Source: Escherichia phage vB_EcoM_CRJP21
Strand: one strand, 5' to 3'
DNA length: 64,000 nucleotides
Sequence record: OQ708376.1
In this document: in pieces, positions 1-64,000 of the stretch
How the letters are laid out: the number at the start of each line of letters is the position of its first letter
How positions within the stretch are numbered: position 1 is the first letter of the stretch
Position numbers and translations under genes: made by a program
Notes under the pieces: generated by a model
What the model was told of the DNA's origin: nothing
The model's database searches: none
Seen by the model: the letters and a program-made list of their open reading frames with translations, nothing else

Positions 1-551
1 TGAATTATATGAAAGTAAAATGTGATGAGTTCAAAAAAGAAAGTAATATTGCTTTTAGTCTATATGGAACTCCAGCAGAGTCGCTTTGTTATAAATTTGC
101 ACGTTGCATTGAAGCAAAATATCCTTCAGTACTAAAACGTGATTACATCACAAATTCCTTCCATCAACCAGTATGGGTAGAAAGTTCTCCATTTGATAAA
201 TGGAGTTATGAAGAAGGGTTTGCTTACCTAAGTAACGGTGGAAATATCAGTTATGTTGAATCTCCAAACTTAGCAAACAACATTCAAGCACTTGAAACAT
301 TAGTTAACTATGCGTACACTAAGATACCATATTTTGGTATTAACCAACCAGTTGACCATTGTTATGAATGTGGCTTCCAGGGTGAGTTCAGTGTAGATAA
401 ACATGGTTTCCACTGTCCTGTATGTGATAATCGTAATGAGAAGACAATCTCAGTGATTCGTCGTGTTTCTGGGTACTTGGGTAATCCTTCTTCGCGTGGC
501 TTCAATAAAGGCAAGCAACAAGAGTGTTGTGAGCGTATTCAGCACAAATAA
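1..551 (+). CDS. nrdD: anaerobic ribonucleoside-triphosphate reductase NrdD, C-terminal fragment (5' end outside window)
   Basis: ORF open to window start; zinc ribbon HCYECGF...HCPVCDN followed by glycyl-radical motif RRVSGYLG. Confidence 0.8.
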   Translation, partial: NYMKVKCDEFKKESNIAFSLYGTPAESLCYKFARCIEAKYPSVLKRDYITNSFHQPVWVESSPFDKWSYEEGFAYLSNGGNISYVESPNLANNIQALETLVNYAYTKIPYFGINQPVDHCYECGFQGEFSVDKHGFHCPVCDNRNEKTISVIRRVSGYLGNPSSRGFNKGKQQECCERIQHK

Positions 552-559
552 GGTAAATT

Positions 560-892
560 ATGGATTTAAAGCCAATTGTGGTTAACAAATACAAAGAACC
601 GTATGATGTGTATATTGGACGTGGGTCTAAATGGGGAAACCCATTTACCCATATTAAAGATAAACAAACCAAAGCCGAGTTCATTGTTAGTACAAGAGAA
701 GAATCAATTGAAAAATTCAGAGAATACATTATTGAACGTATTTCTTGTGGAGAAGTTAAGATTGATGAATTACTTGAACTCGCAGGGAAACGCCTTGGTT
801 GTTTCTGTAAACCAAAATCATGTCACGGCGATGTTCTTGTCGAAATAGTGAGTGCAATATTAGATGAATTACCAGACGATAATCAAGGATGA
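560..892 (+). CDS. DUF4326-like small protein
   Basis: 110 aa with GNPF and CFCKPKSCHGD motifs as I recall for DUF4326; overlaps nrdG start by 29 nt. Confidence 0.5.
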   Translation: MDLKPIVVNKYKEPYDVYIGRGSKWGNPFTHIKDKQTKAEFIVSTREESIEKFREYIIERISCGEVKIDELLELAGKRLGCFCKPKSCHGDVLVEIVSAILDELPDDNQG

Positions 893-1334
893 TTTAGTAA
901 ATGGAGAGGGCGTTCGCTGCTCTTTATTTGTTAGTGGGTGTTCGCACGGATGTGATGGTTGCTTCAATGAAGAAGCATGGGACTACCGAAGTGGACAAGA
1001 GTTCAGTACTGAAACAGTTGAGATTATACTACAGGAACTAAAAAAACCATATGTTAGTGGTTTGTCACTTCTAGGCGGCGATCCATTAATGAAAAAGAAT
1101 ATAGATGAAGTTTTAAATCTATGCAAAGTAGTTAAAGAAACTTATCCTAGTAAAACTATTTGGTGCTGGAGTGGGTATACTTTAGATGAGATTATGAAAA
1201 ATCATGCTAAAGATATACTTCAGTACTTAGATGTATTAGTTGATGGTAAATTTATTGAGTCCGAAAAGAATTTAAAATTACCTTTCCGTGGTTCAAATAA
1301 TCAAAGAATACTATATAAAAATAAAGATTTTTAG
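864..1334 (+). CDS. nrdG: anaerobic ribonucleotide reductase activating protein NrdG (radical SAM)
   Basis: MNY...VNGEGVRCSLFVSGCSHGCDGC N-terminus with radical-SAM Cys cluster; length and layout match T4 NrdG. Confidence 0.85.
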   Translation: MNYQTIIKDDLVNGEGVRCSLFVSGCSHGCDGCFNEEAWDYRSGQEFSTETVEIILQELKKPYVSGLSLLGGDPLMKKNIDEVLNLCKVVKETYPSKTIWCWSGYTLDEIMKNHAKDILQYLDVLVDGKFIESEKNLKLPFRGSNNQRILYKNKDF

Positions 1335-1337
1335 CAT

Positions 1338-1360
1338 AAGCACCCGTTGGGTGCTTTTTT
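1338..1360 (+). terminator. intrinsic terminator after nrdG
   Basis: aagcaccc-gtt-gggtgctt hairpin followed by T-run. Confidence 0.7.
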
Positions 1361-1368
1361 ATTATGTA

Positions 1369-1376
1369 TATAAATA
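1369..1376 (+). promoter_or_regulatory. T4-type late promoter candidate
   Basis: exact TATAAATA 35 nt upstream of the 1411 start codon. Confidence 0.5.
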
Positions 1377-1410
1377 CATTAACTAATATCTAATTTATAA
1401 GGGATATATA

Positions 1411-4107
1411 ATGTCAAAGAAAATATATGGTGGCTTAGATGTCACACATAATGTGACAGTTAATGGTAAAAGAACAATTCAAGGAATAAATGAACAAGTT
1501 TTTGATTCCAACGGTAACTTGGAATTAGATACTTATTCCAGAGATGAAGTACTAGATATAGTAAGTATGATGCCAATCTCCCATTATGGTTCACAAAACT
1601 ATCTACCTGCGGGTGTATCTGGGGATTTCAATGGTGCATCAGAAAACCAGTCACAACGTAGAAATAAAATTTTATTAGAAAACGATGGTACACTAGTACT
1701 TTTACGTAGTGGGACAAACGGTAGTGTTGAGGGATTATTTTATTCATATTTGGCTAACGCATTATCAGTTGATGACATGAGCCGTACAATTAACACTAGT
1801 CGTCAATACAAGCCTGGGTTTTTTGGTTCAAATAGAGTTGCGATTGGTTTATACAATACTGATCCAAATATTTTACTCGGTAGATATATTGATACTTCTA
1901 ACAGTACTAATGGTTTGTTCATATCAATTACCAATGGTACATTAGATGATAAATTGCATACTGGTTTTTTCGTTAACCAAGCAGATATATCACCTGAAGG
2001 TGGTATTGAATATGCTATGATGGCAGAAGATGGTTCTATATATGTTTTTAACGTACTTAATGAAAATAACCAACTACAATTAGTTGTTGTTAAAGTTGTT
2101 TATAATATAAGCAATGGTACTTATACTGCAACTCGAATTACTGGATGGACTACAAAAACATTCTATAATACAACTTATTCTGCACAGAATAACATGGTTA
2201 TTACTAATCAAGTAACTTCAACTAATATAGCAGATAAGCCTTATGTGTATGTACCACAAAACCTACGTGGTATTGGGATTTATATGACATCCATTGATTT
2301 GTATGTTGCACAGCAACCAGGAACACAGAACTTTCGTTTTAGAATGAATGGTGATGCATGGTTTACAATGGCGACATATAATGTCCGACCACAACATAGC
2401 TACAGCTTTGCATTTAATATGAGTACTAAACAATGCACCCTAGACGCTGGGAATGACATAGGTTCATATCAAGCACCATTGGTTATAACCAATACTGGCT
2501 CTGCATTAGTGCCTACAGGTAACGTTTTAAATAATGATCCATTATATAATCATGCTGGTGCAAGAAACATTTATAGTTCATATTTTTATTTGAATTCTGG
2601 TGAAGCTTTTTGTACTGCATGTCCAAACTTAGCAGAACCATTACTTATGCAAAAAGCTAAGTTTCCTATTCAAATAGTTTATAGTATGCTGAATGTCCGT
2701 GCTGTACTTTCTACTGACTTCAAAGGTGGTATAGTTCGCCCGTCTTTTGGTTCAGCGGTTGGTTCATTTATTAATGGTGTAGAATTACTACCAGATAACA
2801 GTACTAAACAATATTCACGTGCATCAGGTAGTGGTGGATTTAGACCATCATATGCAGTTCATAAAAGTACTCCTAATTTTACATTTAAATCATTATCTTT
2901 AGGAACAATACAAGGTTATGAACCTACAGTTGAACGTGCTAATGTTGATGATAATGCAAATAATAGAATTTTTATTAGTAGTATTTCTGGGTCAACTGTC
3001 ACAACCAATGGTGGTATTTTTATGGTTGGGCAACGTTATTCACAATCATTATCCTATGATAAAAACTTAAATGGCACAGGAATTATAAGCGTTACACAAT
3101 CAGTACTGGACAATTTTAGAAATACTGAATATGCCAAAGTTCTAAGTGATTGGAATTTATCAGCACAAGCATACCGTGATATGACACTATTTGTTCCACA
3201 ACAAACAGACATTCCAGCTTTTGTTATGTTGAGTACAATTACTAATGATTATAGAAACTATATTAGAATTGCTGAAGTTAATGTCAATACTAGAGTTGGT
3301 AATATTACATCTATTACATTTAAGCGTTTAGTACTTGAGAATACGTATGGTGATAACTTTACACCAACTGGGAATGGTTCGATTGCATCTTCTTCTGTTG
3401 GTTTGACAATATATGATGGTGGTTCATTCTACTTCATTGGTGGTTCTGACCCATTATCACATCCAACAATAGGTAATACTGCAACTCATCAATTTAGAGC
3501 ATATGTAACTAAATCAACTGCACAATTTACAAGTTTTATAATTACTGGTTCTCATGCCAGTTATGAACAAGGAAGTCAACCAGCAGCGTTACCTGGTATT
3601 GGTTTTGGAATTTTTGAACCAATGGATTACTCAAATAAAATGACATTCAAAAAATATGGAACAACGATTGCAGACTATAATAACTGGACTGCACAAGGTA
3701 GCCCAATTAACGTAGTATCCCAGGACGTTGCTCAAGGGTTTATTGTATATTTTACAGAGGAAACACCAGTTATTCTTTCAGGTAAGTCATTTTCACTACC
3801 AGTTTCAAATATTGATTTGAGAACTATTAAGTCTAATCCAGCAAATACAACATTTTATGTATATGTTAAATTGGAACAAGGATTGGCAAACTATTACATA
3901 ACTACTGATGTTATTTCTGAAACAGGAACAACTGCATATAATATTTTTTGGATAGGTACAATTCAAACTAATGCAATTCAAATCGAAACAATTAATATAC
4001 AAAAACGTTCCCGTTTAGATATATTTGGTGCTTCACTTGAATCAGCAGGTTCATCGTTCCCAGTTAGCTACGGTCTACCATCACAAACAGGAACCATAAA
4101 CTGGTAA
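1411..4107 (+). CDS. large paralog A (898 aa), probable virion or fibre-like protein
   Basis: shares N-terminal module (LRSGTNGS) and C-terminal module ending GSSFPVSYGLPSQTGTINW with the next two ORFs; late-promoter-like element upstream. Confidence 0.6.
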   Translation: MSKKIYGGLDVTHNVTVNGKRTIQGINEQVFDSNGNLELDTYSRDEVLDIVSMMPISHYGSQNYLPAGVSGDFNGASENQSQRRNKILLENDGTLVLLRSGTNGSVEGLFYSYLANALSVDDMSRTINTSRQYKPGFFGSNRVAIGLYNTDPNILLGRYIDTSNSTNGLFISITNGTLDDKLHTGFFVNQADISPEGGIEYAMMAEDGSIYVFNVLNENNQLQLVVVKVVYNISNGTYTATRITGWTTKTFYNTTYSAQNNMVITNQVTSTNIADKPYVYVPQNLRGIGIYMTSIDLYVAQQPGTQNFRFRMNGDAWFTMATYNVRPQHSYSFAFNMSTKQCTLDAGNDIGSYQAPLVITNTGSALVPTGNVLNNDPLYNHAGARNIYSSYFYLNSGEAFCTACPNLAEPLLMQKAKFPIQIVYSMLNVRAVLSTDFKGGIVRPSFGSAVGSFINGVELLPDNSTKQYSRASGSGGFRPSYAVHKSTPNFTFKSLSLGTIQGYEPTVERANVDDNANNRIFISSISGSTVTTNGGIFMVGQRYSQSLSYDKNLNGTGIISVTQSVLDNFRNTEYAKVLSDWNLSAQAYRDMTLFVPQQTDIPAFVMLSTITNDYRNYIRIAEVNVNTRVGNITSITFKRLVLENTYGDNFTPTGNGSIASSSVGLTIYDGGSFYFIGGSDPLSHPTIGNTATHQFRAYVTKSTAQFTSFIITGSHASYEQGSQPAALPGIGFGIFEPMDYSNKMTFKKYGTTIADYNNWTAQGSPINVVSQDVAQGFIVYFTEETPVILSGKSFSLPVSNIDLRTIKSNPANTTFYVYVKLEQGLANYYITTDVISETGTTAYNIFWIGTIQTNAIQIETINIQKRSRLDIFGASLESAGSSFPVSYGLPSQTGTINW

Positions 4108-4118
4108 AGGATTACATA

Positions 4119-4706
4119 ATGGCATATAAAATAAGAGCAGACCTTAAGGCAATGCAACAAGTTACAGTTCAGGGTAAAAGTACTGGTCTTGGTGTATTAG
4201 GTAATAATATGACTTATTACCCAACAAATTCAAATGGGGAATGTACATTCCCCTCTATTACCAAAGATGAAGTTAACTTTATTGTCAATGGATTACCACT
4301 TACACAATACGGAGAATTGTATGATGACGCTAGTCTAAATATTACTTCATCAGGCTATAGTCTTACATTTAATAGACAGATACCATCATTTATTGGTGGT
4401 TATCTTTATAAATTTCCAGCAGTTTCTATTTTTGCTTCAACTGTTTCATCTGGAACACAAACACAATACGTATATGCAACGTTAGTTCTCGGTGAACCAA
4501 TTTATAAAATATCACCAACACAAATACAAGAATCTGAAATTATAATGTTTATTGGAACACTGACCGTTGGTACAAGTGGTATTACAAATATAAACATTAA
4601 TAAAGTATCCAGATTTAGTACATATAGACCTAGTGTTACACAAAAAGGTTCTTCATTCCCAGTCAGTACTGGAAAACCATCAGAAACTGGTACAATTGGT
4701 TGGTAA
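4119..4706 (+). CDS. short paralog B (195 aa) of the same family
   Basis: N-terminal and C-terminal modules of the family without the central region; ends GSSFPVSTGKPSETGTIGW. Confidence 0.55.
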   Translation: MAYKIRADLKAMQQVTVQGKSTGLGVLGNNMTYYPTNSNGECTFPSITKDEVNFIVNGLPLTQYGELYDDASLNITSSGYSLTFNRQIPSFIGGYLYKFPAVSIFASTVSSGTQTQYVYATLVLGEPIYKISPTQIQESEIIMFIGTLTVGTSGITNININKVSRFSTYRPSVTQKGSSFPVSTGKPSETGTIGW

Positions 4707-4722
4707 ATTAAGGAAAAGAAAG

Positions 4723-7452
4723 ATGTCATCAAAACGAATTATAGGAAGTGCCGAGATCCTTGGGAACTTGGCAATTGGACAAAGGTACGCTATGCGTACT
4801 TTTAATGGAACCTCACCGAATGCCAATACTGGAATTGTTCAATATCCAATATATAAGCGTTCAGAAGTTCAAAGTATTTTAGATATGTTGCCTATATCAC
4901 GTGTAGGAGAAATGGATTACTTGCCATTAAACGTAAGTGGGTCGTATGAAGGTGCTACACCTATGTCAAGTGACCAAGTAGTTCAGCCAACAATTATTGA
5001 AGATGATGGAACCGCCGTTGTTCTGCGTAGCGGAACCAATGGTAGTACTAAAGGTTTTTATTATTCATTTATACGAGAACTCCGAAATATAACTATGATT
5101 TCACAAGAAAGTGTTATTTCCACCAATTCAATGTATAAACCTTCAATTATGAGTAGTACTGAAAATATTAAGTATTTTATTGGCTCTAATGGTTATGAGA
5201 TGCTTGGATGTTTAAGTACAGAAGATAATTATATTTTCACTTTAACAAATGGTACATTCAACGAAATTTCACATATTCACGCTAAAGTTCCAAGTACATC
5301 ATTTGGAAATGATATGCCATTATACGTTCATATTGTAGGTTCTAAAGTATATATTTGGTGTAAAGATAAAAGTGTTTCTAATTTAGGATTAGCACTTTCA
5401 ATTTATACAGTAGAGCTAAGTGATGTGAAAGCAAGCTCAATGGCATCATTAACAAAAGTTACTGGATTATCAGGGCAAACTGTTCGAAATACAAGTTATT
5501 CTGCATCTAATAACATAAGAGTGTTTGATAGATTATATAGTGTTGGTACTAGCTCGGATTCATTATTCGAAGTTACATCACCAGTCTCACGTGTAGAATT
5601 TTCGGATTATACAGACTTTAATATACAAGCAAACGTTAGTACTGATTTATCCAAAATACGTGTAACTTTATACCCAACACATAGAATGGTTACACCTTTA
5701 TATATTTCAACAGTGTATGGTACTGGTATCAGTTTTGTTTATAATATAAACTCAAAATCTATGTCACTAGATGGTTCTGCTCGTGCTCCTGCGACAGTTT
5801 CATATAATAATGGCTTCCAAGTTACAAACCCATTTGAAATAGATATGGTAAACTTTACTGGAACAACAGCTACCGGAGTTTTAGGTAATGCTGGTGGGTT
5901 ATGTCAAACAAAAGATGGTCTTGTATTTGCATCTAAATTCAGATGGAGTTCTACTGAATTTTATGGTTTACAAAGATATAAAGTTAATGGTACACCATTT
6001 GATTCATGGGTAGCCAGTACTAGATCCGCAAGTAACGTTATAAATACAAACGTTTTACCAGTTTTTGGTAGTGCTGTTGGTGCAAACCTATTAGGTGTAC
6101 GTTTCATCGATAATAGAAAAATATTATTAGCATGTTCTGGTACGTATGATGATGTAACATATAATTATAATAATACTGTTTTTTCTGAAATAGGCCCACA
6201 ACCAACATATCAATATAACTCAGTTCAACATAATACTACATTAAATGGTTTTGCACCACAATCTAATCGTAAACAAATAGGTGATGATTTTACATACACT
6301 GCTATGATTTCTCTTGTTGATACCGATGGTAGTGTTAGATGTTATGGAACATCATTCATTGAAGGTGTATATAAAACAAGTGGTGGATTATTAAACCCAG
6401 ATACTTTAGAATTTGATGAAACATATACAATAGAACCAACGGTATTAGAATCATTAAAACAAGATATTTTTGCTAATCTAGGAAACTCTGGCATTGTTGG
6501 TACACTATCTGGACAAATTGTATTATATTATGTACCTGATAATACTTTTTCTAAATCCATTGCAGTAGTTTCAGCATATAATCTTAACAATAACCAAGGT
6601 TATGCAATTTATGCCGAAGTTGATGTTGTATTATCTGGATCTAACATAACTTCAGCTACATTGGTAAGTACTAGATATGAGACACTTAGTTCTGTTACAG
6701 GAATTATTACTGAAGCATATATGAAACGTTGTACTGGTCTAACAGTTGCTAAATATTCAGGATTTGGTTATATTGGTGTTGATGCAGTTCATCAATTTTC
6801 ACAACCAGGTAATGCACAATTTAAGATGATGATAGCTAAAACAGTAAATGGTGTCATAACATCAAATCGTTTTTTATCATCTAGTTACATCCAACTCGGT
6901 GCAGCATATCAACATGGTGTTATTCCTGGTGTTGGTTTTGGATATTACAATTTTCAAGATTCTGACTATCAAACCAAATCTGTATTCAGCGTTTTTGGTA
7001 CAACATCTGCTGAAATGGATGGTTTAATTAGCGGAAATGGTAGCGTTAAAGAAAAGATTGTGGTAGTATCACAAGACGTTGCACAAGGATTCTCAGTGTA
7101 CTTTACACGTGAAGTTCCGGTATTTTTAGGTGGAATTTTCGACAGACTACCTATACAAAGTGTAGATTTAAGTACTGTAAAAAATAATCCAGCTAATACT
7201 ACGTTCTATTTGTATATACAAATGAACAGGAATACTAAGAAAGCTTCATATGTTATTAGTACTGAAACTATTGATGAATCTTTAACTAGCACTTACATTG
7301 GTAAGATAGTTACTGGAACTTCAGGAATTACTTCGATTGATACTGAAAAAGTGACTCGTTTTTTGACATATCGCCCAAGTACAACGAAACGTGGTTCAGC
7401 GATACCTGCCAGTACTGGTGTACCGTCTGGGTCAGGCACACGTTGGAAATAA
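4723..7452 (+). CDS. large paralog C (909 aa) of the same family
   Basis: ATG at 4723 after aaggaaaag RBS (track ORF begins 4633); shared N- and C-terminal modules, ends GSAIPASTGVPSGSGTRWK. Confidence 0.6.
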   Translation: MSSKRIIGSAEILGNLAIGQRYAMRTFNGTSPNANTGIVQYPIYKRSEVQSILDMLPISRVGEMDYLPLNVSGSYEGATPMSSDQVVQPTIIEDDGTAVVLRSGTNGSTKGFYYSFIRELRNITMISQESVISTNSMYKPSIMSSTENIKYFIGSNGYEMLGCLSTEDNYIFTLTNGTFNEISHIHAKVPSTSFGNDMPLYVHIVGSKVYIWCKDKSVSNLGLALSIYTVELSDVKASSMASLTKVTGLSGQTVRNTSYSASNNIRVFDRLYSVGTSSDSLFEVTSPVSRVEFSDYTDFNIQANVSTDLSKIRVTLYPTHRMVTPLYISTVYGTGISFVYNINSKSMSLDGSARAPATVSYNNGFQVTNPFEIDMVNFTGTTATGVLGNAGGLCQTKDGLVFASKFRWSSTEFYGLQRYKVNGTPFDSWVASTRSASNVINTNVLPVFGSAVGANLLGVRFIDNRKILLACSGTYDDVTYNYNNTVFSEIGPQPTYQYNSVQHNTTLNGFAPQSNRKQIGDDFTYTAMISLVDTDGSVRCYGTSFIEGVYKTSGGLLNPDTLEFDETYTIEPTVLESLKQDIFANLGNSGIVGTLSGQIVLYYVPDNTFSKSIAVVSAYNLNNNQGYAIYAEVDVVLSGSNITSATLVSTRYETLSSVTGIITEAYMKRCTGLTVAKYSGFGYIGVDAVHQFSQPGNAQFKMMIAKTVNGVITSNRFLSSSYIQLGAAYQHGVIPGVGFGYYNFQDSDYQTKSVFSVFGTTSAEMDGLISGNGSVKEKIVVVSQDVAQGFSVYFTREVPVFLGGIFDRLPIQSVDLSTVKNNPANTTFYLYIQMNRNTKKASYVISTETIDESLTSTYIGKIVTGTSGITSIDTEKVTRFLTYRPSTTKRGSAIPASTGVPSGSGTRWK

Positions 7453-7459
7453 TTTTAAA

Positions 7460-7486
7460 GCTCGTCTATTGACGGGCTTTTCTTTT
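7460..7486 (+). terminator. intrinsic terminator
   Basis: gctcgtc-tatt-gacgggc hairpin (one G-U pair) plus ttttctttt. Confidence 0.6.
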
Positions 7487-7497
7487 ATGTGTATAAT
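7469..7497 (+). promoter_or_regulatory. sigma70-type early promoter
   Basis: TTGACG, 17-nt spacer, TATAAT; overlaps the terminator hairpin. Confidence 0.65.
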
Positions 7498-7519
7498 TGA
7501 ATAAAAATAGGAGGAAATT

Positions 7520-8086
7520 ATGGTTAAATCTTTGCTACCACCACCAAAACGTCATAAAATCAAAGAAATGAAAGAACAACGTACATTAAAGATGTACAAC
7601 AATTTAGTTCAGTTACTGTGTAAAAGTCCATCGCTCAAAGCAGAGTTTAAAACTGATGATGACCGCAAAGCACTAATTGAGATGAAGTATATGCTCAGTA
7701 AAATGTCCTTTTACAAATTTGTAAAAGAATACACAACTGACCCATTTAGTCCTCGTTGGAGATCCAAACCAAGAGAGTATTTTTACGGTGGTTCATATAC
7801 GGATCGCATTCAAGACACAGTGATGGGAGTTGAATTTGAAATCGATTATGAGCCGAATGGTGTGGAAAGCTGGCCGATTGAGAAACGTTTACCAAGTGAA
7901 GAAGAAATTTATGTTTATGCAAGAAAACTTTCAAATTTCAGTTCAAGAATTACTCTAGGCAATTTAGATTCATTTATTATTTTCTATACACGTGTTGGTG
8001 TAGATAAAATGGTAACTAAACTCAATGAACTTTCATTACAACAAAAACAGATTAATGCATACAAAGACATTACTGATTTATACTAA
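7520..8086 (+). CDS. hypothetical protein, tandem paralog 1 of 3
   Basis: AGGAGG RBS; shares D-D-R-K-x-L-I-E-x-K-Y-x-L-S-K block with the next two ORFs. Confidence 0.6.
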   Translation: MVKSLLPPPKRHKIKEMKEQRTLKMYNNLVQLLCKSPSLKAEFKTDDDRKALIEMKYMLSKMSFYKFVKEYTTDPFSPRWRSKPREYFYGGSYTDRIQDTVMGVEFEIDYEPNGVESWPIEKRLPSEEEIYVYARKLSNFSSRITLGNLDSFIIFYTRVGVDKMVTKLNELSLQQKQINAYKDITDLY

Positions 8087-8098
8087 TGAGGAATGGAT

Positions 8099-8614
8099 AT
8101 GTTTTTTGGATCAGTTGGAAAACAAAACAGTACTTTAATTTGGCATGAAATTATCTTTAAAATTATATCTAAAAGCTACTCACTAAAGGATATTATTACC
8201 ACAGATAATGATAGACGTATCCTGTTAGATGCAAAATATAAATTGAGCAAACACCCTTTACTTTCTTTAATCATTGATTACGTTTGTGATTATGAATCTA
8301 GTCGTTGGAAGTGGGAAGACGGCGGTTTATTTCGTGGAAAAACATTCTACGGTGCGGAACGATATGTTTTCAGTGATACATCAAATGGCGTTAAGTTTGT
8401 TATTAGAAACTTTAACTCCAAAGAAAATGATTATCTTGAAAGTGGAGTGAAAGTATATATCGATAATAATAGCAATGTACTAACATATGACGAATCACTA
8501 ATTATGTTACAAATAATGCGTGGTGTTGAAGGTGTAAGAAACAACCTTACTAAATTGAAAATCCAGCAAAATGATATACATAATAGACAGAAAATTAAGG
8601 GTTTATATAAATGA
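8099..8614 (+). CDS. hypothetical protein, tandem paralog 2 of 3
   Basis: ATG 6 nt after GAGGA; shared motif NDRRILLDAKYKLSK. Confidence 0.6.
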   Translation: MFFGSVGKQNSTLIWHEIIFKIISKSYSLKDIITTDNDRRILLDAKYKLSKHPLLSLIIDYVCDYESSRWKWEDGGLFRGKTFYGAERYVFSDTSNGVKFVIRNFNSKENDYLESGVKVYIDNNSNVLTYDESLIMLQIMRGVEGVRNNLTKLKIQQNDIHNRQKIKGLYK

Positions 8615-9120
8615 TTTCATTTTTCAAAAAGAAACAAAAAGTTGATGAAACCGGATTAGAATCGTTTCTATGGACTCTTATCATCAAAAAAAGTCCATTG
8701 ATAAAAGAATATGCTATCAATGATGCTAATAGAAAAACTATCATTGAATACAAATATGAATTATCTAAATGTGATCCAATTGTTTATCACTTTGCGAAGT
8801 ACTGTTCAAAAAATTTATCGGATATCACAATCTACCACGAGTCAGTCCCAATGAGTTTTCCTTATGGTGATTGGGTAGATACTTTTGATATTTTTGATGG
8901 GTCAAATGGTTTCAGTTTCTTTTACTCGTCAAATAAAGCAAGTGTTCGTATTAAAACAGACATAGGTTGGACAAAGCATAGCTCAAATAAAGAAGATTAT
9001 AATTTATTAGCTGACGTATACCGAAGTGTGAAGAATTCAAAGGATATTGATGAAAGAATTAAAAAGCAAAATCGTATATCTTTATCACTTGAAACATACA
9101 AGTCAAAGTATGGTGGTTAA
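8611..9120 (+). CDS. hypothetical protein, tandem paralog 3 of 3
   Basis: ATGA overlap with upstream stop; shared motif NRKTIIEYKYELSK. Confidence 0.6.
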   Translation: MISFFKKKQKVDETGLESFLWTLIIKKSPLIKEYAINDANRKTIIEYKYELSKCDPIVYHFAKYCSKNLSDITIYHESVPMSFPYGDWVDTFDIFDGSNGFSFFYSSNKASVRIKTDIGWTKHSSNKEDYNLLADVYRSVKNSKDIDERIKKQNRISLSLETYKSKYGG

Positions 9121-9122
9121 CT

Positions 9123-9524
9123 ATGACTACAGTTGATGATATCTATAGCACTATACGCAATATGAGTACAGATAGAAAAGTATTTGGCGATAAAGAAAAA
9201 TCTAAGTGTTATGGTATTGATTCTTTTGATATAATTTCTTATGAGTACAATACAAGTGGAAATAGTTCACTGAATATCGTCTGTCCTCGTGATCCAGAAA
9301 ATAATTTTATGTATGTTGAAATTAATAATGATGGAATGTTTTTTACAAAAGTTTTAAAAGGTGGAATTAATTACGAACCTATTGAATGTATGAATGAAGA
9401 AACTTTCTTTCAAGAAGATACAATTATCAATTTAGGTTTTAGTTTTGATGATTATAAAACATTAGAACATGACTTTAATCGTTATTATAATGGTTTCTTA
9501 AAGGAGTTAACAATTTATCTATGA
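9123..9524 (+). CDS. hypothetical protein
   Basis: 133-aa ORF tightly packed between neighbours. Confidence 0.5.
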   Translation: MTTVDDIYSTIRNMSTDRKVFGDKEKSKCYGIDSFDIISYEYNTSGNSSLNIVCPRDPENNFMYVEINNDGMFFTKVLKGGINYEPIECMNEETFFQEDTIINLGFSFDDYKTLEHDFNRYYNGFLKELTIYL

Positions 9525-10753
9525 ATAACCAATATATTGAACAAACAATAGTGAAACACTTGGCTGGGTCACAAGCCTACGGAACCAGTACACCTGAAAG
9601 TGATACTGATTATCGTGGTATTTTTCTTGCTAATAAAGAATTTATTCTTACACCCTTCTATAAGGTCAAAGAGGTAGCTGATAAAAGCGAAGAAGATACT
9701 AAATTCTATGAGTTGAATCAGTATTTAAAATTATACACTGAAGCTAACCCTAATATTCTTGAATCACTTTGGGTTGAACCTGAACACATTGTTGAAAGTA
9801 CTGAAATTTATGACTATCTTCGTTCATTTAACCAAAAACTTCTTAGTTCCAAGATTGCATTTTCATACACTGGATATGCATATAATCAGATTAAGCGTAT
9901 GACAAATCATCACGGTTGGATGGATAAAGAGCGTATTGCTGAAAAACGATTAAATGAGATTTTAGAAGAACACCCAGTCGATGAGGTTCTTGCGTGGATG
10001 TATGATTCATTTCCACAATATCTTGTTGAACGTTTAGATACATCGAACTTACATCCATTTAATGCTAAAAAGATTGATTTTGAAAAATATATGCGTGATA
10101 CGTCATTGCAGTTAGTTTCGAAAAATCCATTAAAGCAATATCATTTTGTAAGATTAGTGCATAACTACACTACTGATAAAATTCTAGATCGTGATTTCAA
10201 TTTATTGAATTTTAATAATGGCTATGAACTAATTCATTACGGAGAAAACATTTTTGCGATTATTAAAAATCCGAATGAAAGTACTATCAATGGTGATGGT
10301 TCATTGCGTTATTTTTCTAAAGAGCGTAGTACTGAAGAGTTGAAAACCAAACCAGAACTGATTGTCAAATTTAACGAAAAAGAATATCAGGAAAATAGTG
10401 AGAATAGGAAAAGTTATCATAAATGGAAAGAAAATCGTAATGCCAAACGTGCTATTTTAGAATCACAGCACGGATACGATTGTAAACATGCTATGCACAC
10501 AATCCGACTTTTGAATAGTGCAGAAGAAGCATTACAAAGTGGTATTATTCAAGTTAAACGTCCTGATGCACAAATGCTGATGGATATTCGCAATGGTAAG
10601 TGGAAATATGAAGAAGTATTAGAATACTTTGATGATAAAGTAAAATATATTCGTGATGTTCTATATAAGAAATCTGTACTTCCTAAAAAACCAAACATCA
10701 AATTAGCATCAAAAATTATCATTGATATTAGAGAAATGCAATGGTATAAGTAA
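9521..10753 (+). CDS. Pol-beta-superfamily nucleotidyltransferase (predicted)
   Basis: N-terminal hG[GS]-x(9-13)-[DE]h[DE]h signature LAGSQAYGTSTPESDTDYRGIF; ATGA start overlap. Confidence 0.5.
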   Translation: MNNQYIEQTIVKHLAGSQAYGTSTPESDTDYRGIFLANKEFILTPFYKVKEVADKSEEDTKFYELNQYLKLYTEANPNILESLWVEPEHIVESTEIYDYLRSFNQKLLSSKIAFSYTGYAYNQIKRMTNHHGWMDKERIAEKRLNEILEEHPVDEVLAWMYDSFPQYLVERLDTSNLHPFNAKKIDFEKYMRDTSLQLVSKNPLKQYHFVRLVHNYTTDKILDRDFNLLNFNNGYELIHYGENIFAIIKNPNESTINGDGSLRYFSKERSTEELKTKPELIVKFNEKEYQENSENRKSYHKWKENRNAKRAILESQHGYDCKHAMHTIRLLNSAEEALQSGIIQVKRPDAQMLMDIRNGKWKYEEVLEYFDDKVKYIRDVLYKKSVLPKKPNIKLASKIIIDIREMQWYK

Positions 10754-10921
10754 CATATACAAGTGTAATGGTACTAAAAATGCCATTACACTCAATAAAT
10801 ACTCAATATAAATTAACACAAGGATTAAGTATGGCACAACAAATTTTCACAGATATCCACACTACCGGAGTTATTAAATTTCAAAATAATTTTTCTGGTG
10901 CTACTGGTGTAGACATTAAAA

Positions 10922-11458
10922 ATGATGGTTTTAACATTGTCAGTACTCGGATCTATTGATGGTGAAGATAGTTCTCTTAGTGATTCTGTGATTGCATCAT
11001 TCGGAACTAATAAAAACAGTTCTTTTATTATATCTGGATGGACTGGAATGACTGATTCTGAAAATAATGTTAAGATAAAAGCTAAAGCTACTAACGAGAA
11101 TCATGAAACAGAATGGGTAACATTATATGATAGTGCAAGTAATAAGTTATATAATGTATTAAGTTCTAATAATATTTTAATTAATCCACTGTCGGGCAAT
11201 GCTGTTTTTAATATTAATTTATCTGATAGAAATACTACTATTTCGATTGGTGCGGCTCCTACTGAAGTTTATTCAATTACCATCCTATTAACACAACAAA
11301 CAGGTTCAAACCTAGTTAATTGGGGTTCTAATGTTAAATGGTCATATAACAGACCAGTTGTTCTTTCTTATGAAATTGGTGAAAAAGATATTATTTCATT
11401 AGAAACATATGATAAAGGAGTTACATGGTACGGTGCATTAATTAGAGCAGGAGTATGA
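10922..11458 (+). CDS. hypothetical protein, start uncertain (possible frameshifted continuation of 10831-10959)
   Basis: 178-aa ORF overlapping a 42-aa ORF in another frame. Confidence 0.35.
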   Translation: MMVLTLSVLGSIDGEDSSLSDSVIASFGTNKNSSFIISGWTGMTDSENNVKIKAKATNENHETEWVTLYDSASNKLYNVLSSNNILINPLSGNAVFNINLSDRNTTISIGAAPTEVYSITILLTQQTGSNLVNWGSNVKWSYNRPVVLSYEIGEKDIISLETYDKGVTWYGALIRAGV

Positions 11459-11459
11459 T

Positions 11460-14249
11460 ATGTTAAACAATAATATTGATAATATTGTACAACTTCTTTA
11501 TGGGCATCACAAATTTATTGAAAGAAATACTGGTGATACAATAGACCCAACAGTACAACATTATGTGGTGAATAATCAGGGTGTTTTGGCGAACAACCGT
11601 CATTTTATTAACTATTCTGCAATGGAAGGTCAACCAAACGGTGACGGGACAACAGAAGGTCAAAGTCTATTAATTTTGGGATACATTTATGCGTATCTGG
11701 CAACAAATGATCCAATGTTTTTAGATAAAGCCAAATGGTACTGGGATGCATATCATCAGTACTTTTATGCTGGACGTGAATTACCAGACCCACCAACTCC
11801 ACTTCAATGTAACTGGATAGTTAATGCCAAAGAACCGATTTTGGCTAACTGGCCTTTAGCTGATGATGGATGGCCTACACATGGTGGTTTCAAGGGTGTA
11901 GAATTTACATTTACAAATGGACAATGTAAAATACCACATGGTGCACCTTATTATGGTCAGTTCTTGGATAAAGTAACATTCGCATTCAAAGGTGCTTTAG
12001 CATGGAACCAAATAAATGCGTCAGTAAAAGCATTACTACCAGATGGTAGTGTTGATTGGGATACCCCTGGTGATCAATATGATGTTGACTGGATTATTGA
12101 TTTCATGGGTAGAAAAATCGACTGGGATGGTAATATTTTAGCAGAAGGTTTTGACGAATCTGAAAAAGGAACGGTTCAATTAAAAAATACAACAATTAAT
12201 GGTGTATATAAATTAAATTTTGCTAATCGTCAACCAGTAGAATATGGTGGTGTGATAATTCAACGAAATGAAATGCAACACAACCGACCACTTCATGTTC
12301 CAATTGATTTGGAATTTGCGGATAATGCATCAGATGCAGAATTGTGGTTTAGTGATGCTTCTTATTTGTTATATAAAATAACAAAAGAAAGAAAACATTA
12401 TTTGGGTTGGAAATGTTCATTACTCACATGCTATGCTTATGGTGATATCGACTCCAGAGATAAATTTTTCAGACAAAGTACAATTGTAACCACACCATTC
12501 ACTGATGGTATTTCCTATGAATATTTTTATCCAAGTGATGCTATCGCTAAGTTTGGTAGAAATTCTTTAGGATATATTACTATCAGGCAAGACCAAAGTG
12601 CACAAAGTACAATGGAACAACAAGCTATTTGGTTCAGGGTCAATGCTGATTCTAAATTACTTGTAGATTATGGTGGTGTATGTGATGATGGTAAGCCGTT
12701 ATCATTTAAACCAGTACTGGAATTGTCTAAAACAAAAAATGATCATGATGTAGTAAGATATCGTTGTGGATTACCAGAAAGTAAAGACCAAAATATCACA
12801 CATTCATTAACACCTTTAAGTGCATTTGTTAGAGAAAAGAAAGCAGATGGTTCCCCTTATATAATTGCTGATAGTAGAATAGTTGTTCCTTATGGTGCAG
12901 CTACGTCCGAAATGATATATAGTACTGATATATTAGTTACACGCCGAGATACCATTAATCAGTTAGTTTGTGGTGAAGATGATGGTGCTGTTATTGGATT
13001 TTGGCTATTAGCAACAAATAAGTCTGAAGTTAAATCTTTTACATATCGTTCATATGAAGATGATTACAATATAAGAATTGTAGATGATAATGGTTGGAGA
13101 TGGTGGTGGATGATTCCTGCAACACACGGGGAATGGACTACAATCACACTAAGTTCCGATACATTACGTTTATCTGGGTATCAGCCAAATCATCCAAGTT
13201 CTGACCCAAGACCAGATGCACCAGTATATAGTGAGCTAGAAGATATTACTATTTTACCTGATACAACCCCAGTAGATGGTGTTGCTGCAATAATTGATTG
13301 GTATTGTATTAATGACATTCCAGAATTATATACGGATGCTGACGGTGATGACTATACTATGACATTTTCAATAACAATTGCAGGTGAATCACCATATACT
13401 GCACAGTTAGGGGATTGTGTAATCAAAGATTATTTGTTAAACTCATTGCATTACACACCAGGAACAATACCATTTTCTAACATCACTGACCCGTATGCGA
13501 ACCAGTACTCAGGTTGGCGTGGTTTACCGTATCCAGGTTATCAATATCCAGTGATATATTGTTTTAAAGACCAGCCAGTAGATAACACACGCTTAGGAAA
13601 CATGTTAAGCTTTATGAAAGATTCCCAAACATGGTTTACTCAACAATTCGGTACTGTTGGTCCGTGTGCACAAGCATATGTTTGGAACCGCTGGGATAAC
13701 TTAAAATATGGTGAACCAGATACATTTACTATGCTACATTGGGGTGATCAAGCATGGAGTGGGTATGAACCACGTGCGTTCTTTGGGGCTGCCAGAGCAT
13801 GGCAAGAACTCGCAGAGAGAGGAATTGAACCACCAGCAGATCTTGTTGAATTTTGTGAGAATTGGATTCACTTTTTAATTCAATTTCAAAAAGATAATGA
13901 TGGTCGTTCACCAACAATCTTCAATAAAGATGGCACAGTTGAAGGTCCAGATTGGGACTTTACAGGTCATATGTGTGGGTTGTGGTTAGCTGGGGCTTGT
14001 GCTGCTGGATTGGCTGGATGTAAAATAGAAGGTCTAACAACACTCGCTGATAACTTAGTTCTCGAACTTCAAAAGAATTATGTTATTGTAAATCCAGGTT
14101 CCCCAATGAATGGTTCATGGAGTCCAGCAGTTAGAGAAGGTACTGATAATGGTATGTTTTTTGGTTTCTGGGCAGGTGAGATTATGCGTGGATTGGGGTT
14201 ATACTCAATGTACCGTTTAAACACACCAAATCGTTTCCGTGATTTATAA
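11460..14249 (+). CDS. large hypothetical protein (929 aa)
   Basis: long uninterrupted ORF, Trp/Tyr-rich (WYWDAY, WRWWWM); no motif I can assign. Confidence 0.6.
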   Translation: MLNNNIDNIVQLLYGHHKFIERNTGDTIDPTVQHYVVNNQGVLANNRHFINYSAMEGQPNGDGTTEGQSLLILGYIYAYLATNDPMFLDKAKWYWDAYHQYFYAGRELPDPPTPLQCNWIVNAKEPILANWPLADDGWPTHGGFKGVEFTFTNGQCKIPHGAPYYGQFLDKVTFAFKGALAWNQINASVKALLPDGSVDWDTPGDQYDVDWIIDFMGRKIDWDGNILAEGFDESEKGTVQLKNTTINGVYKLNFANRQPVEYGGVIIQRNEMQHNRPLHVPIDLEFADNASDAELWFSDASYLLYKITKERKHYLGWKCSLLTCYAYGDIDSRDKFFRQSTIVTTPFTDGISYEYFYPSDAIAKFGRNSLGYITIRQDQSAQSTMEQQAIWFRVNADSKLLVDYGGVCDDGKPLSFKPVLELSKTKNDHDVVRYRCGLPESKDQNITHSLTPLSAFVREKKADGSPYIIADSRIVVPYGAATSEMIYSTDILVTRRDTINQLVCGEDDGAVIGFWLLATNKSEVKSFTYRSYEDDYNIRIVDDNGWRWWWMIPATHGEWTTITLSSDTLRLSGYQPNHPSSDPRPDAPVYSELEDITILPDTTPVDGVAAIIDWYCINDIPELYTDADGDDYTMTFSITIAGESPYTAQLGDCVIKDYLLNSLHYTPGTIPFSNITDPYANQYSGWRGLPYPGYQYPVIYCFKDQPVDNTRLGNMLSFMKDSQTWFTQQFGTVGPCAQAYVWNRWDNLKYGEPDTFTMLHWGDQAWSGYEPRAFFGAARAWQELAERGIEPPADLVEFCENWIHFLIQFQKDNDGRSPTIFNKDGTVEGPDWDFTGHMCGLWLAGACAAGLAGCKIEGLTTLADNLVLELQKNYVIVNPGSPMNGSWSPAVREGTDNGMFFGFWAGEIMRGLGLYSMYRLNTPNRFRDL

Positions 14250-14250
14250 C

Positions 14251-14279
14251 TTGACATAGAAAAAGTAATTATGTATAAT
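14251..14279 (+). promoter_or_regulatory. sigma70-type early promoter
   Basis: TTGACA, 17-nt spacer, TATAAT. Confidence 0.7.
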
Positions 14280-14280
14280 T

Positions 14281-14311
14281 AGAGAACTTCATATGGAGTT
14301 CTCTTTTTTTA
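14281..14311 (+). terminator. intrinsic terminator hairpin immediately downstream of the promoter
   Basis: agagaact-8 nt loop-agttctct plus 7 T. Confidence 0.6.
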
Positions 14312-14323
14312 TAAGGTGATAAA

Positions 14324-14743
14324 ATGTTAAATGAACGTATTAAAAATGCACTACATGTATTGAATCAAGAAGTCAATTCTATTCATAAAAGTACTGACCG
14401 TTATAAAGTAATGCATGAAATCAAACAAGAATTGGAATCTATTAATAAGGGAGAGTGGTGGTATCTTCAGCCCGAATATCAAACTCGTGAATTAAACGAT
14501 GTTGAAAAAGAAATTGTCAAATTCATCACTACTCGTTATTGTGATACATCAGAGAATGATGTATCAGCGAACTTCAATCTTACTAAATTGGAAGTCGAAG
14601 AAAAATTCCATTTTGATTGGCTTGATTGGATTGAAATGGTAATGGAACTAGAAGAAAAATTCAATGTTGAAGTTGATGAAAAGTTCGAGAATAATGAAAC
14701 TAAGCTGTATGAACTAGTAGAACATATTCAAAAAATGTTGTAA
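14324..14743 (+). CDS. ACP-like protein lacking the phosphopantetheine-attachment serine
   Basis: C-terminal DWLDWIEMVMELEEKFNVEVDEKF resembles ACP helix II [16 protein letters not shown] with Trp in place of Ser. Confidence 0.4.
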   Translation: MLNERIKNALHVLNQEVNSIHKSTDRYKVMHEIKQELESINKGEWWYLQPEYQTRELNDVEKEIVKFITTRYCDTSENDVSANFNLTKLEVEEKFHFDWLDWIEMVMELEEKFNVEVDEKFENNETKLYELVEHIQKML

Positions 14744-14796
14744 AACTATACAATTGTATACTCTAAATAATATCATCAACTATAGGAGATATTATT

Positions 14797-15171
14797 ATGA
14801 GTATGTTAGAAATAATTGTTTCAAAAATTCTTATTCCATTTTGGAAACCAATTTCTTTTGTATTATTAATTGGCGGTTCAGCTTATGCTGGTTGGGAAGC
14901 TAATACTTATTACAGTGGATATCAACAAAGCATAGAGCAACAAATAGCTAAAAAAGTTGATACCGCCTTGGATAAAATGCAACAAGAAAATGCAAAAAAT
15001 TACCTTGAAACTAAAAAAATCATGGAAGATAATGCTAAAGTTATTGAAACAAAGGTTCCTTTTATTGTAGAACGTGAAGTTTATAAGAATGTATGTTTAG
15101 ATGAAGATGGTGTAAAAGTACTGAATGAACTAAAACAAAATTCTCAAGCTGCGAGGAATAAATTCAAATGA
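14797..15171 (+). CDS. i-spanin candidate (inner-membrane spanin)
   Basis: N-terminal TM segment then charged helical region; ATGA-coupled to a downstream lipoprotein ORF. Confidence 0.5.
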   Translation: MSMLEIIVSKILIPFWKPISFVLLIGGSAYAGWEANTYYSGYQQSIEQQIAKKVDTALDKMQQENAKNYLETKKIMEDNAKVIETKVPFIVEREVYKNVCLDEDGVKVLNELKQNSQAARNKFK

Positions 15172-15476
15172 AAAAATTATTAGTTCCGTTTATTTCTTTT
15201 TTAATTATAAGTGGATGTGCAGAACAAGTAAAACTACAATCCCCTACACCAATTAAACAAGAAATTCTGTTAGAAAGATGTGATGATGATACACCTCTAC
15301 CACAAAAAATTATGATTGACAAAAATGGTTTTAAAGGTTATGATGGTGCAGAAATTCTTAAAGTACTTACTCGTTGGGATGCAGTATACAACGAATGTGC
15401 TTTAAAACATGATGCATTAATTAAAACTATTCGTGATTTACAAGGTAAAGATATTAAAATCAATATCAAGGAATAA
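15168..15476 (+). CDS. o-spanin candidate (outer-membrane lipoprotein)
   Basis: signal peptide with lipobox LIISGC. Confidence 0.5.
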   Translation: MKKLLVPFISFLIISGCAEQVKLQSPTPIKQEILLERCDDDTPLPQKIMIDKNGFKGYDGAEILKVLTRWDAVYNECALKHDALIKTIRDLQGKDIKINIKE

Positions 15477-15477
15477 A

Positions 15478-16089
15478 ATGAACAAATATCATGTTTACTA
15501 TACGACCAAATTATCACTTCTTGACGAATTAAATCAACGAAGTACTAAGATGAAACGCTACACTTTAAATGGTATTACTTTTCGATATTTCCCACAAAAA
15601 GTTCTTACATTTATTAAGAATCCAAAATGCGTGGCATGTGGGATTGAAGCTACTGAAGTACGCATTGAACGTTCATTATGTTCTGATCCAGTATATGGTA
15701 AACCACATTTAAATGTATATGCTGTATGTGGTCTTTATGAAGTTTTAATGACAGTTGACCATAATCATCTGGCATCTAAGGGTGGACCTGATTTAGAGTC
15801 AAACTTTAATACTATGTGCTCCAGATGTAATCAACTACGTTCGAATAAAACTGAAACAGTTGATGAGTTTCTTGAGAAAGTTAAAGGTCGTAATCTTCTC
15901 CAAGAACATATGAATAATTTCTTTAATGTACAAAAAAAGAAAAATAACATTGACAAGTCGAAACTACTAGAAGAACGTAGGTTACGTCAAGAATTATGGG
16001 AAACTGATCATCTATGGCATGTTCGAGAGTTTGGTCGTCATATGAAAGCATTGAAAAAAGAACAGAAGAAATTGAATAAACATGATTGA
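15478..16089 (+). CDS. HNH endonuclease
   Basis: CVACG ... VDHNHLASKGG ... CSRCN motif set; ATG at 15478 right after o-spanin stop. Confidence 0.6.
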   Translation: MNKYHVYYTTKLSLLDELNQRSTKMKRYTLNGITFRYFPQKVLTFIKNPKCVACGIEATEVRIERSLCSDPVYGKPHLNVYAVCGLYEVLMTVDHNHLASKGGPDLESNFNTMCSRCNQLRSNKTETVDEFLEKVKGRNLLQEHMNNFFNVQKKKNNIDKSKLLEERRLRQELWETDHLWHVREFGRHMKALKKEQKKLNKHD

Positions 16090-16102
16090 TATGATATTAT
16101 AG

Positions 16103-16131
16103 GGACTTGAGTATTCAAGTCCTTTTTTTTT
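16103..16131 (+). terminator. intrinsic terminator
   Basis: ggacttga-gtat-tcaagtcc plus 9 T. Confidence 0.75.
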
Positions 16132-16142
16132 GGAGAAAATAT

Positions 16143-16415
16143 ATGAAAACAAAATTATTTCCACAACAAATAATGATTGAACTGTGCGAACATCAGTCTG
16201 GTGAAGTTGTTACAATCAGTGGTGATACGTATTCCATCATTTTAAATGAACAACAATTTGATCATACAAACCATACGAATGAACTGTATAATCTTATGTT
16301 TATGGACGATAAGAGTGAAAAATACTATCATTGTACATATGAACGATGTATAGATACAACACCATTTTGTAATGAAATGGTTGGTGTTAAATGTTATGAA
16401 TGTGAAGTGTTATGA
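16143..16415 (+). CDS. small Cys-rich protein, tandem paralog 1
   Basis: MKTK...ELCEH...YYHCTYER...C..C shared with next ORF. Confidence 0.55.
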   Translation: MKTKLFPQQIMIELCEHQSGEVVTISGDTYSIILNEQQFDHTNHTNELYNLMFMDDKSEKYYHCTYERCIDTTPFCNEMVGVKCYECEVL

Positions 16416-16435
16416 AGTTTTTTAGGTAAAAATAT

Positions 16436-16792
16436 ATGAAAACAAAAATCTTTCTACCACAAACCATGATGGAACTGTGTGAACATGATGCAGGGGATGT
16501 TGTCACTATTAGTGGTTCCTGGAATGAGAGTACTGAAGACTTTATGCCAGATGAGGTATATTCTGTTGTTTTAAATGAACAGTACAATACAAGCCGTTGG
16601 AATGCACAGTACAATCTAGTTTTTCTTGACAATAACAATGAAAAGTACTATCATTGTACGTATGAACGAGGTCTGACAGAACGTAACTACACAACTCCTT
16701 TCTGTGATGAAATGGATGGTGTAAAGTGCTATGAAGTTTATGTTCGTCAGGTTCCAGTTGTTACTTACAAAACCGAGTGGGATTATCTGTAA
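16436..16792 (+). CDS. small Cys-rich protein, tandem paralog 2
   Basis: same N-terminus and Cys pattern as 16143-16415. Confidence 0.55.
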   Translation: MKTKIFLPQTMMELCEHDAGDVVTISGSWNESTEDFMPDEVYSVVLNEQYNTSRWNAQYNLVFLDNNNEKYYHCTYERGLTERNYTTPFCDEMDGVKCYEVYVRQVPVVTYKTEWDYL

Positions 16793-17190
16793 TGCTTAAA
16801 GATTTAGATTTTTCAAATTTAGAGATCATCAGTGCAGTGAAGAATATTACTGATATGGATGATGAAAAAGGTGTAATGGTAACTATCACTTTCGTAAAGG
16901 AAGAGGATAGCTATAAGCATCTTACTGGAATTGAAGAACTAATTCATAAAACCAATCTTGAGAATGATGGTAAACTCATCAAGCTTCAGGCTTCATATAC
17001 GCAAAAAACGTCAAATTTTATAGACCTAAATAATGTAGTCAAGGTGGTATACAATCATCCTGATCACACATATAGGAACACGACAAGAAATGAAAATGTT
17101 GCTAACGATTCGAATATTATCGAAGATGTTGAATTCATAAACACAATTTTTGATCGTTGTTCTAAGGATTTAAAAAAAGTATACATGTAA
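16792..17190 (+). CDS. hypothetical protein
   Basis: TAATG stop-start overlap with upstream gene. Confidence 0.5.
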   Translation: MLKDLDFSNLEIISAVKNITDMDDEKGVMVTITFVKEEDSYKHLTGIEELIHKTNLENDGKLIKLQASYTQKTSNFIDLNNVVKVVYNHPDHTYRNTTRNENVANDSNIIEDVEFINTIFDRCSKDLKKVYM

Positions 17191-17210
17191 TGGGACATTA
17201 TATGTTCCAA

Positions 17211-17219
17211 TGATATAAT
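17211..17219 (+). promoter_or_regulatory. extended -10 promoter candidate
   Basis: TGaTATAAT at head of the ORF-poor region. Confidence 0.4.
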
Positions 17220-17227
17220 GTATATAG

Positions 17228-17716
17228 AAAATGACAACGGACATTGAAAAATGGACACTGAGAACCTACTTCTCTTGAAAATGTAAAGGATAGATGAGCT
17301 TTACCGTTGTAGCGAACAGCAGAAGAAACCTGTTAGAGTACTGGCATTTAAACAAACACGATGTAAGACCACGAATCACGGCGACACGGCTGTATAAAGA
17401 ACTCCGATAAGCATACAGAGAGTTCCTAGATAGATGTATAAGGTTCGCACCTTACCAGATTTGCTAAGGGAGTTTAAGAATAGCGGACGCAATTTTACAA
17501 GAAAGTTGCGTCCAAAATTTGAGAACAGGTACTACTTTGATCGAATAGAGTTAGTACTGAGTGCTGTTGATGAAAAGACCAGCGACCGTTGCATATGACT
17601 GCGATAGAGAGAAACCGAGCAACCCGCTTTCGCTCTCTAAATTTTGGTACAAGAAAGATCCGTCCAAAATTTGAGAAATTCGCAATTCGATAATATCCGA
17701 TGCCATCATCGTCAAG
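17228..17716 (+). ncRNA. candidate structured RNA and/or micro-ORF locus
   Basis: about 0.5 kb without any ORF of 60 codons or more, locally more G+C-rich, two 29-bp direct repeats each in a hairpin, ends at an intrinsic terminator. Confidence 0.3.
17497..17677 (+). repeat. two 29-bp direct repeats (27/29 identical) 152 bp apart
   Basis: acaagaaagttgcgtccaaaatttgagaa at 17497-17525 and acaagaaagatccgtccaaaatttgagaa at 17649-17677. Confidence 0.8.
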
Positions 17717-17740
17717 AGAGACTTAATTGTCTCTTTTTTA
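17717..17740 (+). terminator. intrinsic terminator
   Basis: agagac-ttaatt-gtctct plus 5 T. Confidence 0.6.
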
Positions 17741-17878
17741 TTATCTTCATTCCCCTGCGGGGGATGTAATAGTCCTCAACAAATCCCGTCAAGTTTTTAA
17801 AGTACATTATCATTTTCAGAAGGAACTAGTTTACGAAGTAAACGCAGTGACTTCTTGAGTTACGAGAGAACGAAGTGA

Positions 17879-18307
17879 ATGAGTAACACAACGAAAATAT
17901 CCGATAAATCTGAATTAACACAAATGTTATTCAAAGAATATTTTGAGTTCCAGATAAAAGACGAACATCAATTACCACAGCAATATTTGAAAAGAATTAA
18001 AGATCCGTCAGTAATTACTAAAGAAACTAATTTTTATAATAGTATTTTAGATTTCGTTAAATCAGTTCATACAACAAGACCTATTGTAGTTTTGTTTTTT
18101 GATAAATCTATTCCTTTAGTAGTTCCTGAAAATGTATTTTTTATCTCAGAAACTGATTTAAATAATCAAAGTACTGTAAGTAGATTAAGAAATTGCTTAC
18201 TTGTAGTATGTGATTCTTCTTTGTATATTAATAGAATACTATGGGATAGAAGTAAACGCAATACAGTTTCGGAAATGAATCCTGAAATTACCTTTATTAT
18301 TAACTAA
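17879..18307 (+). CDS. hypothetical protein
   Basis: 142-aa ORF. Confidence 0.5.
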   Translation: MSNTTKISDKSELTQMLFKEYFEFQIKDEHQLPQQYLKRIKDPSVITKETNFYNSILDFVKSVHTTRPIVVLFFDKSIPLVVPENVFFISETDLNNQSTVSRLRNCLLVVCDSSLYINRILWDRSKRNTVSEMNPEITFIIN

Positions 18308-18339
18308 ATAATAAGAGAATAACTCTAAGGAGAGATATT

Positions 18340-18780
18340 ATGGAAGATATTAATGATTTACGACACGTAATGGACTTTATCGGAAGTACTGAAGAAGATA
18401 ATTCATATGATGAAGTACTATTAACTTTTATTGAAAATAGTTTGTTTTTGAGTTCTGCTGCACATAACTGGCACTTACAATGTCATTTTTATACAAAGCA
18501 TTTACAATTAGATGAACTATATAAAGAATTACCAGAATATGTAGACGCATTTGTTGAAGGTATCATGAATAATCGTGGTGCTTTACAAGTTGGGACTGGT
18601 AATAGTTATCGTTTTACACCAATTGAAGATTGTGTACCAATTCTTGAAGAATATGTTGAGCAATGCAGAGCAATTCATGATATGCTTGAAGAATCGGGTG
18701 ATTACGGCAGTGTAAACACATTAGAAGATATTATGAGTTTTGTTGAAGGCGTACTTTACAAACTTAAAGTTTTACAATAA
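18340..18780 (+). CDS. Dps/ferritin-like protein (tentative)
   Basis: AHNWHLQCHFYTKHLQLDELYKEL ... FVEGIMNNRG resembles the Dps helix A/B signature. Confidence 0.35.
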   Translation: MEDINDLRHVMDFIGSTEEDNSYDEVLLTFIENSLFLSSAAHNWHLQCHFYTKHLQLDELYKELPEYVDAFVEGIMNNRGALQVGTGNSYRFTPIEDCVPILEEYVEQCRAIHDMLEESGDYGSVNTLEDIMSFVEGVLYKLKVLQ

Positions 18781-18787
18781 ACTATAT

Positions 18788-18817
18788 GGAGAGTCGTTAT
18801 GACTCTCCTTTTCTTTT
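18788..18817 (+). terminator. intrinsic terminator
   Basis: ggagagtc-gttat-gactctcc plus ttttctttt. Confidence 0.7.
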
Positions 18818-18827
18818 GGAGAAAATA

Positions 18828-19181
18828 ATGAGCGATTACCGAGTTACAACAGGTCTGATGGCACGATTAGTTGAAGCTGTACCTGAAGATGATTATGAAG
18901 CTATTTCAGATCGTCTATTTGACGCAGATACTAATCTCCATATTACATATGATGGTACACTTGTCTTCAGTACTGATCTTGATGTTCCTGCGTATGAATT
19001 TGAGATTTCTTTTGGTAACAACTTAACCCCTGAAGAATTCGCTAGAAAATGTGAGCGTGAAGGGCTGTGCATTGACGTTAGTTCAGTTCAGCCATATACA
19101 TCTCTGTGGTGTGATAATGCTGATAGCCCAATGTCAATGACATCTTTACAGGATTTTGTAAATGCAAATCAAAAAGATTAA
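18828..19181 (+). CDS. hypothetical protein
   Basis: ATG at 18828 after ggag; track ORF start at 18786 lies inside the terminator. Confidence 0.5.
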   Translation: MSDYRVTTGLMARLVEAVPEDDYEAISDRLFDADTNLHITYDGTLVFSTDLDVPAYEFEISFGNNLTPEEFARKCEREGLCIDVSSVQPYTSLWCDNADSPMSMTSLQDFVNANQKD

Positions 19182-19554
19182 ATTCCACCAGCATTGTTCT
19201 ATACATGAATGTGATGATTGTGGTATACAAATGAGTGACATTTATACTGTTTCATGTAAAGGTTTCAAATTCTCTCACGGTGAACCTGCTTATTGTTATG
19301 GTACAGAAGAAGGTGATATCGAAGTAGTACTGAAAGAATTGTTCCAGTACTTGCAAAGTGTAGGTCATGATGTTACAATACCCACATATTATGAAGATGA
19401 TTATGATGCACATGTAGAAGAAAATACATATTATAATCAATTCGTTTATGGTAATGGTTTTATCACATACCTACATGAGAATGGTATTGAGGTAAAAACT
19501 AAGTACACCAGTGATGATTATGATGATGATAATTCTATGGAGATTGAAGATTGA
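19162..19554 (+). CDS. hypothetical acidic protein (start uncertain)
   Basis: ORF with Cys pairs near N-terminus and acidic C-terminus. Confidence 0.4.
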   Translation: MQIKKIKFHQHCSIHECDDCGIQMSDIYTVSCKGFKFSHGEPAYCYGTEEGDIEVVLKELFQYLQSVGHDVTIPTYYEDDYDAHVEENTYYNQFVYGNGFITYLHENGIEVKTKYTSDDYDDDNSMEIED

Positions 19555-20135
19555 AAGCAAAAGACTTGGCAGCACTGTTGATGCAGAATCCTGAAATGGA
19601 AGTGTATCATGAGCACATGCACATTGATGACATGTGTGACGCTTACTATTCACCAGAAAATGTGTCTGGTATTGAAATCACCCCTAGTGGAGTATTCATC
19701 AGTAGTGAACGTATTGATTTCAATTCCCAGCAAGAAATCAAAACTCCACATAATAAACCTCGCATTGGTGCTATTGACCTAGTATTTCATCAGGACCGTT
19801 TGGTGGAATATGATGAAGACGATGGTACTACCCAAACTGATGTTGAGAATGTTGTTTTTCGTTTTTATAATGCATACGAAGACCCAACTACTGGAGAAGA
19901 TTTCTTCCGTGAGCTATTAGAGGATGGAGAAGTTTATGGTCAGGATGGTACGGTTTTTGTACTGGACCCTAACTATGAGCCTGATCACAATACATGGCAA
20001 TTCTATACACCAGAAGATGTAATGGAAGTTAAAGTACTTATGGATATTGACGATAAATGGAATCCTATGTATACTTCAATGACATATGAAGAAGCCAAAG
20101 AATATTTCGTTTCTAAACTAAACATTACAAAATAA
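19551..20135 (+). CDS. hypothetical acidic protein
   Basis: ATGA-type overlap; 194-aa ORF. Confidence 0.5.
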   Translation: MKAKDLAALLMQNPEMEVYHEHMHIDDMCDAYYSPENVSGIEITPSGVFISSERIDFNSQQEIKTPHNKPRIGAIDLVFHQDRLVEYDEDDGTTQTDVENVVFRFYNAYEDPTTGEDFFRELLEDGEVYGQDGTVFVLDPNYEPDHNTWQFYTPEDVMEVKVLMDIDDKWNPMYTSMTYEEAKEYFVSKLNITK

Positions 20136-20152
20136 TAAGGATTCACAAATTT

Positions 20153-20434
20153 ATGAAAATTGTTGCAAGTGCATGGATGAAACTACCAGATGGTACAACT
20201 GCTTTTGAAGAATATGGCTTTGTTGAAAGTGTAGATGAATTAAAGCGTTTCAAAAGTGAAAATGATGATGATGTGTTTGATATTGTATTTGTATATCATC
20301 ATATTCCTAATGATACTGATTATGAACATTATTATTATCATCCTGATTTGTTGGAAACACTTGTATGCGACAACTATCATGAAATTGATGAAAATACAGC
20401 TTTACTAATGTTGAGTACCGTATCTCCGGTATAA
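20153..20434 (+). CDS. hypothetical protein
   Basis: 93-aa ORF. Confidence 0.45.
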   Translation: MKIVASAWMKLPDGTTAFEEYGFVESVDELKRFKSENDDDVFDIVFVYHHIPNDTDYEHYYYHPDLLETLVCDNYHEIDENTALLMLSTVSPV

Positions 20435-20442
20435 GGAGTAAT

Positions 20443-20922
20443 ATGTATAATCTTATAATTATCCGCGAACCATATGAATCTGACAACAGTTCAACTGATG
20501 GTGAGGTTTTAGTATATCAAAGTTATGAACAAAGTGGCATTGAACATGAATTAAAAGATTATTTACGTCAACATATATATCTATATCGTTCAAAACCACA
20601 TGAACAGTATGGCGATATAATGTTTATCGTAACTCATAATGGTGCAGTAATTGAACATGTAAATATGACAAATAACATGTATTTTCATAATTACACTGAC
20701 ACGTCTAAAGAATTAGGAAACGATTTCAATGCTGTTTACAATGCATTGCGTATCAATTTTTTTAAAAATGACAAATTCTGTACTGATATTAGATTAGAAG
20801 AAGCAAATACAAAAAAGAAACTTTCTCGAAAATACGAGAGTGATAGAAAAAAAGAACAAGAGATTCAGCGTTTACACGAATTGATGAAAAAATACCCTAA
20901 TGAGGTACAACATGGCTCTTAG
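20443..20922 (+). CDS. hypothetical protein
   Basis: 159-aa ORF. Confidence 0.5.
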   Translation: MYNLIIIREPYESDNSSTDGEVLVYQSYEQSGIEHELKDYLRQHIYLYRSKPHEQYGDIMFIVTHNGAVIEHVNMTNNMYFHNYTDTSKELGNDFNAVYNALRINFFKNDKFCTDIRLEEANTKKKLSRKYESDRKKEQEIQRLHELMKKYPNEVQHGS

Positions 20923-21250
20923 AGGTTCAAATCAATATAAATGTATTGCAGAGATCAGGAAGAAAGATGGAACACTTGTAGACCGAACATTAAAGGAAGA
21001 ATATAAAGAACTACGTGATGTGGTGCATAATGATAGTTATGGCGGGATGCGTCGTCAAAAAATTTATGAATATCTAAAGAAAGGTTTAGAAATTCAGGTT
21101 AATGGTCTTCATTGTATTCAAACAAAAAATGATCCTGATATTCTACGTTTGTTGAAAGAAGATAAGATTGAAATGTTTAATGTTCCTATTTCATTCTATG
21201 GTAATAAACTAAAATGTAAGCATACTTTCTTGAGGATTAAAAATGGTTGA
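20912..21250 (+). CDS. hypothetical protein
   Basis: ATG at 20912 after gagg; basic 113-aa product. Confidence 0.45.
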   Translation: MALRGSNQYKCIAEIRKKDGTLVDRTLKEEYKELRDVVHNDSYGGMRRQKIYEYLKKGLEIQVNGLHCIQTKNDPDILRLLKEDKIEMFNVPISFYGNKLKCKHTFLRIKNG

Positions 21251-21467
21251 TTCATTTATGAAAAAAATCTTTAAAAATTTACTATCTGGATTTGAAAAAG
21301 CAGTCCGTCTTATTTTCAGTTCAGTTGTAATGGTTATTACAGTACTGGCATTTTCTCTAGTACTGCATTTTGTACCATTCTGGTTAGTCTTTATTGTACT
21401 TATTGCTCTGCTAGGTGCACATGTTTATTATGTTTACCGTGACGCATTGGATGATGATAACGATTAA
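21243..21467 (+). CDS. small membrane protein
   Basis: 74 aa with a long hydrophobic core (two predicted TM segments). Confidence 0.45.
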   Translation: MVDSFMKKIFKNLLSGFEKAVRLIFSSVVMVITVLAFSLVLHFVPFWLVFIVLIALLGAHVYYVYRDALDDDND

Positions 21468-21475
21468 ATGTATTT

Positions 21476-21500
21476 GACCTCACTATGTGGGGTCTTTTTT
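21476..21500 (+). terminator. intrinsic terminator
   Basis: gacctcac-tat-gtggggtc plus 6 T. Confidence 0.55.
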
Positions 21501-21512
21501 AAGGAAAATTAT

Positions 21513-21965
21513 ATGCTTATAGAAACAGAAACATTTAAGCGTTTTATAGACGTATGTCGTGATACGTGTTTTTGTTTTCTTTCATCACAAGAACAGTTCG
21601 ATGCAATGAGTGATGTGTTAGGATATCGCCGTTCGGTATTGATGAATTTTGATGGTCCTTTGATTGAAGTTCATGATGATGTGTATTCCCTCCAATATGT
21701 ATCAATTAACAATGCGTTCATCTTTATTGCTGACACGTACTCAATTGTAGTTGAGGAACGTGGTAAAGGTATACCAACAACACACTATATTGATTGTCAA
21801 AGAACTGATTGTGTTTATAGTTCTGGACTAATACAAACACCAATTCCATATCCTAGCATTTATATAAACACACTCCATCAAGAAATTATTGAGTACTGTA
21901 ATAGTATTTCTGATACAGATACACAGTATTTTCCTATTGTATTATTGAAAGGAGTTAGAACATGA
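21513..21965 (+). CDS. hypothetical protein
   Basis: ATG after aaggaaaa RBS; track start at 21468 lies in the terminator. Confidence 0.5.
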   Translation: MLIETETFKRFIDVCRDTCFCFLSSQEQFDAMSDVLGYRRSVLMNFDGPLIEVHDDVYSLQYVSINNAFIFIADTYSIVVEERGKGIPTTHYIDCQRTDCVYSSGLIQTPIPYPSIYINTLHQEIIEYCNSISDTDTQYFPIVLLKGVRT

Positions 21966-22351
21966 GATGGAAGAAACGTCACATTAAGCGTTTTGAGAAA
22001 ATAATTAAAAAATATTACTCACATAAGTTAGATCCGATGATTCTTCAGCTAAGGACCAGTATTTTTGATAGACGTTATCCGCAGTGTTTAGAATCGTACA
22101 GTCGTAAGCGTTCCAAGAATGAATACCAGGTGTATCGTTATGATTTATCTGAATTGTTTTTGAATACTCGTGTATCAGTACCAATCAAGCTGTACTCAAG
22201 GGTAAAACGAAGTAGGGTTCAAGATATTACATATGGATATCTTATGATTGAAATCGACGACCTCAATGAAAAAACTGGCAGAAATTACAGTACTTTATGT
22301 CTGGAAAATCATGATTCAATAAAAAGAATCATAGAAGAGTTGGGAAAGTGA
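21962..22351 (+). CDS. hypothetical basic protein
   Basis: ATGA overlap; 129 aa. Confidence 0.5.
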   Translation: MRWKKRHIKRFEKIIKKYYSHKLDPMILQLRTSIFDRRYPQCLESYSRKRSKNEYQVYRYDLSELFLNTRVSVPIKLYSRVKRSRVQDITYGYLMIEIDDLNEKTGRNYSTLCLENHDSIKRIIEELGK

Positions 22352-22360
22352 GATTTTTAG

Positions 22361-22369
22361 TGCTATAAT
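22361..22369 (+). promoter_or_regulatory. extended -10 promoter candidate
   Basis: TGcTATAAT. Confidence 0.4.
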
Positions 22370-22380
22370 TGGAGATGAGT

Positions 22381-22725
22381 ATGAAATACATCGATAAAGG
22401 TACAGTGGAGACACAGTACTGGAATATCCATATTGCTGGTGATATTCAAACAGCAAGAGAGTACACAAGAAAGTTTGCGTTTAAGCATGGCTTTTGTGTA
22501 CAATTAATTCCCTGTGAATATATCTACACTGGCGGTCTTGAAAGTGGGATGTGTGCTCGTATTATTCAGTACCCACGCTTTCCAAAAGAAGAAGTATATC
22601 TCAACCGAGATGTATTAAACTATGCAAAGGGTTTAGCTGAAGAGTTGTGTCAAAAGAGCTTTACTATAGAGCGAAATAATGATACAATTTATTATGAAAG
22701 TGATGAACCTTTACACAAGAAATAA
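22381..22725 (+). CDS. hypothetical protein
   Basis: ATG 6 nt after ggag; alternative starts at 22369 and 22375. Confidence 0.45.
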   Translation: MKYIDKGTVETQYWNIHIAGDIQTAREYTRKFAFKHGFCVQLIPCEYIYTGGLESGMCARIIQYPRFPKEEVYLNRDVLNYAKGLAEELCQKSFTIERNNDTIYYESDEPLHKK

Positions 22726-22736
22726 AAGGAAAATAT

Positions 22737-22868
22737 ATGAATGGACTAAAGAAATTTGGTAAAGATTTTCTAAAATGTATACGCTATACATATGATGCAA
22801 ACCCAGAAATGACTGCTATTGTGGGTGTGTTTATTACACTCGTTGTATTAAGCTTTATTGTGGTGTAA
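22737..22868 (+). CDS. 43-aa small membrane peptide (below track threshold)
   Basis: aaaggaaaa RBS then ATG; C-terminal hydrophobic stretch AIVGVFITLVVLSFIVV. Confidence 0.35.
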   Translation: MNGLKKFGKDFLKCIRYTYDANPEMTAIVGVFITLVVLSFIVV

Positions 22869-22871
22869 CAT

Positions 22872-23075
22872 ATGATTGAAATTAATGCTGATATCTATTG
22901 TAGTGCAGCACCAAATTACTTCATTTATGCACTAAGTACATTTGGTGAAACTGAAGGTGAAACTTTTGTTTTAGTAGAGAATACTACATGGTTCAAAACA
23001 AGTAATAAAATTCCGAAAGATGTTTTGGAAACATATGTTCGTATTGAAAATAAAAACATATATGTAATTTTATAG
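22872..23075 (+). CDS. hypothetical protein
   Basis: 67-aa ORF. Confidence 0.4.
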   Translation: MIEINADIYCSAAPNYFIYALSTFGETEGETFVLVENTTWFKTSNKIPKDVLETYVRIENKNIYVIL

Positions 23076-23082
23076 GTAAAAT

Positions 23083-23493
23083 ATGATTGAAATGGAAGGA
23101 ACTCTGGTGTATGATCCAGACCGTGGCACTATGAAAAAGAAGAAGGACTTCTGGTTAGTACTGCAACTTCCATTACAGTTGGTTAGATACTACCAGTATT
23201 TCATCAGAACTGATTTACATATTGACGTTAAAGATCCTCAATGGGGAGCACATGTTAGTATAGTGCGTGGTGAAGTACCACCACATGAAGAGTTCTGGAA
23301 AAAATACGATGGAATGAAAGTAAAGATAAAGTTCAATCCTTGTATTGAGATAGTAAAAGATAAAAAGAATCCAGGTTCATTCTTTATCATTGAATTTGAA
23401 GATGATTTCATCACACACATTAGAAACGAACTAGGACTACCAACCAAGTACTTTAAATATCACATAACTGTAGGTAGAACCTACTACGATTAA
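23083..23493 (+). CDS. 2H phosphoesterase-superfamily protein (LigT-like; possible Acb1-like cyclic-nucleotide phosphodiesterase)
   Basis: two H-x-[ST]-x motifs, AHVSIV and YHITVG, about 70 residues apart in a 136-aa protein. Confidence 0.4.
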   Translation: MIEMEGTLVYDPDRGTMKKKKDFWLVLQLPLQLVRYYQYFIRTDLHIDVKDPQWGAHVSIVRGEVPPHEEFWKKYDGMKVKIKFNPCIEIVKDKKNPGSFFIIEFEDDFITHIRNELGLPTKYFKYHITVGRTYYD

Positions 23494-23517
23494 TGTGGTT
23501 TTTACAGTAAATATGTC

Positions 23518-23545
23518 TTGTAATAAAATAAAAATATGCTATACT
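23518..23545 (+). promoter_or_regulatory. promoter candidate
   Basis: TTGTAA, 16-nt spacer, TG-c-TATACT. Confidence 0.4.
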
Positions 23546-23661
23546 ACTTAAACATTTGAAAAGAACGTTTTTGTACTGTAGAAAGTCCGATGAGGCTTTT
23601 GCAAATGGCCTCTTTGCCATCTTTGTGATTGCCCATCTTAACAATCAACAAAGGAGGCGTT

Positions 23662-24588
23662 TTGAAACAAGCGAAAAAAGCACTGAAAACTAAGACTACT
23701 TATGGTGTTCTAGTTTGCACAGTACTTGTCGCTGCGATTGGATTTTATGGTTTTTCTCAAAATGATCGTGTATCATCATCGGACGAAAGTCAGGTACACA
23801 ATTTAAAACCACAAGTTACGCAAATTCAAAAGCAGGAATTACCAAAGGTAGAAATATCAAAGGATGTTCCACGCGGCGAGAAGCATTATACGGTTCAACC
23901 TGGTGATAGTTATTATTCTATTGCTAAAAAGTTTAAACCTAAAAATGTACAACTTGAAGAGTATGTTATTTTGTTGAAAAATATCAATTTAAATGCTACT
24001 CTTCATACTTCTCAGGGTATCTTTATCCCAACAAAAGAGGATTTGAAGAACGTATTGTTACCAGATGTGACTGTACTGTTTGATTATAATGATCCAGAAA
24101 TTGTCAATCACATCAAAGAAGCTGAAGGTTCAATTGAATTTCAGTCCAAGAACAAACGCCGTTTACTTGGTGGGAAAGTCGGAGTTCCTTTCCACAATTC
24201 TAAATTTCATCCCTACAAGGACATGAAAGGTAATTATACAATAGGTTATGGGCATTATTTGGGTAGAAAAGAATCTGATGCGATTAAGTACAGAAACGGT
24301 ATTACCAAAGCTCAAGCCAATAAACTTTTAATGCAAGATATGAAAAGAACATATAATGACTTTTTATTATTGATGCAGAAAAAAGAAGCAGTAAATCTGA
24401 CCAAAGAACAACAACGTATTCTTTATGAAATGTCCTATACAATGGGTGTTGATAAATTAGCAACGTTTAATAAACTTTGGAAAAGTGTGAAAAATGATAA
24501 CCCTAAGAAATTTAAAAAAGAAATTATGAATTCCTTATGGTATCGTCAAGTTACAAACCGAGCAGATTTGTTGTTAAGTTCACTCTAA
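23662..24588 (+). CDS. membrane-anchored LysM + T4-lysozyme-like muramidase (endolysin candidate)
   Basis: TM segment, LysM block YTVQPGDSYYSIAKKF, lysozyme block GNYTIGYGHYLG; TTG at 23662 after AAGGAGG (alternative TTG 23629). Confidence 0.6.
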   Translation: MKQAKKALKTKTTYGVLVCTVLVAAIGFYGFSQNDRVSSSDESQVHNLKPQVTQIQKQELPKVEISKDVPRGEKHYTVQPGDSYYSIAKKFKPKNVQLEEYVILLKNINLNATLHTSQGIFIPTKEDLKNVLLPDVTVLFDYNDPEIVNHIKEAEGSIEFQSKNKRRLLGGKVGVPFHNSKFHPYKDMKGNYTIGYGHYLGRKESDAIKYRNGITKAQANKLLMQDMKRTYNDFLLLMQKKEAVNLTKEQQRILYEMSYTMGVDKLATFNKLWKSVKNDNPKKFKKEIMNSLWYRQVTNRADLLLSSL

Positions 24589-24604
24589 AAAAGGTAGGTA
24601 AATT

Positions 24605-24937
24605 ATGCTAAAATTAAATATTCAAGGTAATGTTGATTTTACTACAGCAATTCAAGATGCAATTTACGATGGTGCTAAATGTCTTGAAAAGTTCCGTACT
24701 TCAACTGTAATGGATATTGAAGTTCATGTGAAGAAAGAGCATAAGTCTCAATACTCTGTGACTATAACATCAGGTAGTAAATCAGTTACTGCCGATGCAG
24801 CAGATTTATACAAAGCAATTGGTGATTCATTTGAAAAAATGGAAACTGTATTCAGTAAAGACAAAAGCATTAAATTACACCGCCGAAACCATCCAGAACA
24901 CCCAGTTCTTAATGATTTGACAGAAAACGAAGAGTAA
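24605..24937 (+). CDS. hpf: ribosome hibernation promoting factor (HPF/RaiA family)
   Basis: MLKLNIQGNVDFTTAIQDAI ... ADLYKAIGDSFEKME ... KDKSIK aligns with E. coli HPF along its length. Confidence 0.65.
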   Translation: MLKLNIQGNVDFTTAIQDAIYDGAKCLEKFRTSTVMDIEVHVKKEHKSQYSVTITSGSKSVTADAADLYKAIGDSFEKMETVFSKDKSIKLHRRNHPEHPVLNDLTENEE

Positions 24938-24948
24938 TATATACTAAA

Positions 24949-24976
24949 GGGACAGATTAATTCTGTCCCTTTTCTT
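24949..24976 (+). terminator. intrinsic terminator
   Basis: gggacaga-ttaat-tctgtccc plus ttttctt. Confidence 0.7.
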
Positions 24977-24990
24977 ATGGAGTTTTAATT

Positions 24991-25386
24991 ATGAATTATT
25001 CCTGGATGGAAATTGTAAAATCTCTAATATCAACACATGATATGGACTTACCTGAACACCTAGTTATTAATAGATGGTACTATCCATATCCAGATAACCG
25101 TTGTGTTGGGATTGGATTTTTTATTAATGAAAAATCTCAATATATTGGATTAATTGAAGATTATACAAAAACCAACATTGCGTTCTCTATTGAGTTGAAT
25201 GTAGATCACATAAAATACTACACCAATAAAATGGACGAAGACGATGGTGATGTTATAATTCCAGCAGAAATAGACGAAGCTTCATTTTTTCAGTTATCAT
25301 TAATTCATGATGTATCTGATATTACTTATGATAATGTGAAAGACCTTTTTATATTGTACAATAAACTGTATAATTACTTTTTATAA
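24991..25386 (+). CDS. hypothetical protein
   Basis: 131-aa ORF. Confidence 0.5.
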   Translation: MNYSWMEIVKSLISTHDMDLPEHLVINRWYYPYPDNRCVGIGFFINEKSQYIGLIEDYTKTNIAFSIELNVDHIKYYTNKMDEDDGDVIIPAEIDEASFFQLSLIHDVSDITYDNVKDLFILYNKLYNYFL

Positions 25387-25399
25387 TGGAGATAAATTT

Positions 25400-25585
25400 A
25401 TGGAATATACAATATGTATAGTTATATGTATCATATCCTTACTAGTCGGGGTTGGTGTGATGATTTATTGTGATGCAGAACCCAGTACAGAAACAGGAAC
25501 AACTATTGAACTTAAGCCTGGTATTAAGGTAAATGATTCATATTGTTACGATCCACATAGTAATAAGTATGTGATTTGTATATGA
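25400..25585 (+). CDS. small membrane protein
   Basis: 61 aa with N-terminal hydrophobic segment. Confidence 0.4.
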   Translation: MEYTICIVICIISLLVGVGVMIYCDAEPSTETGTTIELKPGIKVNDSYCYDPHSNKYVICI

Positions 25586-25992
25586 AAAAGTTTGATATTA
25601 AACCTATGATTGATGCTATCGAAATTAAATTAAAAAATACTAAAAAGCCAGATAGTACAGGTTTGTTCTTTAGTTTAGATAAAATGTATTATGAAACACA
25701 CGTGTCAAGTTATGATAGAACAGGAAATCTCTTCATCCGTACATATAACTTATTTTATAGTGAAGATGTTTTTATGATAGATATAAATCTGGATGAAAGT
25801 ATAGTGTTGATGTATATTGAGGATGTTCAATCAACAGAACAACGAAACGGGACTCTTCCTATTGCTGCTACAGAGGAAGAGTTTATGCAATATCAGTTCA
25901 TTGAGGATACCTTTGGCATTGACTTTGATACATATCAGAGTATAATGAGGGTATACGAACTTTATGAGGATTATGTGATTGGACGTTACTAA
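25582..25992 (+). CDS. hypothetical protein, tandem paralog 1
   Basis: ATGA overlap; C-terminal FIEDTFGIDFDTYQ block shared with next ORF. Confidence 0.5.
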   Translation: MKKFDIKPMIDAIEIKLKNTKKPDSTGLFFSLDKMYYETHVSSYDRTGNLFIRTYNLFYSEDVFMIDINLDESIVLMYIEDVQSTEQRNGTLPIAATEEEFMQYQFIEDTFGIDFDTYQSIMRVYELYEDYVIGRY

Positions 25993-26401
25993 AATTCCAA
26001 AATTTAATGAAACGTTAAAGTACTTTGCTGAACATGAAATCAGTACTGAAAGACGTGGTTTAGTTACATATAATCAACATCGTGTAATGTACACTAATAA
26101 TTTTCAGGGTACTGTTCGTATTAAATTTCGTAATGCACTCGACGACAATGATGAATTGTTAATTTTACTAAGAAAAAGTAAGATTGAATTGACATACGCA
26201 ACTCACCATATTGAAAGTGAGTTGATGTGGCACACCCTATCAAAAAAAGAAGGGACATTACCAGTTGATGATAATGGACCAGAAACACTTGATCAGTACA
26301 TGTTCATTGATGATACATTTGGCATTGACTATTCTGCATATCAGTGTATACTAGCTATACACGAAAAATATTACGACCGTCTACGTGATAGATTAATTTA
26401 A
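25979..26401 (+). CDS. hypothetical protein, tandem paralog 2 (TTG start)
   Basis: TTG 9 nt after GAGGA; C-terminal FIDDTFGIDYSAYQ block. Confidence 0.45.
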   Translation: MDVTKIPKFNETLKYFAEHEISTERRGLVTYNQHRVMYTNNFQGTVRIKFRNALDDNDELLILLRKSKIELTYATHHIESELMWHTLSKKEGTLPVDDNGPETLDQYMFIDDTFGIDYSAYQCILAIHEKYYDRLRDRLI

Positions 26402-26412
26402 TTGGAGGCATT

Positions 26413-26535
26413 ATGATTGCTATGTTAGAAGAAGATTGGGGTGTTTCCGAGCAAGGCACTGATGAATATGAATACCCAGAATATAAGCCCAAAGGCTTCT
26501 GGGAACGTTTGCGTGATTGGTTGATGGGGGAATAA
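26413..26535 (+). CDS. 40-aa peptide (below track threshold)
   Basis: GGAGG RBS then ATG; fills the gap before the next gene. Confidence 0.3.
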   Translation: MIAMLEEDWGVSEQGTDEYEYPEYKPKGFWERLRDWLMGE

Positions 26536-26536
26536 T

Positions 26537-36162: not shown

Positions 36163-36939
36163 ATGGCAAATAACATGATTAATAAATATGGCGTTCCTTT
36201 ACCATCGGGGCGTAATCGTTCAATGCTACAACCGAAAGCAAAATACAAGTTTCGTGTTATTGTGTATAATTTCGGTACTGATATAGATGAACGTGATCAC
36301 ATCGCATTAGATGTTGATAAAATTGATAGACCTACTGTAACATTTAGTACTCATAAACTATATCAATTTACTACTAATACTTCCTATATAGGTAGTCATG
36401 ATTGGGAACCAATTACTATATCTATACGTGATTCAGTTGGAAATGCATCAGCAAAAGCATTATCACGCCAACTACAAAAACAACTGGACTTTCAACGCAG
36501 AATAACTTCAAGAAATGACCAAGATTATGGTTCTTATAAATTTGGTTTAGTTATACAGATGTTGAGTGGTCGTAACTCAGATGATACACTAGAAAATCTA
36601 GGAAGAGATACACTAGTAGATGCTGCAACTGCTGCAACAAATAATGCTGGCTTAGTAAATGCAGTAGATCAATTTATTGGTGGTTCTTCTTATAACAGTG
36701 CTGGTGTTATGGAATACTTTGTTTTAACCGGATGTGTTATTCAAAACATATCATACGATTCATTAGACTATAGTTCAAGTTCTCCAGTTGAAATGGTAGT
36801 GACTATCAAACCAGATAATTGTATACAATTTGATAACATTGAAGAAATGTATAGTACCAGAATTAATTCACTTTTACCTGAAAATGTCAATCAAGGTTTA
36901 GATATCATTGATCGTGTTTTTGGTAGTGTAGGATTTTAA
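36163..36939 (+). CDS. tail tube protein paralog 2
   Basis: same N-terminal and central blocks as 35382-36068. Confidence 0.5.
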   Translation: MANNMINKYGVPLPSGRNRSMLQPKAKYKFRVIVYNFGTDIDERDHIALDVDKIDRPTVTFSTHKLYQFTTNTSYIGSHDWEPITISIRDSVGNASAKALSRQLQKQLDFQRRITSRNDQDYGSYKFGLVIQMLSGRNSDDTLENLGRDTLVDAATAATNNAGLVNAVDQFIGGSSYNSAGVMEYFVLTGCVIQNISYDSLDYSSSSPVEMVVTIKPDNCIQFDNIEEMYSTRINSLLPENVNQGLDIIDRVFGSVGF

Positions 36940-36950
36940 GGAGATAATGA

Positions 36951-39058
<2,108 letters not shown>

Positions 39059-39085
39059 CTTAAACGACCTTATGGAGTTATTAAA

Positions 39086-39622
39086 ATGAATAGATTACAA
39101 CAAATCCTAACTGAAAAGAAACCAGTTTATGAATACCGAGTTAAGTTTGCAGTTGAACCAACACCTGAGCAACTTAGTAAAGTAACACAGCGACTAATGG
39201 ATCGCTATGATGCGTTTGAAATTGGAGCACTAAAGAAAACAATTTTTATGGAAAAACCATTAGATTTCTATGAATTAGATTGTGGTGAAATTTGGATGTT
39301 TGACTTTAAATGTCATCGTGGCGTTCAATCAAATGTACTAATGTATGAAATTGGCAATTTACTAAGCATGACAGAAGCATTGATTCGTGTTCGTAGTAAA
39401 GATGAACCTCGTCAAATTGAAATGACTGATTTGGAAGATGATATCGATTTTGATGATGTTGATGAACCAGTTATTGGAGTGGATTTTGGTAAACCAGAAG
39501 ACAGTTATGACTTAGCTGGACAACAACGTGCAAACACTGCCGTTGATGATGCAATTGAAGCATCGAAAAAAGACAATAAATACTCTCAATATATGAGTGC
39601 TGGTTTTGGTAAAAAGGATTAA
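39086..39622 (+). CDS. hypothetical protein
   Basis: 178-aa ORF. Confidence 0.5.
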   Translation: MNRLQQILTEKKPVYEYRVKFAVEPTPEQLSKVTQRLMDRYDAFEIGALKKTIFMEKPLDFYELDCGEIWMFDFKCHRGVQSNVLMYEIGNLLSMTEALIRVRSKDEPRQIEMTDLEDDIDFDDVDEPVIGVDFGKPEDSYDLAGQQRANTAVDDAIEASKKDNKYSQYMSAGFGKKD

Positions 39623-39625
39623 CAC

Positions 39626-40168
39626 ATGAGTATACTTAATGAAATGTTAGATTATGAAGACAATGAGTTAAATGAAGCTCGTCCTTATAGTCGTTCACAA
39701 AGTGCAGTTGATAGTGCAAAAGGAAAAGTAAAAGGCTTTTTTGGTAGTGGACAGATTGAACAAGGTGCACAAGAAGTTGGTGCTGAAGCCAACCGCTTAT
39801 GGGCAGAGTTTAAACGTTATGTTGGACGTAAATATGGTAAAGCTCAACCATCAGTACCTTACGCTGATGTGGCACAGTTTTTTAAAGGTAACAATCTTGA
39901 TATTAAACATTTAGGGAACAATCCTCGTCGTTCTTTTACACCAAAAGATGTAGGTACTGCTCTATTAAATGCTGCTCGTGATATAATGAATGACTACCGT
40001 GACCAACAAGGTGGCGAAGAAAGTTCAGAATCACAACCATCACAATCGACCTCAACTGAGCAACCAGCACAACAAGAACAACCAAAAGCACAAGGTTCCA
40101 GTATCCCTGATGCTCTACAAAAATTAAGTCCAGAGCAACGCGACCAACTGTTACGTATGCTTTCTTAA
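39626..40168 (+). CDS. hypothetical protein
   Basis: 180 aa; Ser/Gln/Glu-rich low-complexity tail. Confidence 0.5.
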   Translation: MSILNEMLDYEDNELNEARPYSRSQSAVDSAKGKVKGFFGSGQIEQGAQEVGAEANRLWAEFKRYVGRKYGKAQPSVPYADVAQFFKGNNLDIKHLGNNPRRSFTPKDVGTALLNAARDIMNDYRDQQGGEESSESQPSQSTSTEQPAQQEQPKAQGSSIPDALQKLSPEQRDQLLRMLS

Positions 40169-40181
40169 GGAGAATCAACAC

Positions 40182-41699
40182 ATGGATAATTTTTTCAGTA
40201 CTGAAACTACCACAGTTCCTAATGGATATGTATATACGTCACATACTGGTGCAAAATATGTATTTCTTGAAGGATTCTGGTTCAATGACAATAATATGTT
40301 AATGGTAGACCCTAGAAAATACCCATCCATGTACGCAAGTGCTCGACAACAGATTGTCGAGCACAATCTAGCTTCAAATGAATATAAGATTGGTAACAAA
40401 TATATTGTTGAAGGTAAAGAGTGTACATTTATTGGTGAAAACCGTTTCAATTCAAAAGATGGAATTCTATTAACTGAAAGTGAATTCATCACTGAATTAA
40501 TGGCAGATGATCATCGAGTATATAATGTTTCTAAAGAAACACTACAAAAAGAATGGAATGCATTAAAATTTTACATTCTTCCACCATATGCTGATGATAT
40601 ATCAATTCCAGCAGGTATGGAAGTAAGTGGTTTTAAATTTGTGCCAAAGAATCACCGTTTTGTTGATATGAAATCAGGACGAGCAGTTGATCCAGCAATG
40701 ACCCGTAAACTATCAGATGAAGGTATGCGTATTGCTCGTCAGTTAGCTTCTAAAAATAAACTAATTCCAATCAAATCAACCTTAGTTCAAGGCAATACAC
40801 GTTGTGAGTGGAATGGTAAAGAATTTTGTGATAATGATGGTAATGTAGTAATTCCAGAACAAAATGCACATGCAATTATTAATGCATATCAGCAATTTGT
40901 TAAGAATAACCCAAGTGATTTTCCTACATTAACGGGTGAACAAGAACATAGTGAGCAACGTTTTGGTTCAGGTGAAAAGCCACATAAAGCTTCACACCCT
41001 GCTAAACAGCCAGTATTTGCAACTAAAGAATCAATTAATGAAGCAGATGAAGAAATTGAAGAATTTGAAAGCATTACTGTTCCTGACGGTTATAGAATGA
41101 CTTCTTCTAAAGGAAAAACATACGCTAAGAAAAATAACTTGTGGTATGATATCGAAAGTAAAAAGCAACTTAACACAAGTGCTTCTAAAAGTGTTGAACG
41201 AGCAGCACAGCGTGATATTTTCCGTCATAACAATTCCGGTGCTATGAAAATCGGTACAAAAGTTAAATCCAAACAAGGCAAAGAATATTCGTATGTTGGT
41301 GGTGACAGATTCATTAGTGCTGATGGTAAGTTTATACCAAAAGCAACTGCTGCTAAATTACTTGCCAAATATGAACAAGATAAAGAAGTTAAAAGTGATG
41401 AAACACCTGAAGTAGACTCTGGTACTGAGCAAATTCAATCAAAAGAAGAACCTAAGAAAGAACCAGAATCTGAACAAAAACCAGACGAAGTTTCTGAACC
41501 AGAAACTAAATCTGAAACAATTGCTGGTGATGATGTACAATCATTAGCTTCTAAAATTAAAGAGTCACCTTATGCTAAAAAAATCACAGTACTACTAACT
41601 CGTGGTGATGAGGTTTCTCTACTTGCTGCTGACATTTTACTTTCAGGTAAAAAGGATGAAACAGTGCAAATTTTAAAATCATTAAATAATAATGATTGA
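40182..41699 (+). CDS. hypothetical protein with internal duplication
   Basis: TVPNGYVYTSHTGAKY...KIGNKYIVEGKE repeated as TVPDGYRMTSSKGKTY...KIGTKVKSKQGKE. Confidence 0.5.
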   Translation: MDNFFSTETTTVPNGYVYTSHTGAKYVFLEGFWFNDNNMLMVDPRKYPSMYASARQQIVEHNLASNEYKIGNKYIVEGKECTFIGENRFNSKDGILLTESEFITELMADDHRVYNVSKETLQKEWNALKFYILPPYADDISIPAGMEVSGFKFVPKNHRFVDMKSGRAVDPAMTRKLSDEGMRIARQLASKNKLIPIKSTLVQGNTRCEWNGKEFCDNDGNVVIPEQNAHAIINAYQQFVKNNPSDFPTLTGEQEHSEQRFGSGEKPHKASHPAKQPVFATKESINEADEEIEEFESITVPDGYRMTSSKGKTYAKKNNLWYDIESKKQLNTSASKSVERAAQRDIFRHNNSGAMKIGTKVKSKQGKEYSYVGGDRFISADGKFIPKATAAKLLAKYEQDKEVKSDETPEVDSGTEQIQSKEEPKKEPESEQKPDEVSEPETKSETIAGDDVQSLASKIKESPYAKKITVLLTRGDEVSLLAADILLSGKKDETVQILKSLNNND

Positions 41700-41721
41700 T
41701 AACTAAAAGGATTTATTTAAA

Positions 41722-42702
41722 ATGGCTAAAAAAATTAATGAAGCACAAGTTAAAATCGATATCGCAGGTTTAGAATCTGATGATTTGGAAACTCTATCAC
41801 GTATGTTAGCTCTTGCTGGTCAAGCTGAACGTCAAGACCCAGTAGTTGCCGCTCCAGTACCATCTATGGGGTCTATGACTCCATCTCTTCCACCTATTGC
41901 TCCACTAGATCTCGATTCTATTGGTGCTGAAGAAGAAATTGGTGGAATTGAAACTTCAGTTGAAGACCCACTAGCAGCGGCAGTTGATGATCTTTCCGCT
42001 GATGTTGGTGATTTTGGTGCTGACACAGATGAAGTTAGTATGGATGCTGAATTTTCAGAACCAGGTGTAGAAGGTGAAGAAGATTTTTCTCTTGACCTTA
42101 GTGGTCAACCTCAACTAGAATCAGTTGAAGAAGACGATGAGGAAGAAGAAGAAATTATTGAAGAAGAATTCGATTTTAGTCGTATGCTATCTCTTGCTGG
42201 TATTAACGAAGAAGAAGACGAAGATTTTTCAGTAGAGGGTAATCCTGCTACCGATAAAGAAATGAAAGATACCCAATTTCTACCAGATCTAAGTATCTCT
42301 GAAGATGAAGAACCATCTAACAGTACTGATTATGGTCCATATGAAACAGAAGCTGATGCCGTTCGTGATGGTCAACTAAAGACTAATGGTGTTGAAGGTG
42401 ACCATTTTGTTGTAATTGCAAAAGGCAATCAATTTTATTGGAGACGTGTTGTAGATGAAGATCTTGACAATCGTCCAGAACCTGAGTATTATGATAATGA
42501 AGGGAACGAAAATCGTGTTCATAAATTTGAACCAAAATTCCCAGGCACTGCATTAGGAGATAACCCACTAAATGTTAATGAAAGTGAAGAAGATGATTCA
42601 CCTGAAGGTAACATTGACTTGGAAGATGATTCTGATGAAGAAGTAGAAGATATTTTTGAAAGTCTCCAAGAAAAATACAAGAAATTTTTAGGAGACAAAT
42701 AA
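41722..42702 (+). CDS. highly acidic repeat protein
   Basis: Asp/Glu-rich; SRMLALAGQ and SRMLSLAGINEEED repeats. Confidence 0.5.
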   Translation: MAKKINEAQVKIDIAGLESDDLETLSRMLALAGQAERQDPVVAAPVPSMGSMTPSLPPIAPLDLDSIGAEEEIGGIETSVEDPLAAAVDDLSADVGDFGADTDEVSMDAEFSEPGVEGEEDFSLDLSGQPQLESVEEDDEEEEEIIEEEFDFSRMLSLAGINEEEDEDFSVEGNPATDKEMKDTQFLPDLSISEDEEPSNSTDYGPYETEADAVRDGQLKTNGVEGDHFVVIAKGNQFYWRRVVDEDLDNRPEPEYYDNEGNENRVHKFEPKFPGTALGDNPLNVNESEEDDSPEGNIDLEDDSDEEVEDIFESLQEKYKKFLGDK

Positions 42703-42703
42703 T

Positions 42704-43099
42704 ATGCAATATAATTATCGTGAACTAGTTGAAGCGTTAGACGAAATTACCGGAAGAGATGAAGACGAAAGTTTTTCAGTTGAAGTTGAATCCGATGTTG
42801 TAGCAGTTGATGTTCTTAAGGATATTACCAAATGTCTTATTGATATTGTTGATAAGATTAAATCTGGTGAAGACCAAAAAGAAATTGTAGATAAACTACA
42901 AAAAGCCTGTGACATTTTGTCTGACATTCGATATAATGATGAAAGTACTGAAGTTGCTGATGAAGAAGTGTTGGAAGCCATTGCAGGTTGTTTTGGAACT
43001 GAAGGTATGGGACCATCAATTGACAAAGAAGGCGTACAACACTATAATGAGCCTGGTGCACCATCTTATGCTGCACGTCAAGGTTTTGTTGGAGACTAA
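42704..43099 (+). CDS. hypothetical acidic protein
   Basis: 131-aa ORF immediately after previous stop. Confidence 0.45.
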   Translation: MQYNYRELVEALDEITGRDEDESFSVEVESDVVAVDVLKDITKCLIDIVDKIKSGEDQKEIVDKLQKACDILSDIRYNDESTEVADEEVLEAIAGCFGTEGMGPSIDKEGVQHYNEPGAPSYAARQGFVGD

Positions 43100-43102
43100 T
43101 AT

Positions 43103-43483
43103 ATGTTTCCAGAACCATCACATAACAGTACTGAATATCAAAATAATGTACTTTCCAAAGTTAGGGAAGTACATGAATCAGATTCAGAAATAACAGACCG
43201 TATGCTTCTGATGTCAATTTTTGAAAATTTCAGAACTGGCGGTGGTTTACGTCTTAGCAAGTTTGGGTATGGAATTTGTAAAGAAAATAATCTTTATGAA
43301 TTTACCAAAATCCCCTTGCAAAGAGAATTTAAAAGTTCTATAATGTTTACATCACTTGACAGAATATGTACTTCACCTTATTATGTTGAAGGTCAGTACA
43401 TATATCTGACAGATGCAATGATAATAACTGAATTAACATTGTGTTGTGATGATTTTAAACAGTTATTTTCTATTCATATGTAA
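43103..43483 (+). CDS. hypothetical protein
   Basis: 126-aa ORF. Confidence 0.45.
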   Translation: MFPEPSHNSTEYQNNVLSKVREVHESDSEITDRMLLMSIFENFRTGGGLRLSKFGYGICKENNLYEFTKIPLQREFKSSIMFTSLDRICTSPYYVEGQYIYLTDAMIITELTLCCDDFKQLFSIHM

Positions 43484-43506
43484 GAAAAATGAATTAAAAA
43501 TAAATG

Positions 43507-43534
43507 TTGACAAGATAGAATGATGTGATACAAT
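43507..43534 (+). promoter_or_regulatory. sigma70-type promoter, copy 1 of tandem pair
   Basis: TTGACA, 16 nt, TACAAT. Confidence 0.6.
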
Positions 43535-43599
43535 AAGCATCAGACATAAAGTTTTCAAGCGACACAAGATGTGAGTTTGAAAAAAAAGAAAAAAAGTGA

Positions 43600-43627
43600 T
43601 TGACAAGTTGAAACGATGTGATATAAT
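43600..43627 (+). promoter_or_regulatory. sigma70-type promoter, copy 2 of tandem pair
   Basis: TTGACA, 16 nt, TATAAT; near-identical to the copy 93 bp upstream. Confidence 0.65.
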
Positions 43628-43796
43628 GTTCACATCAAGACAGCAAAGAGATTTACCTTTTAAACACACGGATGATTCATGAAGTAACAAAGGAACTGAT
43701 AAGTTAAATTATTTTAACACAGTTCCTTTACTTTTGCCCACGGATTGGCTATAATAGAAACTTAAACGATTTTATCCAACAAAAGGAAATATATAC

Positions 43797-45122
43797 ATGA
43801 CTACTCAAAACGATATCCTGAACGTTAAACTGACTCCAAAGAAAGCTAAAGAAGCAATGGCACTAGCTGACATGATTCAAGATAGCCTGATGATTTGGGG
43901 TAGCCCAGGTATCGGTAAGTCTGCAATCGCTCGTCAATACGCTGATGAAAATTACCCACTGCGTAAAGATAACGTAGCTAAAATCGAGTTCATGAAACAA
44001 CAAATCGAAGCTGACCCTGAAAATGCTGATCAGCTACGCCGTGAACTGGCTGCATTTGAAGCAAAACTAATCGACCAAGATACTAACTTTATCGATTTCC
44101 GTTTGTCTCAAATCGAACCAAGTGACCTTCGCGGTATTCCAGTACCAGAGAAGCTTTTCCGTAAAACTGACGGTTCTCTTCTGAAAGAATCTGAGCTTGC
44201 CGAAGCAAAAGATTATGTAGCTGAAACTGCGGTAGTATGGGCTGCACCTAAAGTTCTGAAATTGTCCGAAGATTGGAAAGGTGTTATTCTGTTTGACGAA
44301 ATTAACTCTGCAATGCCTATTGTTCAGGCAGCGTCTTATCAGCTAATCCTCGACCGTTGTGTTGGTGAGATGAAGCTACCTAAGACTGCACTGATTCTTG
44401 CAGCAGGTAACCGTGAAACTGATGGCGGTGTAACTTTCTCTCTTGCTACACCACTGCGTGACCGTATGACTCACATTGAGATGATTCCTTATCATCAAGA
44501 TTGGATTAACGATTATGCGATTGCAAAACGTTTGAACCCAGCAACTGTTGCGTTCATCAACAACACTGGTTCTAAGTACTTTAACACACTTAGTCCACAA
44601 GATCCTTCTCACAGTGGTGGTACTTCTCCACGTTCATGGGAAGCAGTAGCACGCTACGAAGATCTCAAGAAAACTAAGACAATTGATAAAGAAGTGTTCC
44701 GTGCAATGATTGCTGGTCGTGTTGGTGAAGGTGTTGCAACTGAATACATTGAGTACGTTGAGAACGTTGCTAAATTACCAGATACTATGTCTATTCTGTC
44801 TGGTGAAATCAAAGAAATCGACGCAACGCTGGATATTTCTGCGAACTACTTTATCACTCTGAACTTGGTTTATAAAATTATCGACCTGTTCAATGAGAAG
44901 CAAGAACAACGTCTACCAGTGGAAGAATGGGGTAAACTGTGTAACAACTTCATCACCTTCCTAGACCATAACTTCTCTGCAACTCAAGCAGAACTGGCAG
45001 TACTGGCAATTCGTACCATCACGCTTCATAAGGTTGCGATTTCCATTAAAGATGTACCAGCGTTTAAAGATTTCATCGCTAAGTACTCTGATCTTGTACG
45101 TAAAGCACGCTCTCTTGGCTAA
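43797..45122 (+). CDS. MoxR-type AAA+ ATPase
   Basis: Walker A GSPGIGKS, Walker B ILFDEINSA; paired with downstream VWA protein. Confidence 0.7.
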   Translation: MTTQNDILNVKLTPKKAKEAMALADMIQDSLMIWGSPGIGKSAIARQYADENYPLRKDNVAKIEFMKQQIEADPENADQLRRELAAFEAKLIDQDTNFIDFRLSQIEPSDLRGIPVPEKLFRKTDGSLLKESELAEAKDYVAETAVVWAAPKVLKLSEDWKGVILFDEINSAMPIVQAASYQLILDRCVGEMKLPKTALILAAGNRETDGGVTFSLATPLRDRMTHIEMIPYHQDWINDYAIAKRLNPATVAFINNTGSKYFNTLSPQDPSHSGGTSPRSWEAVARYEDLKKTKTIDKEVFRAMIAGRVGEGVATEYIEYVENVAKLPDTMSILSGEIKEIDATLDISANYFITLNLVYKIIDLFNEKQEQRLPVEEWGKLCNNFITFLDHNFSATQAELAVLAIRTITLHKVAISIKDVPAFKDFIAKYSDLVRKARSLG

Positions 45123-45142
45123 TTAACAAAGAGTTGTTGACA

Positions 45143-45174
45143 AGAAGGATGCCTAATGGTATCCTTCTTTTATC
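45143..45174 (+). terminator. hairpin / weak terminator
   Basis: agaaggat-10 nt loop-atccttct plus interrupted T-run. Confidence 0.35.
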
Positions 45175-45196
45175 TTAACTAAACGAGGAAATATAC

Positions 45197-46621
45197 ATGT
45201 CAGATAACAAATCTACTTCAAGATTCAATGAAGTATCTCCGGCACTCCAGAAAGAATGTCAAGAACGTCTGGTTCTGGCTCGTACATCTTTGATGTTAAC
45301 TGCACCATTCTTTGGTGTACTCGCTTCACGTTTACGTCCAGTTCCTAATAATACATGGTGTCGTACTCTAGCAGTGGATGGTAAACATCTATTCTACAAC
45401 GTAGAATTTGTAATGGGCATTCAAGACCCATCTAAAAAGAAAGAATATGAAGAAGCTATTCGTGAAAAGCACCCTGAAGTTACAGACGAACAATTAAAAG
45501 AAATGACTGAAGGTTTGACTGATGAAAACCTTGTTGCTGTAATTTGTCATGAAATTCTACACTGTGCTTACGATCACTTCCTTCGTCGTGGTATGCGTGA
45601 TCCACAACGTTATAACCGTGCAGCGGATTATGCCATTAACCAAATCATCGTTCGTGAGAAAATTGGGAAAATCCAAAGTTCATGGTTGTATGATAAAAAA
45701 TATGAAGGCATGACCGCAGAAGAGATTTACATTCTTCTTGAAGAAGAAGAACAAAAAGAAGATGGTGAAGGTGAAGGTCAACCACAAAGTGGCGGCGGTG
45801 AAGGTGAAGGTAAAAATCGCGGTACTTTTGGCGATATTAAAGATGGTAAGGGTAAACCAAAAGGTACTACCATTGACCAGCATGACGTTCCACAAGAAGG
45901 TCAAGAGGGTGGTTCAAGTGAACAGCAAAAACGTGATTACATGGATGATTTCAAAACAGCAATGATGAATGCTGCTCGTGCAGGTGGTACACCAGCAGAA
46001 ATCGCTCGTATGATTAACAACTTTAAAGAACCAAAGATTGACTGGCGTTCAAAACTTCAACGTACACTTCGTAGTTGGTTGAAGTCTGATGCAACATATC
46101 AAAATCCGAATCGTCGTTCTTGGGGTGCAGGTTTTGGTTCTAATGGCTCATTCTATGGTAATCCAATTTACCCAGGGATGAAACCAGATGATGATATTGA
46201 TATTGCGATTGCACTAGATGCTTCTGGGTCTATTTCTGAAGATATGCTTCGTGATTTCATTAGTGAAGTTCTTGGCATCACTAAACAATTCAAACAGTTT
46301 AAGATTCGTATCATGACTTTTGATACTGAAGTTTATACTGTAAAGGATTACAAAACTGGCGAAGAACGTAAGATTCTGGAATATCCAGTAAAAGGTGGTG
46401 GTGGTACTGACTTTGAAGCAGTATGGGTTCATATGAAGAACGACAACTACAAGCCTAAACAGCTTGTAATGTTTACTGATGGTGAACCGTGGCAGTCATG
46501 GGGTGATCCAAACTACTGTAAAACACTGTTCGTGATTCACAGTAACCCAAATAAAGTTGCACCATTTGGTGAGACTGTACACTACGAATATGAAGCTGAT
46601 AAAAAGCGTCAACGTAGTTAA
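45197..46621 (+). CDS. VWA-domain protein with N-terminal HExxH metallopeptidase-like domain
   Basis: HEILHCAYDH; MIDAS DASGS with downstream FDTEV and FTDGEP; Gly/Glu low-complexity linker. Confidence 0.7.
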   Translation: MSDNKSTSRFNEVSPALQKECQERLVLARTSLMLTAPFFGVLASRLRPVPNNTWCRTLAVDGKHLFYNVEFVMGIQDPSKKKEYEEAIREKHPEVTDEQLKEMTEGLTDENLVAVICHEILHCAYDHFLRRGMRDPQRYNRAADYAINQIIVREKIGKIQSSWLYDKKYEGMTAEEIYILLEEEEQKEDGEGEGQPQSGGGEGEGKNRGTFGDIKDGKGKPKGTTIDQHDVPQEGQEGGSSEQQKRDYMDDFKTAMMNAARAGGTPAEIARMINNFKEPKIDWRSKLQRTLRSWLKSDATYQNPNRRSWGAGFGSNGSFYGNPIYPGMKPDDDIDIAIALDASGSISEDMLRDFISEVLGITKQFKQFKIRIMTFDTEVYTVKDYKTGEERKILEYPVKGGGGTDFEAVWVHMKNDNYKPKQLVMFTDGEPWQSWGDPNYCKTLFVIHSNPNKVAPFGETVHYEYEADKKRQRS

Positions 46622-46633
46622 GTACTAAATAAT

Positions 46634-46662
46634 GAGAACGGAAAATTCCGTTCTCTTCTTTT
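46634..46662 (+). terminator. intrinsic terminator
   Basis: gagaacgg-aaaatt-ccgttctc plus ttctttt. Confidence 0.7.
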
Positions 46663-46687
46663 ATAAGTGGGACAACTTATAAAAATA

Positions 46688-46696
46688 TGATATAAT
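46688..46696 (+). promoter_or_regulatory. extended -10 promoter candidate
   Basis: TGaTATAAT. Confidence 0.4.
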
Positions 46697-46730
46697 AGTT
46701 AATGTACCAATATACATGGAGAGTATTAAA

Positions 46731-46976
46731 ATGGAACAAGAAAATAATCAAATTCAACTAACCCTTCTAGACCTAATCAATGCTGCAAAAATCATGGAAG
46801 CTGCTGTTGCACGAAACACCTTTAAAGTTGAAGAACTTGTTGAGGTTGCTCCAGTTGTATCTAAATTTGTTTCTTTTGCAAATGTAGCTCTTGAAGATAT
46901 TAAAGCACAAGAAGATGCAGCTAAAGAAGAAGCTGAATCACAAGATAGTGAAACTCAAGAAGATAAAGGAGAATAA
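46731..46976 (+). CDS. hypothetical acidic protein
   Basis: ATG after ggagag. Confidence 0.45.
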   Translation: MEQENNQIQLTLLDLINAAKIMEAAVARNTFKVEELVEVAPVVSKFVSFANVALEDIKAQEDAAKEEAESQDSETQEDKGE

Positions 46977-46978
46977 TT

Positions 46979-47635
46979 ATGGCAGCTATTCGTCATGTTG
47001 GTGTAATGCGTAATACAGGTTCTCGTGTTTTTGTTGTTTGGCGTTCACTACCAGATGATCCTGAACACTGCCTTATCGTTTATCGTGATTCACTACCAGA
47101 AGCATATGTACACGCAGTAACTGATATTGTTATGGGTCATGGTCAATCTAATATTGATTTGTGGGAAGTAATGCATAAAATTGGTTATCTCGATGGACGC
47201 AAAATGCTAGATGTTCTACACAACATGCAGCATCTACGTCGCGTTCGTACTTGTGATATTGATATGCACACTGGTGGTAATAATAAAATTTCTCTTGATG
47301 TTCTAAACAAAGCATTAGATGAAAATCAAGCGAAAGTACAAGAAGATGGTAAAGTAAAAGACTTTAACCCATTCAATCCACAAGAAGCAGACACTAAAGT
47401 AGAAGAAGCTACTATTGTAGAACAACTTCTCACTGATGCACAAAAATATGAAAAACTGGCTAAAGAACATTATGAACGTGCATACAATTTAGAGCCAAGC
47501 TTGCGTCCGCAAACACAAGTTGTTGAACAACCGAAAGATAGTAAAACAATTTATCTAGAAATTCCAGAAGGTATTTCACAGACTAAAGCTATTGAGAAAG
47601 TAAAACAACTATTTGCAGAACGTAAAGCAAAATAA
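46979..47635 (+). CDS. hypothetical protein
   Basis: 218-aa ORF. Confidence 0.5.
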   Translation: MAAIRHVGVMRNTGSRVFVVWRSLPDDPEHCLIVYRDSLPEAYVHAVTDIVMGHGQSNIDLWEVMHKIGYLDGRKMLDVLHNMQHLRRVRTCDIDMHTGGNNKISLDVLNKALDENQAKVQEDGKVKDFNPFNPQEADTKVEEATIVEQLLTDAQKYEKLAKEHYERAYNLEPSLRPQTQVVEQPKDSKTIYLEIPEGISQTKAIEKVKQLFAERKAK

Positions 47636-47638
47636 AAT

Positions 47639-48232
47639 ATGAAAAAGAATGAATTAGATGAAGCAATTAAAGGTTTATCTAATGTATGTTTTAGTGGCGG
47701 GGCAGCAGGTGCTGACCGCCTTTTTTCTATCTATGCAAAAAATAATGGATTTGAAGTTATTAATTTTTCATTCAAAGGTCATGAGCATAGTGTAGATGAA
47801 AGTACTATATTAGAAATACCATCCAATATTCTATCTGATATTTCTATATTAAATCAACTAAACATTGCATGTTACTCGTTGCAGCGAAAAGTACCAAAAC
47901 CTGGTTCTTATGTTTACAACTTACTTGCAAGGAATAGTTATCAGATACTTAATACAGAAAGAATATATTGTATTGCAAATATCACATCACCAACTAAGGT
48001 AAGTGGTGGTACTGCATGGGCAGTACAGATGTATATGGATTCAGTTGAAAATCCTGAAATTTATTGTTATGATATGAATTCACGTTCAGTATTTTATTTC
48101 GATACAGTACTGAAAGAGTTCACACAAACATTCGTCGTTCCAGCACCACATGGTAACTGGACTGGTATTGGTTCACGCAATGCCACAGAAAAACATATGG
48201 AACATTTTATTACATTTTTCAAGGAAGAATAA
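47639..48232 (+). CDS. Rossmann-type DprA/SLOG-like protein (tentative)
   Basis: FSGGAAGADRLFSIYA glycine-rich loop. Confidence 0.3.
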   Translation: MKKNELDEAIKGLSNVCFSGGAAGADRLFSIYAKNNGFEVINFSFKGHEHSVDESTILEIPSNILSDISILNQLNIACYSLQRKVPKPGSYVYNLLARNSYQILNTERIYCIANITSPTKVSGGTAWAVQMYMDSVENPEIYCYDMNSRSVFYFDTVLKEFTQTFVVPAPHGNWTGIGSRNATEKHMEHFITFFKEE

Positions 48233-49161
48233 TGAAACAACTACAAGAACTATATCAAAAAATTCTAGATGAAGGCGTAGAAAGCGTTGACCGTACTGGT
48301 GTTGGAACAATCAAACTTATCGGTCAACAAATGCGTTTTGACCTTAAAGATGGTTTCCCAGCAGTGACGACAAAACGTCTAGCTTGGAAAGCAATGACTT
48401 CAGAATTACTATGGTTTATTGAAGGTTCCCATGATGAGCGTCGCCTTTGTGAAATTTTGCATGGAACTCGTGATACAGAAAAGAAAACTATTTGGACAGA
48501 TAATTACCTAAATCAAGGCGTTGCTCTTGGTTATACTGATGGTGAGTTAGGTCCAGTGTATGGTAAGCAATGGCGTGAATGGGAAGATTATAAATTTAGT
48601 TCCAGTACTGAAGAAATTCAAGAATTAAAAGATAAAGGATACAAAGTTATCGATTATACTGGTTCACATGGTGTTGTTATGAAACGTACAACTGACCAAT
48701 TACAGGAACTAATCAATGGTATAAATTCCGATCCATATGGTCGTCGCCATATTCTAAGTGCATGGAACGTTGGTGAGCTTGATGATATGACGTTGCCACC
48801 TTGTCATAGCTTTGTACAATTTTGTGTAGTACAAGGGAAACTAAGCTGCATTCTACATCAAAGATCCGCTGATCTATTTTTGGGAGTTCCATTTAATATC
48901 AGTAGTTATTCACTACTAACTCATATGATTGCACAAATTACGGGTTTAGATGTTGGTGAATTTATTTGGAATGGTGGTGATTGCCACATTTATAAAAACC
49001 ACGTTGAACAAGTAAAAGAACAACTACAGAGAAAACCTCGTGAATTACCTGAATTATGGCTTGATCCTACAATTACTAATATTGAAGATTTCACAATGGA
49101 TTCTTTCAAATTAGTGAATTACAATCCAATGCCAACAATTAAAGCACCGATGGCTGTATAA
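48232..49161 (+). CDS. td: thymidylate synthase
   Basis: RTGVGT, PPCH active-site Cys context, DLFLGVPFNISSYSLL. Confidence 0.9.
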   Translation: MKQLQELYQKILDEGVESVDRTGVGTIKLIGQQMRFDLKDGFPAVTTKRLAWKAMTSELLWFIEGSHDERRLCEILHGTRDTEKKTIWTDNYLNQGVALGYTDGELGPVYGKQWREWEDYKFSSSTEEIQELKDKGYKVIDYTGSHGVVMKRTTDQLQELINGINSDPYGRRHILSAWNVGELDDMTLPPCHSFVQFCVVQGKLSCILHQRSADLFLGVPFNISSYSLLTHMIAQITGLDVGEFIWNGGDCHIYKNHVEQVKEQLQRKPRELPELWLDPTITNIEDFTMDSFKLVNYNPMPTIKAPMAV

Positions 49162-49196
49162 AAGAAAAGGGAGAACTGACGTTCTCCCTTTTTTAT
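49160..49196. terminator. bidirectional intrinsic terminator between converging td and fibre genes
   Basis: aagggagaac-tgac-gttctccctt with T-runs on both strands. Confidence 0.75.
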
Positions 49197-51160
49197 TATC
49201 TAATTGTTACCAATGTTCTTCCGTCGAAACGTACATCAGGTGTTGAAGGTATACTGAACACTACGTTAGTGCCGTTAAACGTCACGCTATCGACCTCAAC
49301 ACGAGTATAGACACCAGAACTAACCTGTTCCTGTATCTCTGCTGTGACGATGTTTGAGGCTGTTACAGTAAGGGTGTAGTAGTTACCACTTAAGACCCAA
49401 GATGAAATGGTAAAAGCATCGGTTCTCACTGAACCTGAACCAATTGGAACCCATTGACCTTGAACTTTTTGCATTGAAGTACGCTCGGTATTGGAGTATG
49501 CAATCATACCATCAACGCCAACAGAGTTATCAATAGTAGCTAGTACAGGTAATTGGATACCATATCTATTAAAACGTGTTCTTATAGTTCCATTATCATA
49601 GATACTTACATCAGCATAATTACCCATTGATAGTTTTAAATCAGAACTAACTAATTGGATTGTACTTTGATTAGTAGCACTTTCTAATGTAATTATACCA
49701 TTAGCTAATAGATTTATATTTTTAAATTTATTAGTTGTTCCATTAAAATTAGTATTAGCTGTAAAAGTACTAACACCATTAACTGTAATGGTATCTGATG
49801 CAGCATCACCTAATGTGGTATTACCTTGAATGTTCAAATTACCACTAGCAGTTATATTACTAGCTGATGTATCCCCAGTTAATGTACTTGTACCATCAAC
49901 AACAATATTACCATGAAACGCACTTTCGCCATTTTTAAATTCAACTTGAACTTTATTCATTGAACTAAATGAAATAATATTACTACTAGCACTTAATCCC
50001 ACATTAGTATTAGTTGCATTATCAAATCTTAGTACTGGCGTTGATGCAGGTGTTGATGTTGATTGATATAATGTTAGTGTTGAATTATTAATTCGAACAC
50101 GTTCTGTACCAGCAGTACTGAACCCAATTGCGTCATCGGCTGGATGAAATATACCAGTATTAGCATCTGACCACTTAGTTGGGTCATTACCTGGGTTATT
50201 CGTTGGGTCAAACGGATTATTGTTAAATGTCAATGCTGGTGCTGCTGCACTTCCATACACCACCCCAAAACGCCCAGAGCCGTCTGTTCCATCATTATAC
50301 ATGGAATCACCAGTTCTACGTAAACACTCAATCACAACGTTATCTATGGATGTTTGAACGGTCCCTGCGTTTGTCCTAAATTGACGATGATTTGCAATCA
50401 TTACAGTATTGTCATATAATACTGAAGCAGCGGAAATGCTTGTTCTTGACTGGCGTAGACGTATGTTTTTATCTTCAGTTATAATAATCCAATCACCATC
50501 TGATAGTGCGGTTTGGTTCATTGGAACACCTGAAGCAAATGGTTTGGTTAAGTCAGCATCTGTTGCTAAATTTTTAAGACCATCATGACCAGTACTCGGA
50601 ATAGATGCAGGAATAATTCTAGCGAAAGCGTATGTTACTAGTTTAGCACCAGATATATTTGGATTAGAGTCAACATAATATAAAATTTCAATCCAATTAC
50701 CTTGTCCAGTTGGATTTGTAGGAGTAAATGTAACAGGACTTGTTTGTGGATTATTTGCTTCATAATGGGCTTGTGCGGCATCCATAATACCACGAACAAC
50801 ATAATAATCACCATTTAGTGATGCTGCTGGTGCTGGTAGTGGAGTTTGTGCTAAAGGTGGATCAATATCATCTGGAATAGGATTATATGTACCAACAAAT
50901 TGTAAACCACTAGTTACTGAATCTGGTAATTGGGAAGTAAGAAGTTTACCATTTGCATCTAAGTTTGCAAAACGGCGATATGCCATAGTACCATCTTCAA
51001 AATCCAGAACACCTTCAAACGATTTCCATTCCTTATTGTATCTAATCATCCCTGATCTTATTACATCAGCGGTTTCTTTTGATGGTGCTTTCGGTAACTC
51101 TAAAAAAGATTTACTATCGATAATTACACCACCATCACCTCTAATTCGATTTATACTCAT
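49196..51160 (-). CDS. tail fibre protein
   Basis: 654 aa, Thr/Asn/Ser/Gly-rich beta-type composition, inside a fibre-gene cluster. Confidence 0.55.
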   Translation of the reverse strand: MSINRIRGDGGVIIDSKSFLELPKAPSKETADVIRSGMIRYNKEWKSFEGVLDFEDGTMAYRRFANLDANGKLLTSQLPDSVTSGLQFVGTYNPIPDDIDPPLAQTPLPAPAASLNGDYYVVRGIMDAAQAHYEANNPQTSPVTFTPTNPTGQGNWIEILYYVDSNPNISGAKLVTYAFARIIPASIPSTGHDGLKNLATDADLTKPFASGVPMNQTALSDGDWIIITEDKNIRLRQSRTSISAASVLYDNTVMIANHRQFRTNAGTVQTSIDNVVIECLRRTGDSMYNDGTDGSGRFGVVYGSAAAPALTFNNNPFDPTNNPGNDPTKWSDANTGIFHPADDAIGFSTAGTERVRINNSTLTLYQSTSTPASTPVLRFDNATNTNVGLSASSNIISFSSMNKVQVEFKNGESAFHGNIVVDGTSTLTGDTSASNITASGNLNIQGNTTLGDAASDTITVNGVSTFTANTNFNGTTNKFKNINLLANGIITLESATNQSTIQLVSSDLKLSMGNYADVSIYDNGTIRTRFNRYGIQLPVLATIDNSVGVDGMIAYSNTERTSMQKVQGQWVPIGSGSVRTDAFTISSWVLSGNYYTLTVTASNIVTAEIQEQVSSGVYTRVEVDSVTFNGTNVVFSIPSTPDVRFDGRTLVTIR

Positions 51161-51203
51161 TTAAATATTTCCTCAGAATAGATTTATATGATGTATTTAT
51201 TTT

Positions 51204-51238
51204 AGTTAAAAGAAAAGGCCAAGCATAGACTTGACCTT
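51204..51238 (-). terminator. intrinsic terminator (minus strand)
   Basis: aaggucaag-ucuaug-cuuggccuu then U-run on minus strand. Confidence 0.55.
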
Positions 51239-51247
51239 AATATGTTA

Positions 51248-52615
51248 TTAAACTACAGAAACTCCACTCATTGAAGGTGGAACGATTTGTTCAGCAATTA
51301 ATAATAAATTAGTTACTGTAAACTTACCACCATGTGACATTAACGTAATAGGTGTTCCATTAGTTACTAGGTTACCATTTTCATCAACACTTAAAAATGT
51401 ATTAAATGAAATAGTATCAACCGTGATAGTTGGTGTTCTAACTTGATTAATATTATTAAATTGAGTATTTGTAAAATTAATAGCAAAACTCATATTAGAC
51501 GAACTAGTAGTCCATGTGCCGTATATATTTAATTTGAAATTTAGAGAGGAATTGAAATTATAAACATTTAACTTATTACTTGTTGTATTGAAGAAACTAT
51601 CTAGTGTTCCACTAGTGGGTGTGAATGATTTAAGTATTTGAATTAAATTTTGTTCAATTCCATCAGTGAATTGTATATTTAAGTTTGAATAATATAATTC
51701 TCTTTTTCTACGAATTAGGTTAGTAGTATTATTACCATTAACAAATAATCCAGTACTATCTGATGTTAATATATTACCAGAGGTATTACTGATTTTAGAT
51801 GAAATTACATTAGCGTCAATAGATATACCATTTCCCGCAGTATATGAGGATGGTCCAGTTGGAACATACAACCCATTTACGTCAGTTGTTAACGTATTTC
51901 CTGGAGTTGTGCTTATTTTAGTTGAAATTGTTTCTGAACTAATAGATATACCAGTACCACCAACGTAATTTATTCTTGTATTAGGTACAAATAATCCAGT
52001 ACTGTCAGTAGATAGTATATTACCAGAAGTAGAACTAATTTTAGTACTGATTACTTCACCACTGATAGAAACACCGGAACCAGCACTATAAGATACTGAA
52101 TTATCAGGCACAAATAAACCATTACTTGTAGAAGATAGTATGTTTTCTGATGTCGGGTCAACCTTCACACTTATTACATCATCACTAATAGTAATGCCAG
52201 TACCAGCATTGTAAGTTATCGAATTATCCGGTACGAATAGACCAGTACTATCAGTTGTAAGGATATTTCCTAAAGATGTGCTTATTTTTGATGATATAAT
52301 ATTATTATCTATTTTAATACTGTCACTACCTGTATATGTTACTGTATTATCAGGTACATATAAACCATTAGAATCATTACTAAGAATATTTCCTTGTGTT
52401 GAACTTATTTTTGTGGATATTAAATTAGAGGATATTGATATACCAGTTCCACCTTGATAGATAATAGTGTTATCTGGAACATATAAACCATCACTTTCAT
52501 GAATTAAAATATTTTTATTTTTAGTACTAATATCAGGCACTGGTATCTTGCCTATTAGTTCTCCGTCATAACTAATATCACCATTTACAATAATATCTGT
52601 TCTTATATTATACAT
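51248..52615 (-). CDS. tail fibre protein with about eight tandem 32-aa repeats
   Basis: repeated GLYVPDNT..Y..GTGISIS...ISTKIS.T.GNIL unit; ATG 52615 after aaggaaaaa RBS (track start 52639 is TTG). Confidence 0.6.
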   Translation of the reverse strand: MYNIRTDIIVNGDISYDGELIGKIPVPDISTKNKNILIHESDGLYVPDNTIIYQGGTGISISSNLISTKISSTQGNILSNDSNGLYVPDNTVTYTGSDSIKIDNNIISSKISTSLGNILTTDSTGLFVPDNSITYNAGTGITISDDVISVKVDPTSENILSSTSNGLFVPDNSVSYSAGSGVSISGEVISTKISSTSGNILSTDSTGLFVPNTRINYVGGTGISISSETISTKISTTPGNTLTTDVNGLYVPTGPSSYTAGNGISIDANVISSKISNTSGNILTSDSTGLFVNGNNTTNLIRRKRELYYSNLNIQFTDGIEQNLIQILKSFTPTSGTLDSFFNTTSNKLNVYNFNSSLNFKLNIYGTWTTSSSNMSFAINFTNTQFNNINQVRTPTITVDTISFNTFLSVDENGNLVTNGTPITLMSHGGKFTVTNLLLIAEQIVPPSMSGVSVV

Positions 52616-52632
52616 ATATTTTTCCTTATAAT

Positions 52633-52664
52633 GAAACAAAAAAGGTCAACAATAGTTGACCTTT
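52633..52664 (-). terminator. intrinsic terminator (minus strand)
   Basis: 10-bp perfect stem aaaggtcaac/gttgaccttt then T-run on minus strand. Confidence 0.6.
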
Positions 52665-52669
52665 ATTAA

Positions 52670-53449
52670 TTAACGTATACGTTCAGGAATATCAATACCT
52701 TCATATACCCAAATTGCAGCTTGTTGTGCTTTATAAATTGCATCAGGATCTAAATCATCAACTGCATCAATTGCAGCACACTGTTTGTCACATTCCGAAA
52801 ACAATTGTTCAATCATTGCAAATGCTTCAGTATATAGTTGAGTCATTTCAGCAGCAGATAATTTTACAATTGCGTCATCAAGAAAAATAGAAACACTTTC
52901 AGAGCCTGAAGTAACTTGTGTATAATAATTAAGAAGCATTTGACGACCAGACATATCAGTACTGTAACGATGACCATTGAACATATAACCAGAATTCATA
53001 CGATTTGTACGTTCTGATATAGTTCTTGCTTTTAAATCAGCTTTAACATCTGCTATTGGCATATCAATATAATGATATGTTTTAAGAACAGTTAGTGCTT
53101 TATATTCTTCGGTAGCGTCTTCTAAAAATTCAACAATAGGTTGATTTTCATCTTTTAATTTAATAAACTCCAACGGTTGTTCAATAGCATTAACATTTCC
53201 AAGATTTTTATACACTAACCACCAAAAACCTTCTTCTTTTCTAACAGCATCATTAGGTTCTACTGGGGAACCATCTTTACTTGAAATACCATAAAGAGTT
53301 CTAATATCACTATAAAGATAACGATAGGTTTGTGGATCTTCTGGTGTTGCACCTGGACGTTCTTTAAGTCCTTTTACACCAATTGGATTGGAAATAATAC
53401 TTCCCAATTCATAATTTTCTTTTGAATTTCCTTTCACATATGTGAACAT
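52670..53449 (-). CDS. hypothetical protein (possible fibre assembly/chaperone by position)
   Basis: 259-aa ORF directly downstream of the giant fibre gene. Confidence 0.4.
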   Translation of the reverse strand: MFTYVKGNSKENYELGSIISNPIGVKGLKERPGATPEDPQTYRYLYSDIRTLYGISSKDGSPVEPNDAVRKEEGFWWLVYKNLGNVNAIEQPLEFIKLKDENQPIVEFLEDATEEYKALTVLKTYHYIDMPIADVKADLKARTISERTNRMNSGYMFNGHRYSTDMSGRQMLLNYYTQVTSGSESVSIFLDDAIVKLSAAEMTQLYTEAFAMIEQLFSECDKQCAAIDAVDDLDPDAIYKAQQAAIWVYEGIDIPERIR

Positions 53450-53513
53450 ATAACTACCTCACTTGTTATGATGGTGTCACCCAAAATGAGTGACACCTTT
53501 ATTATTATAATTA

Positions 53514-56500
53514 TTAAGCAGTACGTTGTGCAATAAACATATCTGTTACTGGACTCACCCCGTCATAAATGACTTGGTAGATAGTTACAGAGTTTGCAGT
53601 TTTGTTTAGAGTTCCATCAACAACCGCATAAGTACCATCAGTAGTAAAGTTTCTATTACCTGTTGCATCTTGTTTTACATAAATGTATACTGAAGATGCT
53701 TTACCACCACCGATTAGACCAGTGATTGGTGCTAGAGTTGTATCTTGATCTAGAGTGATAAAGTATACGTTGCTAGTACCGTCTGGGGTCCAAGTGCCAG
53801 TTGGTGCAATAACAGAAGAAGTTACTTGATTAGGAATAACATCATATTTTTTAGTAGTTACTGTTGTAGTAGTCAAGTCAGCATTAGTAGTTGTTAATTG
53901 ACCAGTTACAGTTACATCTTTATCAAATACTGCATTTTCTTTGAAAGAAGATGTTGCATTGACAGTTAATGTATCAGCAGCCGCGTCACCTAAAACAACA
54001 CTACCATTTGCAGTCATTAATCCAGTAACAGTTAAAGTACCACCGATTGTTGCTGCTCCAGTAACAGATGCACTAGCAAGTGTTGCTGCACCAGAAGTAG
54101 TAATAGTAGTTACTGAAGTTGCTGCTAGGGTTGCAGTACCTGTTGCAGAAATATCACCACCAACAGTTAGGTTACCAGAAGTAATCCCAACGGTTCCAGT
54201 AATGTTAGCACCACTTGACATTGTTACTGCACCACCAAATGAACCAGTAGTAGTTACTTCAAGGGTGTTCCCTTTTAGCAGACCAGTTGCAGTAATACTT
54301 GTACCTGCGGTAATGCTAGTACCAGCAGCAACACTGTTGGTTGCAGTTAATGATTTAACAGCTACATCAGAGTTTGCTTGGTTTAGTGTTGCGTTTAGAA
54401 CACCAGTTACTGTAAAGTTACCGTTGTTAACTACGTTACCATTGATTGTTAAGTTGTTGTTTTGTGAACCAACATCACCAATAGTTGCTGATTTAGAAAT
54501 CAACTCTGCACCAGAAGTAATATTACCCGCTGCACTAATAGTGTCAGCCGCAACAACTGCATAAGGTTCGATTGTTTGACCACTAACATCAATATCAGCG
54601 TTGATACCACCATCTACACGCAAGGAACCAGCAATGTAAGTGTTAGGGAAAATCTGAACTGTTTCTGGTTGTTCACCGATCTTAGTACCAATAATAACAT
54701 TAGAACCAGTTTTCACTGCACCAGAAGTTGTTAGTGAACCTAAAGTTGCTGCACCAGTTACACCTAGTGTACCACCAATTGTTGCATTGTTAGTAACTGC
54801 TAATGCAGTTCCTTCACCATTAAGAGTGATTGATGGAGCAGTTGCTGCACCAGTTACACCTAATGTACCACCAATTGTTGCATTACCATCTGAATGTAGT
54901 GTGGTTGCAACAGAAAGACTGTTTGCAACTACATCAGTACTAGCTAAATCCAATGCACCTGGCGTTAATGTACCAGTAATGTTAACATTATTACCAAAGG
55001 TTGCTGCACCAGTTACATCTATTGTAGTACTAAATGTACCAGAAGTTGCAGATACCGCACCTGAATCTAGTGAACCGACAGTTGCCTTTCCAGTTACACC
55101 TAGTGTACCACCAATTGTTGCATTGTTAGTAACTGCTAATGCAGTTCCTTCACCATTAAGAGCGATTGATGGAGCAGTTGCTGCACCAGTTACACCTAGT
55201 GTACCACCGATTGTTGCATTGCCGTTTGAATGTAGGGTTGTTGCAACAGAAAGACTGTTAGCATCTACATCAGTACTAGATAAATCCAATGCACCTGGGG
55301 TTAACGTGCCAGTAATATTAACATTGTTACCAAATGTTGCTGCACCTGTTACACCTAGTGTAGTACTAAATGTACCAGAAGTTGCAGATATTGCACCTGA
55401 ATCTAGTGAACCGACTGTTGCCTTTCCAGTTACATCTAAAGTACCACCAACTGTTCCATTTGTGGTTACTGCCAATGTACCAGTACTTAATTCTTGTGCA
55501 GTTACCTTACCGGATGCAGTAACAGTTGAAGTGGAAACACCACCAGTTAGAGTACTTGCACCAGTAACACTTAATGTGGTTGCAGCAGTTACGCTATTCA
55601 CGTTAAGATCAGCACCGGATAGGTCCAAACCACCTTCAGGAATAAATGCACCCTTAACAGTTAGTTTTTGTACAGTACTGTCACCAGTTACATCTAGAGT
55701 AGATGCTGTAAGGCCACCATTCATACTAGCTGCACCAGTAACACCAAGGGTAGTAGTTACAGTTGCACTATTAAGGGTAGAGTCACCAGAAATATTAGCA
55801 CTTGGTGCGGTAATAGTTCCTGCATCAACTTGAATACCACCATCAACTACTTGAATACCACCAGTATTAACTGTTAGTTTACCACCAGTTGACAATGTGT
55901 TTGAAACTGTAGTTGCACCAGTTAACGTTGTGGTTCCAGTAACACCCAAGTTACCAGAAATAGATGGACTACCTGTAATGTTACCTGTAGTTAGAATCAA
56001 ATCAGTACCTACAGTGGTAGAGCCAGTACTTTCTAGTGTTACACCGACGATGTTTGCAGAACTTAGGTCAATAGAACCATCAACAGTTAAGTTACCTTGA
56101 ACGGTTGCATCACCTAGAGAAGTTAATGTCTTCACAGACACATCAGTTGTGCTAAGATCAATAACACCCGCAGTTAGTGTTCCAGATACTGCTAAATTAC
56201 CAGTAATCGCGGTATTTTTAGTAATGGATACATTTTCTGCCGCTGAAGTAATAGAACCAACAGTAAGTACACCACCAACAGTTGCGTTATTAGTTACATT
56301 TAGAGCAGTTCCAACACCAGATAGTGTTGCTGACCCACCAGTAATTGCACCTGAGATTGAAGCTGTTGCTGCTGAAACATCACCAGAAACTACTGCATTT
56401 GTTGCATTTAGAGCAGACACTGTAACTTCAGTACTTTGAACTTTAGGTAGAACGTTGATACCTTCTGCACTACTAACTGTAATAATACCAGTACTTGTTA

Positions 56501-59500
56501 GAGATTTAACAGATACATCAGAACCACTTAAATCAACTGTACCAGAAACAACAAGATCTCCACCAATATTTGCTCCAGCGGTAGTAGTAATGGATTTTGC
56601 ACTTACATCAGTTGTGCTCAAATCAATTGCACCTGGTGTTACTGTACCAGAAACTGTTAGGTCACCAGTAATAGATGTATTATTGGAAATAGATACACCA
56701 TCAACGTTACTAATTGTTGGGGTTTCTACAGAAACTGCTTTAACTTTACCTGAAGAAGTTACGTCAGCTACGGTAGATGCACCAGTAACATTCAAATTAG
56801 TAATATTTGCAGTTGTTGAACCAAGGGTTGCAATAGTTGCATCAGTACTTTGAAGTTTAGGTAGAACACTACTAATTGTAGATTCATTACTAACAATTGC
56901 ACCAGTACTAGTTAAAGATTTGACAGTAACATCAGCAGTAGTAAGATCTACTGTACCATTAACAGTTAGGTTACCACCAATAGTTGCACCAGCAGTAGTA
57001 GTAATGGATTTAGCATTAACATCAGTTGTTGCTAGATCGATAGAGCCTGGAATAACTGCACCAGTAACGGTTAGGTCACCAGTTACATTTGTATTATTGG
57101 AAATAGTGACACCACTTGCATTTGAAATGGTTGGGGTAACCAACGATGCAGTTGTAGTTTCACCAGTTACAGTTAAAGTTGACCCAACTAGAACAGATGA
57201 GCTTGAGTAAATTGTACCCAAATTAGCAGATCCGGTAACAGTTATATCATCAGCATTAACAGTAGTTGCCGTTATGGTAGTACTATTAAGTACAGGAAGT
57301 ACGTTAGCATTAACAAGGTCATTACTTTTAACAATACCAGAAGAAGTTAGTGATTTAACGTTAATGTCTGCTGCTGATAAATCAAAAGAACCTTGAACCA
57401 CAAGATCTCCACCAATATTTGCACCAGCGGTAGTAGTGATTGATTTCGCACTAACATCAGTAGTACTCAAATCAATTGTACCTGGGGTTACTGTACCAGT
57501 AACTGTTAGATTTCCAGTAATATCAACATTTTCTGTGAAGTTAGTATTACCACTAATAGTTGGTGCAGTCAGAGTTGTTGCACTAATATTAGTACCGTTA
57601 ATTGTTTGTCCACTTACAGTTCCACTCGCAGTGATAGTAGGAGCCGTTACTTCAGTAGATGCACTAATTGTTGGTGCAGATACAGAAGTTGTACCAGTAA
57701 TAGAACCAGAACTTACTGAACCAGCGGATAATGCACCAGAAAGAGTTGCAGTTGTACCAGCAATATCACCAGTAACAGTTAGTTTAGCACCCACGGTAGT
57801 GTTACCAGTACTTTCAAGGGTTGCACCTTTAATATTTGTCGCAGCAACAACTGAGTTTGGTGTTAGATCCTGACCACTTACATCAACAGTTAACCCAGTT
57901 ACGGTGCCAGTAAAATCGACATCATTAAGAATTGCTTTACCACCAACTTGTAGGAATGGTGTACTAGGGTCTTGTGTTGCGTTACCTGTAATGGTTAGGT
58001 AATCTAATTTGTTTAGGCCATTACCAGTAATACCATACGTAGAAAGTGCAGCATTACCAAAAGTTGCCGTTTTTAGAACGTTCAGTGTTGAAGGAGAAAC
58101 TAATTCTGATTGAACTTCGTTAGGTAAAATCACGGTTGGACGTTGACTTGGTGCAGTATATCCAAATCCAAGTTTTACAGCAGAATCTTGACTACTTTGG
58201 CCTAAGCTGATAGCTTTAAATGATGCAGTACTATTATACCCAGTAATATTAGAACCAAGAGTAACACCACCAACTAATGAAGTTGCACCAGTAACGTTCA
58301 AAGATGCTGCATTAATATCGTCTAATTGGAATGTTCCACCAAGAACACCAGAAATATTAATATTATTAAAATTAGCAGTTCCAGTACTTTCAATATTTGG
58401 TATAGTTGCAGTTCCGGTGACTTCAAAGTCAGCAACTTTGGTTTTTCCTTTTTGAACTTCTAATAGTGGTGTATCTGGAGCTTGTGTTTCGTTACCAGAA
58501 ACTGTTAGATAATCTAATTTGTTTAGGCCATTACCAGTAATGCCATAAGACGATAATGACGCATTACCAAAAGTTGCAGTTTTAAGAACGTTCAATGTAG
58601 AAGGAGAAACTACTTCTGATTGAACTTCATTAGGTAGAATAACTGTTGGGCGTTGACCGGGTGCAGTATATCCAAAACCTAGTTTCACTGCTGCATCTTG
58701 ACTATTTTGACCTAAGCTAATAGCTTTAAAGGTAGCAGTACTATTATACCCAGTAATATTAGAACCAAGAGTAACACCACCAACTAACGAAGTGGCCCCA
58801 GTAACGTTCAATGTTACTGCATTAATATCATCTAGTTGGAATGTTCCACCAAGAACACCAGAAATATTAATATTATTAAAATTAGCAGTTCCAGTACTTT
58901 CAATATTTGGTATAGTTGCGGTTCCTGTAACTTCAAAATCGGCAACTTTGGTTTTTCCTTTTTGAACTTCTAATAGTGGGGTGTCTGGTGATTGTGTATT
59001 GTTACCAGAAACTGTTAGATAATCTAATTTGTTTAGACCATTACCAGTAATACCATAAGAAGATAATGACGCATTACCAAAAGAAGCAGATGTCAAAACT
59101 GTTAAGTTTGCAGGTGACATTAACTCGGACTGAATTTCGTTTTGTAGAATAACAGTTGGGCGTTTACCAGGAGCAGTGTAAGGGAAGCTTAATCTGAAGG
59201 TTTGTGATTCAGAGTTAGAACCAATACGAATGTCTTTAAAAGTAGCAGTACTGTTAATACCAGTTACGTTAGCACCGAAAGTTACTGCACCTTGTTGGTT
59301 AGATGCACCAGTAACGTTCAATGTTACTGCATTTAAGTCAGATAGATTAAACTCACCACCAAGTGTACCACTAATTGTCACATCTTTAAATGTAGCAGTA
59401 CCAGTACTACTAATATCTGTTGTACTTACATTAGTAATTTCTGCGGTATTAGCAGTAATTTTATCAAATGCAGCAGTAGTCCCAACATCAGCAGTAATAT

Positions 59501-64000: not shown

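What the first reader, a model, noticed from the sequence alone, without database searches (positions are those of the whole stretch)
17211..17740. ORF-poor, G+C-elevated 0.5-kb unit with two 29-bp direct repeats, each in a different hairpin
Seen: between an extended -10 element (17211-17219) and an intrinsic terminator (17717-17740) there is no ORF of 60 codons or more, unusual in this packed genome, and the stretch looks more G+C-rich than its surroundings. Two 29-bp direct repeats (27/29 identical) lie 152 bp apart; the first pairs with upstream ggacgcaa, the second with upstream aaattttgg. A UGCG-tetraloop hairpin (ccccTGCGgggg, about 17752-17763) follows the terminator. Three micro-ORFs fit: 17294-17410 (38 aa), 17434-17598 (54 aa) and ATGA-coupled 17595-17693 (32 aa), the last two each translating a repeat as TRK[LI]RPKFE. 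Inference: a structured non-coding RNA with duplicated modules, or a cluster of small basic peptides, possibly acquired horizontally.
Basis: partly seen in the sequence, partly recalled or inferred. Interest (0 to 1): 0.7.

Follow-up and report, generated by a model that had tools for sequence, protein, structure and literature searches.

The report
New large structured jumbo-phage RNA gene
The ORF-free stretch is the gene for a roughly 0.5-kb, intricately folded non-coding RNA that giant RaK2-like phages keep in three or four copies, and it matches no RNA family in Rfam 15 or in the literature I could search.

Summary
Window 17259-17878 is the longest stretch without an ORF of 60 codons or more. 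It holds an extended -10 promoter, a 30-nt direct repeat (28/30), an intrinsic terminator and a CCCC-UGC-GGGG hairpin.

It is a non-coding RNA gene, not a peptide cluster. The three micro-ORFs are broken by stops and frameshifts even in close relatives. The nucleotide sequence is conserved across RaK2-like jumbo phages (Asteriusvirus, Mimasvirus, Eneladusvirus, Alcyoneusvirus) and in many metagenomic contigs of 150-370 kb.

On 56 distinct sequences, 90% of cells in 58 proposed base pairs are paired, against 38-45% when partners are slid. 37 pairs show compensatory changes. Three helices are pseudoknots.

Each genome carries 3-4 old paralogs at syntenic sites; the window holds one. The two repeats are copies of a portable peripheral hairpin module.

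No Rfam 15 family matches, and I found no paper describing it.

A complete copy also lies in a defence island beside ffs in two E. coli chromosomes.

Function is unknown. Best guess: a trans-acting folded RNA made early by host RNA polymerase. The main rival is a cis-acting leader or switch.

The parts
17192..17219 (+). Sigma-70 promoter: -35-like GGGACA (17192-97), 16-nt spacer, and extended -10 TGATATAAT (17211-19). The predicted start is near 17226.
   Evidence: scores it 10/12 with TG. TGnTATAAT is conserved at a fixed distance in all homologs. Transcription itself was not shown.
17226..17739 (+). Predicted body of the non-coding RNA, about 514 nt, from the start site to the terminator U-run.
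   Evidence: DNA-level conservation at 66-81% across genera. nhmmer E-values range from 1e-14 to 1e-183 in 100+ loci. Covariation is shown. No conserved ORF.
17234..17310 (+). Pseudoknot PK2. The 5' segment ACAACGGA (17234-41) pairs with the loop of hairpin P3, ACCGUUGU (17303-10). It encloses P1 (17242-53, CAUU-GAAA-AAUG) and P2 (17272-76 with 17286-90, conserved loop GAAAAYGUA).
   Evidence: helix 1: all 8 pairs have changes on both sides. P1's own-versus-chimeric folding energy is -3.7 vs -0.8 kcal/mol. P2 is counted.
17298..17313 (+). P3 stem (GCU 17298-300 with AGC 17311-13). It is flanked by the conserved GAUGAG and CG.
   Evidence: Paired in 96-100% of cells, with 2 of 3 pairs compensatory.
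17316..17393 (+). Long-range helix P4 (ACAGC 17316-20 with GCUGU 17389-93). It encloses P5 (17330-33 with 17378-81) and a variable insert (17334-77). In some paralogs the insert is replaced by a UUCG or UCG loop.
   Evidence: P4 has 3 compensatory pairs and P5 is 96-98% paired. Insert variants are visible.
17384..17437 (+). Pseudoknot PK3. ACA (17384-86, inside P4) pairs with UGU (17435-37, in the conserved GAUAGAYRUAUAAGG).
   Evidence: Three pair states occur: ACA/UGU, AUG/CAU and AUA/UAU. Paired in 94-96% of cells, with 2 of 3 pairs compensatory.
17399..17454 (+). Hairpins P6 (GAACUC 17399-404 with GAGUUC 17420-25) and P7 (UAAGG 17439-43 with CCUUA 17450-54).
   Evidence: In P6 all 6 pairs are compensatory. 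P7 is UGAG/CUCA in other lineages.
17463..17472 (+). Near-invariant single-stranded motif GCUAAGGGAG.
   Evidence: UAAGGGA is invariant in A1 and nearly so in A2.
17472..17526 (+). P8 carrying module 1. Outer stem is GUUU/GAAC and inner stem is GGACGCAA (17485-92) with UUGCGUCC (17506-13). Repeat copy 1 is 17496-17525.
   Evidence: own -12.2 vs chimeric -4.6 kcal/mol. Mimasvirus-type copies have a short GCCA-GAAA-UGGC hairpin here instead.
17529..17557 (+). Hairpin P9 (GUACUA 17529-34 with UAGUAC 17552-57). Its conserved loop is UUGAUCGAAUAG.
   Evidence: 22 distinct sequences all fold, at -11.6 kcal/mol against -5.6 for chimeras.
17540..17691 (+). Pseudoknot PK1. The P9 loop AUCGAAU (17540-46) pairs with AUUCGAU (17685-91).
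   Evidence: helix 9: all 7 pairs are compensatory and 98.4% of cells are paired. Variants include AUUGUAU/AUACAAU, UCAUAU/AUAUGA, CUUGAAU/AUUCAAG and UUCGUGU/ACACGAA.
17563..17583 (+). Hairpin P10 (GCUG 17563-66 with CAGC 17580-83).
   Evidence: 20 distinct stems; own -5.0 vs chimeric -2.3 kcal/mol.
17584..17632 (+). Nearly invariant 49-nt core, GACCGUUGCAUAUGACUGCGAUAGAGAGAAACCGAGCAACCCGCUUUCG. It contains P11 (17588-92 with 17601-05), P12 (GAGAG 17607-11 with CUUUC 17627-31) and P13 (GAG-CAA-CCC, 17617-25).
   Evidence: Invariant columns are listed. P12 is 100% paired in 56 sequences, as GAGAG/CUUUC, GGAAG/CUUCC, GCGAG/CUUGC and GGACG/CGUUC. P11 varies only by G-C/G-U/A-U exchanges that keep pairing.
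17639..17677 (+). Module 2 hairpin (AAAUUUUGG 17639-47 with CCAAAAUUU 17664-72). Repeat copy 2 is 17648-17677.
   Evidence: The module is absent from the copies between the endonuclease VII and baseplate-hub genes (copy B) and from RaK2.
17699..17713 (+). Hairpin P14 (GAUG 17699-702 with CGUC 17710-13). Its 3' strand CGUCAAG recurs in the downstream box.
   Evidence: Paired in 92% of cells. The co-varying repeat with the box is shown.
17714..17739 (+). Intrinsic terminator: core stem GAGAC 17718-22 with GUCUC 17729-33, followed by UUUUUU.
   Evidence: Four of 5 pairs are compensatory. The terminator is absent from many family members, including the 121Q copy at 192.8 kb (copy C).
17747..17768 (+). 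Conserved G+C-rich hairpin UUCAUU-CCCC-UGC-GGGGG-AUG.
   Evidence: Unique in the window. GGGGGAU is invariant in all 56 aligned members, including those without a terminator. It is therefore part of the unit.
17774..17791 (+). Conserved box CCUCAACAAAUCCCGUCA. It ends in a copy of the P14 3' strand.
   Evidence: Unique in the window. Conserved family-wide. Co-variation with the P14 3' strand runs CGUCA/CGUCA, then CUUCA/CUUCA in RaK2, then ACGAAG/ACGAAG in the divergent subfamily.
17819..17854 (+). Hairpin ahead of the next gene (ATG at 17879): GAAG...GUUUAC-GAA-GUAAAC...CUUC.
   Evidence: Read from the sequence. An analogous hairpin, GAAUU...AAUUC, occupies the same place in other genera. Not tested formally.
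17294..17693 (+). Three micro-ORFs (17294-17410, 17434-17598, 17595-17693). These are rejected as genes.
   Evidence: starts are lost, and stops and frameshifts appear in homologs, including close relatives.

Best explanation
The locus is a self-contained gene for a large, highly structured non-coding RNA of about 0.5 kb.

Shown:
- It belongs to a family found in RaK2-like jumbo phages, with 3-4 old paralogous copies per genome. The window holds one, the copy after the structural-protein gene (copy A).
- The sequence folds, by covariation, into at least 14 helices. Three of them are pseudoknots that lock the 5' end to P3, the P4 domain to the central junction, and the P9 loop to the 3' region.
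- A 49-nt core is almost invariant.
- It encodes no conserved peptide.

Inferred:
- Host sigma-70 RNA polymerase transcribes it early from its own extended -10 promoter.
- In this copy most transcripts end at the intrinsic terminator.
- The RNA acts in trans as a folded molecule. The invariant core would be the site that binds a conserved partner or carries out chemistry.
- The two 30-nt repeats are two copies of a portable peripheral hairpin module, serving as a tertiary brace or a protein-binding site.
- The G+C hairpin and box following the terminator belong to the functional unit and may allow an alternative pairing with P14.
For: Conservation without coding:
- DNA identity is 66-81% across genera whose flanking genes do not match.
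- nhmmer finds a member in every one of 100+ fetched loci.
- The micro-ORFs are not conserved.

Structure:
- On A1 (26 sequences), 93.2% of cells are paired against 30-43% for slid controls, and 34 of 60 pairs are compensatory.
- On A2 (56 sequences), 90.2% are paired against 38-45%. 37 of 58 pairs are compensatory, covering 468 cells, and all five measures were reached by 0 of 500 shuffles.
- Hairpins that MAFFT misregisters fold far better with their own partner strands than with swapped ones.

Independence from neighbours:
- Copies sit in three different syntenic contexts. One, between the endonuclease VII and baseplate-hub genes (copy B), is flanked on both sides by genes on the opposite strand.
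- A complete unit lies in an E. coli defence island. The two flanking island proteins tested have no jumbo-phage homologs.

Promoter and terminator:
- Both are conserved, and the terminator stem covaries.

Module portability.
Against: - There is no expression data for any family member. RNA-seq-defined ncRNAs exist only for the related phage PA5oct, and they are not detectably homologous.
- Many members, including the 121Q copy at 192.8 kb (copy C) and most of a divergent subfamily, lack the terminator and run into a co-directional gene through conserved hairpins. That fits a cis-acting leader as well as it fits a free RNA.
- The co-varying repeat of the P14 3' strand in the box suggests a conformational switch.
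- The partner or activity of the core is unknown.
Confidence: 0.6

Rival explanations
1. A cis-acting leader or switch. The folded RNA acts on the polymerase that makes it, or on its own 3' region, to control termination at 17714-17739 or expression of downstream early genes. This could work by processive antitermination of the HK022 put type, or by a P14/box conformational switch.
For: - The unit always lies directly downstream of a sigma-70 promoter.
- In this copy a terminator and then a co-directional gene follow.
- The 121Q copy at 192.8 kb (copy C) has no terminator and ends about 20 nt before gp416.
- The divergent subfamily has conserved hairpins up to the next gene's ribosome-binding site.
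- The box repeats the P14 3' strand and changes together with it and with the P14 5' strand.
Against: - The copies between the endonuclease VII and baseplate-hub genes (copy B) are followed by genes on the opposite strand in 121Q, Serratia BF and Erwinia Hallingskeid.
- The few downstream gene products compared by eye look unrelated between copies; this was not tested formally.
- 500 nt with three pseudoknots and a 49-nt invariant core is far more than known antiterminator RNAs need.
- Alternative pairing was not tested formally. My per-sequence scoring was too coarse.
Confidence: 0.28
2. An RNA-primed replication origin or another DNA-level cis element. The transcript would form a primer or R-loop, as ColE1 RNA II or T4 oriF/oriG do. 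The conserved G+C hairpin and box would be the DNA part. A chromosomal island would then carry a copy in order to be replicated or packaged by the phage.
For: - There are 3-4 copies spread over a genome of about 350 kb.
- The transcript of about 500 nt comes from a host-type promoter.
- Conserved sequence lies beyond the terminator.
- A complete unit, without adjacent phage genes, sits in an integrase-bearing island.
Against: - Covariation across 14 helices and three pseudoknots, plus an invariant internal core, is not expected for a primer.
- A terminator sits between the RNA and the putative origin DNA.
- There is no change of GC-skew polarity at the locus.
- No replication gene is recognisable in the island.
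Confidence: 0.06
3. A cluster of small basic peptides: the three micro-ORFs, two of which translate the repeat as TRK[LI]RPKFE.
For: The ORFs exist, and two are ATGA-coupled.
Against: - Stops and frameshifts interrupt all three in homologs.
- The ATG of ORF 17434 is ACA or ATA in 21 of the 25 homologs aligned.
- CMSTMSU, 94-95% identical in DNA, already breaks ORF 17434 at codon 11.
- Substitutions follow base-pair partners, not codons.
Confidence: 0.01
4. A decayed remnant of a protein gene, or a mobile ribozyme such as an intron-like element.
For: - Some GenBank records annotate short hypothetical CDSs over it.
- The unit occurs in unrelated contexts.
Against: - No long ORF on either strand is conserved. 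The longest per member is 23-54 aa on + and 28-85 aa on -, at varying positions.
- Rfam intron and ribozyme models do not match, even at E up to 10.
- The flanking ORFs are complete, with their own stop and start.
- Positions are syntenic across genera, so the element is not actively mobile.
Confidence: 0.02

Closest known systems
ROOL and GOLLD RNAs (large ornate RNAs of phages and prophages; Rfam; cryo-EM homo-oligomers, PMC12286853)
   Same: They are 0.5-0.8-kb non-coding RNAs carried by phages. They have many helices, pseudoknots and highly conserved junctions, and their function is unknown.
   Different: - No covariance-model match.
- Not associated with tRNA genes.
- Hosts are Enterobacterales jumbo myoviruses.
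- 3-4 paralogs per genome.
- Oligomerisation could not be tested.
OLE and raiA-motif RNAs (large bacterial structured RNAs)
   Same: Similar size class, ornate conserved structure, and (for OLE) function as a ribonucleoprotein scaffold.
   Different: They are chromosomal in Gram-positive bacteria. There is no sequence or model similarity and no associated protein genes at this locus.
HK022 put RNAs (cis-acting antiterminator RNAs)
   Same: A phage RNA placed directly after host-type early promoters and ahead of terminators.
   Different: put is about 70 nt with two stem-loops. This RNA is about 500 nt with three pseudoknots. The copies between the endonuclease VII and baseplate-hub genes (copy B) have no co-directional downstream genes.
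ColE1 RNA II / T4 oriF-oriG primer transcripts
   Same: A structured transcript of about 550 nt from a sigma-70 promoter, with several copies per large genome (as for the T4 origins).
   Different: This RNA has an intrinsic terminator inside the unit, far more covariation, and no skew switch.
PA5oct ncRNA001/002 (RNA-seq-defined lncRNAs of a related jumbo phage, PMC7318152)
   Same: ORF-free regions of 240-450 nt in a jumbo phage of the same wider group. They are transcribed at high levels early, by the host polymerase.
   Different: nhmmer finds no similarity with the family profile. Their structure has not been analysed.
phi29 pRNA
   Same: A phage-encoded structured RNA that acts as part of a machine, with loop-loop pairing that covaries.
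   Different: pRNA is 174 nt, single-copy, and found in small podoviruses. Nothing here links this RNA to packaging.

Membership tests
Any Rfam 15 family (4227 models) | Covariance-model score at or above the family's gathering threshold | tested here: not met
   No hit in the whole window. Only chance snoRNA-type hits with E of 0.1 or more in 17100-17900. Nothing but SRP RNA in eight related loci.
ROOL / GOLLD | Match to RF03087 / RF01998-type models | tested here: not met
ROOL / GOLLD | Frequent adjacency to tRNA genes | tested here: not met
   No tRNA in the 64-kb window. tRNAs appear in only 1 of 12 related loci, and there they are 3 kb away.
ROOL / GOLLD | Homo-oligomeric RNA-only assembly | not testable with these tools
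   This needs SEC-MALS, mass photometry or cryo-EM on in vitro transcripts.
tRNA / tmRNA | Cloverleaf or tmRNA architecture | tested here: not met
   ARAGORN finds nothing.
Hammerhead ribozyme (lead: GAUGAG-hairpin-CGA at 17292-17315) | Conserved core CUGAUGA ... GAAA with C3, U4, A6 and A13 invariant | tested here: not met
   The positions before GAUGAG vary (UA, CA, AC, UG, CG). A6 is U in Kaldavass, XbC2 and L043. The base after CG varies among A, G, C and U. No Rfam hit.
Group I / group II intron | Interrupts a gene, with an intron core recognisable | tested here: not met
   The upstream ORF ends with its own stop at 17190 and the next ORF starts at 17879. No Rfam intron hit at E up to 10.
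Small-protein genes | Start codon, reading frame and length conserved in relatives | tested here: not met
Bacterial intrinsic terminator | G+C-containing hairpin followed by a U-run | tested here: met
   The stem covaries. Termination efficiency was not measured.
Sigma-70 extended -10 promoter | TGnTATAAT, conserved in position | tested here: met
   Activity was not measured.
put-type processive antiterminator RNA | Promoter-proximal RNA that makes its own polymerase read through terminators | tested here: inconclusive
   The position fits. Size and architecture do not. Read-through cannot be tested with these tools.
ColE1-type primer RNA / origin | Origin DNA at the 3' end of the transcript, with replication polarity switching there | tested here: inconclusive
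   No GC-skew switch at the locus. Skew is a weak test in phages that replicate by recombination.

The most novel reading that the evidence does not exclude
This would be a previously undescribed class of large pseudoknotted RNA, a ribozyme-like or machine-like RNA of giant phages. It is kept as three or four diverged paralogs with one invariant 49-nt active core. Its 3' region can switch between two pairings (P14 versus the box). E. coli has captured a copy into a defence island, where it could act as a decoy or sensor against these phages.
Probability: 0.3. Interest if true: 0.92.

Novelty: categorically new. Interest (0 to 1): 0.82.

Why it matters
Large, ornate non-coding RNAs are rare. 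Each new class (RNase P, group I/II introns, OLE, GOLLD, ROOL, raiA) has opened new biochemistry or structural biology.

This one has several practical advantages:
- It comes with more than 60 distinct natural sequences.
- It has clear covariation, three pseudoknots and a 49-nt invariant core.
- It has built-in natural experiments: three or four paralogs per genome, and modules present or absent.
- Its phages are culturable on E. coli K-12 (slurp01, Sharanji, PBECO4, 121Q).

That makes it directly testable by deletion, compensatory mutation, pull-down and cryo-EM.

It would also correct the annotation of dozens of jumbo-phage genomes, which currently place spurious hypothetical proteins over it.

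The copy in an E. coli defence island hints at RNA-level conflict between giant phages and their hosts.

Tried and rejected
- Rfam at gathering threshold on the window and on related loci, and at E up to 10 on the locus. Nothing real.
- ARAGORN. Nothing.
- Other copies inside the window, by blastn and nhmmer. None.
- Exact 16-mer scan of bacterial genomes. It returned 120 rows at the cap; none of the 80 loci delivered (L062-L141) matched the family profile, so those are chance hits.
- Homology with the RNA-seq-defined ncRNAs of phage PA5oct. None.
- Plasmid collection. No match.
- Jumbo-phage homologs of the proteins flanking the E. coli copy. None.
- mafft-qinsi was unavailable.
- MAFFT misregisters P1, P7, P8, P9, P10 and module 2. 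I tested these by own-versus-chimeric folding instead.
- My first P12 pairing (GAGAG with CUCUC at 17633-37) was wrong. The wider alignment shows the partner is CUUUC at 17627-31.
- An alignment-free search for PK1 and PK2 in wide regions was too noisy to be useful as a statistic.
- Scoring of the P14/box alternative pairing was too coarse to decide.
- The hammerhead-like GAUGAG...CGA resemblance was rejected, because the core positions vary.
- A Shine-Dalgarno-like reading of GCUAAGGGAG was rejected, because no conserved start codon follows.
- Seven literature searches found no description of this RNA.
Full report
**Source of the window.** The window comes from an Asteriusvirus jumbo phage. 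The region is 99.6% identical to Escherichia phage vB_Eco_slurp01 and 97-99% identical to PBECO4, 121Q and relatives.

**Checking the observation.**
- The ORF-free stretch, 17259-17878, is 620 nt. It is the longest in the 64-kb window; the next is 294 nt.
- The direct repeat is 30 nt, 28/30 identical, at 17496-17525 and 17648-17677.
- G+C is 0.403 against a window mean of 0.346. That is raised but not extreme, in the top 8% of windows.

**Not protein-coding.**
- In 25 homologs, each of the three micro-ORFs loses its start, gains stops or changes frame.
- ORF 17434-17598 starts with ACA or ATA in 21 of the 25 homologs. In phage CMSTMSU (94-95% DNA identity) it is cut at codon 11.
- The longest ORF per family member is 23-54 aa on the + strand, at varying positions.
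- Several GenBank records nevertheless carry short hypothetical CDSs over the region. Examples are 121Q gp516 on the minus strand, RaK2 ORF245 and fHe-Yen9-04 g347/g348.

**Conserved as nucleotide sequence.**
- blastn finds the region at 66-71% identity in GAP32, CBB, XbC2, fHe-Yen9-03/04, Serratia BF and Erwinia phages. Only the 3' half matches, at 72-74%, in Salmonella 7t3/Munch and Klebsiella Kae01.
- The flanking genes give no DNA match in these phages.
- A profile search finds a full-length divergent copy in RaK2, with E = 3e-43.
- A pattern built from the invariant core retrieved 60 metagenome loci and 28 IMG/VR loci. Every one contains a family member, mostly on contigs of 150-370 kb.
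- 62 distinct near-full-length sequences are in hand.
- The 80 bacterial-genome loci delivered by the exact 16-mer scan (capped at 120 rows) were all chance.

**Paralogs.** 121Q has three copies.
- Copy C lies at 192,815-193,335, after gp415. The RaK2 copy found here lies after a putative sigma-factor gene; whether that position corresponds to 121Q copy C was not tested.
- Copy A lies at 247,397-248,129. This is the window's copy.
- Copy B lies at 326,612-327,222, between the endonuclease VII gene and the baseplate-hub operon, both on the opposite strand.
- The copy B position is the same in Serratia BF and Erwinia Hallingskeid. The duplication therefore predates these genera.
- Some contigs of about 366 kb have four copies.
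- The window itself has one copy.

**Structure.** I read the helices from the alignments and then tested them.
- On 26 sequences (A1), 60 pairs in 12 helices are paired in 93.2% of cells. When the 3' partner is slid by 1-3 columns this falls to 30-43%. 34 pairs have changes on both sides, covering 242 cells against 77 ± 7 in shuffles.
- On 56 sequences (A2), 58 pairs are 90.2% paired against 38-45% slid. 37 pairs are compensatory, covering 468 cells, and all five measures were reached by 0 of 500 shuffles.
- Three helices are pseudoknots.
  - PK2 joins 17234-41 to the P3 loop at 17303-10. All 8 pairs are compensatory.
  - PK3 joins 17384-86 to 17435-37. It occurs in three states: ACA/UGU, AUG/CAU and AUA/UAU.
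  - PK1 joins the P9 loop at 17540-46 to 17685-91. All 7 pairs are compensatory and 98.4% of cells are paired.
- P12 was first mis-assigned. The wider alignment shows GAGAG (17607-11) pairing with CUUUC (17627-31). It is 100% paired, as GGAAG/CUUCC, GCGAG/CUUGC and GGACG/CGUUC.
- MAFFT puts hairpins P1, P8, P9 and P10 out of register. They fold much better with their own 3' halves than with those of other members. P9, for example, folds at -11.6 kcal/mol against -5.6.
- The 49-nt core at 17584-17632 is nearly invariant in all paralogs and genera.

**The repeats.**
- Each repeat is the 3' part of a hairpin module with the consensus ACAAGAAAG(A/U)U(C/G)CGUCCAAAAUUUGAG.
- Module 1 caps P8. Module 2 follows P12.
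- Mimasvirus-type copies have only module 2, with a short GCCA-GAAA-UGGC hairpin at P8.
- Copy B types have only module 1. 121Q copy B and RaK2 have neither.
- Only Asteriusvirus copy A and a few others, including the E. coli copy, have both.
- The module is therefore a portable peripheral element.

**The unit extends beyond the terminator.**
- The G+C hairpin (17747-68) and the box CCUCAACAAAUCCCGUCA (17774-91) are unique in the window. Both are conserved in all members.
- Many members lack the terminator, so the hairpin directly follows P14. These include 121Q copy C and most of a divergent, G+C-richer subfamily.
- In copy C the homology ends about 20 nt before gp416.
- In the divergent subfamily, conserved hairpins run up to the next gene's ribosome-binding site.
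- The box ends in a copy of the P14 3' strand, and the two change together.
  - CGUCA(A/G) occurs twice in 34 distinct enteric-type sequences.
  - CUUCAAG occurs twice in RaK2, where the P14 5' strand is GAcAG rather than GAYG.
  - ACGAAG occurs twice in the divergent subfamily, where the 5' strand is UUUCG.
- This fits either an alternative pairing (a switch) or two sites for one partner. I could not test it rigorously.

**Known families.**
- No Rfam 15 model matches. There are no tRNA or tmRNA genes.
- A hammerhead-like GAUGAG-hairpin-CGA resemblance fails on the core positions.
- Seven full-text searches found no description of the RNA.
- The related phage PA5oct has RNA-seq-defined lncRNAs (PMC7318152). 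They are not detectably homologous.

**A bacterial copy.**
- Two of 5,426 complete E. coli genomes carry a complete unit: promoter, both modules, terminator, hairpin and box. nhmmer gives E = 4e-141.
- The nearest phage copy is Serratia BF copy B, at 80.6% identity.
- The unit sits in an island of about 10.8 kb between ffs and ybaA.
- The island has an IS3-disrupted tyrosine integrase and candidate defence systems: PDC-M45 (DuOB + DUF488), PDC-S16, and a weak PDC-M01B hit.
- In other strains the same site carries other defence cargo, including a type III restriction enzyme and SMODS/SLATT genes.
- The two flanking island proteins tested have no jumbo-phage homologs. The RNA unit therefore appears to have moved without adjacent phage genes.

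**Interpretation.**
- Shown: a conserved, non-coding, heavily base-paired RNA gene family with its own promoter. It is absent from Rfam and from the literature I could search.
- Inferred: early transcription by the host polymerase, and a trans-acting folded RNA whose invariant core binds a conserved partner or is catalytic.
- In favour of trans action: copy B has opposite-strand neighbours, and the E. coli copy stands without adjacent phage genes.
- Main rival, at about 0.28: a cis-acting leader or switch. It is supported by the terminator-less copies and by the P14/box repeat.
- An RNA-primed origin is unlikely.
- Peptides and a decayed gene are excluded.

Noticed in passing
L185:14860-15540 (E. 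coli LR-29-1, NZ_AP027515.1 3478976-3479465; also NZ_CM130020.1 245292-245781): A complete copy of the RNA unit lies in the chromosome of two E. coli strains. It sits in an integrase-bearing defence island between ffs and ybaA, next to candidate systems PDC-M45 and PDC-S16. The two flanking island proteins tested have no jumbo-phage homologs.
   Followed up: partly
Outside the window: 121Q (KM507819) 192815-193335 and 326612-327222; slurp01 (LT603033) 266748-267358: Two further paralogs of the RNA occur per Asteriusvirus genome. One lies after gp415 (copy C). The other lies between the endonuclease VII gene and the baseplate hub on the opposite strand (copy B). Some contigs of about 366 kb have four copies.
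   Followed up: yes
window 17707-17716 and 17784-17793: The 3' strand of hairpin P14 (CAUCGUCAAG) is repeated in the box following the terminator (UCCCGUCAAG). The two copies change together across the family: CUUCAAG twice in RaK2 and ACGAAG twice in a divergent subfamily. This suggests alternative pairing or two sites for one partner.
   Followed up: partly
L201, L212, L228, L231, L236, L245 (metagenome contigs): A divergent, G+C-richer subfamily keeps the promoter, core, PK1, G+C hairpin and box. It has a different 5' domain and mostly no terminator. A conserved structured leader runs to the next gene.
   Followed up: partly
GenBank records over the homologous region (e.g. 121Q gp516, RaK2 ORF245, fHe-Yen9-04 g347/g348, 7t3_0550-0552, Hallingskeid CDS0411-0414): Short hypothetical CDSs, on either strand, are annotated on top of the RNA gene in several phage records. 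They are not conserved and are probably spurious.
   Followed up: partly
window 35024-35317: This is the second-longest stretch without an ORF of 60 aa or more (294 nt). It is AT-rich and directly follows a strong terminator-like hairpin, GGGAACC-UUUU-GGUUCCC plus a T-run, at about 34995-35018.
   Followed up: no
window 16107-16415 and 16436-16792: Two adjacent ORFs (102 and 118 aa) are clearly paralogous. They share motifs LCEH..G.VVTISG, YHCTYER, TTPFC.EM.GVKCYE. They lie just upstream of the RNA gene and after an HNH endonuclease ORF (15433-16089).
   Followed up: no
window 17819-17854: A hairpin (GAAG...GUUUAC-GAA-GUAAAC...CUUC) lies between the box and the start of the next gene (ATG at 17879). 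An analogous GAAUU...AAUUC hairpin occupies the same place in other genera.
   Followed up: no

What the first reader, a model, noticed from the sequence alone, without database searches (positions are those of the whole stretch)
18340..18780. Possible Dps/ferritin-like protein in an early phage operon
Seen: AHNWHLQCHFYTKHLQLDELYKEL and FVEGIMNNRGALQVGTG resemble the Dps helix A/B signature (FHWNVKG...LHE...ERI..LGG). Inference: a ferritin-like four-helix bundle for iron or oxidative-stress handling or DNA binding. The match is by eye only.
Basis: inference. Interest (0 to 1): 0.4.

Follow-up and report, generated by a model that had tools for sequence, protein, structure and literature searches.

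The report
Late, virion-borne phage mini-Dps ferritin
This 146-residue jumbo-phage gene encodes a compact relative of the bacterial iron-detoxifying protein Dps, in the same family as phage T4's RI.-1; it keeps the iron-oxidising residues, carries a late promoter and is found in purified virus particles of close relatives, so it is a real but biochemically untested ferritin-like phage protein, not an early regulator.

Summary
The ORF at 18340-18780 (+) is real and both quoted peptides are in it. It belongs to Pfam DUF5856 / PHROG 858, the phage T4 RI.-1 family, found in more than 1,500 deposited phage genomes. A family profile matches only Dps among solved structures (E=7.5e-7). The AlphaFold model is a confident four-helix bundle whose best fold matches are Dps and other ferritin-like proteins. 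Apart from the start Met, the invariant residues across RaK2-like, T-even and Ackermannviridae members are H45, H54, D69, E73 and Y140. The first four align to the inter-subunit ferroxidase ligands H31, H43, D58, E62 of Listeria Dps. So the Dps reading is supported. Two parts of the interpretation are not. The protein is very acidic (pI 4.3) with no basic tail, so DNA binding is unlikely. The gene is not early: it has a conserved T4-late-type TAAATA promoter at -36 and its own terminator. Homologues were detected in CsCl-purified virions of five phages, including phAPEC6 gp306c (99.3% identical, 65.8% coverage). It differs from canonical Dps: it is shorter, has no BC helix, and scores below the Pfam Ferritin threshold. 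Oligomeric state, iron chemistry and location in the virion are all untested. Interest is moderate.

The parts
18304..18311 (+). Late-type promoter core CTAAATAA, 36 nt upstream of the ATG; it overlaps the stop codon of the upstream ORF
   Evidence: TAAATAA and CTAAATA rank 1st and 2nd of 5,220 comparable 7-mers for lying 20-50 nt upstream of start codons in this window. The other genes carrying it are Rz-like spanin, head-tail adaptor, two tail tube proteins, two virion structural proteins and a tail fibre. A TAAATA core is conserved 30-45 nt upstream of the homologues in RaK2, CBB, Munch, EJP2, A4, LIMEstone1, CBA120, Menlow, Sajous1 and Aeh1. LIMEstone1 annotates it as a putative late promoter. 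The CBB paper reports ATAAATA as the late consensus.
18327..18332 (+). Ribosome-binding site AAGGAG, 7 nt before the ATG
   Evidence: Read directly from the sequence.
18340..18780 (+). CDS, 146 aa, 16.9 kDa, pI 4.3: DUF5856 / PHROG 858 / T4 RI.-1 family mini-Dps
   Evidence: ORF. PF19174 98.7 bits against a 34.6-bit cutoff. phrog_858 E=5e-35. Mass and charge. T4 RI.-1 BLASTP E=1e-7.
18340..18399 (+). Acidic N-terminal extension (residues 1-20), specific to the RaK2-like jumbo-phage clade; low-confidence short helix 7-15
   Evidence: Absent from the T-even and Ackermannviridae members. pLDDT 51-53. 9 acidic and 1 basic residue in residues 1-25.
18472..18558 (+). End of helix A and first half of helix B, carrying the ferroxidase ligand codons: H45 (18472-18474), H54 (18499-18501), D58 (18511-18513), D69 (18544-18546), E73 (18556-18558)
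   Evidence: H45, H54, D69 and E73 are invariant in 56 diverse homologues and across three phage lineages; D58 is kept in 51 of 56. They align to L. innocua Dps H31, H43, D47, D58 and E62.
18577..18621 (+). Short B-C loop (residues 80-94) with no predicted BC helix
   Evidence: DSSP on the model shows no helix between 79 and 95. G80, Y90 and F92 are invariant in the jumbo-phage clade.
18724..18774 (+). Helix D segment with the acidic pair E129-D130 and the family-wide C-terminal LYKLK motif (Y140 invariant)
   Evidence: Position 129 is D or E in 56 of 56 members, position 130 is D or E in 50 of 56, and Y140 is kept in 54 of 56. Y140 is invariant in A3. The segment aligns to the 'DDIMS...HLW' region of B. 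burgdorferi NapA.
18788..18818 (+). Intrinsic terminator: GGAGAGTC-GTTAT-GACTCTCC followed by TTTTCTTTTG, 8 nt after the stop codon
   Evidence: Terminator scan. An equivalent hairpin plus T-run follows the homologues in RaK2, CBB, Munch (annotated terminator), EJP2, A4, T2 and VMC02.

Best explanation
The gene encodes a compact Dps-type 'mini-ferritin' of the DUF5856 / T4 RI.-1 family. Shown: it is a predicted four-helix bundle, homologous to Dps, in which the only family-wide invariant polar residues other than Y140 are the Dps ferroxidase ligands. Inferred: two subunits pair antiparallel through helix B, as in Dps. H45 and H54 (with D58) of one subunit then face D69 and E73 of the other, forming two di-iron ferroxidase sites per dimer. 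These sites oxidise Fe(II) with H2O2 or O2 and hold the iron, probably inside a Dps-like multimeric shell. Shown or strongly indicated: the gene is a self-contained late transcription unit (late promoter, strong RBS, own terminator), and its product is recovered with purified virions. Inferred biological role: it removes free Fe(II) and peroxide (Fenton chemistry) around phage DNA, either late in the long infection cycle, in or on the particle, or both. It is not a DNA-binding transcription regulator.
For: Family and homology: PF19174 at 98.7 bits and PHROG 858 at E=5e-35. The profile against PDB sequences hits only Dps at significant E-values, best 7.5e-7.

Ligands: H45, H54, D69 and E73 are invariant in 56 homologues at down to 23% identity, and in RaK2-like, T-even and Ackermannviridae members. 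They align column for column with L. innocua H31, H43, D58 and E62. H54 and D69 lie 15 residues apart on one helix, so both halves can only form one site across a two-fold dimer (inference from the established Dps architecture). No ExxH motif is conserved in helices B and D, and no acidic or His residue is invariant in helix C, so a ferritin/bacterioferritin-type intrasubunit site is excluded.

Late unit: with independent reports.

Virions, all CsCl-purified: phAPEC6 gp306c (99.3% identical), 6 peptides and 65.8% coverage. CBB_169, 3 peptides and 26.3% coverage from a 3-h step gradient. LIMEstone1 ORF078, 'confirmed structural protein'. Sajous1 gp217, 10 spectra. VMC03/04 gp108/100, 26/27 PSM.
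Against: There is no experimental iron-binding, ferroxidase or oligomer data for any family member in the literature I could search. PF00210 is below its threshold (18.3 against 24.5 bits), and the Foldseek E-values are only about 0.02. The model has no BC helix, which in Dps contributes to the two-fold interface, so the dimer or dodecamer may differ or not form. D58 varies (D, E, Q or G). I could not obtain model coordinates or a multimer prediction, so ligand geometry was not measured. The virion proteomes also list SSB, a RecA-like protein, topoisomerase and thymidylate synthase, so carry-over of abundant late proteins is possible. The RaK2 main text does not list gp015 among its structural proteins. 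The only genetics, on T4 RI.-1, concerns the timing of lysis inhibition and makes no link to iron.
Confidence: 0.6

Rival explanations
1. The protein is a cytoplasmic Dps-like cage made in large amounts late in infection. It only co-purifies with virions, by PEG precipitation or by sticking to particles, and is not a true virion component. Its chemistry would be as in the best explanation; only the location differs.
For: The phAPEC6 virion list also contains SSB, a RecA-like protein, topoisomerase II, thymidylate synthase and PhoH. The Sajous1 authors warn that low-count proteins may be debris. A monocistronic unit with a strong RBS and a terminator suggests high expression. RaK2 gp015 is not mentioned among the structural proteins in that paper's main text.
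Against: It was detected in five preparations from three laboratories and three phage lineages. Coverage in phAPEC6 (65.8%) is comparable to the tail sheath (68.0%) and major head protein (74.9%). PSM counts in VMC03/04 equal those of baseplate wedge subunits. CBB virions came from a 3-h CsCl step gradient, in which a free cage of about 200 kDa should not reach the phage band (this last step is my inference).
Confidence: 0.2
2. The ferritin-like bundle has been recruited as a purely architectural virion protein (a head-internal, decoration or tail accessory protein). The conserved His/Asp/Glu residues would bind a structural metal or make an interface, with no ferroxidase or iron-storage role.
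Against: Exactly the four catalytic ligands, and almost nothing else, are invariant across sequences at 18-30% identity. That pattern is what selection on a metal site predicts, not selection on a packing surface. The acidic pair at the start of helix D, which aligns to the Dps pore region, is also kept.
Confidence: 0.12
3. It is a lysis-inhibition accessory factor, like T4 RI.-1, that modulates RIII, RI or the holin by protein-protein contact.
For: T4 RI.-1 is a homologue and sits in the rI operon. Its over-expression slightly prolongs lysis inhibition, acts synergistically with RIII and relieves RIII toxicity.
Against: RaK2-like phages lack recognisable T holin, RI, RI.1 and RIII, as the RaK2 authors note. 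Here, and in Ackermannviridae, the gene is not next to rI. The T4 effects are mild, come from over-expression, and could be indirect: a protective anti-oxidant protein would delay the collapse of lysis-inhibited cells (my inference).
Confidence: 0.05
4. It is a starvation-inducible DNA-binding protein or transcriptional regulator, as many GenBank and RefSeq records and PHROG 858 call it.
For: The only support is annotation labels transferred from the name 'DNA-binding protein from starved cells'.
Against: pI 4.3, 28 acidic against 8 basic residues, an acidic N-terminus and no Lys-rich tail. No helix-turn-helix or other DNA-binding domain appears in Pfam. Dps itself is not a transcription factor (established knowledge).
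Confidence: 0.03
5. 'Ferrojan horse': the virion carries iron on this protein to exploit host siderophore or iron-uptake receptors during adsorption.
For: This was proposed for the identical CBA120/Sajous1 homologue on the basis of its virion presence and a Phyre2 ferritin match.
Against: The same paper found unchanged plating on tonB, feoB and tonB feoB Salmonella mutants. There is no evidence that the protein is in the tail.
Confidence: 0.03

Closest known systems
Dps (DNA-binding protein from starved cells) mini-ferritins, e.g. Listeria innocua Dps (1QGH), S. aureus Dps (2D5K), B. anthracis Dlp-2 (1JIG)
   Same: Four-helix-bundle fold. The ligand set on helices A and B (His, His, Asp / Asp, Glu) aligns position for position. 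There is an acidic pair at the start of helix D and a conserved aromatic residue near the end of helix D. The size class is similar.
   Different: It scores below the Pfam PF00210 threshold. The A-B connection is 3 residues shorter. The B-C loop is 15 residues with no BC helix. The Trp that follows the first His in Dps is Leu here. The N-terminus is acidic rather than Lys-rich. It is encoded by lytic myoviruses, expressed from a late promoter and recovered in virions. Oligomeric state is unknown.
Phage T4 RI.-1 (MobD.6) = Pfam DUF5856 = PHROG 858
   Same: It is a true family member (98.7 bits; BLASTP to T4 RI.-1 E=1e-7), with the same invariant H, H, D, E and Y residues and the same C-terminal YKL motif.
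   Different: The T-even copies are 128 aa, lack the acidic N-terminal extension and are translationally coupled to rI in the lysis-inhibition operon. This copy is a free-standing late unit in a phage group said to lack T, RI and RIII.
Canonical phage-encoded Dps (Lactobacillus plantarum myoviruses, 'Gratiaviridae' gut phages)
   Same: These are phage-borne ferritin-superfamily proteins proposed to limit iron and ROS damage during infection.
   Different: Those are ordinary Dps homologues recognisable by sequence. They were described as rare ('only seven Lactobacillus phages' plus a few dozen gut phages) and are located among replication genes. DUF5856 is a separate, divergent and far more widespread family (more than 1,500 phage records) that is associated with virions.
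Encapsulin nanocompartments with ferritin-like cargo (Flp / EncFtn inside an HK97-fold shell)
   Same: Conceptually, both put a ferritin-superfamily protein together with an HK97-fold capsid. In BFVD, Dps-like domains are sometimes fused to prohead proteases. This comparison rests on my own knowledge of encapsulins.
   Different: No cargo-loading peptide or flexible C-terminal linker is evident, because the C-terminus is the end of helix D. The gene is not adjacent to the capsid gene. Location inside the head has not been shown.
Ferritin / bacterioferritin (24-mers with an intrasubunit di-iron site)
   Different: No ExxH motif is conserved in helices B and D, and no conserved ligand lies in helix C, so there is no intrasubunit di-iron site. 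There is no E helix.

Membership tests
Pfam DUF5856 (PF19174) / PHROG 858 / T4 RI.-1 | Score above the curated Pfam gathering threshold | tested here: met
   98.7 bits against a 34.6-bit cutoff, covering profile positions 1-94 of 94. phrog_858 E=5.1e-35.
Pfam DUF5856 (PF19174) / PHROG 858 / T4 RI.-1 | Direct similarity to the name-giving T4 RI.-1 protein | tested here: met
   BLASTP 22% identity over 104 residues, pairwise E=1e-7. T2, VMC02, Aeh1, LIMEstone1 and Sajous1 proteins all pass PF19174.
Pfam DUF5856 (PF19174) / PHROG 858 / T4 RI.-1 | Position in the rI lysis-inhibition operon (a T-even feature, not universal in the family) | tested here: not met
   The neighbours are unrelated small ORFs: DUF7325 and proteins with no Pfam match. 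The RaK2 group is reported to lack rI, rIII and t.
Dps (mini-ferritin) | Match to the Pfam Ferritin-like domain PF00210 above the gathering score | tested here: not met
   18.3 bits against a 24.5-bit cutoff, E=0.0023. Homology is nevertheless supported by profile search (E=7.5e-7 to 2d5k).
Dps (mini-ferritin) | Ferritin-like four-helix bundle | tested here: met
   [not shown]
Dps (mini-ferritin) | Inter-subunit ferroxidase ligand set (His on helix A; His and Asp at the start of helix B; Asp-x3-Glu in mid helix B) | tested here: met
   H45, H54, D58, D69 and E73 align to Listeria H31, H43, D47, D58 and E62. H45, H54, D69 and E73 are invariant in the family. Three-dimensional geometry was not measured.
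Dps (mini-ferritin) | Short BC helix in the long B-C loop at the two-fold interface | tested here: not met
   No helix is predicted between residues 80 and 94, and the loop is only 15 residues.
Dps (mini-ferritin) | Acidic residues lining the ferritin-like three-fold pore (start of helix D) | tested here: inconclusive
   E129-D130 are conserved as acidic residues (56 of 56 and 50 of 56) and align to the 'DD' of NapA. Pore formation cannot be assessed without an oligomer model.
Dps (mini-ferritin) | Dodecameric hollow shell with 23 symmetry | not testable with these tools
   No multimer prediction or coordinates were available. SEC-MALS, native MS or cryo-EM is needed.
Dps (mini-ferritin) | Fe(II) oxidation and iron-core formation | not testable with these tools
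   This needs a biochemical assay. I found none reported for any DUF5856 protein.
Dps (mini-ferritin) | Basic N- or C-terminal tail for DNA binding (present in E. coli-type Dps, not universal) | tested here: not met
   pI 4.3. Residues 1-25 hold 9 acidic and 1 basic residue.
Ferritin / bacterioferritin | Intrasubunit di-iron site (Glu on helix A, ExxH on helix B, Glu on helix C, ExxH on helix D) | tested here: not met
   No conserved ExxH motif, and no invariant acidic or His residue in helix C.
Encapsulin-type ferritin-like cargo | C-terminal cargo-loading peptide and adjacency to the HK97-fold shell gene | not tested
   The C-terminus lies within helix D, and the adjacent ORFs are small and have no capsid annotation. 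No targeted search was run.

The most novel reading that the evidence does not exclude
DUF5856 / RI.-1 proteins are true cargo of myovirus particles: Dps-like iron-oxidising cages or dimers packaged with the DNA. That would be a viral counterpart of ferritin-loaded encapsulins. They would protect the densely packed genome from Fenton damage outside the cell, or be delivered with it. On this view, phage T4 itself has carried an unrecognised ferritin for decades, and its mild lysis-inhibition phenotype reflects anti-oxidant protection of long-lived infected cells.
Probability: 0.12. Interest if true: 0.8.

Novelty: new variant of a known kind. Interest (0 to 1): 0.5.

Why it matters
Dps-like proteins have been described as rare in phages. 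This analysis shows that a divergent, compact Dps-type family with an intact ferroxidase ligand set is present in more than 1,500 deposited myovirus genomes, including T4 (gene rI.-1), the Vi01/CBA120 group and the RaK2-like jumbo phages. The family is catalogued only as DUF5856, or mislabelled 'starvation-inducible transcriptional regulator'. It is transcribed from a late promoter and has been found in purified virions in five independent proteomes. If the chemistry is confirmed, iron and peroxide control would become a conserved late or virion function of large lytic phages. That would also give a concrete, testable biochemical handle on T4 RI.-1 and correct a widespread misannotation. For this particular window the gene is one more, nearly identical, copy of an already sequenced gene, so the value lies in the interpretation, not in a new sequence.

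Tried and rejected
(1) The canonical T4 late promoter TATAAATA occurs only twice in the window against about 11 expected, so I rejected it as the signal. The shorter core TAAATA(A) proved to be the positionally enriched motif.

(2) The sigma-70 promoter scan around the gene gave no more hits than shuffled sequence (30 against 26.3 expected), so it is not informative about timing.

(3) Rfam on 16500-19500 gave no hits.

(4) Fusion partners of longer DUF5856 proteins (216-832 aa) have no informative Pfam or PHROG assignment, so no guilt-by-fusion clue emerged.

(5) Literature searches for 'DUF5856' and for phage / Dps-like / jumbo found nothing. The phAPEC6 and CBB papers never mention ferritin or Dps in their text; the link had to be made through locus tags.

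(6) A ferritin/bacterioferritin-type intrasubunit site was considered and rejected on conservation.

(7) H42 looked at first like the equivalent of the first Dps ligand, because the 12-residue spacing is identical and H42 is invariant in the jumbo-phage clade. The wider family shows W at that position in 20 of 56 members, H45 is the invariant residue, and profile alignment puts H45 on Listeria H31.

A multimer prediction was not possible with the tools.

Full report
OBSERVATION. The window holds an ORF at exactly 18340-18780 on the + strand (146 aa). AAGGAG lies 7 nt before the ATG. The window is from an Asteriusvirus-type jumbo coliphage of the PBECO4 / 121Q / slurp01 / phAPEC6 group: 97.5% nucleotide identity over 4 kb. 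The protein is 99.3% identical in 21 deposited genomes.

WHAT FAMILY IT IS. The protein is a full-length member of Pfam DUF5856 (PF19174; 98.7 bits against a 34.6-bit cutoff) and of PHROG 858 (E=5e-35). The Pfam Ferritin domain is hit only below threshold (18.3 against 24.5 bits). A word-indexed search found 120 relatives. An exhaustive HMM search of 1.84 billion cluster representatives found 751 at E<=1e-3. tblastn with two distant members shows how widespread the family is in cultured phages: 1,075 and 1,511 records. It occurs in three lineages:
- RaK2-like jumbo phages.
- Ackermannviridae (CBA120 orf108, LIMEstone1 ORF078, Menlow gp112).
- T-even and other Straboviridae, where it is gene rI.-1 (alias mobD.6), immediately downstream of the antiholin gene rI.
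T4's own rI.-1 (NC_000866 58819-59205) aligns directly with the window protein (22% identity, pairwise E=1e-7). T2, VMC02, Aeh1, LIMEstone1 and Sajous1 proteins all pass the DUF5856 threshold.

IS IT DPS-LIKE? Yes, by three lines of evidence.
(i) Sequence. A profile of 56 homologues searched against all PDB sequences finds only Dps proteins at E<=0.013: 2d5k at 7.5e-7, 1jig at 1.9e-4 and 1qgh at 6.4e-4.
(iii) Active-site conservation. In an alignment spanning the three phage lineages (18-56% identity to the query), the only invariant positions besides the start Met are H45, H54, D69, E73 and Y140. In the 56-sequence set, H45, H54, Y61, D69 and E73 are invariant and D58 is kept in 51 of 56. The HMMER alignment to L. 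innocua Dps puts H45 on H31, H54 on H43, D58 on D47, D69 on D58 and E73 on E62. Those are the residues of the Dps inter-subunit ferroxidase centre (established knowledge; the PDB title '...Dps H31G-H43G mutant' is consistent with it).
H54 and D69 lie 15 residues apart on the same helix. Conserving both halves therefore only makes sense if two subunits pair antiparallel across helix B, as in Dps (inference). No ferritin/bacterioferritin-type ExxH motif or helix-C ligand is conserved.

HOW IT DIFFERS FROM DPS.
- The A-B connection is three residues shorter.
- The B-C loop is 15 residues with no predicted BC helix.
- The Trp that follows the first His in Dps is Leu here. The Trp at position 44 is specific to the jumbo-phage clade.
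- The protein is very acidic: pI 4.3, 28 D+E against 8 K+R. Its clade-specific N-terminal extension has 9 acidic and 1 basic residue.
On this composition the database labels 'starvation-inducible DNA-binding protein' and 'transcriptional regulator' look like name transfer rather than a functional prediction. Oligomeric state and iron chemistry could not be tested here. I found no biochemical study of any member.

EARLY OR LATE?
- A strong intrinsic terminator (GGAGAGTC-GTTAT-GACTCTCC plus a T-run, 18788-18818) follows the stop codon.
- CTAAATAA lies at 18304-18311, 36 nt upstream of the ATG.
- In this window TAAATAA and CTAAATA rank first and second among 5,220 7-mers of similar abundance for lying 20-50 nt upstream of start codons (8 of 22 and 6 of 14 occurrences).
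- The other genes preceded by the TAAATA core encode an Rz-like spanin, a head-tail adaptor, two tail tube proteins, two virion structural proteins and a 2,129-aa tail fibre.
- The core is conserved 30-45 nt upstream of the homologues in RaK2, CBB, Munch, EJP2 and A4, although the flanking sequence has diverged. It is also conserved in Aeh1.
- It is present in all four Ackermannviridae examined, where it sits in the loop of a CCCCC...GGGGG hairpin. LIMEstone1 annotates that site as a putative late promoter.
- The CBB authors independently derived ATAAATA as the late-promoter consensus of CBB and GAP32 and found a gp55-like sigma factor.
- Equivalent terminators follow the gene in RaK2, CBB, Munch, EJP2, A4, T2 and VMC02.
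The gene is therefore a compact, self-contained late transcription unit.

VIRION ASSOCIATION. This was traced through locus tags, because the papers do not discuss the protein. All five preparations were CsCl-purified.
- phAPEC6 gp306c is 99.3% identical to the window ORF. It appears in the 'structural proteome' of virions at 16.90 kDa with 6 unique peptides and 65.8% coverage. The major head protein has 74.9% and the tail sheath 68.0% (PMC7247149).
- CBB_169 is the homologue. It is listed with 3 peptides and 26.3% coverage from virions taken off a 3-h CsCl step gradient (PMC5259590).
- Sajous1 gp217 is 100% identical to CBA120 orf108 and scores 100.3 bits on DUF5856. It gave 10 spectra. The authors got a 96.7%-confidence Phyre2 'Ferritin' match and proposed a 'Ferrojan horse' entry mechanism, but plating on tonB, feoB and double mutants was unchanged (PMC10892097).
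- The T4-like Jiaodavirus phages VMC03/04 gave 26/27 PSM for gp108/100, similar to baseplate wedge subunits (PMC13119998).
- Phage A4 annotates its copy as 'structural protein'.
Caveats: the phAPEC6 list also contains SSB, a RecA-like protein, topoisomerase and thymidylate synthase, so abundant late proteins may be carried over. RaK2 gp015 is not named among the structural proteins in that paper's main text.

FUNCTIONAL DATA. The only experiments concern T4 RI.-1. Over-expression slightly prolongs lysis inhibition, acts synergistically with RIII and relieves RIII toxicity (PMC2962797; reviewed). The RaK2 authors noted the similarity of gp015 to Aeh1 RI.-1. They doubted a lysis-inhibition role because RaK2 lacks T, RI, RI.1 and RIII. 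Neither paper recognised the ferritin-like nature. A 2021 survey stated that Dps-like enzymes had been seen only in seven Lactobacillus phages, then added some gut phages. So this much larger divergent family has gone unnoticed as Dps-like in the literature I could search, although several GenBank submitters label it 'ferritin-like protein' or 'DpsA'.

MOST LIKELY MECHANISM. This is a late-made Dps-type mini-ferritin. Helix-B-mediated dimers create two inter-subunit di-iron sites that oxidise Fe(II) with H2O2 or O2 and retain the iron, probably in a multimeric shell. That limits hydroxyl-radical damage to phage DNA late in infection, in the particle, or both. The fold, the homology, ligand conservation, the late promoter and terminator architecture, and MS detection in virion preparations are shown. 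Dimer and dodecamer formation, catalysis, true packaging and the biological role are inferred. The mild T4 lysis-inhibition phenotype is compatible with a protective protein that delays the collapse of long-lived infected cells, but that is speculation. Overall confidence is 0.6. The rivals are co-purifying cytoplasmic cage (0.2), purely architectural protein (0.12), lysis-inhibition accessory (0.05), DNA-binding regulator (0.03) and Ferrojan horse (0.03).

NOVELTY AND SCORE. The sequence is not new and the family is catalogued (DUF5856). The Dps-like idea already exists in scattered annotations and in one paper. What is new is the synthesis. T4 RI.-1, CBA120 orf108 and RaK2 gp015 form one family. 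That family keeps exactly the Dps ferroxidase ligands in a shortened bundle without a BC helix, is transcribed from a conserved late promoter, and recurs in virion proteomes. I class it as a new variant of a known kind, with interest 0.5.

Noticed in passing
window 17192-17745 (+): A gap of about 680 bp with no convincing ORF upstream of gene 17879. It has a sigma-70-like promoter with an extended -10 (17192-17219) and a terminator-like hairpin (17714-17737). GC is 0.39-0.42 against about 0.31 nearby. The predicted RNA fold has z=-3.84 (0 of 100 shuffles as stable). There is a 30-nt direct repeat at 17496-17525 and 17648-17677 (93% identical, 152 nt apart). Rfam finds no match. This is a candidate phage non-coding RNA.
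   Followed up: partly
window-wide; e.g. 14763, 18304, 28644, 30408, 35341, 36121, 39052, 41683 (+) and 59945, 51199 (-): The core TAAATA(A) sits 22-49 nt upstream of start codons of late or structural genes: spanin, adaptor, tail tube x2, virion proteins and tail fibre. The full T4 consensus TATAAATA is under-represented (2 against about 11 expected). This is probably the late promoter of this phage group.
   Followed up: yes
L006 2955-2985; L008, L004 and L010 upstream of the DUF5856 gene: In Ackermannviridae the late-promoter core lies in the loop of a perfect CCCCC-TAAATAC-AGGGGG hairpin followed by a T-run. A terminator of the upstream gene and the promoter of the Dps-like gene therefore appear to be superimposed.
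   Followed up: no
window 16155-16614 and 18829-19152: Two segments are replaced relative to phage 121Q (459 bp against 165 bp, and 323 bp against 604 bp). The block between them, which includes the Dps-like gene, is only 93.7% identical, against 98.3-99.5% in the flanks. The second junction starts right after the gene's terminator, so these are mosaic boundaries.
   Followed up: partly
window 16777-17190 (+): This ORF is a full-length DUF7325 protein (186.9 bits). Its 121Q counterpart (gene 515) is annotated 'structural protein', so another uncharacterised possible virion protein lies next to the locus.
   Followed up: no
proteins P0067-P0105, P0138, P0148, P0171 (metagenomic): There is a large subfamily of longer DUF5856 proteins (about 210-390 aa). 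They have the domain at the N-terminus and an unannotated, acidic C-terminal extension, and Trp replaces His at position 42. A few very long forms (620 and 832 aa) carry the domain internally. No Pfam or PHROG assignment covers the extra parts.
   Followed up: partly
[not shown]
   Followed up: no
window 18786-19181 (+): The mechanical ORF that starts at 18786 begins inside the terminator hairpin of the Dps-like gene. It lies in the segment that differs from 121Q and has no Pfam match, so its coding status is doubtful.
   Followed up: no

What the first reader, a model, noticed from the sequence alone, without database searches (positions are those of the whole stretch)
23629..24588. Membrane-anchored LysM-lysozyme with a non-ATG start, separate from the spanins
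Seen: N-terminal hydrophobic segment, a LysM block, and a T4-lysozyme-like catalytic region (YKDMKGNYTIGYGHYLG); the only start options are TTG 23629 or TTG 23662, the latter 4 nt after AAGGAGG. The spanin pair is 8 kb away at 14797-15476 and no holin is evident nearby. Inference: a signal-anchor-release-type endolysin or a membrane-tethered muramidase; lysis genes are dispersed.
Basis: partly seen in the sequence, partly recalled or inferred. Interest (0 to 1): 0.4.

Follow-up and report, generated by a model that had tools for sequence, protein, structure and literature searches.

The report
Known jumbo-phage membrane-anchored LysM lysozyme
This gene is the already published, membrane-anchored LysM–lysozyme thought to be the cell-bursting enzyme of Rak2-like giant coliphages; what looks new is a conserved structured RNA leader and a weak start codon in front of it.

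Summary
Window 23662-24588 (+) encodes a 308-aa, 35.5-kDa protein with five parts:
- a basic N-terminus;
- one hydrophobic segment;
- a roughly 40-aa linker;
- a complete LysM fold;
- a T4-type (GH24) lysozyme with invariant Glu155, Asp187 and Thr193.

The window comes from an Asteriusvirus, a Rak2-like jumbo coliphage. The protein is 99.7-100% identical to 121Q gp532, PBECO4 and slurp01. Buttimer et al. 2017 already described this orthologue group as the predicted endolysin, with a transmembrane, LysM-like and lysozyme architecture and a possible SAR (signal-anchor-release) mechanism.

The start codon is TTG 23662, not 23629. A TTG or GTG start is kept across most genera examined, and only the RaK2 lineage has ATG. 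The orthologue was reported as not detected in phAPEC6 virions. The spanin pair at 14797-15476 is real and already catalogued.

Classic SAR membership is not supported. The N-terminus carries five lysines, and about 108 residues separate the anchor from the catalytic domain. Whether the protein is released, cleaved or stays tethered remains untested.

One feature looks new. A single-copy, roughly 70-nt leader (23549-23618) with covarying hairpins lies only upstream of this gene and matches no Rfam family. Its function is unknown. Occlusion of the ribosome-binding site is not above chance in this phage's lineage.

As given, the finding is ordinary and already known.

The parts
23518..23545 (+). 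Sigma-70-like promoter with an extended -10 element (TTGTAA, 16-nt spacer, TGcTATACT). The inferred transcription start is near 23552.
   Evidence: Consensus scan; not above chance on its own. TGCTATACT or TGCTATAAT is kept at this position in Turkey5, A4 and CMSTMSU. RaK2 has TTGACA-17-TAAAAT, and EJP2 and Hallingskeid have TTGACA-17-TAGACT, directly upstream of the conserved leader core. The transcription start is inferred, not mapped.
23549..23618 (+). Conserved leader element. It holds the core GTAGAAAGTCC (23578-23588) and hairpin H2, GAGGC-TTTTGCAAATG-GCCTC (23592-23612). The upstream hairpin H1 is degenerate in this lineage.
   Evidence: Covariance model R1 gives one significant hit in the 64-kb window (46.9 bits, E 2e-10; this sequence was in the training set), and the next hits have E 0.3-0.4. 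The motif occurs once in the window. The full motif was found only upstream of this gene, in viral contigs and metagenomes, and never in bacterial genomes. Covariation is supported. No Rfam match.
23651..23657 (+). Shine-Dalgarno sequence AAGGAGG, 4 nt upstream of the start codon.
   Evidence: The same arrangement (strong Shine-Dalgarno, 4-nt spacer, TTG or GTG) occurs in other genera.
23662..24588 (+). Coding sequence of 308 aa (35.5 kDa, pI 9.6) with a TTG start: the signal-anchored LysM-GH24 muramidase, orthologue of 121Q gp532, CBB_187, GAP32 gp180 and RaK2 ORF029.
   Evidence: The start position is fixed by homologues in which the frame opens only 9 nt upstream of the TTG or GTG.
23662..23694 (+). 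Cytoplasmic N-terminus MKQAKKALKTK (five Lys).
   Evidence: By the positive-inside rule (established knowledge) this gives an N-in topology; the 15 residues after the hydrophobic segment have a net charge of -2.
23695..23757 (+). Hydrophobic segment TTYGVLVCTVLVAAIGFYGFS (aa 12-32). It could be a signal anchor, a SAR-like segment or a signal peptide; this is unresolved.
   Evidence: Present in all 68 aligned homologues, with A24, A25 and G30 nearly invariant. Crude Hessa sum +1.1 kcal/mol and 43% Gly/Ala/Ser/Thr. The GAP32 record notes one transmembrane domain, and the CBB paper describes an N-terminal transmembrane domain, with TMHMM listed among its methods.
23758..23877 (+). Low-confidence, probably disordered periplasmic linker (aa 33-72). 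It contains the conserved motif PQVTQIQKQ (QIQKQ at 23821-23835).
   Evidence: pLDDT is about 30. I55 is invariant and Q56 and K57 are nearly invariant among 68 homologues.
23878..24030 (+). LysM peptidoglycan-binding domain (aa 73-123).
   Evidence: Pfam LysM, 22.5 bits against a 20.9-bit cutoff, over a partial stretch. The AlphaFold2 model shows strand 75-77, helix 84-91, helix 98-108 and strand 119-121, with pLDDT around 76-92.
24082..24585 (+). GH24 (T4-type) lysozyme domain (aa 141-308). Catalytic residues: E155 (24124-24126), D187 (24220-24222) and T193 (24238-24240).
   Evidence: Pfam PF00959. Foldseek matches T4 lysozyme (E about 1e-6, target TM-score 0.64). A profile search of solved structures aligns D187 and T193 with T4 lysozyme D20 and T26. 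E155, G156, D187 and T193 are invariant. The domain is 36% identical, including IKEAEG against IKEFEG, to 121Q gp586. That protein is the orthologue of LysUE1, which is reported to be active.
24605..24937 (+). HPF/RaiA (ribosomal S30AE) gene, probably co-transcribed with the lysozyme gene.
   Evidence: Pfam PF02482, E 2.3e-9. There is a 16-nt gap and no terminator between the two genes. The same gene order is seen in CBB, Yen9-04, XaC1, XbC2, Turkey5 and A4, and in GAP32 with HNH genes inserted between them.
24946..24972 (+). Terminator-like hairpin (AAAGGGACAGA...TCTGTCCCTTT followed by TTCTT) that closes the two-gene unit.
   Evidence: vB_EcoM_G17 has a terminator annotated at the equivalent position.
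14797..15171 (+). i-spanin (124 aa).
   Evidence: PHROG 1152, 'Rz-like spanin', E 6.6e-29. PBECO4 and 121Q spanins are catalogued in PMC6139136.
15168..15476 (+). o-spanin (102 aa) with a lipobox (LIISG|C). It overlaps the i-spanin gene by 4 nt.
   Evidence: plus a weak Pfam LysC/Rz1-like match. Listed in PMC6139136.
22737..22868 (+). 43-aa protein with a C-terminal hydrophobic segment, three genes upstream. It is a possible accessory protein, and its membership of this system is uncertain.
   Evidence: Similar-sized proteins sharing a '..T(S/Y)x(D/A)xNP..T' pattern followed by a C-terminal hydrophobic stretch lie two to three genes upstream of the lysozyme gene in CBB, GAP32 and XaC1 (21-33% identity). 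PHROG 37784, function unknown.

Best explanation
Window 23662-24588 encodes the orthologue of 121Q gp532, CBB_187 and RaK2 ORF029, a core protein of Rak2-like jumbo phages.

Proposed mechanism:
1. Translation starts at TTG 23662.
2. The lysine-rich N-terminus and the single hydrophobic segment send the protein through Sec with an N-in/C-out topology.
3. The roughly 40-residue linker, the LysM peptidoglycan-binding domain and the T4-type GH24 muramidase end up in the periplasm.
4. There the protein most likely acts as the phage's endolysin, degrading murein at the end of infection. The two-component spanin encoded 8 kb upstream then disrupts the outer membrane.

The catalytic domain is separated from the anchor by about 108 residues. 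Restraint before lysis therefore cannot work by SAR-style misfolding. It more plausibly depends on low, controlled synthesis (non-ATG start, dedicated structured leader) and on tethering at a distance from the wall, followed by release or membrane depolarisation.

Shown here: domain content, catalytic residues, conservation, start codon, gene context, and the existence and covariation of the leader. Absence from virions is taken from the literature. Inferred: export topology, the role in lysis, and any regulatory role of the leader and the TTG start.
For: Identity:
- 99.7-100% amino-acid identity to proteins of Asteriusvirus phages annotated as lysozyme or LysM-domain protein.
- Full-length match to PHROG 15410, E 3e-173.
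- The transmembrane + linker + LysM half occurs once per genome, in 70 phage records drawn from Rak2-like genera.

Enzyme:
- PF00959 and LysM hits, a confident AlphaFold2 model, and a T4-lysozyme fold.
- E155, G156, D187 and T193 are invariant in 68 homologues that diverge down to 46% identity.
- The paralogue gp586 (= LysUE1) shares the motifs and is reported to be muralytic.

Export:
- The hydrophobic segment is present in every aligned homologue.
- Five Lys precede it and an acidic stretch follows it.

Not structural:
- The phAPEC6 paper reports its orthologue gp293 as not detected by virion mass spectrometry, whereas the hub lysozyme gp241 was.
- CBB_187 is mentioned only in the cell-wall-enzyme section of the CBB paper's main text, not in its virion protein table.

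Toxicity and lysis context:
- The CBB authors report that induction of CBB_187 inhibits E. coli growth, as data not shown.
- RaK2 is reported to lack the T4 holin and antiholin.
- The spanins are present.

Start codon:
- In Mimasvirus, Eneladusvirus, Serratia BF, Turkey5, A4 and EJP2 the frame opens a few codons (9-15 nt) upstream, or holds no other start codon, so TTG or GTG is the only option.

Leader.
Against: - No experiment ties this protein to lysis. The phage carries a second, soluble 162-aa GH24 lysozyme (121Q gp586). The CBB paper's wording suggests its homologue CBB_239 was not found in virions, and the protein is active in vitro, so it could be the real endolysin.
- The promoters directly upstream look sigma-70-like, which suggests early rather than late transcription. 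No transcript data exist for this phage group.
- No holin, pinholin or releasin partner was identified.
- Topology and membrane retention were not predicted with a dedicated tool. The nearly invariant Ala24-Ala25 fits the -3/-1 rule for signal peptidase I.
- In the window's own lineage the ribosome-binding site is no more occluded than with shuffled leaders (0.76 against 0.70; 70 of 200 shuffles as high), and in Turkey5 it is open. Within the window this gene ranks 15th of 78 genes.
- TTG starts are annotated for 5 of 30 neighbouring 121Q genes, so a TTG by itself is not rare here.
Confidence: 0.6

Rival explanations
1. The true endolysin is the soluble 162-aa T4-type lysozyme (121Q gp586, LysUE1, CBB_239). 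The membrane-anchored LysM-lysozyme would then do something else: for example, local murein remodelling during the long jumbo-phage cycle, or an early envelope function. It would be transcribed from sigma-70-type promoters together with the ribosome hibernation factor.
For: - gp586 is T4-lysozyme-sized, has the same catalytic motifs, and its orthologue is reported to lyse cells in vitro in the presence of EDTA.
- Sigma-70 consensus-like promoters sit immediately upstream of the anchored enzyme's leader in RaK2, EJP2 and Hallingskeid.
- The gene lies among metabolic and translation-related genes (HPF, CCA-adding enzyme, Nudix), not in a late or structural block.
Against: - gp586 sits inside the baseplate operon, between the gp25-like and gp5-like hub genes. 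That fits an assembly or ejection role at least as well.
- A cytoplasmic endolysin needs a large-hole holin, and none is known in these phages; RaK2 is reported to lack T and RI.
- The anchored enzyme is conserved across the Rak2-like genera examined, once per genome, and is reported to be toxic on induction.
- T4 gene e is also transcribed early yet acts late (PMC3014915), so early-type promoters do not exclude a lysis role.
Confidence: 0.2
2. The hydrophobic segment is a cleavable Sec signal peptide, cut after Ala24-Ala25 or after Ser32. The mature enzyme would be a soluble periplasmic LysM-lysozyme, not membrane-tethered, and its activity would be controlled only by how much is made and when.
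For: - The segment has a basic n-region, a 10-12-residue hydrophobic core (YGVLVCTVLV) and then V-A-A, which fits the -3/-1 rule. A24 and A25 are nearly invariant.
- In ten homologues the uncharged run is only 12-14 residues, in most because an acidic residue replaces Gly27. That is short for a membrane span.
Against: - The uncharged run is 21 residues in this phage, with a family median of 19. That is long for a signal peptide.
- A hydrophobic IGFYGF would follow the putative cleavage site.
- The GAP32 record notes one transmembrane domain, and the CBB paper describes an N-terminal transmembrane domain.
- SignalP, DeepTMHMM and similar tools could not be run here, so this alternative remains open.
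Confidence: 0.15
3. [quoted passage not shown]
For: - Annotations in vB_EcoM_G17, Muenster and SE_PL.
- The GH24 domain's second-best PHROG match is a baseplate-hub lysozyme family (E 2.7e-20).
Against: - Reported as not detected in phAPEC6 virions, and not mentioned among CBB virion proteins.
- It has no gp5 OB-fold or beta-helix domains.
- It lies outside the structural gene clusters.
- It has an N-terminal export signal.
- The real hub lysozyme is a separate 96-kDa protein.
- The labels stem from domain-level similarity only.
Confidence: 0.03

Closest known systems
121Q gp532 (YP_009102119), PBECO4, phAPEC6 gp293, CBB_187, GAP32 gp180 and RaK2 ORF029 ('gp506' in Buttimer et al. 2017): the predicted endolysin of Rak2-like jumbo phages
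   Same: This is the same orthologue group. Identity is 99.7-100% to the Asteriusvirus proteins and 46-55% to those of Mimasvirus and Alcyoneusvirus. The architecture (transmembrane segment, LysM-like domain, lysozyme), the length, the neighbouring HPF gene and the annotated TTG start are the same.
   Different: Nothing of substance differs. Added here: the non-ATG start is conserved across genera; the LysM fold is complete; the catalytic spacing is E-X31-D-X5-T; and a dedicated, conserved leader RNA element precedes the gene.
SAR (signal-anchor-release) endolysins of the GH24 'true lysozyme' type: P1 Lyz, phage 21 R21, Mu gp22 and phiKMV gp45
   Same: All have an N-terminal hydrophobic segment that would export a T4-type muramidase through Sec without a holin. 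The crude hydrophobicity of the segment is marginal (+1.1 kcal/mol), close to the values obtained for P1 Lyz and R21 sequences recalled from memory.
   Different: - Five N-terminal lysines, against the usual 1-3. Extra basic residues lock SAR domains in the membrane (PMC9239132).
- About 108 residues (linker, LysM, spacer) lie between the anchor and the catalytic domain, so inactivation by tether-dependent misfolding cannot apply.
- The spacing is E-X31-D instead of E-X8-D/C.
- No adjacent pinholin or releasin.
- Release from the membrane has not been tested.
T4 lysozyme (gene e product) and its translational control
   Same: The fold and the Glu/Asp/Thr catalytic residues are shared. Both phages scatter their lysis genes. 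In Mimasvirus and Eneladusvirus relatives the Shine-Dalgarno sequence and start codon lie in a long hairpin. That resembles the inhibitory hairpin of T4 e early transcripts (PMC3014915).
   Different: - T4 lysozyme is a soluble 164-aa cytoplasmic enzyme that depends on holin T. This protein has an export anchor and a LysM domain.
- No T4-type late promoter (TATAAATA or ATAAATA) lies within the 5' strand of the hairpin.
- In the window's lineage, occlusion of the ribosome-binding site is not above chance.
Modular endolysins of phages infecting Gram-negative bacteria that carry a cell-wall-binding domain (phiKZ gp144/KZ144, EL gp188)
   Same: A peptidoglycan-binding module is fused N-terminally to the catalytic domain, which is unusual for phages of Gram-negative hosts (noted in PMC5259590).
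   Different: The binding domain is of a different type (PG_binding_1 rather than LysM). The catalytic class differs (transglycosylase). Those enzymes have no membrane anchor.

Membership tests
GH24 / T4-type phage lysozyme (Pfam PF00959) | A significant match to the family profile. | tested here: met
   45.1 bits against a 22.3-bit cutoff, E 1.5e-11, aa 182-289. A profile of the family matches T4 lysozyme chains at E about 1e-13.
GH24 / T4-type phage lysozyme (Pfam PF00959) | The T4-lysozyme fold. | tested here: met
   AlphaFold2 pLDDT is 82-95 over the domain. The top Foldseek hits are T4 lysozyme, probability 1.00, target TM-score about 0.64.
GH24 / T4-type phage lysozyme (Pfam PF00959) | The catalytic triad Glu, Asp (or Cys) and Thr is present. 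| tested here: met
   E155, D187 and T193 are invariant in 68 homologues. D187 and T193 align with T4 lysozyme D20 and T26. E155 (IKEAEG) aligns with IKEFEG of the reportedly active paralogue gp586.
GH24 / T4-type phage lysozyme (Pfam PF00959) | The canonical spacing E-X8-D/C-X5-T. | tested here: not met
   The spacing is E-X31-D-X5-T. A conserved 23-residue insertion (Q161, R166, L168, G171, F182 and P184 invariant) lies between Glu and Asp. Paralogue gp586 has E-X21-D.
GH24 / T4-type phage lysozyme (Pfam PF00959) | Muramidase activity. | not testable with these tools
   The only indirect evidence is the CBB authors' remark that induction inhibits growth, given as data not shown.
LysM domain (Pfam PF01476) | A profile match above the curated cutoff. 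| tested here: met
   22.5 bits against 20.9, but only model positions 1-17 of 43 are matched.
LysM domain (Pfam PF01476) | The beta-alpha-alpha-beta fold. | tested here: met
   The AlphaFold2 model shows strand 75-77, helix 84-91, helix 98-108 and strand 119-121, with pLDDT around 76-92.
SAR (signal-anchor-release) endolysin | An N-terminal transmembrane segment made mostly of weakly hydrophobic residues (Gly, Ala, Ser, Thr about half or more). | tested here: inconclusive
   43% Gly/Ala/Ser/Thr in a 21-residue uncharged run (family median 37%). The crude Hessa sum is +1.1 kcal/mol. Reference SAR sequences recalled from memory give 55-65% and +0.5 to +0.8; lambda Rz gives 30% and -2.5.
SAR (signal-anchor-release) endolysin | A short cytoplasmic N-terminus with few (1-3) basic residues. 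| tested here: not met
   Five Lys in MKQAKKALKTK. The criterion, and the locking effect of added basic residues, come from PMC9239132.
SAR (signal-anchor-release) endolysin | The catalytic domain directly follows the SAR segment, and the tethered form is inactive until the segment leaves the bilayer and the enzyme refolds. | tested here: not met
   About 108 residues (40-aa low-confidence linker, 51-aa LysM, 17-aa spacer) separate the segment from the GH24 domain. Inactivity of the tethered form was not testable.
SAR (signal-anchor-release) endolysin | Release from the inner membrane on depolarisation or by a pinholin (the definitive test according to PMC9239132). | not testable with these tools
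   Needs fractionation or lysis assays.
SAR (signal-anchor-release) endolysin | A partner pinholin, holin or releasin gene. | tested here: inconclusive
   None is annotated within 6 kb either side in 121Q or 11 kb either side in fEgEco12. The small membrane proteins at 22737-22868 and 25400-25585 match only PHROGs of unknown function.
Two-component spanin (for 14797-15476) | An i-spanin with an N-terminal transmembrane segment, followed by an o-spanin lipoprotein with a lipobox. | tested here: met
   PHROG 'Rz-like spanin', E 6.6e-29. The o-spanin begins MKKLLVPFISFLIISGC. PBECO4 and 121Q are listed as a spanin family in PMC6139136.
T4 gene e-type translational occlusion | The Shine-Dalgarno sequence and start codon are sequestered in a helix more than expected by chance. 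| tested here: not met
   Window: P(paired) 0.76 against 0.70 for shuffled leaders (70 of 200 as high). Turkey5: 0.22. The feature is met only in Yen9-04, Serratia BF and CBB (1-16 of 200). In the window this gene ranks 15th of 78 genes.
T4 gene e-type translational occlusion | A late promoter inside the 5' strand of the inhibitory helix. | tested here: not met
   No TATAAATA or ATAAATA motif is visible at that position in the leader sequences printed.
Any Rfam RNA family (for the leader) | A covariance-model match. | tested here: not met
   The best hits have E 2-8 and lie far below the gathering scores.

The most novel reading that the evidence does not exclude
The roughly 70-nt leader (core GUAGAAAGUCC plus a covarying 10-bp hairpin capped in most lineages by a GNRA-type GCAA loop) is a previously undescribed cis-regulatory RNA. 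It is single-copy per genome, found only in front of this gene, and conserved across several genera while the protein has diverged to about 50% identity. Under this reading it acts together with the conserved non-AUG start, by binding a phage or host factor, to gate translation of the anchored endolysin-HPF operon. Lysis timing in these apparently holin-less jumbo phages would then be set post-transcriptionally rather than by a holin clock.
Probability: 0.2. Interest if true: 0.6.

Novelty: already known. Interest (0 to 1): 0.3.

Why it matters
As submitted, the finding repeats a published in-silico description of a protein deposited in dozens of phage genomes, so it adds little.

Two points could still matter:
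- No lysis gene of the Rak2-like jumbo phages has been tested genetically. These phages carry three GH24 paralogues and no recognised holin, so which enzyme lyses the cell, and what times it, remain open. An endolysin with a membrane anchor, a long linker and a LysM domain would work differently from every characterised SAR endolysin.
- The gene-specific conserved leader and the retained weak start codon give a concrete, testable handle on how a potentially lethal exported muramidase is kept in check.

There is also a practical point. Several GenBank records mislabel this gene as a tail lysozyme or truncate its N-terminus: XaC1 is annotated from a downstream ATG, and CMSTMSU carries a frameshift.

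Tried and rejected
- **Start at TTG 23629.** Rejected. The upstream extension simply translates the Shine-Dalgarno region (…NKGGV). In many homologues a stop codon lies 9 nt upstream of the aligned TTG or GTG.
- **Conserved motif as a general phage promoter.** Rejected. There is one exact copy in 64 kb, matches with up to 2 mismatches are at chance level (9 against 5.7 expected), and there is one strict match per Rak2-like contig.
- **Motif borrowed from bacteria.** Rejected. The 61 matches in bacterial genomes are scattered across unrelated taxa, as chance would give, and none carries the full motif.
- **Known RNA family.** No Rfam hit.
- **Second copy of the leader near the other lysozyme genes or elsewhere in the window.** The covariance model found none.
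- **T4 e-like occlusion of the ribosome-binding site as a universal mechanism.** Not supported in the window's lineage after a shuffle control and a within-window comparison. My first impression, from minimum-free-energy folds, was too optimistic. Shuffled AT-rich leaders already pair the Shine-Dalgarno sequence 50-70% of the time.
- **Intrinsic terminator at 23605-23620.** It is part of hairpin H2's 3' arm, and no comparable T-run follows it in other lineages.
- **MotA-box or middle-promoter reading of GGCTTTG.** The position of the -10 element is inconsistent between lineages.
- **Link to a Ro60/TROVE-type RNA-binding protein.** Such a gene lies three to four genes upstream in Mimasvirus and Eneladusvirus, but none is annotated in the 121Q stretch upstream of gp532.
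- **PA5oct RNA-seq and proteome data.** Not usable. The paper's table of cell-wall-degrading proteins lists nothing with this architecture.
- **Transcriptome data for Asteriusvirus.** None found.
- **Formal pair count for hairpin H1 on a hand-made alignment.** Abandoned in favour of the count on the MAFFT alignment.
Full report
**What is there**

Its sequence reads as described: AAGGAGG at 23651-23657, four bases, then TTG at 23662. The 308-aa product (35.5 kDa, pI 9.6) has these parts:
- a lysine-rich N-terminus, MKQAKKALKTK;
- a 21-residue uncharged segment, TTYGVLVCTVLVAAIGFYGFS;
- a 40-residue stretch that AlphaFold2 models with pLDDT of about 30;
- a LysM domain (aa 73-123);
- a short spacer;
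- a T4-type lysozyme domain (aa 141-308).

Pfam reports Phage_lysozyme (E 1.5e-11) and LysM (22.5 bits against a 20.9-bit cutoff, partial). The AlphaFold2 model built on 68 homologues is confident for residues 73-308 and shows the beta-alpha-alpha-beta LysM topology. Foldseek's best solved-structure matches are T4 lysozyme. A family profile aligns D187 and T193 with T4 lysozyme D20 and T26.

The catalytic glutamate is E155, in IKEAEG. It is invariant and aligns with IKEFEG of the paralogue 121Q gp586. The Glu-Asp spacing is 31 residues, not the canonical 8, because of a conserved insertion.

**Where the window comes from, and what is already known**

The protein is 100% identical to proteins of Escherichia phages slurp01, UB, G17 and SP27, and 99.7% identical to 121Q gp532 and PBECO4. 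The window is therefore an Asteriusvirus, a Rak2-like jumbo myovirus with a genome of about 350 kb.

RefSeq and GenBank annotate the same 927-nt CDS with the TTG start, as 'LysM peptidoglycan-binding domain-containing protein' or 'lysozyme'. Buttimer et al. 2017 (PMC5259590) describe this orthologue group (CBB_187, GAP32 gp180, 121Q gp532, RaK2 'gp506'):
- it is the predicted endolysin;
- it has an N-terminal transmembrane domain, a LysM-like domain and a lysozyme domain;
- the wall-binding domain is unusual for a phage of Gram-negative hosts;
- P1 Lyz-type signal-arrest export may apply;
- induction inhibited E. coli growth.

The RaK2 paper lists three lysozymes (ORF029, ORF073, ORF078) and reports that T4 holin T and antiholin RI are absent. 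The spanin pair at 14797-15476 is also real and catalogued.

**The start codon**

TTG 23662 is the start. The upstream TTG 23629 would only add a translation of the Shine-Dalgarno region.

In Mimasvirus (CBB, GAP32), Eneladusvirus (Yen9-04), Serratia phage BF, several uncultured relatives, Turkey5 and A4, the reading frame opens 9 nt upstream of an aligned TTG, or contains no other start codon (…TAA GGA GGA ATT TTG). That TTG is therefore the only possible start. One lineage (EJP2, Hallingskeid, L009-L013) has GTG at the same place. XaC1 very probably also starts at a GTG that follows GGAGG at the same 4-nt spacing, although it is annotated from a downstream ATG that truncates the hydrophobic segment. 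Only the RaK2 lineage has ATG.

A weak start codon behind a strong, closely spaced Shine-Dalgarno sequence is therefore retained while the protein diverges to about 50% identity. A TTG alone is not rare in this genome's annotation: 5 of 30 neighbouring 121Q genes carry one.

**Is it a virion protein?**

Several records call it a 'tail lysozyme'. That label rests on domain similarity only.
- The phAPEC6 paper reports its orthologue gp293 as not detected by virion mass spectrometry, while the 96-kDa hub lysozyme gp241 was.
- CBB_187 is mentioned only in the cell-wall-enzyme section of the CBB paper's main text, not in its virion protein table.
- The gene lies among HPF, CCA-adding enzyme and Nudix genes, not in a structural block.

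**Is it a SAR endolysin?**

The criteria come from the Mu lysis paper (PMC9239132).
- *Composition of the segment.* It is 43% Gly/Ala/Ser/Thr, and a crude Hessa-scale sum gives +1.1 kcal/mol. That is near the values I obtain for P1 Lyz and R21 sequences recalled from memory, and well above lambda Rz. This criterion is inconclusive.
- *Basic residues.* The cytoplasmic N-terminus has five lysines, where SAR endolysins usually have one to three. Added basic residues are reported to lock SAR domains in the bilayer.
- *Distance to the catalytic domain.* About 108 residues separate the segment from the catalytic domain. The hallmark of SAR endolysins is inactivity of the tethered form through misfolding or a mis-paired active site, relieved when the segment leaves the membrane. 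That cannot apply here.
- *Partner gene.* No pinholin, holin or releasin is evident nearby.

I therefore do not file it as a SAR endolysin. It may still work like one in the looser sense of being Sec-exported, held at the membrane and later freed.

A cleavable signal peptide is a live alternative:
- Ala24-Ala25 is nearly invariant and fits the -3/-1 rule.
- In ten homologues the uncharged run is only 12-14 residues, in most because an acidic residue replaces Gly27.

The linker carries a conserved motif, PQVTQIQKQ, with I55 invariant and Q56 and K57 nearly so. No current explanation accounts for it; a processing or interaction site is possible.

**Which lysozyme is the endolysin?**

The main rival is the 162-aa soluble paralogue, 121Q gp586.
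- It is 36% identical over the catalytic domain.
- It is the orthologue of LysUE1, which was purified and reported to be active.
- The CBB paper's wording suggests that its homologue CBB_239 was not found in virions.
- It sits inside the baseplate operon, between the gp25-like and gp5-like hub genes.
- It would need a large-hole holin, and none is known in these phages.

I put 0.6 on the anchored enzyme being the lysis enzyme and 0.2 on the paralogue.

**Transcription unit**

The lysozyme gene is followed after 16 nt by an HPF/RaiA gene (Pfam PF02482, E 2.3e-9). A strong hairpin terminator follows at 24946-24972, and G17 has one annotated at the same place. The lysozyme-HPF order is conserved in Mimasvirus, Eneladusvirus, the Xanthomonas phages and Asteriusvirus.

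Upstream lies a 168-nt intergenic region with an extended -10 promoter-like site, TTGTAA-16-TGcTATACT at 23518-23545. In RaK2, EJP2 and Hallingskeid the equivalent position holds near-consensus sigma-70 promoters. These are consensus matches only, and no transcript data exist for this phage group.

**A conserved leader: the one feature that looks new**

Comparing upstream regions across genera revealed an element that is better conserved than the coding sequence. It has three parts:
- the core GTAGAAAGTCC (window 23578-23588);
- hairpin H2, whose 5' arm and loop are conserved (G.G.CUUUGU-GCAA) and whose 3' arm varies while staying complementary;
- in most lineages, a hairpin H1 immediately 5' of the core, whose arms differ completely between lineages (TAGTA/TACTA, TAGTC/GACTA, TTAACTC/GAGTTAA, GGAGCG/CGCTCC, CAGTATT/AATACTG, and others).

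Covariation evidence:
- On an unedited MAFFT alignment of 20 sequences, 83% of cells pair, against 42-53% when the partners are slid. Seven pairs change on both sides. No shuffle out of 500 reaches the observed covariation score.
- On a hand-registered alignment of H2 alone, 94.5% of cells pair, with A-U, C-G and U-A alternating at one position and G-C and A-U at another. That alignment was fitted to the structure.
- The many G·U pairs indicate a sense-strand RNA rather than a DNA palindrome.

Whole-leader folding z-scores are -5.1 (CBB), -6.8 (L014), -5.5 (Yen9-04), -4.8 (RaK2), -3.9 (EJP2), -2.6 (window), -2.4 (L013) and -1.1 (Turkey5).

The element is specific to this gene:
- one exact core motif in the window;
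- one strict match per Rak2-like contig in the viral collection, the other matches being unrelated coding sequences;
- eleven full-motif instances in metagenomes, all directly upstream of this gene, and none in 185,579 bacterial genomes;
- one significant covariance-model hit in the window (23549-23618, 46.9 bits) and none near the other lysozyme genes;
- no Rfam family matches.

In the window's own lineage H1 is largely degenerate.

**What the leader does is not established**

My first hypothesis was T4 gene e-style occlusion of the ribosome-binding site (PMC3014915). In Mimasvirus and Eneladusvirus the Shine-Dalgarno sequence and the start codon do sit in a hairpin with a stem of roughly 13-20 pairs, and there the occlusion exceeds shuffled leaders (1-16 of 200 shuffles as high).

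The control fails for the window and its close relatives:
- The window gives 0.76 against 0.70 for shuffles, with 70 of 200 shuffles as high.
- A4 gives 0.64 against 0.70.
- Turkey5 gives 0.22, that is, an open site.
- Within the window this gene ranks 15th of 78 genes for Shine-Dalgarno pairing.
- No late promoter lies inside the hairpin.

The universal part (core plus H2) therefore has some other role. Candidates are a binding site for a phage or host factor, a processing or stability determinant, or a ligand-responsive element. I cannot tell which.

**Verdict**

As submitted, the finding is an already described and already annotated gene of a known phage group, and its scattered lysis genes are ordinary for T4-related phages.

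Residual interest lies in three places:
- the lysis mechanism of Rak2-like phages has not been tested;
- the anchor-linker-LysM-GH24 architecture departs from characterised SAR endolysins;
- a non-ATG start is conserved, together with a gene-specific structured leader that, as far as Rfam and my literature searches show, has not been described.

Noticed in passing
window 24605-24937: The phage encodes a ribosome hibernation factor (HPF/RaiA, S30AE family) immediately downstream of the lysozyme gene, probably in the same transcript. The pairing is conserved across Rak2-like genera. Why a lysis enzyme and a translation-silencing factor should be co-expressed is unexplained.
   Followed up: partly
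window 23821-23835 (aa 54-58, within PQVTQIQKQ): A short motif in the otherwise low-confidence periplasmic linker is almost invariant among 68 homologues (I55 invariant; Q56 and K57 at least 90%). It could be a processing or interaction site.
   Followed up: no
window 22737-22868: A 43-aa protein with a hydrophobic segment at its very C-terminus lies three genes upstream. Similar-sized proteins with a shared '..T(S/Y)x(D/A)xNP..T' pattern followed by a hydrophobic stretch sit two to three genes upstream of the lysozyme gene in CBB, GAP32 and XaC1. It might be an accessory or holin-like partner; it matches only a PHROG of unknown function.
   Followed up: partly
window 25400-25585: A 61-aa protein with an N-terminal hydrophobic segment (MEYTICIVICIISLLVGVGVMIY…) lies 0.8 kb downstream. 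It matches PHROG 4189, function unknown.
   Followed up: no
window 24917-24945: A near-consensus sigma-70 promoter-like site (TTGACA-17-TATACT, 11 of 12 positions) overlaps the end of the HPF gene and lies directly in front of the terminator hairpin at 24946-24972. A transcript started there would begin with that hairpin.
   Followed up: no
window 23083-23493: The upstream gene (121Q gp531) has a weak match to a 2H phosphoesterase domain (PF22547, 26.0 bits against a 27-bit cutoff). RaK2 shares this upstream gene, whereas Mimasvirus has a different one. The leader therefore travels with the lysozyme gene, not with its upstream neighbour.
   Followed up: partly
L063 (Xanthomonas phage XaC1) 1462-1516; L069 (phage CMSTMSU) about 556-604: There are annotation problems in public records. 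The XaC1 orthologue is annotated from a downstream ATG that cuts into the hydrophobic segment; a GTG at 1462, 4 nt after GGAGG, is the likely start. CMSTMSU has a frameshift at the start of the gene. fEgEco12 labels the spanins 'cell division protein FtsB' and 'lytic conversion lipoprotein'.
   Followed up: partly
L005/L006/L007 (CBB, GAP32, Yen9-04), about 190 nt upstream of the lysozyme start: A consensus sigma-70 promoter-like site (TTGACA-17-TAAAAT) is conserved inside the 3' end of the upstream coding gene in Mimasvirus and Eneladusvirus. In these genera the stop codon of that gene lies within the 5' arm of leader hairpin H1.
   Followed up: no
L220 20101-20865 (121Q gp584); L006 3403-4016 (GAP32 gp181 and gp182): HNH homing-endonuclease genes are inserted in two places: next to the baseplate lysozyme cluster in 121Q, and between the lysozyme and HPF genes in GAP32.
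   Followed up: no

What the first reader, a model, noticed from the sequence alone, without database searches (positions are those of the whole stretch)
24605..24937. Phage-encoded ribosome hibernation factor
Seen: the 110-aa product aligns along its length with bacterial HPF/RaiA and is followed by a strong terminator. Established: HPF binds the 30S subunit and silences ribosomes; phage-borne copies are uncommon. Inference: the phage may stabilise or reprogram host ribosomes, which would fit the neighbouring CCA-adding enzyme and possible Pth2-like gene.
Basis: partly seen in the sequence, partly recalled or inferred. Interest (0 to 1): 0.55.

Follow-up and report, generated by a model that had tools for sequence, protein, structure and literature searches.

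The report
Jumbo-phage RaiA-like ribosome hibernation factor homologue
This is a real, conserved copy of a bacterial ribosome-silencing protein (HPF/RaiA family) carried by a giant E. coli phage; public databases already annotate it and phage copies were reported in 2019, so what remains open is what it does during infection.

Summary
ORF 24605-24937 (+) encodes a 110-aa protein that passes the Pfam threshold for PF02482 (38.3 bits against 23.7). Its AlphaFold model has the beta-alpha-beta-beta-beta-alpha fold, and the best 35 PDB matches are all HPF/RaiA/pY. A conserved hairpin terminator follows the gene.

The window is an Asteriusvirus jumbo coliphage (99% identical to phAPEC6/121Q). RefSeq already calls this gene "HPF/RaiA family ribosome-associated protein". 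Phage HPF homologues were described by Mizuno et al. 2019, whose only experiment (phage rV5 HPF) found no ribosome association.

What this work adds:
- The protein belongs to an old phage lineage found only in 42 Enterobacterales jumbo phages of about 310-386 kb. It is about 25% identical to E. coli HPF and RaiA, has phage-like GC content, and dN/dS is 0.15.
- It has RaiA-like architecture: a short core plus a conserved tail with a basic segment and an acidic end, and no long-HPF dimerisation domain. It lacks three of the four basic helix-1 residues that are usual in bacteria.
- Gene order is conserved: lysozyme, HPF-like gene, terminator, paralogous ORFs, CCA enzyme, Nudix, macro domain, and an ORF with a Pth2-like fold.
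- The tail codons Leu-Thr double as the -35 box of a conserved sigma-70-type promoter.

The most likely function is a RaiA-like binder of idle host 70S ribosomes. That is inferred, not shown. The finding is already known and of modest interest.

The parts
23662..24588 (+). Upstream gene of the same probable transcription unit: lysozyme with an N-terminal membrane anchor and a LysM domain (probable endolysin). Its stop codon lies 16 nt before the HPF-like start.
   Evidence: Pfam Phage_lysozyme 45.1 bits and LysM 22.4 bits. The start follows the 121Q annotation. It is not in the phAPEC6 virion proteome. Turkey3 annotates it as endolysin.
24592..24599 (+). Shine-Dalgarno-like motif AGGTAGGT, ending 5 nt before the ATG
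   Evidence: Read directly from the sequence
24605..24937 (+). CDS of the 110-aa HPF/RaiA-family protein, stop codon included
   Evidence: ORF; PF02482 at 38.3 bits against 23.7; AlphaFold pLDDT 82 with a beta-alpha-beta-beta-beta-alpha fold; top 35 PDB matches are all HPF/YfiA/pY; dN/dS 0.15
24605..24865 (+). Core domain, residues 1-87 (b1 2-8, a1 14-30, b2 36-46, b3 49-56, b4 59-65, a2 68-84)
   Evidence: Secondary structure of the model; extent of the Pfam match; family signature residues G8, T13, A15, I16, D67, Y69, A71, I72 and K78 retained
24866..24934 (+). C-terminal extension, residues 88-110: basic segment SIKLHRRNH (short helix 87-95), a linker, and the acidic end DLTENEE (disordered in the model)
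   Evidence: L91, R94 and E110 are invariant and T106 nearly invariant across 13 sequences down to 28% identity. The tail after R94 is net acidic in all 16 phage sequences, as in E. coli RaiA. pLDDT is below 50 for residues 102-110.
24917..24945 (+). Sigma-70-type promoter-like element TTGACA-17 nt-TATACT overlapping the last codons. TTGACA is codons Leu105-Thr106, and the stop codon lies in the spacer. It probably drives the downstream genes.
   Evidence: 11 of 12 consensus matches. The pattern has 5 hits in the window, all on the + strand, against 0.6 expected. The same -35/17/-10 at the same offset from the stop is found in SP27, JNE01, Turkey3, Hallingskeid and Munch, with a CATAAT -10 in EJP2.
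24946..24976 (+). Intrinsic terminator: hairpin 24946-24972 (G+C core GGGACAG/CUGUCCC) and U-tract UUUUCUU (24970-24976, its first three U lie in the stem). It ends the lysozyme/HPF-like transcription unit.
   Evidence: -17.8 kcal/mol, z = -3.7. A hairpin plus T-run occupies this place, with different stem sequences, in 8 lineages. Annotated as a terminator in G17 and Munch.

Best explanation
ORF 24605-24937 is a vertically inherited, functional HPF/RaiA-family gene of an Asteriusvirus jumbo coliphage. The protein has the short-form core that, in bacteria, sits in the 30S decoding channel (A/P-site region). It also has a conserved 23-residue C-terminal extension: a basic segment followed by an acidic end. 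That is the architecture of E. coli RaiA, not of tail-less short HPF or of long HPF with its dimerisation domain. The most likely mechanism is that the protein is made inside the infected cell (it is not a virion component), binds vacant host 70S ribosomes at the decoding centre, and holds them as protected monomers. This would compete with host HPF/RMF-driven 100S dimer formation and with nucleases or toxins that need access to that site. The ribosome pool would then stay intact and quickly reusable during the long jumbo-phage cycle or in starved hosts. Shown here: family membership, fold, tail conservation, purifying selection, conserved synteny, and the expression signals. Inferred only: ribosome binding, the RaiA-like outcome (70S rather than 100S), and the benefit to the phage.
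For: Family membership and fold: PF02482 above threshold; model with the canonical fold; the 35 best PDB matches are all HPF/YfiA/pY, with TM up to 0.80 to E. coli and V. cholerae HPF; hhalign 97-98% to E. coli RaiA and HPF. No dimerisation domain: the protein is 110 aa and has only the PF02482 and sub-threshold Dodecin hits. RaiA-like tail: basic KLHRR followed by 9-16 net-acidic residues in all 16 phage sequences, against 17 residues (6 acidic, 1 basic) in RaiA. L91, R94 and E110 are invariant at about 30% overall identity. Phage A4 keeps an acidic tail even though its overlapping -35 box is degenerate. Function maintained: dN/dS 0.15 at dS 0.75 between the two Asteriusvirus alleles. The gene is present in 42 phage records, all 310-386 kb jumbo phages of Enterobacterales. 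Synteny is conserved in Munch and Hallingskeid. GC is 33.6%, matching the phage. Not a virion protein: phAPEC6 mass spectrometry does not list gp292. Established knowledge: RaiA and HPF bind the A/P-site region, the RaiA tail reaches into the RMF site, and hibernation factors shield 16S rRNA from YbeY and RNase R (PMC7913689). Mizuno et al. proposed that viral HPFs compete with host ones (PMC6375957). Neighbours fit translation and RNA maintenance: CCA enzyme, 2H-phosphoesterase-like ORF, Nudix, macro domain, Pth2-like fold.
Against: There is no experiment on this protein. The one phage HPF tested (rV5, a different lineage about 43% identical to E. coli HPF) was expressed, but was absent from salt-washed 70S and 100S fractions and did not change 100S levels. 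Of 9 alignment columns that are K/R in at least 60% of 39 bacterial homologues, the Asteriusvirus type keeps 5. It loses three of the four in helix 1 (R17 to Q/N/H, K23 to E/G/D, K26 to C/S/A/V) and one after helix 2, so affinity or binding pose may differ. The protein scores below the NCBIfam cut-offs for TIGR00741 (30.7 against 40.9), HPF (19 against 125) and RaiA (15.5 against 158). The tail resembles RaiA's in architecture only, not in alignable sequence. Part of the tail's conservation (the Leu-Thr codons) may reflect the embedded promoter. The timing of expression is unknown.
Confidence: 0.5

Rival explanations
1. Exapted fold: the protein no longer binds the ribosome stably. It uses the HPF/dsRBD-like fold to bind another RNA or protein, such as tRNA or a phage transcript, or it acts as a decoy for a host sensor.
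For: Three of four conserved basic helix-1 residues are lost and a conserved acidic beta-3 residue is replaced. The rV5 HPF did not associate with ribosomes. The gene sits among tRNA/RNA-repair-type genes. dsRBD proteins appear as weaker fold matches (ranks 36-50).
Against: The family signature residues, and the basic residues in and after helix 2 (K78, K85, K87, R94), are retained. All strong structural matches are ribosome-bound HPF/RaiA/pY. The Munch-type relatives keep R17 and K26, which argues for a shared ancestral ribosome-binding function.
Confidence: 0.2
2. Translation shut-off factor: the protein acts as a general inhibitor, as RaiA/pY does for initiation and aminoacyl-tRNA binding. 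It would silence host translation or end translation late in infection, not preserve ribosomes.
For: Occupying the A/P site blocks translation, which is the established behaviour of the family. The gene appears to be co-transcribed with the probable endolysin, only 16 nt downstream with no terminator between them, which would suit a late role.
Against: A site-blocking factor cannot tell host from phage mRNAs, and the phage needs ribosomes until lysis. HPF and RaiA bind vacant, not translating, ribosomes (established knowledge). In Munch a terminator and an extra ORF separate the lysozyme from the gene, so the link to the lysozyme is not conserved.
Confidence: 0.15
3. Decaying or dispensable passenger gene whose 3' end is kept only because it carries the promoter and terminator for the neighbouring genes.
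For: The -35 box lies in the tail codons and is conserved across lineages. Four Salmonella SD-series phage records hold only truncated copies, and all keep the 3' end.
Against: dN/dS is 0.15 over the core, which lies far from the promoter. The reading frame is intact in about 38 records. The deletions mapped in three of the SD-series records (SD-1, SD-6, SD-15) coincide exactly with the hypervariable mosaic patches, here and 1 kb downstream. That pattern is typical of mapping or assembly drop-outs.
Confidence: 0.04
4. Dodecin-like small flavin-binding protein rather than an HPF homologue.
For: Pfam Dodecin at 21.6 bits, E 2.8e-4, just below its 22.5 cut-off, plus weak NCBIfam dodecin hits.
Against: The hit covers only residues 12-55 and is below threshold. 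PF02482 scores higher and covers the whole core. No dodecin appears among the structural matches.
Confidence: 0.01

Closest known systems
E. coli RaiA (YfiA, protein Y), the short HPF-family factor with a C-terminal extension
   Same: Same fold and family. Similar size (110 against 113 aa). Both have a core followed by a basic segment (RR) and a net-acidic C-terminal tail of similar length. Neither has a dimerisation domain.
   Different: Only about 24% identity. It scores 15.5 bits against the 158-bit RaiA equivalog cut-off. The tail sequence cannot be aligned beyond the RR segment. The helix-1 basic residues R17, R23 and K26 are absent. It is encoded by a phage, and tblastn with RaiA does not retrieve it.
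E. coli and Vibrio short HPF (YhbH), the partner of RMF in 100S formation
   Same: These are the best structural superpositions (TMt 0.80 to 6h4n_x and 4hei_A) and the best profile score (hhalign 98.3%).
   Different: HPF is 95 aa and ends where the phage tail starts. The phage protein scores 19 bits against the 125-bit cut-off. A tail of the RaiA type is thought to clash with RMF, so promotion of 100S is not expected.
Phage rV5 / Vequintavirinae HPF homologue (Mizuno et al. 2019, PMC6375957)
   Same: It is a phage-encoded PF02482 protein of about 105 aa in large virulent coliphages, and it has no known function.
   Different: It is a separate and more recent acquisition, 42-44% identical to E. 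coli HPF. Searches with the window protein do not retrieve it. Its genomes are about 137 kb. It was tested experimentally and was negative for ribosome association.
Cronobacter jumbo phage GAP32 S30EA protein (K4F6Q6 / AFC21633)
   Same: It is a 111-aa protein with an HPF fold in a 358-kb jumbo phage of Enterobacterales, and was listed by Mizuno et al..
   Different: Only 19% identity. It is detectable by fold (TM 0.72) but not by tblastn.
Long HPF (Gram-positives, Thermus, plastid pY)
   Same: Homologous N-terminal domain; several of the best structural hits belong to this class.
   Different: The phage protein lacks the C-terminal dimerisation domain that makes long HPF sufficient for 100S formation (110 aa, no second domain).

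Membership tests
HPF/RaiA family (Pfam PF02482, Ribosomal_S30AE) | Sequence score above the curated gathering threshold | tested here: met
   38.3 bits against 23.7, E 2.3e-9, profile positions 2-84 of 88. The precomputed PF02482 hit is also present on the relatives.
HPF/RaiA family (Pfam PF02482, Ribosomal_S30AE) | Beta-alpha-beta-beta-beta-alpha fold superposable on solved HPF/YfiA structures | tested here: met
   AlphaFold pLDDT 82.4 with elements E2-8, H14-30, E36-46, E49-56, E59-65 and H68-84. Foldseek ranks 1-35 are all HPF/YfiA/pY, E down to 3.9e-7, TMt up to 0.80.
HPF/RaiA family (Pfam PF02482, Ribosomal_S30AE) | Signature residues: N-terminal I-x-G...T-x-A-I/L and helix-2 D-M/L-Y-x-A-I...K-L/M | tested here: met
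   I6, G8, T13, A15, I16, V40, D67, Y69, A71, I72, K78 and M79 match the columns conserved in at least 60% of 39 bacterial homologues.
HPF/RaiA family (Pfam PF02482, Ribosomal_S30AE) | Conserved basic residues on helices 1 and 2 that face 16S rRNA | tested here: inconclusive
   5 of 9 mostly-basic columns are retained (29, 78, 85, 87, 94). Positions 17, 23, 26 and 89 are not basic in the Asteriusvirus type. The Munch type keeps 17 and 26. Which residues contact rRNA was not checked against coordinates.
HPF/RaiA family (Pfam PF02482, Ribosomal_S30AE) | Binds the 30S decoding channel and blocks tRNA and mRNA | not testable with these tools
   This needs co-sedimentation or cryo-EM. The only phage HPF tested (rV5) was negative under high salt.
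NCBIfam TIGR00741 (yfiA equivalog, HPF/YfiA) | Score at or above the 40.9-bit cut-off | tested here: not met
   30.7 bits, E 3.4e-7: significant similarity, but below the equivalog cut-off.
RaiA proper (NCBIfam NF007654 / PRK10324) | Equivalog score at or above 158 bits | tested here: not met
   15.5 bits. It is not an orthologue of enterobacterial RaiA.
RaiA proper (NCBIfam NF007654 / PRK10324) | Short C-terminal extension beyond the HPF core, directed at the RMF site | tested here: inconclusive
   An extension of similar length and charge pattern is present and conserved. It is not alignable to RaiA's tail beyond the RR segment, and where it would lie on the ribosome is unknown.
Short HPF (NCBIfam NF007780 / PRK10470) | Equivalog score at or above 125 bits; about 95 aa without a tail | tested here: not met
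   19.1 bits, and 110 aa with a 23-residue tail.
Long HPF | C-terminal dimerisation domain | tested here: not met
   110 aa. Pfam finds only PF02482 and a sub-threshold Dodecin hit. The tail is a short helix followed by a disordered end.

The most novel reading that the evidence does not exclude
The protein is a dedicated phage counter-measure at the ribosome. In this reading it is a RaiA mimic with a remodelled helix-1 surface that binds idle host ribosomes weakly enough to be displaced for phage translation. It would still block RMF/HPF-driven 100S hibernation and shield the decoding centre and the 16S 3' end from host nucleases or abortive-infection toxins. It would work together with the neighbouring tRNA and peptidyl-tRNA maintenance genes (CCA enzyme, Pth2-like, 2H phosphoesterase-like) as a translation life-support module of the ~350-kb Enterobacterales jumbo phages that carry this gene.
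Probability: 0.2. Interest if true: 0.6.

Novelty: already known. Interest (0 to 1): 0.3.

Why it matters
If it is functional at the ribosome, it would be the first demonstrated case of a virus using a hibernation-factor homologue to manage the host ribosome pool. That bears on how long-cycle jumbo phages replicate in starved or dormant bacteria, which matters for phage therapy against stationary-phase cells. It also bears on whether host ribosome hibernation works as an anti-phage state. As it stands, the gene's existence and family are already in RefSeq, UniProt and the literature, so the finding confirms an annotation rather than revealing something new. The useful additions are the RaiA-like tail, the altered basic surface, the conserved gene neighbourhood, and the promoter embedded in the tail codons.

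Tried and rejected
- **Dodecin reading.** The Pfam hit is sub-threshold, and the fold search rejects it.
- **Poxvirus D5/OPG117 primase hits.** Weak matches in the PDB sequence search (E 0.007-0.04) are treated as chance. Nothing similar appears in the fold search.
- **Recent capture from the host.** Rejected: about 24% identity to E. coli HPF and RaiA, not retrieved by tblastn with either protein, and phage-like GC and GC3.
- **Diversifying selection as the cause of the 79%-identity patch inside the gene.** Rejected: dN/dS is 0.15 at dS 0.75, and similar patches occur in neighbouring genes. This is allelic replacement by recombination.
- **Gene decay in the Salmonella SD-series phages.** Probably an assembly artefact, because the deletions coincide with the variable patches.
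- **RNA ligase near the gene, as in Munch and Hallingskeid.** tblastn of the Hallingskeid ligase found no homologue in this window.
- **tRNA genes.** None in the window.
- **The search for related loci on viral contigs.** It failed with the broad alignment because no conserved stretch was available.
- **Word-indexed protein search.** It found only close relatives. The exhaustive profile search found just 45 representatives at E <= 1e-3. The best non-Asteriusvirus ones share the tail, and the one traced (P0013) has its nearest phage-database relatives in Munch-type jumbo phages.
- **P0012.** This 1605-aa 'hit' is a repeat artefact.
- **Literature.** Nine searches found no functional study of a jumbo-phage HPF or RaiA. 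A 2026 review of jumbo phages does not mention them.

Full report
**What is there**

Window 24605-24937 (+) is an intact ATG-to-TAA ORF of 110 aa. An AGGTAGGT ribosome-binding motif lies 5-12 nt upstream. The ORF starts 16 nt after the stop of a lysozyme gene that carries a membrane anchor and a LysM domain (Pfam Phage_lysozyme and LysM).

The window itself is an Asteriusvirus jumbo coliphage. Region 23000-27700 is 99.2% identical to phAPEC6, 98.1% to 121Q and 94.2% to PBECO4, all genomes of about 350 kb.

**Is it an HPF/RaiA homologue?**

Yes, by every test that could be run.
- **Sequence.** Pfam PF02482 scores 38.3 bits against a gathering threshold of 23.7 (E 2.3e-9) and covers 84 of 88 profile positions. 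PHROG 8990 (S30EA) matches at 1.7e-5, and the protein's own PHROG 34864 has no annotation.
- **Solved structures by sequence.** phmmer against PDB sequences puts E. coli HPF first (E 4e-4).
- **Fold.** An AlphaFold model built on 11 family members has mean pLDDT 82 and the canonical beta-alpha-beta-beta-beta-alpha topology, plus a short extra helix (87-95) and a disordered end (102-110). Foldseek against the PDB returns HPF, YfiA/RaiA, protein Y or plastid pY at ranks 1-35, with E down to 3.9e-7 and TM up to 0.80 to E. coli and V. cholerae HPF.
- **Profile comparison.** The phage family aligns to E. coli HPF at 98.3% probability and to RaiA at 97.1%.
- **Where it falls short.** The stricter NCBIfam equivalog cut-offs are not reached: TIGR00741 at 30.7 against 40.9, HPF at 19 against 125, RaiA at 15.5 against 158. 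It is a family member but not an orthologue of either E. coli protein.
- **Weaker hits.** A sub-threshold Dodecin hit and weak poxvirus primase hits are not supported by the fold search.

**Anatomy**

The core (residues 1-87) keeps the family's signature residues: I6, G8, T13, A15, I16, V40, D67, Y69, A71, I72 and K78.

Beyond the core there is a 23-residue extension, SIKLHRRNH-PEHPVLN-DLTENEE. It is as conserved as the core. L91, R94 and E110 are invariant and T106 nearly so across 13 sequences that fall to 28% identity. After R94, all 16 phage sequences have 9-16 residues that are net acidic (2-7 D/E, 0-2 K/R). E. coli RaiA has 17 such residues (6 D/E, 1 K/R), and E. coli HPF has none.

There is no second domain, so the protein is not a long HPF. 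The architecture is therefore that of RaiA, although the tails cannot be aligned past the RR segment.

One clear departure stands out. Nine alignment columns are K/R in at least 60% of 39 bacterial homologues. The Asteriusvirus type keeps five of them (29, 78, 85, 87, 94). It has lost three of the four in helix 1 (R17 to Q/N/H, K23 to E/G/D, K26 to C/S/A/V) and one after helix 2. The more distant Munch-type relatives keep R17 and K26.

**Regulatory signals**

It is an 11-bp stem at 24946-24972 followed by UUUUCUU, at -17.8 kcal/mol with z = -3.7.

Unexpectedly, an 11-of-12 match to the sigma-70 promoter consensus lies directly in front of it. TTGACA at 24917-24922 is followed by 17 nt and then TATACT at 24940-24945. 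The TTGACA is the pair of codons Leu105-Thr106 of the tail, and the stop codon lies in the spacer.

The same layout occurs at the same offset from the stop codon in SP27, JNE01, Turkey3, Hallingskeid (45% protein identity) and Munch (about 31-35%). In each case it is -35, 17 nt, -10, a hairpin with a different stem sequence, a T-run, GGAG and ATG. EJP2 has a CATAAT -10. The pattern TTGACA-N16-18-TAYAMT occurs 5 times in the window, always on the + strand, against 0.6 expected. The site at 14251 has the same promoter-then-hairpin design.

I infer that upstream transcripts (lysozyme plus the HPF-like gene) stop at the hairpin. Transcripts for the downstream genes would then start about 7 nt after the -10, inside the 5' arm, and so escape termination.

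This dual coding could explain the invariant Leu-Thr. It does not explain the acidic residues. Phage A4 has a degenerate -35 (GTAACT) and still ends in DVTDEEE.

**Distribution and evolution**

tblastn finds the family in 37-42 of 50,697 phage records. All are 310-386 kb jumbo phages of Enterobacterales:
- Asteriusvirus
- Salmonella phages Munch, 7t3, SE_PL and PHA46
- Klebsiella phage fENko-Kae01
- Erwinia phage Hallingskeid

An exhaustive profile search of 1.84 billion representatives finds only 45 at E <= 1e-3. The closest sequences outside Asteriusvirus share the tail. For those with long contigs on record, the contigs reach 78-351 kb. The one traced (P0013) has its nearest phage-database relatives in Munch-type jumbo phages.

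E. coli HPF and RaiA used as queries do not retrieve the gene. Instead they retrieve about 130 records, mostly rV5-like phages whose copy is 42-44% identical to host HPF. That copy is a separate and younger acquisition. The GAP32 protein is related by fold only. The gene's GC (33.6%, GC3 21.6%) matches the phage (34.6%).

Within Asteriusvirus there are two alleles. A patch at about 24500-24860 is only 79-82% identical in SP27 and G17, while the flanks are about 100% identical. Between the alleles the core has dS 0.75 and dN/dS 0.15. This indicates recombinational replacement under purifying selection, not diversifying selection. Similar patches occur in the neighbouring genes.

Four Salmonella SD-series records hold apparently truncated copies. 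In the three I mapped, the deletions coincide exactly with these variable patches, here and 1 kb downstream. I read them as assembly drop-outs.

**Neighbourhood**

Gene order is conserved in 121Q, Munch and Hallingskeid:
1. lysozyme
2. the HPF-like gene
3. terminator
4. two or three paralogous ORFs of about 135 aa with a C-terminal EEEFFQ.S..D...DY motif
5. a small ORF
6. CCA-adding tRNA nucleotidyltransferase
7. Nudix hydrolase
8. glutaredoxin or thioredoxin
9. further on, a macro domain

In the window the CCA enzyme is at 26537-27649 (PF01743 plus PF12627). ORF 23083-23493 has two HxS/T motifs and a near-threshold 2H-phosphoesterase hit.

Pfam PTH2 scores only 12.5 bits (E 0.18). However, a 63%-identical homologue carries a precomputed PF01981 hit. 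A moderate-confidence model (pLDDT 71) matches only Pth2 structures in its 12 best PDB hits (E 9e-6 to 2e-4, TM 0.5-0.67). There are no tRNA genes in the window.

**What is already known**

- RefSeq annotates the orthologues in 121Q (gp533) and PBECO4 (gp039) as 'HPF/RaiA family ribosome-associated protein'.
- Other records call it 'ribosome-associated inhibitor A', 'S30EA' or, misleadingly, 'putative sigma 54/sigma factor'.
- UniProt names the PBECO4 protein 'ribosomal subunit interface protein'.
- The Sharanji genome paper lists it among translation factors (PMC11895373).
- Mizuno et al. 2019 (PMC6375957) reported PF02482 proteins in GAP32 and rV5-like phages. They proposed that these might compete with host HPF to prevent ribosome dimers. 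They expressed the rV5 protein in E. coli, and it was absent from salt-washed 70S and 100S fractions and had no effect on 100S.
- The phAPEC6 virion proteome (62 proteins) does not include gp292 or the adjacent lysozyme gp293 (PMC7247149).
- I found no functional study of a jumbo-phage copy.

**Most likely mechanism**

Established knowledge (PMC7913689):
- HPF and RaiA occupy the A/P-site region of the 30S subunit of vacant ribosomes.
- RaiA's short tail reaches into the RMF site, so RaiA yields protected 70S monomers rather than 100S.
- Hibernation factors shield 16S rRNA from YbeY and RNase R.

Given the fold, the conserved RaiA-like tail, the lack of a dimerisation domain, intracellular expression and purifying selection, the best-supported reading is a RaiA-like binder of idle host 70S ribosomes. 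It would preserve the ribosome pool and oppose host 100S hibernation during infection (confidence about 0.5).

| Rival | Confidence |
|---|---|
| Exapted RNA or protein binder that no longer binds ribosomes; favoured by the lost helix-1 basic residues and the rV5 result | 0.2 |
| General translation shut-off factor co-expressed with the endolysin | 0.15 |
| Dispensable gene kept for its embedded promoter; contradicted by dN/dS | 0.04 |
| Dodecin-like protein | 0.01 |

Ribosome binding, the 70S-versus-100S outcome and the benefit to the phage are all inferred, not shown.

**Verdict**

The feature is already annotated and published as a kind, so novelty is 'already known' and interest is modest (0.3). 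The points worth carrying forward are the RaiA-like tail, the altered basic surface, the conserved translation and RNA-maintenance neighbourhood, and the promoter-terminator node that is partly encoded in the protein's last codons.

Noticed in passing
window 24917-24990: There is a composite regulatory node. A sigma-70-type promoter (TTGACA-17-TATACT) has its -35 box formed by codons Leu105-Thr106 of the HPF-like tail. It is followed immediately by the terminator hairpin, then GGAG and the next ATG. The layout is conserved, with different hairpin stem sequences, in SP27, JNE01, Turkey3, Hallingskeid and Munch, with a CATAAT -10 in EJP2. The -35 is degenerate in phage A4. A start about 7 nt after the -10 would fall inside the hairpin's 5' arm, so promoter-initiated transcripts would escape the terminator (inference).
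   Followed up: yes
window 14251-14327: The same promoter-then-terminator design occurs here: TTGACA-17-TATAAT, then hairpin AGAGAACT...AGTTCTCT, a run of seven T, a Shine-Dalgarno motif and an ATG. This suggests a recurrent transcription-unit boundary in this phage group.
   Followed up: partly
window 43507-43534 and 43600-43627: Two near-identical consensus promoters (TTGACAAG..GATGTGATAYAAT) lie 93 nt apart, in a stretch beginning about 43485 where I saw no obvious ORF (not checked). What they drive was not examined.
   Followed up: no
window 24991-25386, 25576-25992, 25979-26401: Three tandem paralogous ORFs of 131-140 aa share a C-terminal motif (EEFxQ.S/x.I.D...ID/Y..Y). Homologues follow the HPF-like gene in Munch and Hallingskeid too. 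Pfam finds nothing and the PHROGs matches (36582, 20693) have no known function.
   Followed up: partly
window 29807-30184: This 125-aa ORF is the likely 'Pth2-like' gene. Pfam PTH2 scores only 12.5 bits (E 0.18), but the AlphaFold model (pLDDT 71) matches only archaeal and human Pth2 structures in its top 12 PDB hits (E 9e-6, TM about 0.6). A 63%-identical homologue carries PF01981. Catalytic residues were not checked.
   Followed up: partly
window 23083-23493: This 136-aa ORF has two HxS/T motifs (HVS, HIT) and a Pfam 2H-SAK hit at 26.0 bits against a cut-off of 27. It is probably a 2H phosphoesterase (RNA end-healing or cyclic phosphodiesterase type). RefSeq annotates it as hypothetical.
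   Followed up: partly
window 24500-24860, 25400-25580, 25520-26300: Sharp mosaic patches of 56-82% nucleotide identity are embedded in about 99-100% identical flanks among Asteriusvirus genomes, and different phages are affected in each patch. This indicates frequent allelic replacement by recombination.
   Followed up: partly
L014-L016 (Salmonella phages SD-6_S16, SD-15_S21, SD-1_S14) against window 24620-24814 and 25531-26342: These records lack exactly the hypervariable patches, which gives truncated HPF-like ORFs and removes the paralogous ORFs. The coincidence suggests mapping or assembly drop-outs rather than genuine deletions.
   Followed up: partly
window 27758-28159, 28161-28409, 28990-29466: A Nudix hydrolase, a glutaredoxin and a weak macro-domain ORF (16.4 bits, below threshold; annotated as macro or ADP-ribose-binding in 121Q and Munch) lie downstream of the CCA enzyme. 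Their order is conserved in distant relatives.
   Followed up: no
protein P0012 (representative library): This 1605-aa 'protein' consists of about 29 copies of a 55-aa unit that weakly matches helix 2 of the profile. It is almost certainly an assembly or repeat artefact, not a relative.
   Followed up: no
GenBank records of orthologues (e.g. KM507819, ON286972, MH383160; rV5-like MT884008, OR062525): Some product names are misleading. 'Putative sigma 54' and 'putative sigma factor' are used for the HPF-like gene, and 'ATP-dependent protease La' is the product name under the HPF match in some rV5-like phage records.
   Followed up: no

What the first reader, a model, noticed from the sequence alone, without database searches (positions are those of the whole stretch)
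43507..46621. MoxR-type AAA+ ATPase plus HExxH/VWA protein pair driven by a duplicated consensus promoter
Seen: a 441-aa protein with Walker A GSPGIGKS and Walker B ILFDEINSA is followed by a 474-aa protein with an N-terminal HExxH site (HEILHCAYDH) and a C-terminal VWA domain with MIDAS DASGS. The pair sits behind two near-identical sigma70-like promoters 93 bp apart (43507-43534 and 43600-43627) and is closed by a terminator. Established: MoxR ATPases work with VWA partners as metal-dependent remodelling chaperones; such pairs occur in phages, often annotated CobS/CobT-like, with unknown roles. Inference: a two-component remodelling or insertion machine, possibly protease-linked, whose target is unknown; the promoter duplication implies very early, strong expression, consistent with host takeover or anti-defence.
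Basis: partly seen in the sequence, partly recalled or inferred. Interest (0 to 1): 0.7.

Follow-up and report, generated by a model that had tools for sequence, protein, structure and literature searches.

The report
Known phage MoxR ATPase–VWA protease pair
This is a real but already described gene pair of large virulent phages (the N4 gp24/gp25 family): an AAA+ motor and a partner that joins a zinc-protease domain to a metal-dependent binding domain; its target is still unknown.

Summary
The window is an Asteriusvirus jumbo coliphage, 100% identical to PBECO4, and the genes are 121Q gp563/gp564.

**The proteins**
- gp563 is a MoxR-class AAA+ ATPase. Its closest solved folds are NorQ and CbbQ, and two insertions keep it below Pfam thresholds.
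- gp564 is PF13203 (zincin, invariant HExxH) plus PF09967 (VWA-like, complete MIDAS).

**Already known.** Public records label the genes 'MoxR ATPase', 'N4 gp24-like' and 'N4 gp25-like'. Iyer et al. 2021 described exactly this MoxR–vWA–metallopeptidase pair in jumbo phages and proposed a role in virion assembly. It occurs in about 700-800 phage records, and the partner family has about 14,800 cluster representatives, including bacterial chromosomes.

**Not supported.** Nothing here backs 'very early, host takeover or anti-defence'.
- The tandem promoter is far beyond chance but is confined to Asteriusvirus.
- A conserved terminator-like hairpin separates the promoters from the ATPase gene.
- N4 homologues are middle genes.

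**Modest new detail.** A terminator-like hairpin between the two genes recurs in 75% of adjacent pairs in distant phages, against 8% of control gaps. This fits more motor than adaptor, but the counts are not phylogenetically independent.

Function remains untested. Interest is low to moderate.

The parts
43487..43534 (+). Promoter-like site P1: A-rich upstream stretch, -35 TTGACA (43507-43512), 16-nt spacer, TGn, -10 TACAAT (43529-43534).
   Evidence: 11/12, TG. One search shows a 48-nt direct repeat with P2. One search found the pair in 0 of 200 simulations. Conserved in BF17 and A4 but absent from RaK2, GAP32 and pEa50.
43580..43627 (+). Promoter-like site P2: A-rich upstream stretch, -35 TTGACA (43600-43605), 16-nt spacer, TGn, -10 TATAAT (43622-43627).
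   Evidence: 12/12, TG. The single RaK2/Muenster promoter has the same layout.
43689..43739 (+). Leader hairpin: AAAGGAACTG...CAGTTCCTTT with an inner GTTAAA/TTTAAC stem, followed by a U-rich tail TTTACTTTTG. Terminator-like or attenuator-like.
   Evidence: 10-nt perfect inverted repeat; -17.6 kcal/mol, z -4.5, 0/200 shuffles. The G17 record annotates it as a terminator. Present with compensatory arm changes in RaK2, GAP32, pEa50 and a Yen9-04-like contig.
43727..43755 (+). Third, weaker promoter-like site P3: TTTACT-17-TATAAT. It overlaps the hairpin's 3' arm.
   Evidence: 10/12. Identical in BF17 and A4. RaK2 has TATCAT in place of TATAAT, and GAP32 and pEa50 have no equivalent. The ACGGATT-N3-TATAAT motif is not enriched in the window.
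43797..45122 (+). MoxR-class AAA+ ATPase (121Q gp563, phAPEC6 gp265c, N4 gp24-like), 441 aa, 49.5 kDa. Walker A 43899-43922; Walker B 44286-44312; sensor-1 AAGNR 44400-44414; PLRDRMTH with invariant R223 44451-44474; SPRSW with invariant R279 44625-44639.
   Evidence: motifs and invariant residues; AF2 model, pLDDT 86.6; top folds NorQ, NorQD, CbbQ2; homologues hit AAA_5, AAA_3, bpMoxR; phrog_1297, 3e-107; record note 'MoxR ATPase'.
45142..45179 (+). Intercistronic hairpin: 12-bp stem, 4-nt loop, with a U-rich tail. A weak promoter-like site (TTGACA at 45137, TGGTATCCT) overlaps it.
   Evidence: (-21.8 kcal/mol, z -6.7). Conserved in position with different sequence in BF17, GAP32 and pEa50. 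44 of 59 adjacent pairs in distant viral contigs have one, against 13 of 167 control gaps.
45197..46621 (+). Zincin metallopeptidase + VWA-like protein (121Q gp564, phAPEC6 gp264c, N4 gp25-like), 474 aa, 54.1 kDa. HExxH 45548-45577; NRAADYAIN 45614-45640; low-complexity Gly/Glu/Lys linker 45740-45865; invariant DxH 45872-45886; MIDAS DASGS 46217-46231, GGGGT 46394-46414, FTDG 46469-46486.
46634..46665 (+). Intrinsic terminator closing the unit: GAGAACGGA-AAAT-TCCGTTCTC plus a T-tract.
   Evidence: (z -4.9); annotated in G17. Conserved in position in BF17, GAP32 and pEa50.

Best explanation
**What it is.** The locus is a self-contained transcription unit encoding a cytoplasmic two-protein machine of the N4 gp24/gp25 family.

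**Components.**
- gp563 is a MoxR-class AAA+ ATPase. Hexamer formation is inferred, not shown.
- gp564 is both adaptor and effector. It has a C-terminal VWA-like domain with a complete MIDAS site. It has an N-terminal zincin domain with an invariant HExxH. A flexible low-complexity linker lies within the N-terminal part.

**Proposed mechanism, by analogy with NorQ-NorD and CbbQ-CbbO (inferred).**
1. The MIDAS metal binds an acidic residue of a client protein.
2. The ATPase ring engages the VWA domain and uses ATP to twist or stretch the adaptor and client.
3. The fused zincin then cuts the exposed client.

**Most likely clients.** Phage proteins during particle assembly, as Iyer et al. 2021 proposed. 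This step is the weakest.

**Expression.** Transcription starts at host sigma70-type promoters, tandem in Asteriusvirus. It passes a leader terminator-like hairpin. A second terminator-like hairpin between the genes probably keeps the protease-adaptor less abundant than the motor.

**Shown here:** domain identities, conserved catalytic and MIDAS residues, gene linkage, and the promoter and hairpin signals with their conservation.

**Inferred:** complex formation, proteolysis, the client, timing and attenuation.
For: **Identity**
- 100% DNA identity to PBECO4 and 99.2% to 121Q.
- PF13203 and PF09967 well above threshold.
- Invariant HExxH and DxSxS..T..D across 45 homologues down to about 42% identity.
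- Invariant K41, S42, E168, N205, R223 and R279 in the ATPase family, with D167 >=90% conserved.
- The AF2 model has a beta-hairpin insert after helix 2 and a pre-sensor-1 hairpin.
- Best solved folds are NorQ and NorQD (9qh4, 9qhd; TM about 0.6 normalised to the target) and CbbQ2.
- The VWA fold matches include NorD and midasin MIDAS domains.
- Homologues without the insertions hit AAA_5 at 3e-11, AAA_3 at 2e-10, and bpMoxR.

**Partnership**
- An ATPase homologue lies upstream on the same strand in all 39 genome loci with enough upstream sequence.
- The VWA/zincin gene lies downstream in 74 of 80 viral loci.
- Both genes are core genes of N4-like phages (PMC4193335).

**Mechanism template**
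- The NorQD cryo-EM work shows how a MoxR ring acts on its VWA partner (PMC13036017).

**Assembly role**
- The published prediction cites the Acidianus two-tailed virus precedent (PMC7824862).
- The unit sits directly after virion structural genes in four genera.
- The ATPase was detected in phAPEC6 virion mass spectrometry, with 6 peptides and 19% coverage.
- N4-like roseophages have virion-protein genes next to their gp24/25 homologues.

**Stoichiometry**
- Stable intercistronic hairpin.
- It is conserved across genera with different sequence.
- It is found in 44 of 59 adjacent pairs against 13 of 167 control gaps.
Against: - No experiment addresses function.
- Proteolysis is inferred only from a conserved HExxH. 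The third zinc ligand is unclear, and no solved relative of the N-domain was found.
- The compact 127-residue VWA-like domain shows no obvious finger insertion of the kind that enters the NorQ pore. A complex could not be modelled.
- The window ATPase itself is below Pfam thresholds for AAA_3 and AAA_5.

Against an assembly role:
- The promoters are host-type and the unit is insulated from the late structural genes upstream.
- N4 homologues are middle genes.
- The 121Q and GAP32 records do not label either protein structural, although they label the neighbours so.
- The phAPEC6 virion list also contains thymidylate synthase, so the ATPase may be carry-over.
- Chromosomal homologues exist without any phage context.

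On the hairpin statistics: 63 of the 74 viral loci fall in one cluster at 50% identity, so the counts are not independent.
Confidence: 0.55

Rival explanations
1. One reading: a very early, strongly expressed host-takeover or counter-defence machine that remodels or cleaves a host protein.
For: - Consensus sigma70-type promoters with TGn and A-rich upstream regions, duplicated, far beyond chance.
- A separate transcription unit embedded after late structural genes.
- N4 homologues are not late genes.
- The VWA/zincin protein was not found in virion proteomes.
Against: - The pair is core and widespread. It is in 684-815 phage records across several families. The partner family has 14,776 cluster representatives.
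- It is also found in bacterial chromosomes. Counter-defence genes are usually variable and accessory (my own background knowledge).
- The promoter duplication is genus-specific.
- A conserved terminator-like hairpin lies between the promoters and the genes.
Confidence: 0.2
2. A metal-cofactor insertion or enzyme-activating chaperone of the NorQD, CbbQO or CoxDE type, serving a phage enzyme such as one in nucleotide metabolism. In this reading the HExxH domain acts as a metal-binding or docking domain rather than a protease.
For: - The closest solved folds are NorQ and CbbQ.
- 12 of 45 homologues hit VWA_CoxE.
- Neighbours downstream are a SLOG/DprA-like protein and ThyA.
- An environmental phage has ThyX a few genes downstream.
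- In N4-like phages the pair lies among nucleotide-metabolism genes.
Against: - The Glu of HExxH is invariant, which points to hydrolysis.
- ThyA needs no metal (my own background knowledge).
- ThyX lies within 6 kb in only 2 of 44 genome loci, so the neighbourhood link is lineage-specific.
- No candidate metalloenzyme is consistently linked.
Confidence: 0.1
3. Regulatory rival: P1 and P2 mainly produce a short leader RNA of about 100-200 nt that ends at the 43689-43739 hairpin. The pair is then expressed from the proximal site P3, or only by regulated read-through. In that case the strong tandem promoters do not set the level or timing of the proteins.
For: - The hairpin plus U-rich tail is conserved with compensatory changes in four genera, is stable, and is annotated as a terminator in G17.
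- P3 is identical in three Asteriusvirus lineages.
- The leader segment ACCUUUU (43655-43661) is complementary to the ribosome-binding site AAAAGGA (43781-43787) and pairs with it in the predicted fold.
Against: - GAP32 and pEa50 have no P3-like site, so expression there must come from read-through.
- The distance and sequence between promoter and hairpin vary (about 55 to 150 nt). Rfam finds nothing. A conserved small RNA is therefore unlikely.
- The anti-RBS pairing shows no covariation because both sides are invariant.
Confidence: 0.25
4. Database labels: the pair is a cobaltochelatase or Mg-chelatase (CobS/CobT-like), or gp564 is an HNH endonuclease.
For: - PHROG 1314 and many GenBank records name gp564 'HNH endonuclease'.
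- There is a weak Mg_chelatase hit on the P-loop only.
Against: - No HNH family hit at E <= 0.1 for gp564 or at E <= 1 among the 25 most-matched families of its 45 homologues.
- The N-domain is a zincin, not a BchD/CobT-type AAA-like domain.
- Mg_chelatase scores 16.4 bits against a cut-off of 20.3.
- No CobN/BchH-like large protein is among the window's large ORFs.
Confidence: 0.02

Closest known systems
Coliphage N4 gp24 (AAA ATPase) and gp25 (vWFA protein); core genes of N4-like phages
   Same: Homologous proteins in the same order on the same strand. tblastn finds N4-like phages such as G7C, Ka3 and the Vibrio N4-likes. Public records of RaK2, Muenster, K64-1 and phAPEC6 state the N4 gp24/gp25 similarity. 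Function is unknown in both.
   Different: The jumbo-phage ATPase carries two insertions: a helical hairpin at about residues 55-95 and an enlarged beta-hairpin at about 114-149. The partner has an extra segment of about 35 residues in the zincin domain. N4-like phages often have one to three small ORFs between the two genes. In N4 the genes are read by the phage's own middle RNA polymerase (my background knowledge; one search gives only the middle class), not from sigma70 promoters.
MoxR AAA+ - vWA(+metallopeptidase) chaperone-cochaperone pair of 'group 2.2' jumbo phages (Iyer, Anantharaman, Krishnan, Burroughs, Aravind 2021, PMC7824862)
   Same: The architecture is exactly as described: MoxR ATPase plus a vWA protein with an N-terminal metallopeptidase domain. 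The paper cites the RaK2 genome and mentions coliphage 121Q.
   Different: Nothing substantive. This locus is a member. I could not confirm that the example accessions ASV44729.1 and ASV44728.2 are orthologues of these particular genes.
NorQ-NorD and CbbQ-CbbO (MoxR CGN subfamily with VWA partners)
   Different: Sequence identity is only 12-15%. NorD and CbbO have no peptidase domain. They have a finger insertion that enters the pore, which is not evident in gp564. Their clients are known (cNOR, Rubisco) and the outcome is metal insertion or inhibitor release, not cleavage.
Acidianus two-tailed virus p618 (MoxR) and p892 (VWA)
   Same: A virus-encoded MoxR-VWA pair implicated in virion (tail) development. 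It is the precedent cited for the assembly hypothesis.
   Different: It is an archaeal virus and has no peptidase domain. Homology was not tested here.
RavA-ViaA of E. coli
   Same: A MoxR ATPase with a VWA partner. The motor is present in excess over the partner, at about 350 against 90 molecules per cell (PMC3893208 abstract).
   Different: It has no peptidase, a different partner architecture, and targets respiratory complexes.
AAA+ motor plus metalloprotease systems (FtsH; Cdc48/p97 with Wss1/SPRTN)
   Same: They share the functional logic: an ATP-driven unfoldase or segregase coupled to a zincin protease.
   Different: There is no homology beyond the superfamily level. Here the protease is on a separate VWA adaptor and the motor is MoxR-class. 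This is an analogy from my own knowledge and was not tested.

Membership tests
MoxR-class AAA+ ATPase (helix-2-insert clade) | Walker A GxxGxGK[ST] and Walker B hhhhDE | tested here: met
   GSPGIGKS at 35-42 and ILFDE at 164-168. K41, S42 and E168 are invariant and D167 is >=90% conserved in 43 sequences.
MoxR-class AAA+ ATPase (helix-2-insert clade) | Sensor-1 Asn, Arg finger and sensor-2 Arg conserved | tested here: met
   N205, R223 and R279 are invariant. Assigning them to these roles is by position in the fold and is an inference.
MoxR-class AAA+ ATPase (helix-2-insert clade) | Beta-hairpin insert after helix 2, and a pre-sensor-1 beta-hairpin | tested here: met
   In the AF2 model (pLDDT 86.6), strands 114-123 and 140-149 follow the short helix 108-112. 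A short hairpin at about 187-197 precedes strand 199-205. This evidence is model-based.
MoxR-class AAA+ ATPase (helix-2-insert clade) | Matches the MoxR-type Pfam models (AAA_3, AAA_5) above gathering score | tested here: inconclusive
   The window protein scores 16.7 bits for AAA_3 (cut-off 27) and 15.6 bits for AAA_5 (cut-off 22). Of 43 family members, 24 hit AAA_5 (best 3e-11), 20 hit AAA_3 (best 2e-10) and 10 hit bpMoxR. Insertions split the domain in the jumbo-phage clade.
MoxR-class AAA+ ATPase (helix-2-insert clade) | Closest solved structures are MoxR proteins | tested here: met
   The Foldseek top hits are NorQ and NorQD (E about 1e-6, target-normalised TM 0.55-0.63) and CbbQ2. McrB, dynein, midasin and RuvBL follow. 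A sequence profile against the PDB reaches only the P-loop, with midasin on top.
MoxR-class AAA+ ATPase (helix-2-insert clade) | Encoded next to a VWA-domain partner | tested here: met
   True in the window, in 39 of 39 informative genome loci and in 74 of 80 viral loci.
MoxR-class AAA+ ATPase (helix-2-insert clade) | Hexameric ring with ATPase activity stimulated by the partner | not testable with these tools
   This needs biochemistry or multimer modelling.
VWA / MIDAS domain (PF09967 VWA-like DUF2201) | VWA alpha/beta fold | tested here: met
VWA / MIDAS domain (PF09967 VWA-like DUF2201) | Complete MIDAS motif DxSxS ... T ... D | tested here: met
   D341, S343, S345, T404 and D428 are all invariant in 45 sequences.
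VWA / MIDAS domain (PF09967 VWA-like DUF2201) | Finger insertion that enters the AAA+ pore (as in NorD, CbbO, midasin) | tested here: inconclusive
   The domain spans only residues 336-462 with no long insertion. The disordered 297-330 segment or the 369-386 hairpin could substitute. No complex model was possible.
Zincin metallopeptidase (PF13203 DUF2201_N) | HExxH with conserved catalytic Glu | tested here: met
   H118, E119 and H122 are invariant. PF13203 scores 123 bits against a cut-off of 23.2.
Zincin metallopeptidase (PF13203 DUF2201_N) | Identified third zinc ligand and a zincin fold related to a solved peptidase | tested here: inconclusive
   Candidate ligands are H127, D144 and D227/H229. 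There are only weak links to M48 (19 of 45 members, best 4e-5) and to minigluzincin MJ1213 (E 0.42). Fold searches were dominated by the VWA domain.
Zincin metallopeptidase (PF13203 DUF2201_N) | Peptide-bond hydrolysis | not testable with these tools
   This needs an enzyme assay.
N4 gp24/gp25 gene pair | Sequence homology of both proteins to the pair in N4-like phages, in the same order | tested here: met
   tblastn hits in many phages of about 70-78 kb, including G7C, annotated as ATPase, VWA-like or metallopeptidase. Record notes cite N4 gp24/gp25.
ATP-dependent chelatase (CobST/CobN, BchID/BchH) | VWA subunit with an N-terminal AAA-like domain; Mg_chelatase-type motor | tested here: not met
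   The N-domain of gp564 is PF13203 zincin. Mg_chelatase scores 16.4 bits, below the cut-off of 20.3, on the P-loop only.
ATP-dependent chelatase (CobST/CobN, BchID/BchH) | Large CobN/BchH substrate-binding subunit encoded alongside | tested here: not met
   No such hit among the seven largest ORFs of the window. The rest of the phage genome was not searched.
HNH endonuclease (label carried by PHROG 1314 and many records) | HNH/His-Me finger domain | tested here: not met
   No HNH family at E <= 0.1 for gp564 or at E <= 1 among the 25 most-matched families of its 45 homologues.
Sigma70-type promoter | -35 and -10 hexamers, 16-18 nt spacer, optional TGn and A-rich UP-like region | tested here: met
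   P1 is 11/12 and P2 is 12/12, both with TGn. They are beyond chance. P2-type sites are conserved in Asteriusvirus and Alcyoneusvirus.
Sigma70-type promoter | Transcription actually starts there, and early | not testable with these tools
   My literature searches found no transcript data for these phages.

The most novel reading that the evidence does not exclude
The pair could be a distinct class of ATP-dependent protease. In this reading a MoxR ring delivers force to a client captured by the MIDAS site of a separate adaptor. The adaptor carries its own zincin active site, unlike FtsH, Lon or Clp. Large virulent phages would use it before particle assembly to cut one specific host or phage protein. 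The motor-to-protease ratio would be fixed by a conserved intercistronic attenuator, and in Rak2-like phages timing would be gated by a leader terminator.
Probability: 0.2. Interest if true: 0.65.

Novelty: already known. Interest (0 to 1): 0.3.

Why it matters
The pair is a core module of several families of large virulent phages: N4-like, rV5-like, Rak2-like jumbo phages and PA5oct-like phages. It also occurs in many bacteria. No client or phenotype turned up in the searches made here, although the genes were recognised in N4-like phages by 2009 (PMC2784036). Working out its target would fill a gap in the biology of phages now used for therapy. It would also show whether MoxR-VWA machines can be coupled to proteolysis. 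This window adds nothing new about the proteins. It does give a tractable E. coli system and some regulatory detail (tandem promoters, leader terminator, intercistronic terminator) that can be tested directly.

Tried and rejected
- **Single-sequence search of both proteins against PDB sequences.** Only chance-level or P-loop hits.
- **Profile of the ATPase family against PDB sequences.** Only P-loop matches, with midasin on top.
- **Profile of the zincin N-domain against PDB sequences.** Nothing significant; minigluzincin MJ1213 at E 0.42.
- **NCBIfam and PADLOC.** No meaningful hits.
- **Rfam on 43300-46900.** Nothing. I rejected the idea of a conserved small RNA in the leader, because the distance and sequence between promoter and hairpin vary between genera.
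- **ACGGATT-N3-TATAAT as a phage-specific promoter motif.** Not enriched in the window: 7 found against 3.9 expected.
- **Scan of viral contigs for TTGACA-N11-TGTGATAYAAT.** The motif is a generic strong promoter, so the scan was uninformative.
- **Thymidylate synthase linkage.** ThyX lies within 6 kb in only 2 of 44 genome loci, so I rejected it as a general association.
- **Cluster of strong sigma70-like sites inside the upstream coding region (42464-43384).** Only the 42909 site is kept in BF17 and RaK2, so the cluster is probably not functional as a whole.
- **Literature.** No experimental work on N4 gp24/gp25-type proteins was found. The CRISPRi-ART paper and the RaK2 paper do not mention them. 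COG3864 gave no papers.
- **Chelatase and HNH endonuclease labels.** Rejected on domain architecture.

Full report
**Where the window comes from.** The 3.3-kb region is 100% identical to Escherichia phages PBECO4 and SHEFM2K. It is 99.2% identical to 121Q, G17 and phAPEC6, all Asteriusvirus jumbo myoviruses of about 350 kb. The two genes are 121Q gp563/gp564 and phAPEC6 gp265c/gp264c.

**Check of the observation.** All quoted features are present.
- The ORFs are 43797-45122 (441 aa) and 45197-46621 (474 aa).
- Walker A, Walker B, HEILHCAYDH and DASGS sit at the positions given in the parts list.
- P1 (43507-43534, 11/12) and P2 (43600-43627, 12/12) both have a 16-nt spacer, a TGn extension and an A-rich upstream stretch.
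- They form a 48-nt direct repeat, 71% identical, spaced 93 nt. The 28-nt cores match at 23/28.
- In 200 Markov simulations of the window, sites of >=11/12 with TGn averaged 0.34. Two on one strand within 150 nt never occurred.
- The terminator at 46634-46655 is real and is annotated in G17.

**What the ATPase is.**
- On its own it only scrapes Pfam thresholds: AAA 21.3 bits, AAA_3 16.7, AAA_5 15.6.
- The family alignment explains why. The jumbo-phage clade has two insertions relative to relatives of about 360 aa: a helical hairpin after the Walker A helix and an enlarged beta-hairpin after helix 2.
- The shorter relatives hit AAA_5 (3e-11), AAA_3 (2e-10) and bpMoxR.
- K41, S42, E168, N205, R223 and R279 are invariant, and D167 is >=90% conserved.
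- The AF2 model is confident (pLDDT 86.6, pTM 0.78) and shows the helix-2 insert and the pre-sensor-1 hairpin.
- Its best solved matches are the NorQ hexamer, NorQD complexes and CbbQ2. I therefore accept MoxR-class membership.

**What the partner is.**
- PF13203 (putative metallopeptidase, 123 bits) plus PF09967 (VWA-like, 75 bits).
- In 45 homologues down to about 42% identity the following are invariant: H118, E119, H122, N140, A142, D144, N148, D227, H229, and the full MIDAS D341, S343, S345, T404, D428.
- The model (pLDDT 74) has a helical N-domain. It has disordered Gly/Glu/Lys-rich segments at 191-238 and 297-330. It has a compact VWA domain at 336-462.
- The zincin domain has no detectable solved relative. 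There are only weak M48 and minigluzincin signals.
- The widespread label 'HNH endonuclease' (PHROG 1314 and GenBank) has no support.

**Distribution and linkage.**
- tblastn finds the partner in 684 and the ATPase in 815 of 50,697 phage records. These include Rak2-like jumbo phages, rV5-like phages of about 140 kb, N4-like phages of about 72 kb, PA5oct-like phages and some cyanophages.
- An exhaustive search gives 14,776 cluster representatives at E <= 1e-3, of which 1,102 are at E <= 1e-30.
- In 44 loci from bacterial and archaeal genome assemblies, every locus with enough upstream sequence (39) has an ATPase homologue upstream on the same strand.
- At least one locus is plainly chromosomal: a Chromatiaceae chromosome, next to an M48-TPR protease and SoxA. 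A Brucella locus looks prophage-like.
- In 80 viral contigs, 74 have the partner downstream.

**What is already known.**
- N4 gp24 (AAA ATPase) and gp25 (vWFA) are two of 14 core genes of N4-like phages. They are of unknown function and belong to the middle class (PMC4193335, PMC2784036).
- Iyer et al. [quoted passage not shown] They propose a role in virion assembly with proteolytic processing, citing the Acidianus two-tailed virus precedent (PMC7824862).
- phAPEC6, RaK2, Muenster and K64-1 records already carry MoxR or N4 gp24/gp25 notes.
- The finding is therefore a correct re-discovery.

**How it probably works.**
- The NorQD cryo-EM study gives the best template. A finger from the VWA domain enters the NorQ pore. 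[quoted passage not shown] ATP-driven subunit movement rotates the VWA domain and stretches a linker, which remodels the client held at or near the MIDAS site (PMC13036017).
- gp563/gp564 share the motor class, the MIDAS, a linker and an N-terminal domain. They also have an invariant post-sensor-1 loop (NRETDGG) and a conserved partner C-terminus.
- The difference is that the N-terminal domain is a zincin with an intact HExxH.
- My best reading is an ATP-powered, MIDAS-targeted processing protease.
- Shown: domains, residues, linkage. Inferred: complex, cleavage, client.

**Which client?**
- For virion assembly:
  - The unit follows virion structural genes in four genera.
  - The 49.5-kDa ATPase was found in phAPEC6 virion mass spectrometry.
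  - Virion-protein genes lie next to the homologues in N4-like roseophages.
- Against virion assembly:
  - Thymidylate synthase is in the same mass-spectrometry list.
  - 121Q and GAP32 do not flag either protein as structural.
  - The promoters are host-type.
  - N4 homologues are middle genes.
  - Chromosomal homologues exist.
- I put assembly at roughly 0.35-0.4 of the total, a host-directed early role at 0.2 and cofactor insertion at 0.1.

I compared Asteriusvirus (window, BF17, A4), Alcyoneusvirus (RaK2, Muenster, a Klebsiella phage), Mimasvirus GAP32 and Eneladusvirus (pEa50, a Yen9-04-like contig).
- The tandem promoter is present only in Asteriusvirus. Alcyoneusvirus has one consensus promoter. 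The other two genera have only an A-tract plus TGGTATAAT.
- In all four genera a hairpin with a U-rich tail lies between the promoter and the ATPase start codon. Its arms show compensatory differences: GGAACTG/CAGTTCC, GGACTG/CAGTCC, GCACTGA/TCAGTGC and GGCACTGA/TCAGTGCC. It is stable (z -4.5) and annotated as a terminator in G17.
- A weaker promoter-like site follows it in Asteriusvirus.
- A second hairpin with a U-tract lies between the two genes in all four genera, with unrelated sequences. It is the most stable element of the locus (-21.8 kcal/mol, z -6.7).
- So the promoters may be strong, but what reaches the genes passes one or two attenuating signals. 'Very early, strong expression' does not follow from the sequence.

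**The intercistronic hairpin is general.**
- In the 80 viral contigs, 59 pairs are adjacent, with typical gaps of 57-141 nt. Of these, 44 (75%) have a terminator-like hairpin in the gap. A further 9 of 15 spaced pairs have one right after the ATPase gene.
- Among other same-strand neighbours in the same contigs, 13 of 167 gaps of 30-160 nt (8%) have one. Among 250-nt coding windows, 11 of 247 do.
- The sample is not independent: 63 of 74 loci fall in one cluster at 50% identity. At 70% identity there are 17 clusters, and 14 have at least one member with a hairpin. The hairpin sequences differ between clusters.
- Some tails read TTATAAT, so a promoter may follow the hairpin in some lineages.
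- The simplest reading is lower expression of the protease-adaptor than of the motor. That fits a ring with a single partner, as the NorQD model describes. It also fits the RavA:ViaA ratio of about 350:90. It would also explain why only the ATPase was seen by mass spectrometry.

**Verdict.** The protein interpretation is right and already published. The expression and role inference is unsupported. Novelty: already known. The conserved attenuator-like hairpins are a small addition worth testing, but they do not change the classification.

Noticed in passing
window 45142-45179; L003, L005, L006; viral loci L057-L136: A terminator-like hairpin between the ATPase and VWA/zincin genes recurs in 44 of 59 adjacent pairs in distant viral contigs, against 13 of 167 control gaps. 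Its sequence differs between lineages. The counts are not phylogenetically independent.
   Followed up: yes
window 43689-43739: A leader hairpin plus U-rich tail lies between the tandem promoters and the ATPase start codon. It is conserved with compensatory arm changes in four Rak2-like genera and annotated as a terminator in phage G17. It is rare outside that group (3 of 80 viral loci).
   Followed up: yes
window 43655-43661 and 43781-43787: The leader segment ACCUUUU is complementary to the ribosome-binding site AAAAGGA and pairs with it in the predicted fold of the P2 transcript. Both sides are invariant in Asteriusvirus and Alcyoneusvirus, so no covariation test is possible.
   Followed up: partly
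window 43727-43755 and flanks: A short box A(C/T)GGAT occurs on both sides of the leader hairpin in all four genera. In Asteriusvirus, TATAAT follows it. The combined motif is not enriched elsewhere in the window.
   Followed up: partly
window 45197-46621 (database labels): PHROG 1314 and many GenBank records call this protein 'HNH endonuclease'. Some rV5-like records call the homologue 'anti-sigma factor'. No HNH domain is detectable, so the HNH label looks like a propagated mis-annotation.
   Followed up: yes
window 42464-43384 (+): Four further sigma70-like sites of >=11/12 (42464, 42909, 43020 at 12/12, 43356) lie inside the coding sequence of the three genes just upstream. That makes 6 of the window's 14 such sites within 1.2 kb. 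Only the 42909 site is kept in BF17 and RaK2.
   Followed up: partly
window 46669-46696 and 46716-49161: Directly after the terminator there is another TGn promoter-like site (GGGACA-16-TATAAT; TGGTATAAT in GAP32 and pEa50). It heads a block of genes: an 86-aa acidic protein, a 218-aa protein of unknown function, a SLOG/DprA-like protein (47639-48232) and thymidylate synthase ThyA (48232-49161).
   Followed up: partly
phAPEC6 virion proteome (PMC7247149), orthologues of window 43797-45122 and 48232-49161: The MoxR ATPase (6 peptides) and thymidylate synthase (3 peptides) are both listed as virion-associated. Either they are abundant carry-over proteins, or non-structural enzymes are packaged.
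   Followed up: no
L031 (Chromatiaceae chromosome CP037918) 4932-8823: A chromosomal copy of the ATPase + zincin/VWA pair is immediately followed by an M48 peptidase with TPR repeats. A SoxA-type cytochrome is nearby. Similar pairs occur in several sulfur-oxidising Gammaproteobacteria (SUP05, Thioglobus, Sedimenticola).
   Followed up: partly
L055/L056 (environmental phage contigs); L011, L012: In some phage lineages ThyX lies a few genes downstream of the pair, where this window and N4-like phages have ThyA. The link does not hold generally (2 of 44 genome loci).
   Followed up: partly
window 41722-42702: A 326-aa virion structural protein (phrog_15988) is extremely rich in Asp and Glu, with long acidic low-complexity runs.
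   Followed up: no
window 43453-43513: An AT-rich inverted repeat (25-nt arms, 80% complementary) spans the stop codon of the upstream gene and the -35 region of P1. It may be chance in AT-rich DNA.
   Followed up: no
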